From: a virus
Lineage: Duplodnaviria > Caudoviricetes
Direction: 5' to 3' (one strand)
IMG/VR virus record: IMGVR_UViG_3300001750_000020
Span: 1-27,574 of that record
Length of the DNA stretch: 27,574 nt
The number at the start of each line of letters is the position of its first letter. The first letter of the stretch is position 1. The notes under the pieces were generated by a model. That model was not told the DNA's origin, did no database searches, and saw nothing but the letters and a program-made list of their open reading frames with translations. The translations under genes and the position numbers were made by a program. Shown one piece after another: positions 1-27,574 of the stretch.

Positions 1-1505
1 CTACCTCCCTGAGGGTCTGATACTACCTGCCATATCTTTAACGGTGTGAGAGCCTGTATAGACTCACCTTCAGGTATCCTATCAACATATGCTAAAATCT
101 GTGGACCTGAAGCGATACCCATATTATTACTTAGCGCACGTGCTGAGGCATTAACTAGTCTAGCATGAGGTTGTACTAGCATTGCTACACTCTTACCCCA
201 GAAGCTTCCTGGGACTTTCCGATATGATGCTGCATAGTAAGGTCGCTTACCTTCAACATCCATATTAGGTACTGCTTTAATAACATGGTTCCCAATTAAT
301 ATTGCATCAATGTCTATCTCACGATATCTATCAATAGGAGCTGGCATTCCGTGCTCATCTAAATCAGAAGTAATGTACCCTTGGCTCTGTAATACATCAA
401 CCGAATAACCCCAGTCTAACATCTTATCCACTGAAACAGGTCCTAGAAATCTTAGTCCATATAAAGAACCGTCTTGTCCTGAGAAGTCCGTTGAATGATT
501 CTCTGAGTACCGCCTTGTGCTGTCAACATTAGATTGCCAATCAGCAAAACCTCTACTATCAAGTTCCTGCAACACTTTAAAAATATTCTCATCACTATAT
601 CCTGGCTTACCGACACAGTTATATACCTCAGAGCGACTAAGTTTTAATCTTTCAATCATACTCCCATTATGCACAGAAGTTTGTTCAGGAGATGGATATA
701 CATCAAATGGACTTACCCTTGTATCCTTAGCTACTAGTTCCTCATTACGTTCCATAGTAATCTTACCATCGACCGTAGTCACTGACATACTAACCTGTGT
801 CTCATATGTAGTCTTGATGAATGCTGTTGGGAATGTAACTAAATCTGTAATAAAGTCTTCTAGAGTAGGAAACCATCCACTCTGTTCAAGCTGGTCAGAA
901 ACCTTCTGTTCCATCCGTTCAGCTCTCTTAGCACTCTCTTTGTTGAATGCTTTCTTAGTCTTGGCTACTTCCATATCGGTAATGTCTTTAACTAAGTCTG
1001 GTGTTGCTACCTCACCATCTGGTCCGGTTGGTAATCCAGTTTCCTCATCCTTAGGAGCATTCTGGGAGATAGAGCTCTTAACCTTAGTCTCAATCTTTTC
1101 TCGTAAGTGAGCTGGTAAATCGGGAACTGGTGTGCTCTTAAAAGAAAATGCCTTATCACCTGGTGGATTCAATACCGATAGTAACCAACTTGCTCCGGCA
1201 TTACACTGCATACTTGTTAGTGGAATGTATATGTCAGAACCGCCTTGCCCACGTATAGCTTTAATGGTATTCGGGTCATACTCTCCATTGACTGCTTCCT
1301 GTAGTCGCATCATCTGTTGTTCTATACGGACACGGTCATCTTTATTCTCAGACCAGACTTGTGAAATATGTGAGGCTAGTCTATCCATTTGAACAGCAGG
1401 TGATTCATCGTCTTCTTGGCTCTTCTGGTAATGTTCCCGTAGGGCATCACCGTGAGGCCGTGTAACCTCATTGTCATCTTTATTAGGTGTTAGTGTGATA
1501 CCCAT
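1..1505 (-). CDS. Portal (head-tail connector) protein, 3' end runs off the window
   Basis: Absent from the ORF track because it has no stop in the window. Manual translation from ATG 1505 is open to base 1 (MGITLTPNKDD...RVSPFDVYPSP...RPYYAASYRKVPGSFWGKSV...LSNNMGIASGPQ), motifs typical of podovirus portals. It lies downstream of terL. Confidence 0.85.
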   Translation of the reverse strand, partial: MGITLTPNKDDNEVTRPHGDALREHYQKSQEDDESPAVQMDRLASHISQVWSENKDDRVRIEQQMMRLQEAVNGEYDPNTIKAIRGQGGSDIYIPLTSMQCNAGASWLLSVLNPPGDKAFSFKSTPVPDLPAHLREKIETKVKSSISQNAPKDEETGLPTGPDGEVATPDLVKDITDMEVAKTKKAFNKESAKRAERMEQKVSDQLEQSGWFPTLEDFITDLVTFPTAFIKTTYETQVSMSVTTVDGKITMERNEELVAKDTRVSPFDVYPSPEQTSVHNGSMIERLKLSRSEVYNCVGKPGYSDENIFKVLQELDSRGFADWQSNVDSTRRYSENHSTDFSGQDGSLYGLRFLGPVSVDKMLDWGYSVDVLQSQGYITSDLDEHGMPAPIDRYREIDIDAILIGNHVIKAVPNMDVEGKRPYYAASYRKVPGSFWGKSVAMLVQPHARLVNASARALSNNMGIASGPQILAYVDRIPEGESIQALTPLKIWQVVSDPQGG

Positions 1506-1514
1506 ATATTATTC

Positions 1515-2297
1515 CTATTTGTTGTCTCTATAAAATCCCATGAATTCAGATGAGATTGTTGTACTATTATCCGATACATCTTCAATCTGTACTTTGAAAT
1601 CACATTTCTCTTGGAATACAAAGTATCCGCTATTCTCAAAGAGGTAAGGTGAAGACTCGGTAATCTCAACATCTCGTTGTGCTATAAAGGGAGCATCCGG
1701 TTTATCTTCTCTAACCCTAATTGTTACATTAGCTGAACCTGCTGCACCACTCAATCTACTCATAGTAATGTTTCCCTTCTTAACAAAGAGAGTTTTACCT
1801 GCTGGAACTGTATCTGCCATGATTACCGTAGTTGATTTCCCGGATGGCATAACAGCAAATATATTTGCAGTGGTAGTTGTGTGTCTTAGTGTTAATTCAC
1901 CCTCATTATGTCCGGAGGAACCTACTGTAACTACCCTCATTCTAGAGCATCTAGAGTATAGTTCTGGTCCAATAGTAACTGGTGTAGTTCCATTAAGTGT
2001 TACGATTACATCATCTTGTAACTCTTTACCACCATTCAGCAACTTAGTGATACGAACTGTTCTGGCACCAGTACCACCATCTGTGTCATTAGGCGAACTA
2101 GAGAATATCTCTAATGTCTCAGGTGCACCTAAAGGGTGCCCTGTATACAGCCCACCACCATTCCATAAGTCTACTGGAGGATCACTAGTCCCAATATCAG
2201 ATAACCTACCATACTTATCCGTAATAGTAATACCTTCCTGGTAACCTAGAACATGTGACAGTTCCATATCAGCGATGATAATTACTTCATCTGCCAT
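1515..2297 (-). CDS. Hypothetical protein, probable virion-associated beta-rich protein
   Basis: 260-aa Thr/Gly/Ser-rich ORF between terL and the portal, tightly packed with its neighbours. Confidence 0.6.
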   Translation of the reverse strand: MADEVIIIADMELSHVLGYQEGITITDKYGRLSDIGTSDPPVDLWNGGGLYTGHPLGAPETLEIFSSSPNDTDGGTGARTVRITKLLNGGKELQDDVIVTLNGTTPVTIGPELYSRCSRMRVVTVGSSGHNEGELTLRHTTTTANIFAVMPSGKSTTVIMADTVPAGKTLFVKKGNITMSRLSGAAGSANVTIRVREDKPDAPFIAQRDVEITESSPYLFENSGYFVFQEKCDFKVQIEDVSDNSTTISSEFMGFYRDNK

Positions 2298-2299
2298 GA

Positions 2300-2512
2300 C
2301 TAGTACTCCATATTATCGGTATAGTCATTATCTTTAGGCATATGGTAGCTGTCAGTAGACTCTGCTTGTTTCTTAGTAGGTACATTGTCCTCAGACATAG
2401 GACCCTTGAATCTCACCCCTGAGCGTCTGTGTTGGCGTTCGTAGTCAGCCTTATCACAGTACCCCATACGTCTGTAATCTTCGTCTGTGTATTCCATAGT
2501 ATACATCATCAT
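2300..2512 (-). CDS. Hypothetical protein
   Basis: 70-aa ORF with 1-2 nt gaps to both neighbours in the late operon. Confidence 0.6.
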   Translation of the reverse strand: MMMYTMEYTDEDYRRMGYCDKADYERQHRRSGVRFKGPMSEDNVPTKKQAESTDSYHMPKDNDYTDNMEY

Positions 2513-2513
2513 A

Positions 2514-2867
2514 TCATTTCACCTTGTTCTTCAATTTAAACATGCCGTTCTTTCTGGCTTCACCGCCACCAAAAGCGAATGTCATCCACTTCCAAGTAAA
2601 GGCACGAAACCATCTACCACATTCATCTTTAAGGATAGTACTTAGTACAGTAGAAGCTTGTATGTTGGTGCAAGGTGTACCGTCATCCCATATCCCTGTA
2701 TCACACAGTTTATCATGAACCATCCAGCTCGTATTACATACATCAAAAGCACCAGTTGCTCCATCACTCTTGTATCCTTCTGGTACTGTTACGAACTTAT
2801 CATACTCACTACTGTAGTACTCTATTCTATTTTGATTAGTATAGTATCCCTTCTTATGTCCAAACAT
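2514..2867 (-). CDS. DUF1353-like protein
   Basis: VTVPEGYKSDGAT...VHDKLC pattern resembles DUF1353 (VPxGFxTDGAS...HDxLY); abuts the terL stop. Confidence 0.6.
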   Translation of the reverse strand: MFGHKKGYYTNQNRIEYYSSEYDKFVTVPEGYKSDGATGAFDVCNTSWMVHDKLCDTGIWDDGTPCTNIQASTVLSTILKDECGRWFRAFTWKWMTFAFGGGEARKNGMFKLKNKVK

Positions 2868-4321
2868 CTATGTCCATCCTGCTGATTGATTAGGTAAAAC
2901 ACGTCTTGCTCGTGCCTTAGGTTTCATACTTACAATACTGTCCCCATAAAATGTACAGGCAAAAGCATCTGCTATGTCAGGTGAGTCTAACCCCCTACTC
3001 TTCATACTTCGCTTTGTCTCTAATTGTATCTGGAGTTTCTCTGTATACCCGTACGTCTGCTGTCTCAGTTCACGTATGAGCCGTTCATCGTAAGGAATCG
3101 TACCACCTTCCTTAAGCCAATCTCTCAACTTACCCCAAATCTCTGCTCTCGTATTAGCATACATACGTTTGTCAAATGCTGTAGTTCCAAAACTAACCGC
3201 AGTAACAGGTAGGCCCAATTGCTTGAGCCTATCATATACACCAGCTCCTAGACCTGTGGCATCAACATATATGTGAGAAGCTTGCTCATTCATATAAGCT
3301 TCTGCAACTTTCCCTGCTAATTCCATCAAGTCTGATAACTGATAAGAACCGACAATCTCGCTACGGGGACCCTGTCTCAATACTATGACTGAGTCATCTC
3401 CCCCACCTCTGCTAACATCCACCCCTAAAATTTTTGGATAATTTATAAAATTCATAGGTTCGGCTTCGTTACTAGCAGCTAGATTAATCACCTCCTCATC
3501 AATGAGCTGGTCGGACGCAGCTCTTGGAAATACTCCACGGACACGGACTCTCATATAATCAGAGTCTTCACCATAATCTTTGGACCATTCTGCAATCTTA
3601 TCCTTATCGGTCATCATTGCTGAACGGCTATCTATCTGTCTGGAGTCCCATCTGTCAGCGAACTTTCCCCAGCACTCTTTAAATCTTCCTGTATTCTTAG
3701 TTGGGTTACCAAAACAATGCCACTGTGAGTTAGCATCTGTCATCGAACCCTCAGATGTTTCCCATATGTTATCAGGGATAGCACTTGCCTCATCAAATAT
3801 AACCAGGTTAGCATCACTATGTAATCCAGCAAATCCCTCAGGAGTTTTCTCACTGTTGCTTAGAGCATCTACACCCCAGGTTGCCTTGTAGTCTACATGG
3901 AATATACGATTAGAAGTCTGCTCAAACCAATGCCCATTAATCATCCTACTACGCCATAGAGCTAACTCTCGCCATGTAGCTTTTTCTAGCTGTGGCCATG
4001 TATTTGCTGTGATACGACCACCACAATGTGGGTGTGTCGAGATATGCCATAGAATGATAAAGGCAGTCATAGCACTTTTACCAATACCTAACCGTGCCCA
4101 GACGAAGTGGAATACTGTAGTCGGAAATCGTCTGGGCGAGCTTTTATCCTCGTGCCCATGCTTGATAGATAATCGGATTGCCATTTATCTGGCCCACTAA
4201 ACTTCTCCAATGGGGTTCCTTTCTCACCCCAAGGAAACGCCCATAATACGAAACCAAGTGGGTCATCTACGAATGTAGCTACCTTCTTGGCTAGAGCTAA
4301 TTCAAATTGTTGTTTGTTCAT
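2868..4321 (-). CDS. terL: Terminase large subunit encoded in two frames, join(4321..4091, 4085..2868), ~482 aa
   Basis: 5' ORF (4321-4088) has DPLGFVLWAFPWGEKGTPLE..GPDKWQ and ends STSSGHG-stop. The 3' frame continues IGKSAM...TANTWPQL, Walker B LVIFDEAS, FGNP, and nuclease GVDVSRGGGDDS and SPDIADA. The Walker A SGHGIGKS forms only if the 5 nt 4090-4086 are skipped. Confidence 0.92.
4096..4137 (-). promoter_or_regulatory. Perfect 10-bp mRNA stem-loop immediately 5' of the terL coding gap (candidate recoding signal)
   Basis: GCCCAGACGA (4096-4105) and TCGTCTGGGC (4128-4137) are exact reverse complements with a 22-nt loop. Confidence 0.6.
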
Positions 4322-4323
4322 AA

Positions 4324-4443
4324 CTATCCTTTACGCTTATCTCTCTCGGCTAATTCTCTGTTGGTTGCTAATCTAATCTGACGTTTAGCCCACTCATAGG
4401 CACTGTTGGCTTTACGCATACTAGCTTTTTTAGTTCTTTTCAT
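4324..4443 (-). CDS. Small basic protein (39 aa, MKRTKKASMRKANSAYEWAKRQIRL...)
   Basis: ATG preceded by AGGA; stop lies 2 nt before the terL ATG; below the ORF-track cutoff. Confidence 0.5.
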   Translation of the reverse strand: MKRTKKASMRKANSAYEWAKRQIRLATNRELAERDKRKG

Positions 4444-4569
4444 AGTATTCCTAATAAGTGCTAGGTGTTTATACTGTCCTAGCCCAGCCCTTGTCGGAGG
4501 AAATAGGCAGGTATCTAACCTCCTATCCGACCCACACTATGGCGTAACGTATACGACCCTAGGTGTGTT

Positions 4570-4636
4570 TGGTCACCGTGTAAGAGAGTCTAACTCCTAT
4601 CCAGTAGCTTGTGGCCACCTTAGAACATCCACCGTG
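4570..4636 (-). ncRNA. tRNA-like element lacking a D-arm (degenerate tRNA or tRNA mimic)
   Basis: CACGGTG...CACGGTG-A-CCA acceptor (6/7 bp), T-arm-like TAGGAG-TTAGACT-CTCTTA, and a middle arm GGTGG-CCACAAG-CTACT. Confidence 0.4.
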
Positions 4637-4649
4637 TTTATACATCACC

Positions 4650-5333
4650 CTAAGTAAGGGTGGACTGAACGGCAACTATATCTTCAGCCTGTCCAGAATT
4701 ATCTTCTAAAATAATTGGTGTAACATCGATAACATCAGGATTAGGGAGGGAAGTACGATTAGATGCACTGTTAAGAATTGCTTCATAATCAACTTTCTCA
4801 GTTACTTCCAGCTTATTACTAATTCTTGCATCTACGTCTGTATGGTATGAGATGTCATGTAGGAGCCGAACAGCCTGGGCATAAGCACCTTTCCTTTTGG
4901 TTTCCTCAAATAAGGCAACCTGCTGTCCTAGCACCCATGCTGCATCAATGTTAAGGGCTTCACAAGCATCCTCTTGGATATGTGTCTGAAGAGCTAGTGC
5001 TTTCTGTGTATAGACCCTTCTATACTTCCTATCCAACTCACTTCTAACCATAGGAGCTGTAGTTGAGCCATCCCAACTATCGTAATTCAAATCATATCCA
5101 GCCCTAATCAGAGCGTAGGTAATGGAAGTTGTTGGTTCTGTAGCAAATATAACTGCTAGATTTCTCTGTCTCTCACTAATTCGAACTAACTTACCTTTCC
5201 CAACATGGAATGTATTATTCGCAGCAGTATACTTCTTTCCATTATCAGGTGGTATTACGTCTACATCAATTAACTTCTTTAGGAAAGTTTTAGTGGAGGT
5301 AGTCATTCCTGGCTTAATCACACTCTCATCCAT
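4650..5333 (-). CDS. terS: Putative terminase small subunit
   Basis: First late gene, upstream of terL. It has the terS-like HTH pattern (SERQRNLAVIF...ITYALIRAGY), IDAAWVL, and a C-terminal DVIDVTP. Confidence 0.7.
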   Translation of the reverse strand: MDESVIKPGMTTSTKTFLKKLIDVDVIPPDNGKKYTAANNTFHVGKGKLVRISERQRNLAVIFATEPTTSITYALIRAGYDLNYDSWDGSTTAPMVRSELDRKYRRVYTQKALALQTHIQEDACEALNIDAAWVLGQQVALFEETKRKGAYAQAVRLLHDISYHTDVDARISNKLEVTEKVDYEAILNSASNRTSLPNPDVIDVTPIILEDNSGQAEDIVAVQSTLT

Positions 5334-5362
5334 AGATTCCTCCTAGTAGGTGTTAGTAGATG

Positions 5363-6364
5363 CTGCGTACGCAGAACACTTCTGCTTCGCAGTTAATTAT
5401 TAGTTGTTTGTTTTATTTTATATTAAAATAAATAAAACCCTATTTGTTCTCAGCCCTACTCTCTTTGAGAGGCTACTGAGTAGCTGCTAGTATTCTAGCT
5501 TATACTAGTATATACGATTGAAAACGGAAAAAGTGGTAGTGTATTTATTTGACATTAAGTATGTTCTGTAAGTTATTGATTGTTAATACCCGTATAGACT
5601 CCTACGGAGTGGCTACATCTCCGCTGATCCACTGAGTATTTTATAAAATTATATATATATATATATTTTAACTCTCTTCTTTTTATACATCCTAGAATGT
5701 TTCCGAGGTGTACTGCTTCGCAGTAAGACTCGGCAGATACCCTCTCTCTTATTTTTTTTTTTAATATAAGAGTAGGAGGATAAACCACTGAGTACAATCT
5801 ATCATTCTTTTATACATAACAACTTGTTCCGGCGTAGACGCTACTACTCCGTAGGAGTTGTCCTCCGACTGCTGCTCCGCAGAGGGGGATAGGCTATGTC
5901 CCGAGACGAACTACGGCGTAGACGTAGTGTGGTGCACACAGTAGAGTAATACCCGAGTAGAATGTATGGGAATTATCTAAAATTTTATAGTAGGTAACTA
6001 GGGGTGCAGAATATACACCCGCCCCTCTAGAAATCCCAAGGGGGTGGGGCCTCCCTATGCGCCTTCGTCGGCATATGCTAGGGAATATTTCCTTCGCTTG
6101 ACTTCCAAGGATTTCCATGAGACTATAGAACCACACTAAGGAAACAGCCAAGTAGCTACAAGCTTCTCTAAGCCTTCCTTAGGTACGGACAAGGCACACC
6201 CAGTAGGGTAGCCTAGGTGACATGGAGAAAGTGGTGCAGCGAGGCCCTTAGGTGGGTTTAAACACACCAACCGAGGTAAACTCAACCTCCCTTGACTACT
6301 TTCCAAAAGTCCTCCATAATAAAATCACACTCAGGAAACTAAGTGTACCACTGCTGCGAAGCAG
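5363..6364. repeat. Cluster of short palindromes/C(GNA)G mini-hairpins, direct repeats, (AT)8 and T11 in the divergent control region (candidate origin/terminus region)
   Basis: Hairpins at 5382, 5598, 5711, 5846, 5872 and 6354; repeats CCACTGAGTA (5629, 5785) and CGGCGTAGACG (5830, 5914). Confidence 0.55.
6292..6320 (+). promoter_or_regulatory. Sigma70-type early promoter
   Basis: TTGACT (6292-6297), 17-nt spacer, CATAAT (6315-6320), oriented toward the early genes. Confidence 0.7.
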
Positions 6365-6802
6365 AGTTCTTGACCAGTCGGTCATAAGTCATCTATCAAG
6401 AAGTCGCATACACGGGACCAGAGACGATGAAGGAAACAGCTAGACATGATGTCAGAGAAGGCTGCTACCTAGTTAGCGAATCATAAGGCGTGTCTTACCC
6501 TTCAAGTTCAAGTCTAACGGCCAATCAATAAGTGTGGTGAAACCAGTGAAAGAGTCCAAGGGTTCTGTAGCTGGTGTAAGAAATCTGACTGTACGTAGGT
6601 GCTCTTTGTACTCCTGAGTTATGATTGAATAGGCCAGAGGATGAGCATTTGAGTCAAGGTCGGGAAGCAATCTATAGCGACTAACACCACTCTACTTAAC
6701 ACTTACACTGTATAAGATAGTTTTAGTTCTACCCCAGCTAGTAAGGCGGATGTACATTTACTTGTAAATGGTCCCTTGACATCTCAACCCGATATCTGGA
6801 AA

Positions 6803-6841
6803 GATTTTAAAGGGTTTTTGATAAGAGAGCCTTTCAAAATC
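6803..6841 (+). promoter_or_regulatory. Long imperfect hairpin before the first early gene (possible RNase III processing site)
   Basis: GATTTT-AAAGG-GTTTTT...AGAGAG-CCTTT-C-AAAATC, followed by the RBS of the ORF at 6864. Confidence 0.4.
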
Positions 6842-6863
6842 AACTAACACAAAGGGTAGTACC

Positions 6864-7079
6864 ATGGTAAACTTAGAAGATATATTTAAAGAGCTCCACG
6901 AGAATCCACCTAATCCGTTCAATCCTGGATATAAGTCATATGCTAAACATATAAGGAATGAAACTTATAAGTCTTTAGAGGCTGAAGGGTGGTATGAGAA
7001 GTATACACTTAAACAACGTCAAGAGTCTAACCTGTTTCGTATTAGATATGATGAATTGATGTTGAAATATGAATCTTGA
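6864..7079 (+). CDS. Hypothetical early protein
   Basis: 71 aa, AAGGG RBS, first ORF of the right arm. Confidence 0.6.
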   Translation: MVNLEDIFKELHENPPNPFNPGYKSYAKHIRNETYKSLEAEGWYEKYTLKQRQESNLFRIRYDELMLKYES

Positions 7080-7104
7080 ACTATTAGATACTGAGGATAA
7101 GAAG

Positions 7105-7236
7105 ATGAACTATAAACACATTATTGCAGCACTGATACTGTCTGCTGTCATGTACGGTATGATTGGGGAATGTGCTCAGTCTATTGAGGTGGGTAAGGCT
7201 AACATGATGGCTAGTGTAGAGCGTATGCAAGAGTAA
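7105..7236 (+). CDS. Small hypothetical protein with N-terminal hydrophobic segment (43 aa)
   Basis: GAGG RBS; MNYKHIIAALILSAVMYG...; read manually. Confidence 0.5.
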   Translation: MNYKHIIAALILSAVMYGMIGECAQSIEVGKANMMASVERMQE

Positions 7237-7267
7237 CTATTTCAACTAAGTACAAGAGGGTAAGATA

Positions 7268-7489
7268 ATGGCTAGTGATATACATATTATAAGCTGTTGT
7301 AATAAAGAGACAAATGAGAGGATGAAGCTATGTGCTTTTGAAGACTTGTGGGGAAATGTAATTTTCCACTTCTTCTCTTATACATACTCAGACAGTGAGA
7401 TTATATCTGCTGTGTCTAACAACATTGTTGAAGATAATTCAGAGAAGTATCCTTGCATCTGCTATGATGCTGTGGGGTATTGTGGATGA
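7268..7489 (+). CDS. Hypothetical protein
   Basis: 73 aa, GAGGG RBS, ATGA overlap with the next gene. Confidence 0.55.
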   Translation: MASDIHIISCCNKETNERMKLCAFEDLWGNVIFHFFSYTYSDSEIISAVSNNIVEDNSEKYPCICYDAVGYCG

Positions 7490-7911
7490 TAGAGATAGTA
7501 ACAGATAAGGATTTAGGATATGCTGTAGACACAGATACAGGAGAGATTTTACATAACTTTCCTATATCACATACAGTTAAGAAAAGACCAGCTCAGCTTA
7601 TTATACAATCAGACACTATTCTTAGATATAGTTATTCAACTCCATCTACAGCTATCAAACTGCTTAACACAGCTTGTCACTTTGTCTATAAAGATAATAA
7701 GGTTGATAAGAGTTGGAAATATCTACAGGAGATTACTAAGTTAACTGATAAGCAGATGAAGACAGCTAAGTCATATCTGGTTAAACATAAGGATGTTGTA
7801 GAAGTAGGTAAGGAAATTCTTATAAACCCGTATTATGTATGGAAGGGTTCTACAGCAGTTCGTGACAATGCTATGGCTGGCTGGGAACTAGGTAAATATG
7901 TACCAATTTAG
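7486..7911 (+). CDS. RepL-like winged-HTH protein
   Basis: N-terminal VDTDTGEI and C-terminal LVKHKDVVEVGKEILINPYYVWKGS resemble the RepL-family ending (xNPxxxxxG). Confidence 0.5.
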   Translation: MIEIVTDKDLGYAVDTDTGEILHNFPISHTVKKRPAQLIIQSDTILRYSYSTPSTAIKLLNTACHFVYKDNKVDKSWKYLQEITKLTDKQMKTAKSYLVKHKDVVEVGKEILINPYYVWKGSTAVRDNAMAGWELGKYVPI

Positions 7912-8021
7912 TTAATTAGGCCCATATTGGGACCACCCTATTTTTGGAGGCTATATATACCAACGCTTCCAGACAACCCCATCCTAGCTATAGTATATAT
8001 AGGCAACTCAAAGAGGAAAAG

Positions 8022-8237
8022 ATGATGTACCAATTAATGAAAGTGATAGAGAGTGATGAAGTTGTTACAAGTGGTGAGACTACGAACAAGATTAAGCACC
8101 TTAAACGTAGACTTAGTAAGATGCGTAGGGGTTGGATTAAAACTGTAGGTGAGTTCCCTGAGCGTATCATCAGTGCTAGAGGGTTCAGTCGTGAAGGTAT
8201 GGAAGCTATACAAGCCATGAATGTGGAGGCTTTATGA
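8022..8237 (+). CDS. Hypothetical protein
   Basis: Start moved to ATG 8022 after a GAGG RBS; ATGA overlap with the next ORF. Confidence 0.55.
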   Translation: MMYQLMKVIESDEVVTSGETTNKIKHLKRRLSKMRRGWIKTVGEFPERIISARGFSREGMEAIQAMNVEAL

Positions 8238-8416
8238 AGACTAGGGTAGAGTACGAAGTCGAGCGAGAGGATACATGTGAGCGTCTTAGGAGTGAGATTG
8301 TATTGACAGGTAAGGGATGTAAGCTGTCTGAATGCGATAGCTGTCTATATTCACCTATAAATATGGATGTGTATATTACTTACCAACAATGGAGTGAAGA
8401 TACTAATGGAAACTAA
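8234..8416 (+). CDS. Hypothetical Cys-rich protein
   Basis: 60 aa, GGAGG RBS, CxxxxCxxC. Confidence 0.5.
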   Translation: MKTRVEYEVEREDTCERLRSEIVLTGKGCKLSECDSCLYSPINMDVYITYQQWSEDTNGN

Positions 8417-8693
8417 GTATATTATCGAAGGACTAAAAGGATTAGGCTTAGAGCATGTCAAGGATATCAACGAGTTCTTTGACAGCGAGGATATGGTAGG
8501 TGTTTGGTTCTCAGGTGAACAGGCTGTCGATATGTTGGAAGTTTATAACCCCTACTGGGACGAGACTAGCAGTGGTTATACCATATGGTTAGATGGACTT
8601 CTAGCGCCTATAGAGCGATTCTTAGATGCTTCTGGATGGTATTGGGAACCTTACGATTCAGGTACTATACACGCCTATCCTATGGAGGATTGA
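8406..8693 (+). CDS. Hypothetical acidic protein
   Basis: GGAG upstream of ATG 8406; coupled to its neighbours. Confidence 0.6.
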   Translation: METKYIIEGLKGLGLEHVKDINEFFDSEDMVGVWFSGEQAVDMLEVYNPYWDETSSGYTIWLDGLLAPIERFLDASGWYWEPYDSGTIHAYPMED

Positions 8694-8695
8694 TT

Positions 8696-8833
8696 ATGGC
8701 TACCCTATTGGCTTTATGTATTGCTATTGGACACGTTGTATATCTCCTAGAAGAGAAGCTATCCCAGATATGCGAAGAAGCTGATAGGAAACAGCATGAG
8801 AAGAAATCTGTAAGAGTGTGTAAGTTTGATTGA
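8696..8833 (+). CDS. Small hypothetical membrane protein
   Basis: GGAGG RBS; MATLLALCIAIGHVVYLL hydrophobic N-terminus. Confidence 0.45.
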   Translation: MATLLALCIAIGHVVYLLEEKLSQICEEADRKQHEKKSVRVCKFD

Positions 8834-8865
8834 TATGTATGTTGAATGACAGTTGGAGTACACTT

Positions 8866-9471
8866 ATGAATTTACAAGATGTGTTAGCTGAACACAAATT
8901 ATGGTTGGATACTAAGGGTAATAGTGGTAAACGTGCTAACTTAATAGGTGCTGAGTTAATAAATACTAATTTAAGCGGTGCTAATTTAAGCTACGCTAAT
9001 TTAATAGATGCTAATTTAGAAGGTGCTAATTTAAGAGGTGCTAATTTAATAGGTGTTGATTTAAGTAGAGCTAATTTAAGAGGTGTTGATTTAAGGTATG
9101 CTATCCTAAGTTATGCTGATTTAGAAGGTGCTAACTTAAGAGGTGCTAACTTAATAGGTGCTAACTTAAGAGGTGCTAATTTAGTAGGTGCTAATTTAAT
9201 AGGTGTTGATTTAATAGGTGTTGATTTATCAGGTTATGATTTATTTAATACTATAGGTGATGGTTCTTATATACAAACAATCCAGACAGGTGAGTATCAT
9301 ATAAACATAACAGATACTAATATACAAATAGGTTGTAAGAACTATTCTAAGAGCGAGTGGATGGCATTTACAGATAAAGAAATTTTAGAAATGGATGGTC
9401 GTAAGGCTTTAACATTCTGGAAGAAGTGGAAAAACATATTGAAACTAGCTATTGAAGATACAGGGGAATAA
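8866..9471 (+). CDS. Pentapeptide-repeat protein with DUF5758-like C-terminal domain
   Basis: About 20 A(N/D)Lxx repeats, then IQIGCKNYSKSEW...ALTFWKKWK; GGAG RBS before ATG 8866. Confidence 0.88.
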   Translation: MNLQDVLAEHKLWLDTKGNSGKRANLIGAELINTNLSGANLSYANLIDANLEGANLRGANLIGVDLSRANLRGVDLRYAILSYADLEGANLRGANLIGANLRGANLVGANLIGVDLIGVDLSGYDLFNTIGDGSYIQTIQTGEYHINITDTNIQIGCKNYSKSEWMAFTDKEILEMDGRKALTFWKKWKNILKLAIEDTGE

Positions 9472-9473
9472 CA

Positions 9474-9644
9474 ATGATATCATACGAAATTAAAGCTAAA
9501 GGCCGTGCCGATAAGATTTTACCTATGAGTAATCTTAAGGAGTTGAGTGCATATCTGAAAGATTGTAGAGTTAAGCGTAACCTAGTTACAGAGTTAACTG
9601 TTACAACTGAACCTAACTATTTTAAGACTAGTCAAGGAGTTTAA
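9474..9644 (+). CDS. Hypothetical protein (56 aa)
   Basis: GGGG RBS; fills the gap between neighbours; read manually. Confidence 0.5.
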   Translation: MISYEIKAKGRADKILPMSNLKELSAYLKDCRVKRNLVTELTVTTEPNYFKTSQGV

Positions 9645-9645
9645 G

Positions 9646-9912
9646 ATGAGTAAGTTTAAAGTAGGTGATATATTAGTTGGTAATGTGGGCAGCCCTTATG
9701 TTTTTACTGGGGCTGGTTCTATAGTTGAGGTTGTTGACTTGCTACCAGATATGGAGATATGTCTAACAGTGAAGGTATACTATATACATTGTGATGCTCT
9801 CACTTTTATGGAGAAGAAACAAGCCTATGATACTCTCCTATATGTACAAGAAGAGTACTTCACATTATATGATGATATACTAGTTGAAGGGGTGGAGGAT
9901 GAACCAAGTTAA
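9646..9912 (+). CDS. Hypothetical protein (FKVGD-type small beta-barrel)
   Basis: AGGAG RBS; MSKFKVGD start common in phage small proteins. Confidence 0.6.
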   Translation: MSKFKVGDILVGNVGSPYVFTGAGSIVEVVDLLPDMEICLTVKVYYIHCDALTFMEKKQAYDTLLYVQEEYFTLYDDILVEGVEDEPS

Positions 9913-10240
9913 GAAAGCTTTTATTTATATATTCATTATGTACCTATCTATATTACTAGGTTTATTCTTCCTAGGATATTCATCTGGTGTAATGGTAGAT
10001 GATATCACTAAACTAGGTACTATATCTTTCAAGTTTGATAAGAATAACCTAGTAACTTTTGAAAGAGTAATTTATAAAGTACGTCATCAGTGTGTAATGA
10101 TAAGTGAGAAGCAAGGACTACGTGTTTTTGTAGAATGTACTGTTGTCAATGACAGTGAAGGTGGTTGTCAGTTCAATGGGACATACTGTAAAGGGTATCA
10201 TCCAGACACATATCGTCCTATGAGTAAGATAAAAATTTAA
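9899..10240 (+). CDS. Hypothetical membrane-anchored protein
   Basis: GGAGG RBS; N-terminal TM helix. Confidence 0.55.
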   Translation: MNQVKKAFIYIFIMYLSILLGLFFLGYSSGVMVDDITKLGTISFKFDKNNLVTFERVIYKVRHQCVMISEKQGLRVFVECTVVNDSEGGCQFNGTYCKGYHPDTYRPMSKIKI

Positions 10241-10258
10241 GAGTATGAGGAAAGTATT

Positions 10259-10390
10259 ATGAACATTAAAGGGTGGTCTATAGAAGAGACTATGGAGCTG
10301 TTCGTTGATATCTTTGATTATGATAAGAACTACCTCCAGGAGGCTACTGAGTATATCAACAACGGTGCTGAGGACTTATCATATCTTTAA
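10259..10390 (+). CDS. Small hypothetical protein (43 aa)
   Basis: GAGG RBS; read manually. Confidence 0.45.
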   Translation: MNIKGWSIEETMELFVDIFDYDKNYLQEATEYINNGAEDLSYL

Positions 10391-10491
10391 AATATAGAAG
10401 TGTCACATCCTGAATAAAACTTACATTATTAAAAATTCCATTAGAGGTATGTTCGATAACCTCTATTAAATAAAACTATAGGGGAATCAAC

Positions 10492-10659
10492 GTGTTAACA
10501 TATAAAGAGTTAGACGAGTTTAGTATAATGATAAACGAACCTGGTGACATAGTGACAGTTGGTGAATATACTTTCCGTATTAACCCAGATGGTACGTTAG
10601 ATTGGTTAGATATTGAATCTGAGTCAGAAGAATTTGAATGGGCTGGAGTACACTTATGA
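10492..10659 (+). CDS. Small acidic hypothetical protein (55 aa)
   Basis: GTG start after GGGGA; ends with an ATGA overlap into the ORF at 10656. Confidence 0.45.
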   Translation: MLTYKELDEFSIMINEPGDIVTVGEYTFRINPDGTLDWLDIESESEEFEWAGVHL

Positions 10660-10828
10660 ATTTACAAGATGTGTTAGCTGAACACAAATTATGGTTGGAT
10701 ACTAAGGGTAATAGTGGTAAACGTGCTAACTTAATAGGTGTTGATTTAATAGGTGTTGATTTATCAGGTTATGATTTATTTAATACTATAGGTGATGGTT
10801 CTTATATACAAACAATCCAGACAGGTGA
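10644..10828 (+). repeat. Exact internally deleted duplicate of the pentapeptide-repeat gene (truncated ORF 10656-10844)
   Basis: 10644-10740 = 8854-8950 and 10741-10828 = 9206-9293; 255 nt (17 pentapeptides) are missing. Confidence 0.9.
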
Positions 10829-10840
10829 AGGGGAAGGACT

Positions 10841-11080
10841 TTGAATGGCAAACAAGCAAGAGCACTGCGTAAGATAGCAGCGGAGTACGCAGAAGATCCA
10901 GCAGAAACTACTAACATTAATGTACAGGTGAGGACTAGAGAGAGTGGTAAGCGTGTACAGAATGATGATGGTGTGTGGGTTAACGAGCAAGTTCCTGTTG
11001 TAACCTATACACAGGTACACCTTAACGGCACAGCACGTCAACAGTATAAGGGTATCAAGAAGGCGTATAAAAGAGGATAA
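10841..11080 (+). CDS. Hypothetical protein (MNGKQARALRK-type small phage protein)
   Basis: TTG start after AAGGA; directly upstream of the primase. Confidence 0.65.
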   Translation: MNGKQARALRKIAAEYAEDPAETTNINVQVRTRESGKRVQNDDGVWVNEQVPVVTYTQVHLNGTARQQYKGIKKAYKRG

Positions 11081-11083
11081 ATA

Positions 11084-13621
11084 ATGAGTGGGATTGTACT
11101 ACAGAAAGTTGAGATAGATGGAAGAACAGTACAACTGTTCCAAGATGAGGCTAGCGGTAAGATTACTGGGTACAGTTTCTCACAGGATAGATACTACGAT
11201 AACCCACTAGAAGATAATCTCCCTGAAGACTTTAAACCCACTAAGATGGGAATGTCTGAAGAAGAGATGAAGGAGAAGGTTAGGGAGATATGGAACTATC
11301 CAACTGCTGACCTAGACGATGGCCTACTTAGAGCTGAAACACTAAAGCGATTTGGTATTAAGGTTGGCTTGAGTGAAGCAGATGGGGAGACACCTAATAC
11401 TATCCACTTTCCGTACAGGAAGAAAGGTAAGATTATAGGTTATAAGTCTAAGCTAATTAGCCCTAAAAAGTTCTGGTCTGTTGGCCCTATCAAAGACTCT
11501 GAGTTGTTCGGATGGAAGGAAGCGGTCCTCAGTGGAAGTAATAAGCTCTATATTACAGAAGGAGAATGCTTTGAACCTAGCTCTGAGGTATTAACAAGAA
11601 AGGGTTGGGTTCCATTAGATGAGTTTAAGGGGGAGGATGTACTACAGGTATTAGAGGATGGAAGTAGTGAATTTGTAAAACCTATAGCTAAAGTAGTTAA
11701 AGAATACAGTGGTGATATGATTCACTATGAATCTGGAAGCTTCAAGTCCACAACTACGGAGGGACACAAGCTGGTACGTGTTGACAATGGTGGACTTACC
11801 AAGGTTAGCAGCACCTCACATATCCATCTACCTATACCTAGAGCTTCGCAGTTCTCTAAAGATGTGGATTGTGACTTAACAGATATTCAAATACAGACAT
11901 TGGTTATGTTCTCAGCAGATTTTTCTCTGCGTGAAGGTGGAGATATCTATGGATGTTTCTCTAAGGAAAGAAAGATTGAGAGAGCTACTGAGTTACTTGA
12001 TAGACTAGGTGTTAGATACTCTTCTAACTTGGAATCTAGTGGAATGACTAATTTCTATATACGTAGAGGACAAGGGGTATTATTCCAGAAAGAGTTTGAC
12101 CAATCTCTCATATTGTCTATGAGTAGGAGACAACTTGTATTATTTCAAAAGGAGTTGGTTCACTGGGATGGCAATAGTGTACCTAATAGAAATCAAGAAG
12201 AGTATTCTAGTAAGATATTAGGTAATGCTACTACTGTACAAACCGTGTGCCACCTGTTAGGTTTTACTTCCACAATTATTCGTAGGTCTAACGAGTTGGG
12301 TAGTTGGTTCAAAGTGAGTATGTTATACGGAAAGTCTACTTCATCAACTCAGAAAGGATACACTAGGAAGGAGTATAGCGGCACAGTAATGTGTGTAACT
12401 GTACCCTCCGGAATGATAATGGTTAGGCAGGATGAATCTATCTCTGTTTCAGGAAACTGTGATACGGCAGCCACATATCAGATGTTGAAGGATAAGAATG
12501 CTGGAACTAAGTGGGAGGATATAGAACATGCTGTCATATCTGTACCTAATGGTGCTGGTGCTGCTAAGTCTGCTCTAATGAAGCAAGCGTCTACTATCAA
12601 GCGTAAGTTTGATGAGGTTGTACTCCTGTTTGATATGGACGGACCTGGGCAGAAGGCTGCTATTGAAGTTGCGAAGGTGTTACCTAATGTCAAGATTGCA
12701 GACATGCCATTGAAGGATGCACGTGAATGTCTTATCAAAGGGAGGCAGAAGGCGTTCTGTAATTCAGTCATATTCAAAGCTGAGAAGCCAAAGAATACAA
12801 GGCTATTGTCTATAGACTCTTTGTTTAAGAAGGCGAGAGAGCCTATAGCGCATGGGTATTCATACCCCTGGCCTAGGACAACAGAGCTAACTAGGGGTAT
12901 ACACTTAGGTCAGACAATATACATAACAGCACCAGAGAAGGTAGGCAAGAGCGAGTTATTAAATGCTATAGCAGTACACTGCATGGAAGAACATAACTTA
13001 AAGTGCCTATTGATGAAACCTGAAGAGGACCCAGCACACACCGTTAAGATGTTAGCAGGTAAGATAGCAGGTAAGTTTTTCAATGACCCAAATATCCCAT
13101 TCGATTATGAGGCATATGATAAAGCTACCACTAAGTTAGCAGGTAAGGCTACTATATTGGATGTGTATCAAGACTTATCTTGGGATACTATGCAGGATGA
13201 CATAAGGTATGCTGCTTCAGAGGGGACTAAGATTGTATTTGTTGACCCACTGACAGCAGCTACCACAGGACTGAGTGCATCTGATGCTAACACTAAGCTA
13301 CAGGAAATAGCGCAAGGTCTTTCCACAATGTCTAAGGATTTAGGTATCACTATCTTTATCTTTACACATACAAGAAATCCTAAGAGTGGCCTAGCCTTCA
13401 ATCGTGGTGGACATATCGAGGTAGGTGATATCACAGGAGGTAGGGCTATGGGACGTTCAGCTCATCAAGTGTTTGCCCTACAGTCTAACCAAGACCCTGA
13501 GCTTAGCGAGGACGAAAGAAACCTAAGAGAGTTGGTCCTACTTGCTGATAGGAATATAGGTGCAATCGGTACTACCAACTTGTTTTGGGATAAGAACACA
13601 TCCCTGTTTAATGAAGTTTAA
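11084..13621 (+). CDS. T7 gp4-like DNA primase/helicase precursor containing an intein
   Basis: TOPRIM motifs ITEGE|CD, SVPNGA, LFDMDGPG and KDARE; DnaB-type helicase Walker A TAPEKVGKS and FVDPLT. Confidence 0.92.
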   Translation: MSGIVLQKVEIDGRTVQLFQDEASGKITGYSFSQDRYYDNPLEDNLPEDFKPTKMGMSEEEMKEKVREIWNYPTADLDDGLLRAETLKRFGIKVGLSEADGETPNTIHFPYRKKGKIIGYKSKLISPKKFWSVGPIKDSELFGWKEAVLSGSNKLYITEGECFEPSSEVLTRKGWVPLDEFKGEDVLQVLEDGSSEFVKPIAKVVKEYSGDMIHYESGSFKSTTTEGHKLVRVDNGGLTKVSSTSHIHLPIPRASQFSKDVDCDLTDIQIQTLVMFSADFSLREGGDIYGCFSKERKIERATELLDRLGVRYSSNLESSGMTNFYIRRGQGVLFQKEFDQSLILSMSRRQLVLFQKELVHWDGNSVPNRNQEEYSSKILGNATTVQTVCHLLGFTSTIIRRSNELGSWFKVSMLYGKSTSSTQKGYTRKEYSGTVMCVTVPSGMIMVRQDESISVSGNCDTAATYQMLKDKNAGTKWEDIEHAVISVPNGAGAAKSALMKQASTIKRKFDEVVLLFDMDGPGQKAAIEVAKVLPNVKIADMPLKDARECLIKGRQKAFCNSVIFKAEKPKNTRLLSIDSLFKKAREPIAHGYSYPWPRTTELTRGIHLGQTIYITAPEKVGKSELLNAIAVHCMEEHNLKCLLMKPEEDPAHTVKMLAGKIAGKFFNDPNIPFDYEAYDKATTKLAGKATILDVYQDLSWDTMQDDIRYAASEGTKIVFVDPLTAATTGLSASDANTKLQEIAQGLSTMSKDLGITIFIFTHTRNPKSGLAFNRGGHIEVGDITGGRAMGRSAHQVFALQSNQDPELSEDERNLRELVLLADRNIGAIGTTNLFWDKNTSLFNEV
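11567..12457 (+). mobile_element. Intein (297 aa) with LAGLIDADG-type homing endonuclease domain
   Basis: Starts CFEPSSEVLTRKGW, has block B TTTEGHK, ends VSGN followed by Cys+1; endonuclease motifs LVMFSADFS and LVHWDGN. Confidence 0.9.
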
Positions 13622-13639
13622 TTAATAGGATGAGTACTC

Positions 13640-14260
13640 ATGTATTATAATATAGAGGAACGTATTGGAACAATCAATAAGTTCTACAGCAGCCGTTATG
13701 AAGACCTATGGCGCTATGCTATGAACAAATCTAGAGGTGGGGACCATTGGGGTTTATCCAGTGAAGATGATGCAATGGCTGTAGTGCATGAGACATTCAT
13801 CTACCATATAAATAACCCTGATATGTTCCTAGTTGGCTATGCTTGGAATAAGATTCAACAGATGAGGAAGGACTACATTAGGAAGGAAGGTGAGTACAAT
13901 GAAGTAGTTAACAGATACAAGGAAGAAGTTGATGTTAACACACAGACTTTCAGTAATACAACTTCAGTTGACCCGATAGAAAAGGTTATGTGGTTTGAAA
14001 ATCAGGCTTTATTATATGAAGAACTAGATAAGGTAAGTGAGACATCTTCAGTATTTATATATCGATTCTTGAGAGGTGATATGGAAGAGGGTACAGAGCA
14101 ACGAGATGCTGTAAAGTATTTTAATAGACGTATGGAAAAGAAGTACGGATACACAAAACTTGATAGAGGTAAAGGTAATGAGACTGTTAGCAGTAGAGGA
14201 CATAAAGATATTGGATGCAACTGTAAAGGAGAGTGCAGGCTACATACTTTCGCCACCTGA
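13640..14260 (+). CDS. Putative phage-encoded ECF/sigma70-like transcription factor
   Basis: FYSSRYEDLWRYAM...SEDDAMAVVHETFI resembles sigma region 2; LYEELDKVSETSSVFIY resembles the start of region 4. Confidence 0.55.
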   Translation: MYYNIEERIGTINKFYSSRYEDLWRYAMNKSRGGDHWGLSSEDDAMAVVHETFIYHINNPDMFLVGYAWNKIQQMRKDYIRKEGEYNEVVNRYKEEVDVNTQTFSNTTSVDPIEKVMWFENQALLYEELDKVSETSSVFIYRFLRGDMEEGTEQRDAVKYFNRRMEKKYGYTKLDRGKGNETVSSRGHKDIGCNCKGECRLHTFAT

Positions 14261-14498
14261 GTACTATGGTGTATCGATGATGACATTAGCATTCTACCAT
14301 ATCAAATGGGTAGCTGTTAATCCAGGTGGGCACGTCAATGGATTTAATAAGAAGCCATACTTTAATGGGAGTAACTGGGTTATTCGTGTAAACTATCTTG
14401 ACACAGAGTGGGGTGGATTTTCACTAGGTCGTTACTCTCTTAAACCAAATGAAAGTTATAATGAAACAATAAAGGAAGTTAATCATGGAAACAACTGA
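14178..14498 (+). CDS. Hypothetical protein
   Basis: Start uncertain; overlaps the 3' end of the sigma-like ORF. Confidence 0.5.
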   Translation: MRLLAVEDIKILDATVKESAGYILSPPEYYGVSMMTLAFYHIKWVAVNPGGHVNGFNKKPYFNGSNWVIRVNYLDTEWGGFSLGRYSLKPNESYNETIKEVNHGNN

Positions 14499-14637
14499 AC
14501 ATGAGGATGTTATGAATTACTGTGAAGAGTTTGGGTATATGTATATGGAAGAGTTTGAGAGAGATGAAGAGGTATACATAACTGAGTTAGACCAAGTGTG
14601 GATGGAATCATTTGATGTAGGACAGTACCATGCGTAA
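14485..14637 (+). CDS. Small acidic hypothetical protein (50 aa)
   Basis: AAGGA RBS; read manually. Confidence 0.45.
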   Translation: METTEHEDVMNYCEEFGYMYMEEFERDEEVYITELDQVWMESFDVGQYHA

Positions 14638-14738
14638 TACTATAATGGAGTATCTACTTATATTTGGTATAACTATCCTAATTCTAGAGGCTGCTGCTTC
14701 TTTCTTCTACCCTAATGCTTTACTGATGTAGGTGTAAT

Positions 14739-16649
14739 ATGAAAAAGAATTTGTGGGTAGGGGACTTAGAATCCAATGGATTACTAGACGAGGCTACAGT
14801 AATACACTGTGGAGTATTTAAGAATTATCATACAAAGGAGAAGGTATACTTCACTCCGGAGAACATCACAGGACTTATTGCATTCTTAGATACAGTTGAT
14901 GAACTGATAATACATAATGGTCTAGGGTTTGATAAGAAACTTCTAAAGAAGATATTAGACTACGACTTCAAGGGAAAGATATTTGATACTCTTGTTGCTT
15001 CACGAACACTGTCACCTAACCGCAGGTTACCAAAGGAATGCCATAACAAGAGAGCTGGACCTCATAGCTTAGAGGCATGGGGCTATCGGGTAGGTAGAGG
15101 CAAGCCTGAGTACGATGAGTGGGAAGAGTATGATGATGAAATGCTACACCGCTGTGATGAAGATGTAGAGATTAATGTACTAGTGTATGATGTAATACAG
15201 GCAGAGATGAAGTGTGGTGACTGGACTAAGGCAATGCCTTTAACACAGAAACTATTTGAAATAACTGAGAAGATGCAAGACTATGGCTGGTTAGTTGACC
15301 AAGACTGGATGGATGAATGTATCATAACACTTGAAGATGAGTTTGATAAGATTGACAAAGAGGTTATTCCCAGTCTACCTTATATAATTGAAGTGGATTT
15401 AAAGAGTACTGAAGTTAAGAAGCCATTCATTAAGTCTGGACATTATAGTTCTCAAATGTTTGAATGGTTTGCGAATACCAGTACATCCTTCTATGATATG
15501 ATGGATAGGGTTGAATCTAGGGAAGTGGCAGGCCCTTTCTGTAGGGTACTACCAAGGCAAGTTGACCTGACTAGTCGTAAGGAAATGATTGAACTCCTTC
15601 TTAATGAAGGGTGGATACCGGATGAATGGAACATAGACAAGAAGACAAAGGAGAGGACTTCACCTAAGTTATCATACAAGGATAAGTTTGTCGGTATTGA
15701 AGGGAAGGTAGGTAAACTTGCAGCGAGACGGGTACAAATTAGGCATCGACATTCTCTTATAAAAGGGCTGTACAAACACATTAGACCAGACGGAAGGATA
15801 GGCCAACGTGTTACTGGCTTAGCTGTCACTGGGCGGGCTAAGCATTCCGCTATAGTAAACATACCCAACTCAGAGGCTTACTTTGGGAAGGAGCTGAGAA
15901 AGATATTTACTGTTCCTGATGGTAAAGTGCTGATAGGAGTTGACTCAGATAGCTGTCAGAACAGGATGCTAGCTGCTAGAGTTAACGACCCTGAATTTAC
16001 TAAGACTATTCTGGAGGGAACTAAGGAAGGCAAGACAACAATACACTTTGTAAACCAGAGGGTACTTAAGGAGGTAGGGTATGATGTAAGCTATGGTATG
16101 TCTAAGAACATTGGTTACGCTTTTAATTTTGGGGCGTCAGATACTAAGTTAGGTAGTATGGTGAGAGGTACTAAGGATGATGGTACTAAGGTTAGAGCTG
16201 CACTGTTAAGCGTAAGTGCTGGACTTGAAACACTACTGAACAACTTGAGGGATGGGTGGGAACATACAGCACTTAAGCGTAAAGGTAAGTGGGGTAAGTG
16301 GAACTTCTATAACGGTATTCTGAAAGGTTTAGATGGTAGGCCGATACATGTGGAGAGTCCGCATGCATTACTTGTTTACCAATTACAATCTGATGAGGCA
16401 ATCCTAATGACCTACGCTTACCTGTATCTATACAAATGGTGTAACGAGAAAGGTTGGACGTGGGGTGAGGATTGGGCATATGTAGGTTGGAATCACGATG
16501 AATTCCAATGCGAGGTAAATCCAGAGATAGCTGATGAGTTTTCTAAGTTAGCCTCTCGTTCCATAGAATACGCTGGTAAGGTTTTAAAAATTAATATACC
16601 CCATATTGGGGATGCAGACCAGGGGAGAACTTGGCTTGACACGCACTGA
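14739..16649 (+). CDS. Family A DNA polymerase with 3'-5' exonuclease (T7 gp5-like)
   Basis: Exo motifs DLESNG, HNGLGFD, HSLEAWG and RCDEDV; polymerase motifs TGRAKH, A (GVDSDSCQNR), B (SKNIGYAFNFG) and C (HDEFQ). Confidence 0.95.
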   Translation: MKKNLWVGDLESNGLLDEATVIHCGVFKNYHTKEKVYFTPENITGLIAFLDTVDELIIHNGLGFDKKLLKKILDYDFKGKIFDTLVASRTLSPNRRLPKECHNKRAGPHSLEAWGYRVGRGKPEYDEWEEYDDEMLHRCDEDVEINVLVYDVIQAEMKCGDWTKAMPLTQKLFEITEKMQDYGWLVDQDWMDECIITLEDEFDKIDKEVIPSLPYIIEVDLKSTEVKKPFIKSGHYSSQMFEWFANTSTSFYDMMDRVESREVAGPFCRVLPRQVDLTSRKEMIELLLNEGWIPDEWNIDKKTKERTSPKLSYKDKFVGIEGKVGKLAARRVQIRHRHSLIKGLYKHIRPDGRIGQRVTGLAVTGRAKHSAIVNIPNSEAYFGKELRKIFTVPDGKVLIGVDSDSCQNRMLAARVNDPEFTKTILEGTKEGKTTIHFVNQRVLKEVGYDVSYGMSKNIGYAFNFGASDTKLGSMVRGTKDDGTKVRAALLSVSAGLETLLNNLRDGWEHTALKRKGKWGKWNFYNGILKGLDGRPIHVESPHALLVYQLQSDEAILMTYAYLYLYKWCNEKGWTWGEDWAYVGWNHDEFQCEVNPEIADEFSKLASRSIEYAGKVLKINIPHIGDADQGRTWLDTH

Positions 16650-16821
16650 GTTAGATAATTTTAAAAGTAAATTGTCCTACGATAAGAGCACTGGAAAGGT
16701 ACTACGCACTTGTGGAATGAAAGAACCTAGGCTAACATCGCATGAGTACTATCAGATACAAGTGGACCTTAAGTTATACTTAGAACATATGTTGGTATGG
16801 TTTAAAGATGAAACAAGTTAA
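16636..16821 (+). pseudogene. Truncated HNH homing endonuclease remnant
   Basis: KLSYDKSTG...YYQIQVDLKLYLEHMLVW matches the N-terminus of phage HNH_3 endonucleases (LxYDPxTG...Y..I.idgk.YlaHRlaW) but stops before the HNH core. Confidence 0.6.
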
Positions 16822-17020
16822 AGAAACACCTACGGAAGTAGGAACACAATTCGGAGCAGTATGGGTTTATAATGAAAACATATGGACAAACACTTTCATT
16901 GTAGAGGGAAATGAAAGGTATAACTGGTTGGATGTGTATGGTAATACCAGTCACTCTGACTCTTTAGCAAACCTACCTTGGAGTATACCAGGTGTAGAAG
17001 TTATTTTTATAATTAATTAG
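16808..17020 (+). CDS. Hypothetical protein
   Basis: 70-aa ORF packed between neighbours. Confidence 0.5.
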   Translation: MKQVKETPTEVGTQFGAVWVYNENIWTNTFIVEGNERYNWLDVYGNTSHSDSLANLPWSIPGVEVIFIIN

Positions 17021-17029
17021 GAGAAGTAA

Positions 17030-17695
17030 ATGAGTTTGAATTCAGGTAAGATGAAAGGCGGTAACGGTGGTAATCGAGTACATCAGAAGCTAATTAAACG
17101 TGGTGCCCATATGGCACGTATTGTACAAGTAATTGATATTGGTGTACAAAAGCGTAAGCCATGGAAAGGCACTGAGAAGAAGCCTGTACAGATGATGCGT
17201 GTCACCTATGAGTTTCCTAAGGTGTTGATGATGGATGAGGATGGTAAACCTATTAAGGATAAGCCTCGGTGGTTAACTGAGAAGATGCCTTTATATCCAT
17301 TGAAAGTAGAGAACGCCAAGTCAACCCTACGTATGTCAGTGATAGACCCAGAAGGCGAACTGGAAGGCGACTGGACACAGGTCGGAAACCTACCTGTCAT
17401 GGTTACAATTACCCATTCTAAAGACGGTAAGTATTCTAACATTGGGAGTGTTAGTGAGATGATGGAAGGGATGGATGTTCCTGAGTTACAGAATCCTGTT
17501 AAGATTTTTACTATGGATGAACCAGACCTAGAGGCGTACAATAGCCTACCTGAATTTATACAAGAGGAAATCACTTCTTCATTAGACTTTAATGGCAGTG
17601 CATTGGAGAAACTCCTGAACGGTGATGCTGAGGAAGTGGTTAAGGAAGAGCCTGAAGAGGAAGAGTATGAAGTTGATGATGATGTACCTTACTGA
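17030..17695 (+). CDS. Putative single-stranded DNA-binding protein
   Basis: AGGAG RBS; ARIVQVIDIGVQ beta-rich core; acidic tail ending in an aromatic residue (EEEEYEVDDDVPY); lies between pol and exonuclease. Confidence 0.7.
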   Translation: MSLNSGKMKGGNGGNRVHQKLIKRGAHMARIVQVIDIGVQKRKPWKGTEKKPVQMMRVTYEFPKVLMMDEDGKPIKDKPRWLTEKMPLYPLKVENAKSTLRMSVIDPEGELEGDWTQVGNLPVMVTITHSKDGKYSNIGSVSEMMEGMDVPELQNPVKIFTMDEPDLEAYNSLPEFIQEEITSSLDFNGSALEKLLNGDAEEVVKEEPEEEEYEVDDDVPY

Positions 17696-17741
17696 GAAGT
17701 AGTCTAATAAATACACAAGGAAGTGTTAATCAGGAGTAACT

Positions 17742-18608
17742 ATGAAACTACCTAAGAACATAACTCCATTACTTGACGGAGATTGGGTTGTATATGCAGC
17801 CTGTTCTGCTATAGAATACAGGCATGAAGAACGTTACATCGAGATGGCTACCGAAGAAGGTTGGTGGGAAGACGGTATGAACATACCAGACCCATCATTC
17901 CAAAGTGTCGTTGATGTATTTGAAGGTAAGGTTAAGGAGATTAAACGGGTATTACGTACTAAGACTAACCCAATTATATTCTTCACTGGACCTAATAACT
18001 TCCGTAAGGAAGTAGCTAAGACTAAGGTATACAAGGGTACTCGTAAGGAAGAGAAGCCTTTCTTCTATGAAGACCTTAAAGGTTTGATTGAGTTAAGATA
18101 TGCAACTAAAGTAGATGATACCTTGGAAGCAGATGACCTAATGTCCATACATCAGACAGAATCACCAGATGACACATGCATTGTCACAGTTGATAAAGAT
18201 TTGAGACAGGTTAACGGATGGCACTATTCACCGGAAGGTTGGAACTACCCAAGCTTTGGTCCTAAGTACGTTACAGATGAGAACTCTTATATCGAGTTTA
18301 AGAATCCCGATAAGAAGGGTAAAGGCATTGTAGGGACTGGGTATCAATTTTTCTGGGCACAGATGTTACTTGGGGATAGTACTGATAACATACCAGGATT
18401 ACCAGGTCATGGGCCAGCAGCGGTCATGAAACTACTTGAACAATGCAACACCAAAGGTGAGTGCTTTGAAGCTGTTAGAGACGCTTACAGAGATGTATGC
18501 TGGATGCCTAATGCGTATATGTTAGAACAAGGACAACTCCTATGGATGGTGAGGGAGATAAAGGACGGTAAACCTGTGATGTGGAGTATCCCGAATGCAC
18601 CAAGTTAA
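17742..18608 (+). CDS. 5'-3' exonuclease / RNase H (T7 gp6-like)
   Basis: LLDGD, NFR, YKGTR, EADD, DKDL and GDSTDNIPGLPG motifs. Confidence 0.92.
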   Translation: MKLPKNITPLLDGDWVVYAACSAIEYRHEERYIEMATEEGWWEDGMNIPDPSFQSVVDVFEGKVKEIKRVLRTKTNPIIFFTGPNNFRKEVAKTKVYKGTRKEEKPFFYEDLKGLIELRYATKVDDTLEADDLMSIHQTESPDDTCIVTVDKDLRQVNGWHYSPEGWNYPSFGPKYVTDENSYIEFKNPDKKGKGIVGTGYQFFWAQMLLGDSTDNIPGLPGHGPAAVMKLLEQCNTKGECFEAVRDAYRDVCWMPNAYMLEQGQLLWMVREIKDGKPVMWSIPNAPS

Positions 18609-18783
18609 AAATATACAGGGAGAGAGACTAGATACTAAACCTCCCAATCAAAACTGTAGAACTTGTAAGTACTCGCATGGTAGATTATGTATAGAGTACG
18701 GAGCATTGATACAGACCAATGGACATACACCTAACTATTGTAAAGGTTGGGTTAGGAAGGATACAGATAATGAACGGGATTGA
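18595..18783 (+). CDS. Small Cys-rich hypothetical protein
   Basis: CxxC...C...C; GGAG RBS. Confidence 0.5.
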   Translation: MHQVKNIQGERLDTKPPNQNCRTCKYSHGRLCIEYGALIQTNGHTPNYCKGWVRKDTDNERD

Positions 18784-18994
18784 GATAGTAGATTGTCACC
18801 AACCTTCAGATAGTATAGAATTAAATGTAGAGGTTGATGAGAGTAGAAATGTAGCAGTTATTCTTACTTCATATGAGCATGACACTTGTATAGCGGATGT
18901 AGAAGAGGCTAGTATACGTATTGATAAGTATGGTATTATGAAACTTAGAGATTTTCTAACAGAGGTATTGGATAAGTATGAACATCTATATTGA
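18770..18994 (+). CDS. Hypothetical protein
   Basis: ATG 18770 after AAGGA; overlaps both neighbours. Confidence 0.55.
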   Translation: MNGIEIVDCHQPSDSIELNVEVDESRNVAVILTSYEHDTCIADVEEASIRIDKYGIMKLRDFLTEVLDKYEHLY

Positions 18995-19175
18995 AGAAGA
19001 ACATATATTCCAGGGAAGTGTAGTCCCTGAGTCTGTACATGAACGCAGGGCGTTCGATTGTAGTAACTCATACTGTGCTGGCATAAACTGTGAGGACTGT
19101 ATCCATAGTACAATAGGTTTGAATGTACTTAATAAAGAAGAGTACCTTGAAGGCTTATCTGATGACGAATTTTAG
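18978..19175 (+). CDS. Small Cys-rich hypothetical protein
   Basis: CxxxxCxGIxCxDC motif. Confidence 0.55.
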   Translation: MNIYIEEEHIFQGSVVPESVHERRAFDCSNSYCAGINCEDCIHSTIGLNVLNKEEYLEGLSDDEF

Positions 19176-19386
19176 TAAGGTAATGTTGGAGTATCTAGGC
19201 GTGACTAGTATAGAGTCTGCTAAGGTGTGGGTTAGTAAGCAGATGTGCAGTACATATCGGGCTGAGAAGTTTGCTTCTGAGTATATCCTAGACATGATGG
19301 GTGAACGGAAGTGGCGTACTGAGGATAGTGTTAAGGATTATGTCGATAGCCTTCGTCGTGCTCCATACGTTGGGATGGGAATATGA
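19162..19386 (+). CDS. Hypothetical protein (paralogue of the next gene)
   Basis: Shares EY(L/I)G(V/I)TS...WV..Q.CS...TE..VKDY(V/I)D..R with 19383-19604. Confidence 0.65.
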   Translation: MTNFSKVMLEYLGVTSIESAKVWVSKQMCSTYRAEKFASEYILDMMGERKWRTEDSVKDYVDSLRRAPYVGMGI

Positions 19387-19604
19387 GTTTACTTAAGAGG
19401 GTGTTAGCTGAGTATATAGGTATTACATCTAAGTCTCAGGCATCTATATGGGTACATCATCAGAACTGTTCAGAGATGCAGAAGAGATTATTCTTACAAG
19501 AAGTAGACTATGTGTTTGAAGGTGGTGAAGACATATTTGATACTGAGGAAGATGTTAAAGACTACATTGATATGATTAGAGCTGGATTTAATGGAGATTA
19601 CTAG
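19383..19604 (+). CDS. Hypothetical protein (paralogue of the previous gene)
   Basis: Same shared motifs; ATGA coupling. Confidence 0.65.
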   Translation: MSLLKRVLAEYIGITSKSQASIWVHHQNCSEMQKRLFLQEVDYVFEGGEDIFDTEEDVKDYIDMIRAGFNGDY

Positions 19605-20056
19605 TGAATAAGTTACTACAAGCGGTTATTAATGAAAGTGAACTGTTTGGTTCGAGAGCCTGGGGAGGTAGTACTGATGACTCAGACTGGGACTACATAA
19701 CCTCTATGCTATATATTGTAGATATTAGGACACTCTTAAATTCTGACCCTGAAGTTGAAAATATAATTTGTAGTGAGTATGATAACAATGTCCTAGCTAA
19801 TAAGGAATCAGTTAAGTTTCGATATAGAGGTAAAATTTATAACTTCATATTCTATGAACCTGAGAATCTGTGGATTAGTAAGTCAGTTAACTCTCTAATG
19901 TATAAGATAAAAGACGTAGAGGTATTTCACAAACGGGTTAGCAATAATAAAAGTATAAGAATTAAATTTTGTGAGATGTACTTCGATACCCTAAACCCTT
20001 TGGATTTAGATGTTAATACGGATACATACCCTTCAGTACCTTGGGGTACACATTGA
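19604..20056 (+). CDS. Pol-beta superfamily nucleotidyltransferase
   Basis: LFGSRAWG...DSDWDY matches the hGS-x9-DxD signature. Confidence 0.75.
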   Translation: MNKLLQAVINESELFGSRAWGGSTDDSDWDYITSMLYIVDIRTLLNSDPEVENIICSEYDNNVLANKESVKFRYRGKIYNFIFYEPENLWISKSVNSLMYKIKDVEVFHKRVSNNKSIRIKFCEMYFDTLNPLDLDVNTDTYPSVPWGTH

Positions 20057-20069
20057 TAGGAAATTACAA

Positions 20070-20477
20070 ATGTCGGATAAAACAAGAAACAATGGTAACT
20101 GGACTGAGGCTAGGTACAATAGCTTTATAACTTCAGCTTTACGAAACGCTCATGGTAGATGGGGCCCTAAGGCACAGGCTAAGAAGAATGCTAGAATAAG
20201 TCGTGGTATATATCGCTGTAGTGCGTGCGGTGAACTAGGTCCAGCTACTCTACCACCAGACCCAGGAAAGAAGAGACGTAAGAACAATGCAGCAGTCGAC
20301 CATATTGAACCAGTGGTTGACCCAGCAGTTGGTAAGACAACATGGGATGAATATATCAACAGGATGTTTGTAGAGGTGGAAGGATACCAAGTACTCTGTT
20401 ACAGTTGTCATAAGAAAAAGACTAATGAAGAGACCAAGGTCGCCGCTGAACGTAGGAGTAAAGAGAAAGATGCCTAG
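20070..20477 (+). CDS. HNH endonuclease
   Basis: WTEARYNSFITSALR, YRCSAC, VDHIEPVV, QVLCYSCHKKKT. Confidence 0.85.
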   Translation: MSDKTRNNGNWTEARYNSFITSALRNAHGRWGPKAQAKKNARISRGIYRCSACGELGPATLPPDPGKKRRKNNAAVDHIEPVVDPAVGKTTWDEYINRMFVEVEGYQVLCYSCHKKKTNEETKVAAERRSKEKDA

Positions 20478-20646
20478 TTATTATGTTGATGGAGGACCAG
20501 TAGACGTTGATGAGGTTTTACCTTCGTTAAAGTTCTATACTAATGACGGATTTATCATATGGGATGAAGCCCTAGTTTCTGTTGATGAAGTGGTAGCCTC
20601 AGTAGAATTATACTATAGGTTGAAGGAAGAAAATAATGATGAATGA
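20470..20646 (+). CDS. Hypothetical protein
   Basis: ATG 20470 after AGGAG. Confidence 0.5.
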   Translation: MPSYYVDGGPVDVDEVLPSLKFYTNDGFIIWDEALVSVDEVVASVELYYRLKEENNDE

Positions 20647-20875
20647 GTATGAGGGTTACAGTCTATTCATAGATGTTGATGATTACAAATTAGCACAGAA
20701 TAATAGGATGAAGGTCTTAGTCAAGATGATTGAAGGTAATCTAACAGATGAGGGTATGTTATCCACACAAGGCATTGATATAATAGTTGGATATGTTAGA
20801 AGCTTCGACGGGATGGTACAAGATAATTTACTAACCAAACTAACTAAAGAGCTGAAGAGAAGGAATCTGTTATGA
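20636..20875 (+). CDS. Hypothetical protein
   Basis: 79 aa, coupled to its neighbours. Confidence 0.6.
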   Translation: MMNEYEGYSLFIDVDDYKLAQNNRMKVLVKMIEGNLTDEGMLSTQGIDIIVGYVRSFDGMVQDNLLTKLTKELKRRNLL

Positions 20876-21078
20876 ATACTAGACATCGTTCTGAACGTTC
20901 TGTTAGGAGTAAAACTGTTATGGGAGTTGAGCTTCTAATCTATGAAGGGAAGAACAACACAACAATTTATACGACACAAGCTGGTAACATTATATGGGAT
21001 ACAGGGAGTACCTCCGATTCATCAGTAAGAGCTGCCCTATTTGCACATGCAACTAGGTCTAAAGGGGATTTAAAGTGA
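20872..21078 (+). CDS. Hypothetical protein
   Basis: ATGA/GTGA overlaps. Confidence 0.55.
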   Translation: MNTRHRSERSVRSKTVMGVELLIYEGKNNTTIYTTQAGNIIWDTGSTSDSSVRAALFAHATRSKGDLK

Positions 21079-21842
21079 GTAGGGATATATTAGTAATAGC
21101 GGACACACAAGTAACAAAAGACTCTAACCTTGAGCATCTCCGTTCCCTGGCAAGGTACATTATCAAACATCGTCCAGCACACATAGTACACATAGGTGAC
21201 AATTGGGACTTCGAGAGTTTAAGTTTCTATGCTTCCCCTCTAGAGAGTGAAGGGCGTAGACTAGCTGATGACTTAGCTGCTGGATTTGTAGCACTTAACA
21301 TCATAACTGATGCAATCAACGAGATGAATGCTAAACAGAAGAAGAAGAAGTACAAGCCTACTTTAAACTTCATTGCTGGAAACCATGAGGAACGTCTGTT
21401 CCGTATGGAGGCGAAGAACCCGCACCTATCTGGGCTAGTTGACCTGGTTGGTGGTATTGAAGTATCCGGTTGGACCTTTAACAAATACCTTATGCCATTA
21501 TGGTTAGATGGTATTGCATTCAATCATTACATGCCTAATCCTGAGAGCGGTAAGCCAATAGGCGGTGGTATTGAGAACAAGCTTAACAAACATCAACACT
21601 CTTTCGTACATGGACACCAACAAAAGTATCAGTATGGTAGAAGACAAACTATGAATGGACAGCCTCACTTTGGTGTTTGTGCTGGAGCATTCTATATTAA
21701 TGATGAAGCTTATCGAGGTGCATATAACACGGAGATTAGGGGATTTGTCCACATGAAGAACTTTACTAATCGGTATGGCTTCAGTGATTATGACGTAGAC
21801 TTTGTTAGCTTAGAAAGATTGATGGAGAAGTACCATGTATAA
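21075..21842 (+). CDS. Calcineurin-like metallophosphoesterase
   Basis: IADTQ, HIGDNWD, GNHE, FNH and VHGHQQ motifs. Confidence 0.88.
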   Translation: MSRDILVIADTQVTKDSNLEHLRSLARYIIKHRPAHIVHIGDNWDFESLSFYASPLESEGRRLADDLAAGFVALNIITDAINEMNAKQKKKKYKPTLNFIAGNHEERLFRMEAKNPHLSGLVDLVGGIEVSGWTFNKYLMPLWLDGIAFNHYMPNPESGKPIGGGIENKLNKHQHSFVHGHQQKYQYGRRQTMNGQPHFGVCAGAFYINDEAYRGAYNTEIRGFVHMKNFTNRYGFSDYDVDFVSLERLMEKYHV

Positions 21843-21898
21843 ATTCGTACTCGTACGTACTGATTGTTGGGTACAATTAAATACGACAGTTCCTAAAG

Positions 21899-22108
21899 AT
21901 GCAGAGTAAATGGCAGTCACTAAAGGAAACTGTAACTCATGTAGGGTTAGGTTATATAGCTGCCCTTGCTACTCAGTTTGTTGTCTTTCCAATGTATGGA
22001 ATGGATGTTACATTCTTTGAGCAGTTACAAATCGGTTGGATATTTACAGCAGTAGCCCTGGCTAGGGTGTTCTTAGTCAGACGGTACTATAATTGGAAGC
22101 ACAAATGA
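21899..22108 (+). CDS. Small two-TM phage membrane protein
   Basis: QS..QSL.E...VG.GY...Q...FP...R....RR.yN pattern common in phages. Confidence 0.65.
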   Translation: MQSKWQSLKETVTHVGLGYIAALATQFVVFPMYGMDVTFFEQLQIGWIFTAVALARVFLVRRYYNWKHK

Positions 22109-22233
22109 TTAACTGGAGAGTTGTAGGTAAGACACTATATGAGATGGCGCTGCTTGTACTGGCTGATTGGTTAGACAAGCTTGCTAAACTTTCAGATGTG
22201 AACTACAGAATAGATATTGAGGGATTGGAATAA
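22105..22233 (+). CDS. Small hypothetical protein (42 aa)
   Basis: ATGA overlap; read manually. Confidence 0.4.
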   Translation: MINWRVVGKTLYEMALLVLADWLDKLAKLSDVNYRIDIEGLE

Positions 22234-22340
22234 CTGTAACAACCGATGTAGTACTTTATTTGGTAAAGGATAAATTATGATTGAGACATATGTAGTGGTG
22301 ATTATAGTACTTATATCAGCGATGATATGGGAAGATATGG

Positions 22341-22925
22341 ATGAACATTAGATTAGTTGACTACACCAGTGATTCTGAGAGGTCAGTAGCACGACATGCT
22401 GGTGTATGTTATGGCTCACCAACAGATGATAATAGCTTAGATAGACGTATAAAACACCTGATGAAGGTAAAACACTTAGCAACATTGAGGTTTGCATATG
22501 CTACCTTTGAAGTGGATGGTGTTAGCCGTAACTGTACACACCAGCTCGTGAGACACCCTCACATCTCCTATCTCCAAGAATCACAACGTTATGTAAAGAC
22601 TAGGATTGAGTGGGTTACACCTCCTGATATTGCCTCTAGGCCAGACCTGAATGTAATATTTCAAGATAGTTGCTCTGATGTTTTTCAGCTATACCAACAT
22701 CTAACGGAGAGTGGCATAAAGAAAGAGGATGCACGATATGTATTACCATCTGCAGCAATCAGTAAGATTATGATGACTGGTAACTTGCAGTCATGGTACG
22801 ATTTTTTAGTTAACAGAACAGACAGCCATGCACAATGGGAAATAAGAGAGGTTGCTGTTGAGGTTGGTAAGCAGCTCTATGCAGTAGCACCTAATGTATT
22901 TAAAGAATTTAAAGGCGAAGAATAG
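22341..22925 (+). CDS. thyX: Flavin-dependent thymidylate synthase
   Basis: VSR..THQLVRH..SYLQESQRY, EDARYVLP and HAQWEIR motifs. Confidence 0.95.
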   Translation: MNIRLVDYTSDSERSVARHAGVCYGSPTDDNSLDRRIKHLMKVKHLATLRFAYATFEVDGVSRNCTHQLVRHPHISYLQESQRYVKTRIEWVTPPDIASRPDLNVIFQDSCSDVFQLYQHLTESGIKKEDARYVLPSAAISKIMMTGNLQSWYDFLVNRTDSHAQWEIREVAVEVGKQLYAVAPNVFKEFKGEE

Positions 22926-23269
22926 TGGAAGATATATATAATAGGATAGAAGGTGATGCTGATGAGTACTATAGCTTAGACCCCTTCCCTTCAGTACCAC
23001 AATCTGAATCTAATGAGTCAGACGGTGGTTCATCCTCCTACTACGGGTTTGTAATACCTGGGGTAGGTCTCATGCAAGTAGAAGATATTATACAGTATAT
23101 GGTAGGAAATGACTTTGACCTGGGGAATGTTATAAAAGCATCTCGACGTATATACATGTATTCGAGAGGGAAGGGAAAGAAAGGAACCAGTGCTGAGTAT
23201 GACTGGAACAAAATTAAATATACATCCGAGAAACGGTTACGGAGGATACGTGATGGTATACACAGATAA
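22925..23269 (+). CDS. DUF3310-like protein
   Basis: DGGSSSYY...DII......F.LGNVIKA..R...DW.KI pattern. Confidence 0.6.
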   Translation: MEDIYNRIEGDADEYYSLDPFPSVPQSESNESDGGSSSYYGFVIPGVGLMQVEDIIQYMVGNDFDLGNVIKASRRIYMYSRGKGKKGTSAEYDWNKIKYTSEKRLRRIRDGIHR

Positions 23270-23462
23270 ATCAGATGAGGTAACAACACATAGAGGACAA
23301 CAGGTGGTAGCAGAAACAGAGTTGTTACTGGCTAAACAATATACTAGTGAAGATAGAATTTACTCATACATATCTGCACTTGAAGAGAAGTTTAGCGAGG
23401 ATAATCCAAGCTCTTGGTATTCGATAGGTAAATACCTCCAGACTAAAAAGGATAATCAATGA
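23253..23462 (+). CDS. Hypothetical protein
   Basis: GGAGG RBS before 23250/23253. Confidence 0.55.
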   Translation: MVYTDKSDEVTTHRGQQVVAETELLLAKQYTSEDRIYSYISALEEKFSEDNPSSWYSIGKYLQTKKDNQ

Positions 23463-23635
23463 TTTCAAACAATTTTATAACAGTACCTCGTGATGAATGG
23501 GATGAGTTACAAGTTGAACTTCTTAGACTATATGCTATAGAGCGTAGAGTGATTAGTCGAGTAAAGATACCAGATGAAACACTTGACGAGTACATTAATA
23601 ACCTACCTAAACTAGAGGATAGACTATGGGTTTAA
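23459..23635 (+). CDS. Small hypothetical protein (58 aa)
   Basis: AAGGA RBS, ATGA overlap; read manually. Confidence 0.45.
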   Translation: MISNNFITVPRDEWDELQVELLRLYAIERRVISRVKIPDETLDEYINNLPKLEDRLWV

Positions 23636-25608
23636 ACCACAATGAAATACGCGGTAATGTAGTTGCAAGGCGTACGTATAGCCGCCCATTGAATGAGGAA
23701 GGTACTGAGTTTGAGACCTGGCATCAGACTATTACCAGAGTTATTGGCCATCAGAGATGGCTGTGGGAACGTGCTAAGGACGAACCTCTAAATGAAATTG
23801 ATGAGTCTGAACTTGATGAGCTTAAAGACCTCCTACTATCTAAGAAATCTTCTGTATCCGGTAGAACCCTTTGGCTTGGTGGCACTGAGGTTGCCAAGAA
23901 GCGAGAGGCCAGTCAGTTTAATTGCACATTCACTAAGTTAGAAACAGTCAATGATGTGGTTGATATGATATGGCTATTAATGCAAGGTTCTGGAACAGGA
24001 TTTTTACCTGTCACTGGTGTACTAAATGGATTTTCTAAGAACATAGAAGAGATTGGAACCATTAGTAGTACATTGACAGAGAAGTTATTAGGTGTTGATG
24101 AAAACATTGAAATCTTTGAAGATGGTGTATGGACTATAAAAGTAGGTGACTCTGCTGAAGGATGGGCTAAAGCTTTTGGTAAACTAATAGCAGGCAAGTA
24201 CTCTGCTCGTCAATTAGTATTTGATTTTTCAAACATTAGACCTGCTGGTGAGAGATTAAACGGGTATGGGTGGATTAGTAGTGGTGATTCATCACTAGGA
24301 AACGCACTAGTGGCTATCGCCGAGATACTTAATAAGAGGGCAGGACAGCTCCTAACACGTATTGATTTGTTAGACATAGGTAATTGGCTAGGTACTGTAT
24401 TAAGTAGCCGTAGGAGTGCAGAGATCGCCTTCCACAGGTTCGGAGACCCTGAGTGGGAAGAGTTTGCAGTTGCTAAGAAGGACTGTGCAATTGATAACCC
24501 GCAACGGTATCAATCTAACAACTCATTACTGTTCTACCATAAGCCAACTAAGTTGGAGTTGCGTGGTCTATTTGAGATGATGCTTGAATCAGGAGGGAGT
24601 GAGCCTGGATTCTTCAATGCTAAGTCAGCAGAAGAGAGGGCGCCTTGGTTTAAAGGTGCCAATCCTTGCGGAGAAATTCTCCTTGGCAATAAAAGTCAAT
24701 GCAACCTAGTAGAAACTAACCTTACAGCATTCAACAATGATTGGGAAGGACTACTAAAAGCTATCCACCTTATAGGAAGAGCTAACTATAGACAGACCTG
24801 TGTTAATCTAAAGGACGGTATACTCCAAGACTCCTGGCACGAACTTAATGAGTTTCTCAGACTGACTGGAGTAGGTGTTACTGGTATCACGGGGTGGGAG
24901 TTTAAGGATGATGCAGGTATGTGGCAACTCATTAGAGATAAAGCCCATGAATCTGTTAACTCTATGGCATACGAGCTTGGCTTACCTCGCTCTAAAGCCA
25001 CTACGACAATTAAACCGAGCGGAACGCTAAGCAAAGTGATGGGGGTTACAGAGGGTATTCATAAACCGCTAGGAAAGTACATCTTCAACAATATTATATT
25101 TGCTAAGGCAGACCCATTAGTATCTAAACTGAGAGGAGCTGGTTATGCAATCATGGACAACCCTAGGGATAGTAAATCTTACATCATTACTTTTCCTGTA
25201 CGCTGGGATAGTGTGGAGTTTGACCGGGTATTGGATAGAGGGAGACAGTTGGACATTAACACGGACACGGCTATTCAACAACTTGATAGATACAAGCTTG
25301 TCATGGATAACTATGTTGACCATAATTGTTCTATTACAGTAAGCTATAGTCCCGAAGAAGTACCAGACATTGTCAATTGGCTTGATGAGAACTGGGATAC
25401 ATATGTTGGTGTTAGCTGGCTACTACGTGATGACCCAACTAAGACAGCACAGGACCTAGGTTTCGATTACCTACCACAAGACGTTGTAACAAAGGAGGTA
25501 TGGGAAGAGTATGCTAGTAGCTTACGAGGTTTTGACTTTGAAGGGACGGAAACTTTTTCAGAAATATCACATGAGACTTGTTCAACAGGTTCATGTCCAA
25601 TTAAATAG
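23626..25608 (+). CDS. nrdJ: Class II (adenosylcobalamin-dependent) ribonucleoside-triphosphate reductase
   Basis: RRTYSR, GRTLW, FNC, RRSAEI, GSEPG, NPCGEI, KPSGT and C-terminal CSTGSCPIK; no NrdB subunit adjacent. Confidence 0.92.
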   Translation: MGLNHNEIRGNVVARRTYSRPLNEEGTEFETWHQTITRVIGHQRWLWERAKDEPLNEIDESELDELKDLLLSKKSSVSGRTLWLGGTEVAKKREASQFNCTFTKLETVNDVVDMIWLLMQGSGTGFLPVTGVLNGFSKNIEEIGTISSTLTEKLLGVDENIEIFEDGVWTIKVGDSAEGWAKAFGKLIAGKYSARQLVFDFSNIRPAGERLNGYGWISSGDSSLGNALVAIAEILNKRAGQLLTRIDLLDIGNWLGTVLSSRRSAEIAFHRFGDPEWEEFAVAKKDCAIDNPQRYQSNNSLLFYHKPTKLELRGLFEMMLESGGSEPGFFNAKSAEERAPWFKGANPCGEILLGNKSQCNLVETNLTAFNNDWEGLLKAIHLIGRANYRQTCVNLKDGILQDSWHELNEFLRLTGVGVTGITGWEFKDDAGMWQLIRDKAHESVNSMAYELGLPRSKATTTIKPSGTLSKVMGVTEGIHKPLGKYIFNNIIFAKADPLVSKLRGAGYAIMDNPRDSKSYIITFPVRWDSVEFDRVLDRGRQLDINTDTAIQQLDRYKLVMDNYVDHNCSITVSYSPEEVPDIVNWLDENWDTYVGVSWLLRDDPTKTAQDLGFDYLPQDVVTKEVWEEYASSLRGFDFEGTETFSEISHETCSTGSCPIK

Positions 25609-25616
25609 GAGGAAAT

Positions 25617-25874
25617 ATGATATTCTGTGAAGCAAGAAGATTATTACTAGAAGGTAGGATGGTAAGACGTGATGGGTGGGCAGGTAAAGATGTATACCTG
25701 TTTATGGTAGAGAGTACGGAGTGGGAGTTTACTACTGACATTGAGGACCATCAAATTAATGAAGCCAGGACTACTGGATTTATAGCCATGCGAACCTCTC
25801 TAAATGAAGTTGCTCCTTGGAATCCTAATCAGAATGATATAATGTCATCCGATTGGTTGGAATACTTTCCATGA
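25617..25874 (+). CDS. DUF2829 / Tad2-like anti-defence sponge protein
   Basis: M.F.EA...L.EG..V.R.GW.GK..YL....VAPW.P.Q.DI.S.DW signature; AGGAGG RBS. Confidence 0.8.
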   Translation: MIFCEARRLLLEGRMVRRDGWAGKDVYLFMVESTEWEFTTDIEDHQINEARTTGFIAMRTSLNEVAPWNPNQNDIMSSDWLEYFP

Positions 25875-26044
25875 AAATTGAAGTAGGCGATGAAGTTACC
25901 TTCGATAGGGGAGGGCAAAGGATAGTAGGTGTTGTTCGGTTTGTTAATAAGAGTTTCTTGTTAGTTTATTCTGAACAACTCAACCAGAGTAACCATGAAG
26001 TCGTTGTTGAAATTGAGAATGATAAAGTAAGGGTAGGTACGTGA
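25871..26044 (+). CDS. Small SH3/KOW-like hypothetical protein
   Basis: MKIEVGDEVTF...GVVRFV; ATGA overlap. Confidence 0.55.
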   Translation: MKIEVGDEVTFDRGGQRIVGVVRFVNKSFLLVYSEQLNQSNHEVVVEIENDKVRVGT

Positions 26045-26045
26045 T

Positions 26046-26303
26046 ATGATTGGTTATAAGATAGGTACAGTAATAAACTCCATCGCTGAGAGGTTTAATG
26101 AGATAATCACAGTGGTGTTCCTGGATAAAGGTAAAGGTGAAATCTCAGTTGATGGAGTGAACCCTTCTTTGGTATACTCATTCTTAGACTCTATTAATTT
26201 TGGGGAGTATGAGATTGTTCAACTTAAAGACTTTGTATACATTGACACTAACAGTGAAGTTGAAATCAGAAGTGCTATTGAAAAGGAAAATGAGACAGGT
26301 TAG
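26046..26303 (+). CDS. Hypothetical protein
   Basis: 85-aa ORF coupled to the previous gene. Confidence 0.5.
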   Translation: MIGYKIGTVINSIAERFNEIITVVFLDKGKGEISVDGVNPSLVYSFLDSINFGEYEIVQLKDFVYIDTNSEVEIRSAIEKENETG

Positions 26304-26365
26304 TTAGTAGTTATCACTATGAATTAGATAAATAATTGACTTAAGTAATATAGTAGGAAAATAGA

Positions 26366-26602
26366 ATGATTATAACAGGTAGTAATGGTAAAGGGTATTA
26401 CATAGATTTAATGTCCGCTTTCTTAAACACAATTGGTTTTGTTGCATTAGTGACATCAATATGGGATGGAACATTAGCATTGATTGTAGGTATGCTCATC
26501 TTCATCTATGATGCAATGATACACCCTTACCCGGTGATTACTGAGTTAGAGGATGTAGATGATGATGACGATTGGGGTGATGATGATATGGATACTGTAT
26601 GA
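26366..26602 (+). CDS. Small membrane protein with acidic tail
   Basis: Two hydrophobic segments and a C-terminal DDDDD run. Confidence 0.55.
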   Translation: MIITGSNGKGYYIDLMSAFLNTIGFVALVTSIWDGTLALIVGMLIFIYDAMIHPYPVITELEDVDDDDDWGDDDMDTV

Positions 26603-26650
26603 AGTTCGGTAGGCGAATGTAGTACTTTATGTAATAGTTAGAAACAAATA

Positions 26651-26690
26651 AGGGGAGGCCAGCGCAATGCTAGCTTCCCCCTTTCTTTTG
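26651..26690. terminator. Intrinsic terminator between the convergent arms (probably bidirectional)
   Basis: GGGGAGGC...GCTTCCCC stem followed by TTTCTTTT, with an A-rich left flank. Confidence 0.8.
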
Positions 26691-26691
26691 T

Positions 26692-27042
26692 CTACCACCT
26701 AGCCTTCTCAGGTCGGGTATCTAAATGAGTGAACGAATCATAAAAACCTAATCCGTACCTATCAGAGTGTACCTTATCTAAATATGAATAGACCTCAATA
26801 GGTGCAACATCCTTCACCCTGATGTCAACAGCCCTACCTGTCAAATGCTTAGAACGACTAGCACCTCCAATAACTGCGTTATGTTTAGAACACCTAGCAG
26901 CACTTAGGATATAAACTGGACTATCAAACCGTTCACGTACAGCGGTAATTACGTTCAATGTCTCTGCATCAATCACATCAAAACCACATCCGCATTTACA
27001 ACTTACCTCTTCCCTAGTGAAGTATCTATTAATCTTTCCCAT
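26692..27042 (-). CDS. Peptidase M15A-family endolysin
   Basis: YFTREEVSCKCGC, SAARC..HN..IGGA..S.H..GRAVD and FTHLD motifs. Confidence 0.9.
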   Translation of the reverse strand: MGKINRYFTREEVSCKCGCGFDVIDAETLNVITAVRERFDSPVYILSAARCSKHNAVIGGASRSKHLTGRAVDIRVKDVAPIEVYSYLDKVHSDRYGLGFYDSFTHLDTRPEKARW

Positions 27043-27574
27043 TAGTCTCTCCCATCAAGCTTCTTACGTAAGTCACGTACACGTCTACTAATAGCAGATT
27101 GTGATATACGCTCGCTGATAGCTACCTGTCTATTAAACTCCCTGATAGCTAACCTAGCTTCCCTTCTGTCTTCTTTATCACCACTAATAAGAGCCATAGC
27201 GATACCTCGCATAAGTTTCTTCTTCTTATCCCCAGTAGTCCGTTCTATACGCTTCTCCATCCAATACTTAGATGAGTGTCTAGAGTACTCAAGCGAAGTG
27301 AAGCCCATCATCCTAGCAACAGCATCCTTAGAATCAAAGTCCTTTTCCATAAGAGTGTCATAAGCATTATGAGCTGTACCTTCAGTTCCCCATCTAACAG
27401 CCTTAGAAGTACTGGCATATATAGATGGCATGAATTTTTCCATCCCTTGATGAAACTTACCTTCTGACATTAGCTGAATACCATCAGGTACTGAGCCAAT
27501 ACGGCTACCAACAGGTCCAATTATCGAAGCCAAAACTTCATCAGCCCACTGCTTAGGTGTACCACCACCATCAG
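27042..27574 (-). CDS. C-terminal part of a large protein, probably an internal virion (ejection) protein; 5' end lies outside the window
   Basis: The frame of 27042-27533 stays open to the window edge (DGGGTPKQWADEVLASIIGPVGS...); helical, basic C-terminus; last gene before the endolysin. Confidence 0.6.
   Translation of the reverse strand, partial: DGGGTPKQWADEVLASIIGPVGSRIGSVPDGIQLMSEGKFHQGMEKFMPSIYASTSKAVRWGTEGTAHNAYDTLMEKDFDSKDAVARMMGFTSLEYSRHSSKYWMEKRIERTTGDKKKKLMRGIAMALISGDKEDRREARLAIREFNRQVAISERISQSAISRRVRDLRKKLDGRD

What the first reader, a model, noticed from the sequence alone, without database searches (positions are those of the whole stretch)
4074..4102. Terminase large subunit appears to require a 5-nt ribosomal hop over an amber codon inside Walker A (GGU-UAG-GU)
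Seen: the minus-strand mRNA reads UCU GGG CAC GGU UAG GU AUU GGU AAA AGU. The 5' ORF ends S-G-H-G-stop and the other frame continues I-G-K-S. Removing 5 nt (4090-4086) gives the Walker A SGHGIGKS typical of this TerL type and a ~482-aa enzyme with all other motifs intact. The last codon before the stop (GGU, 4093-4091) is repeated exactly 5 nt on (GGU, 4088-4086, overlapping the stop). Established: matched take-off/landing codons around a stop define translational bypassing (T4 gene 60: Gly GGA, UAG, 50-nt gap); from memory, a short bypass was also proposed in terL of Streptomyces phage phiHau3. Inference: peptidyl-tRNA(Gly) slides +5 nt, giving a minimal natural stop-hop that could keep TerL scarce and also yield a 77-aa N-terminal product. 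TerL is essential, neither fragment has a full P-loop, and amber readthrough or a -1 shift does not restore the motif.
Basis: partly seen in the sequence, partly recalled or inferred. Interest (0 to 1): 0.92.

Follow-up and report, generated by a model that had tools for sequence, protein, structure and literature searches.

The report
Recurrent five-base ribosome hop in terminase
The DNA-packaging motor gene of this uncultured marine phage is broken in its ATP-binding loop by five extra bases that begin with a stop codon, the same five bases sit at the same spot in two distantly related phages, and ribosomes likely hop over them, which would be one of the shortest natural cases of translational bypassing.

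Summary
Confirmed and extended. The only terL found in this phage reads GGU-UAG-GU inside Walker A. Three assemblies agree (probably one sample). 117 of 119 homologues have no insertion there. The identical insert TAGGT sits after the same Walker A glycine in two other phages: a Firmicutes-type temperate phage (L083, 29% identical) and a Terminase_3/6-type gene (L374, no significant BLASTP similarity). Each has intact nearer relatives (75%, 55%, 96%), so the gap most likely arose three times. With the five bases left free, both terL matches (2 of 54) still had TAGGT. A hairpin ends five bases before the stop in the window (0/300 recoded controls) and L374 (3/300), not significantly in L083 (198/300). 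Best reading: peptidyl-tRNA(Gly) hops +5 at the amber codon (0.7); no RNA or protein data test it. Homing-endonuclease inteins target this loop, so the gap may give immunity (untested). It works like phiHau3 terL bypassing (10 nt, UUA-led), here stop-led and 5 nt. The scan noted similar terL gaps on other DNA six times, once with 5 nt (unchecked notes).

The parts
4088..4321 (-). terL 5' ORF, 77 aa, ending at the second Gly of Walker A and an amber stop
   Evidence: keeps 13 of 13 columns invariant in 12 intact relatives
4096..4137 (-). Predicted mRNA hairpin: perfect 10-bp stem (4137-4128 with 4105-4096), 22-nt loop; its 3' arm ends 5 nt before the stop and takes in the first base of the E-site codon
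   Evidence: z -4.08, 0 of 200 shuffles; 0 of 300 and 7 of 1000 synonymous recodings; found post hoc
4091..4093 (-). Take-off codon GGU (Gly 77)
   Evidence: sequence; role inferred
4086..4090 (-). 5-nt coding gap TAGGT: amber codon 4090-4088 and matched landing codon GGU 4088-4086
   Evidence: sequence; same five bases at the same motif position in L083 and L374; present in three assemblies
2868..4085 (-). terL 3' frame, 405 codons from the resume codon ATT (I-G-K-S), with Walker B and nuclease motifs
   Evidence: phrog_2 terminase large subunit E 2e-36; 75% identical to intact P0002; 147 of 156 invariant columns kept
4324..4443 (-). 39-aa basic ORF directly upstream of terL, also present in intact relative L002
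   Evidence: not part of the gap
4650..5333 (-). 227-aa ORF, probable small terminase by position (inference; no family hit)
   Evidence: syntenic homologues in L002 and L004
3..1505 (-). Portal protein gene (cut by the window end), placing terL in an ordinary packaging module
   Evidence: PF23899 SU10_portal

Best explanation
The terL gene carries five extra bases inside Walker A, and full-length terminase is likely made by a programmed +5 ribosomal stop-hop over them. Shown: the gap, the matched GGU codons, the amber codon, the open downstream frame, the invariant loop length in homologues, and recurrence in two distant terminases. Inferred steps: (1) the ribosome pauses with GGU in the P site and UAG in the A site; (2) a hairpin refolding against the E site pushes it forward (predicted in the window and L374, not supported in L083); (3) peptidyl-tRNA(Gly) lets go of GGU and re-pairs on the GGU five bases on, and decoding resumes at AUU; (4) most ribosomes would terminate, and a small share of full-length product would suffice for a late enzyme needed in few copies. 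Why it is kept (weaker, about 0.4): the insert would spoil the target of homing endonucleases that invade this loop while leaving the protein unchanged.
For: Identical insert after the second Walker A Gly in three terL lineages with intact nearer relatives at 75%, 55% and 96%. Free-gap control: 2 of 54 matches were terL, both TAGGT. Family-free G-x-G pattern: 3 of 16 matches were gapped genes, all terL. +5 is the first GGN triplet after take-off in all three and opens 405, 422 and 399 codons. No loop insertion in 117 of 119 and 112 of 120 homologues; the rest lack the region or carry inteins. The 51-kb contig of this phage has overlapping ends that the window bridges, one terL and no tRNA. Hairpin at the same register: 0 of 300 (window), 3 of 300 (L374). 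Precedents: phiHau3 hops Gly GGC to GGU in Walker A and gave a junction peptide in E. coli once UUA was changed to a stop (PMC10732093, passages); a hairpin beside the E site stimulates forward shifting at a stop in 70S extracts (PMC6321510, section 2.1). For the immunity idea: endonuclease-bearing inteins sit 9 nt downstream, after the Walker A Lys, in L006 and L007 (P0079 has the same intein exit); P0192 has an intein C-terminus at the very junction; an HNH gene lies upstream of terL in L374's contig and in intact L002; the T4 gap blocks MobA nicking (10.1101/2022.08.31.505936, passages).
Against: No transcript, ribosome or peptide data. All three cases are uncultured contigs, and raw reads were not seen. 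No gapped close relative of the window was found: 1 of 74 metagenome matches (the same contig) and 0 of 10 genome matches were terL, so the gap cannot be dated. The hairpin in L083 is no better than chance (198 of 300, z 0.34), and L374's is modest by shuffling (12 of 200). In the 70S study the hairpin effect appeared only without RF2. The window's 3' part changes 9 of 156 invariant columns, more than the 0-5 of ten of twelve relatives. IMG/VR calls the contig linear and 74% complete. L083 is temperate (integrase), where a dead gene could persist. No endonuclease gene lies beside terL in the window or L083. Three of my five gap patterns in viral contigs fixed the stop, so only one search tests it freely.
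Confidence: 0.7

Rival explanations
1. A -1 (or +2) shift at GGU-U adds two residues, giving G-L-G-x-G-K-S, and the enzyme tolerates it.
For: The alternative frame reads Leu-Gly into the motif without a stop in all three genes; G-L-G-G-G-K-S occurs naturally in 4 of 120 relatives of L374.
Against: The P-site tRNA(Gly) cannot pair with CGG (-1) or UUA (+2). No two-residue insertion in the loop in 229 full homologues, and His four residues before the Lys is kept in 117 of 119 of the window's family. It does not explain why the matched GGU recurs.
Confidence: 0.08
2. The gene is dead or conditionally dead: a recent insertion in a defective or helper-dependent phage, or one that reverts by slippage between the two GGT triplets.
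For: Every close relative with a readable N-terminus is uninterrupted; L083 is temperate; 9 changes at invariant columns; no gapped second strain of this phage.
Against: Random decay would not give the same five bases at the same motif position three times (1 in 1024 per repeat for free bases). The 405-codon frame has no other lesion, pN 0.20 against pS 0.74 versus L002. The phage contig looks circular with one terL, at depth 31 with no alternative contig.
Confidence: 0.1
3. The five bases are removed at RNA level: hairpin-driven RNA polymerase realignment from one GGU to the next, or an unknown micro-splicing (the insert can be read G|GTTAG|GT).
For: A hairpin next to a slip site is also a feature of transcriptional realignment (recalled, not read); the flanking repeat allows realignment.
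Against: Realignment would rest on a 3-bp hybrid. It needs no in-frame stop, yet both free-gap cases start with UAG. No Rfam intron match in the window. Bacteria have no spliceosome (established knowledge).
Confidence: 0.07
4. The two ORFs are translated separately and the pieces work together, the second starting at the ATG at 4184.
For: An ATG-led 438-aa frame overlapping ORF1 exists in the window; split enzymes occur in T4-like phages.
Against: The break is inside the P-loop. In L083 and L374 the downstream frame is closed 17 and 11 codons before the junction with no ATG, GTG or TTG start in between. There are no added terminal extensions as in MobA elements.
Confidence: 0.03
5. Sequencing or assembly error.
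For: The three assemblies may share one read set; they disagree by 4-nt indels at nearby simple repeats.
Against: All three keep the gap; it is not a homopolymer or exact tandem repeat; two other phages from other records carry the same insert.
Confidence: 0.02

Closest known systems
Candidate translational bypassing in terL of Streptomyces phage phiHau3 and two prophages (PMC10732093)
   Same: Same gene and motif: the g6/g7 gap lies in Walker A (GWG|KD), take-off is a Gly codon (GGC) and landing GGU; 5' hairpins are predicted close to take-off; only a precise hop keeps the motif.
   Different: Gaps of 10 and 7 nt led by the rare sense codon UUA and proposed to sense the host's developmental stage. 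Here 5 nt, led by an amber stop that overlaps the landing codon, after the second rather than the last Gly, in hosts where UUA is not rare (150 uses in the window's ORFs).
Phage T4 gene 60 50-nt bypass and the MobA element (10.1101/2022.08.31.505936; 10.1101/2024.12.09.627546)
   Same: Matched Gly codons, UAG directly after take-off, a 5' stem-loop thought to push the ribosome, and possibly protection from a homing endonuclease.
   Different: Ten times shorter (the shortest relative described is 20 nt); no A-site stem-loop, no recognisable mini-SD, nascent-peptide signal untested; no linked endonuclease in the window; different gene.
Synthetic stop-hops and short tRNA hops in E. coli (PMC5009743 passages; Weiss 1987 and O'Connor 1989 seen only as citations in PMC4519876)
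   Same: Matched codons around a slow stop codon; +5 hops are named in the Weiss 1987 title.
   Different: Those are low-level events in constructs; the 2016 review says no natural in-frame stop-hop was known and that short matched-codon bypasses were only presumed. This would be a natural, essential, recurrent use.
Inteins with homing endonucleases in the TerL P-loop (PMC5050341)
   Same: Same insertion hot spot; seen here in relatives.
   Different: Inteins are in frame and removed from the protein; this is a 5-nt out-of-frame DNA insert with no splicing domain.

Membership tests
Programmed translational bypassing (general) | Non-coding block that splits one conserved ORF into disjoint frames | tested here: met
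   5 nt between 77 and 405 codons; collinear with 482-aa relatives
Programmed translational bypassing (general) | Matched take-off and landing codons | tested here: met
   GGU/GGU in 3 of 3 genes
Programmed translational bypassing (general) | Stop or slow codon in the A site at take-off | tested here: met
   UAG in 3 of 3; free choice in 2 of 2
Programmed translational bypassing (general) | Gap present in mRNA and absent from protein (junction peptide) | not testable with these tools
   No RNA holder listed; no proteomics
Programmed translational bypassing (general) | Stimulatory mRNA structure 5' of take-off | tested here: inconclusive
   Significant in the window and L374, not in L083; function untested
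phiHau3-type UUA bypass | Rare UUA codon in frame at the gap's 5' end in a Streptomyces phage | tested here: not met
   In-frame codon is UAG; UUA is common in this genome
phiHau3-type UUA bypass | Gap in TerL Walker A with Gly take-off | tested here: met
T4 gene 60 / MobA cassette | 20-50-nt gap with take-off (A-site) stem-loop in a topoisomerase gene | tested here: not met
   5-nt gap in terL; folds that include the gap are weak
T4 gene 60 / MobA cassette | Linked free-standing homing endonuclease | tested here: inconclusive
   None or no remnant beside terL in the window or L083; HNH_3 gene about 0.5 kb upstream in L374's contig; intact L002 also has one
T4 gene 60 / MobA cassette | Nascent-peptide stimulator | not testable with these tools
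   needs mutagenesis
Group I/II intron or intein | Ribozyme core or Hint domain at the break | tested here: not met
   5 nt only; no Rfam match in the window at gathering scores
Amber recoding or phage suppressor tRNA | TAG read as sense genome-wide, or a phage tRNA | tested here: not met
   TAG ends many ORFs; no tRNA in G001 or G002; readthrough hits a stop after 6 codons

The most novel reading that the evidence does not exclude
Hairpin-AC-GGU-UAG-GU is a minimal recoding cassette that phages of very different lineages have evolved repeatedly: five bases that break the homing-endonuclease and intein target in the TerL P-loop and are erased by the ribosome alone, an intron-free form of immunity to selfish elements and a natural, essential +5 stop-hop.
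Probability: 0.3. Interest if true: 0.9.

Novelty: new variant of a known kind. Interest (0 to 1): 0.76.

Why it matters
Natural translational bypassing is known from very few genes (T4 gene 60, yeast mitochondrial inserts, the phiHau3 candidate). A 2016 review states that short matched-codon bypasses had been presumed but not found. A five-base, stop-led gap that recurs letter for letter in three distant terminases gives a minimal, directly testable cassette (about 60 nt) for asking whether wild-type ribosomes use stop-hops productively and whether a hairpin at the E site drives them. It also means that some 'broken' terL genes in phage metagenomes are likely functional, and it may tie recoding to the arms race with homing endonucleases. 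Tempering this: nothing is shown at protein level, the phiHau3 precedent is in the same motif, and this scan has noted similar terL gaps elsewhere.

Tried and rejected
No RNA holder listed, so expression is untested. Gap pattern in GTDB genomes: 0 of 10 matches were terL. In metagenome contigs: 1 of 74, the same contig as L001. Variable gaps of 5-33 nt with a matched GGN landing codon in the G-H-G family: 2 of 68 (the two known 5-nt cases) and 0 of 63; two of four codon variants after the Lys were not scanned. Survey of 83 terL loci, some partial: only this phage's gene was split. Search for short proteins ending at the motif: 4 hits, only the window's own ends at G-H-G. Short-DNA searches of cultured phages: 11 rows, one terminase, intact. 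Split terL rows H105 and H83 are indels far from Walker A in otherwise error-like records. L379 and L366 are chance matches in intact genes. No solved structure matched the family profile. An internal Shine-Dalgarno signal was rejected: the GGG/GGA three bases before take-off is the motif's own Gly codon and is GGC in L374. The shared 'AC' before take-off is weak evidence: the A is forced by His or Tyr. A target-site duplication or transposon footprint does not fit, since the insert is no exact duplication in any of the three. No endonuclease remnant in the window's 4444-4649 spacer. P0010, P0151, P0175 and P0246 begin just after Walker A and could be further gapped genes or contig-end cuts; their DNA could not be seen. 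Literature searches found no report of a stop-led 5-nt gap in a terminase; the library holds only openly licensed PMC papers and bioRxiv.

Full report
Observation. On the minus strand the terL message reads TCT GGG CAC GGT TAG GT ATT GGT AAA AGT. The 5' ORF (4321-4088, 77 aa) ends S-G-H-G-stop. The frame that resumes at 4085 is open for 405 codons and matches the terminase large subunit family phrog_2. The sum, 482, is the length of the three closest intact relatives. Amber readthrough meets a stop after 6 codons and a +1 shift after 3. The window, the IMG/VR contig L001 and a Logan contig of run X1 (depth 31, no alternative contig) all carry the five bases, although they differ from each other by 4-nt indels in simple repeats near 5404-5447. 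These are three assemblies but probably one sample; raw reads were not available.

The host genome. The phage's 51,151-bp contig (G001) has ends that overlap by about 139 nt with a one-base difference, and the window bridges them, so it looks circular; IMG/VR nevertheless lists it as linear and 74% complete. It has one terL, no tRNA, a primase-helicase, family A polymerase and ribonucleotide reductase module, and I recognised no integrase among the ORFs scanned (23 window ORFs and a few more; the rest by eye only). A lytic lifestyle is therefore inferred, not shown. Against 12 intact relatives the 5' ORF keeps 13 of 13 invariant columns and the 3' part 147 of 156. The 9 changes look mostly conservative but exceed the 0-5 seen for ten of the twelve relatives in leave-one-out. 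pN is 0.20 against pS 0.74 versus L002.

The loop takes no insertion. Of 119 homologues, 117 have exactly 13 residues across the strand and P-loop, with His four residues before the Lys; one starts downstream and one carries an intein. In a survey of 83 viral terL loci, some partial, only this phage's gene fell into two frames.

Recurrence. A degenerate pattern for the gapped motif matched 2 viral contigs, both terL: this phage and L083. L083 is a temperate phage with an integrase; its TerL is 29% identical to the window's and about 50% to Clostridioides phage terminases; a 55% relative (L170) is intact. A control with the five bases free gave 54 matches; 2 were terL and both had TAGGT. A family-free pattern (G-x-G, gap, x-G-K-S/T) gave 16 matches, of which 3 were gapped genes, all terL: the third, L374, reads V-T-G-Y-G, gap, G-G-K-S. 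It has no significant BLASTP similarity to the other two (E at least 0.19), and a 96% identical relative, P0125, is intact. Since each case has intact relatives far closer than the other cases, the gap most likely arose or was acquired three times. It is rare: 0 of 10 genome matches and 1 of 74 metagenome matches (the same contig as L001) were terL, and no other gap length was found in 68 and 63 matches covering two of four codon variants. P0247 equals L374's 3' product and P0246 differs by one residue and starts at the same internal Met, a possible second gapped strain whose DNA I could not see.

RNA context. A perfect 10-bp stem (4137-4128 with 4105-4096) ends five bases before the stop: z -4.08 against shuffles, 7 of 1000 and 2 of 1000 synonymous recodings for stem length and energy; none of 77 windows of the downstream gene has a stem above 8 bp. 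This was found post hoc. Taking that register as fixed, L374 has a hairpin closing at the same base (3 of 300 recodings; 12 of 200 shuffles) and L083 has only a weak one (198 of 300). Intact relatives of moderate GC content give 0 to -7 kcal/mol at that register and GC-rich ones -14 to -18, so base composition confounds that comparison.

Mechanism. With GGU in the P site and UAG in the A site, the first GGN triplet ahead is at +5 in all three genes, and it leads into the long frame with the exact motif. The -1 and +2 positions offer CGG and UUA, which a Gly tRNA cannot read, and would add two residues. I commit to a +5 stop-hop (0.7). Shown: gap, codons, frames, recurrence. Inferred: pausing, detachment, re-pairing, help from the hairpin, low yield. 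A hairpin beside the E site stimulated +1 shifting at a stop in 70S extracts, but only without RF2 (PMC6321510: abstract, sections 2.1 and 3.1); its effect on frameshifting falls with distance in eukaryotic assays (PMC3639245, passages). RNA-level removal is less likely, since it needs no stop, yet both free-gap cases begin with one.

Why here. The P-loop of TerL is an intein hot spot (PMC5050341, passages). In my data, endonuclease-bearing inteins sit after the Walker A Lys, 9 nt from the gap, in L006 and L007, with the same exit in P0079, and in more distant terL loci. P0192 shows an intein C-terminus at the very junction that the gap occupies. An HNH gene lies about 0.5 kb upstream of L374's terL, and intact L002 has one too; the window and L083 have none beside terL. 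In T4 the bypassed insert blocks MobA nicking (10.1101/2022.08.31.505936, passages). Immunity to homing is thus a fitting but untested reason; I took this lead from an earlier scan note.

Comparison. phiHau3 terL has 10-nt gaps led by UUA; the first lies in Walker A and runs Gly GGC to GGU, with hairpins predicted near take-off. A full-length product was seen in Streptomyces, and a junction peptide in E. coli after UUA was changed to a stop (PMC10732093: abstract, passages, section 3.4, first part of the discussion; supplements not read, and they hold the authors' structure models). T4 gene 60 shares Gly codons, UAG and a 5' stem-loop (10.1101/2024.12.09.627546, passages) but needs far more signals. 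Stop-hops are known from constructs; the 2016 review knew no natural in-frame case (PMC5009743, passages); the 1987 and 1989 papers I saw only as citations (PMC4519876, passages). This case works like those but fails membership of the UUA type and of the gene 60/MobA type. Searches found no printed report of such a gap, within a library of openly licensed papers. The scan's own notes list six terL gaps on other DNA, one of 5 nt; I did not check them, and look-ups by sequence and place found nothing for this gene or L374.

Verdict. A real feature; a new, minimal, stop-led variant of translational bypassing, recurrent in three distant terminases, untested at protein level. Interest 0.76.

Noticed in passing
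L374 (G003, IMGVR_UViG_3300013101_003008), junction at minus-strand 1007-1014 of the locus; L083:1607-1614: Two further terL genes with the same 5-nt gap. In L374, 4 of the 27 residues before the gap differ from the 96% identical intact sibling (p about 0.03 against the downstream rate), two of them in the hairpin arm; other intact relatives share those residues, so the direction of change is open.
   Followed up: yes
window 4444-4649 (minus strand): About 200 nt of non-coding, structured sequence between the probable terS and a 39-aa basic ORF (MFE -63.5 for 209 nt; z -2.1 for the 3' 149 nt); intact L002 has a spacer of similar length after its HNH gene. No Rfam match.
   Followed up: partly
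L359:615-1490 and 1950-2876 (outside the window, same phage): Two LAGLIDADG endonuclease ORFs between the scaffold-like gene and the major capsid gene, with flanking non-coding DNA; possibly introns in the capsid gene, though Rfam found none at gathering scores.
   Followed up: partly
window 11084-13621: The primase-helicase carries an insert of about 300 aa that begins C-F-E-P and ends S-G-N before C, like an intein (by eye; Pfam did not name it).
   Followed up: no
P0192: TerL that starts with an intein C-terminal segment ending H-N directly before S-G-K-S: an intein (perhaps split) at the same junction as the gap.
   Followed up: partly
L002:421-969: Free-standing HNH endonuclease between terS and terL in the closest intact relative with DNA.
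   Followed up: partly
window 5404-5447 and 5740-5878: The window differs from L001 and the Logan contig by 4-nt indels in simple repeats; 5740-5878 is the overlap of the two ends of the 51-kb contig.
   Followed up: yes
window 8830-9471: Pentapeptide-repeat protein gene (PF00805), with internal repeats also found near 10644-10828.
   Followed up: no
P0010, P0151, P0175, P0246: TerL entries that begin just after Walker A; may be more gapped genes or contig-end cuts.
   Followed up: no
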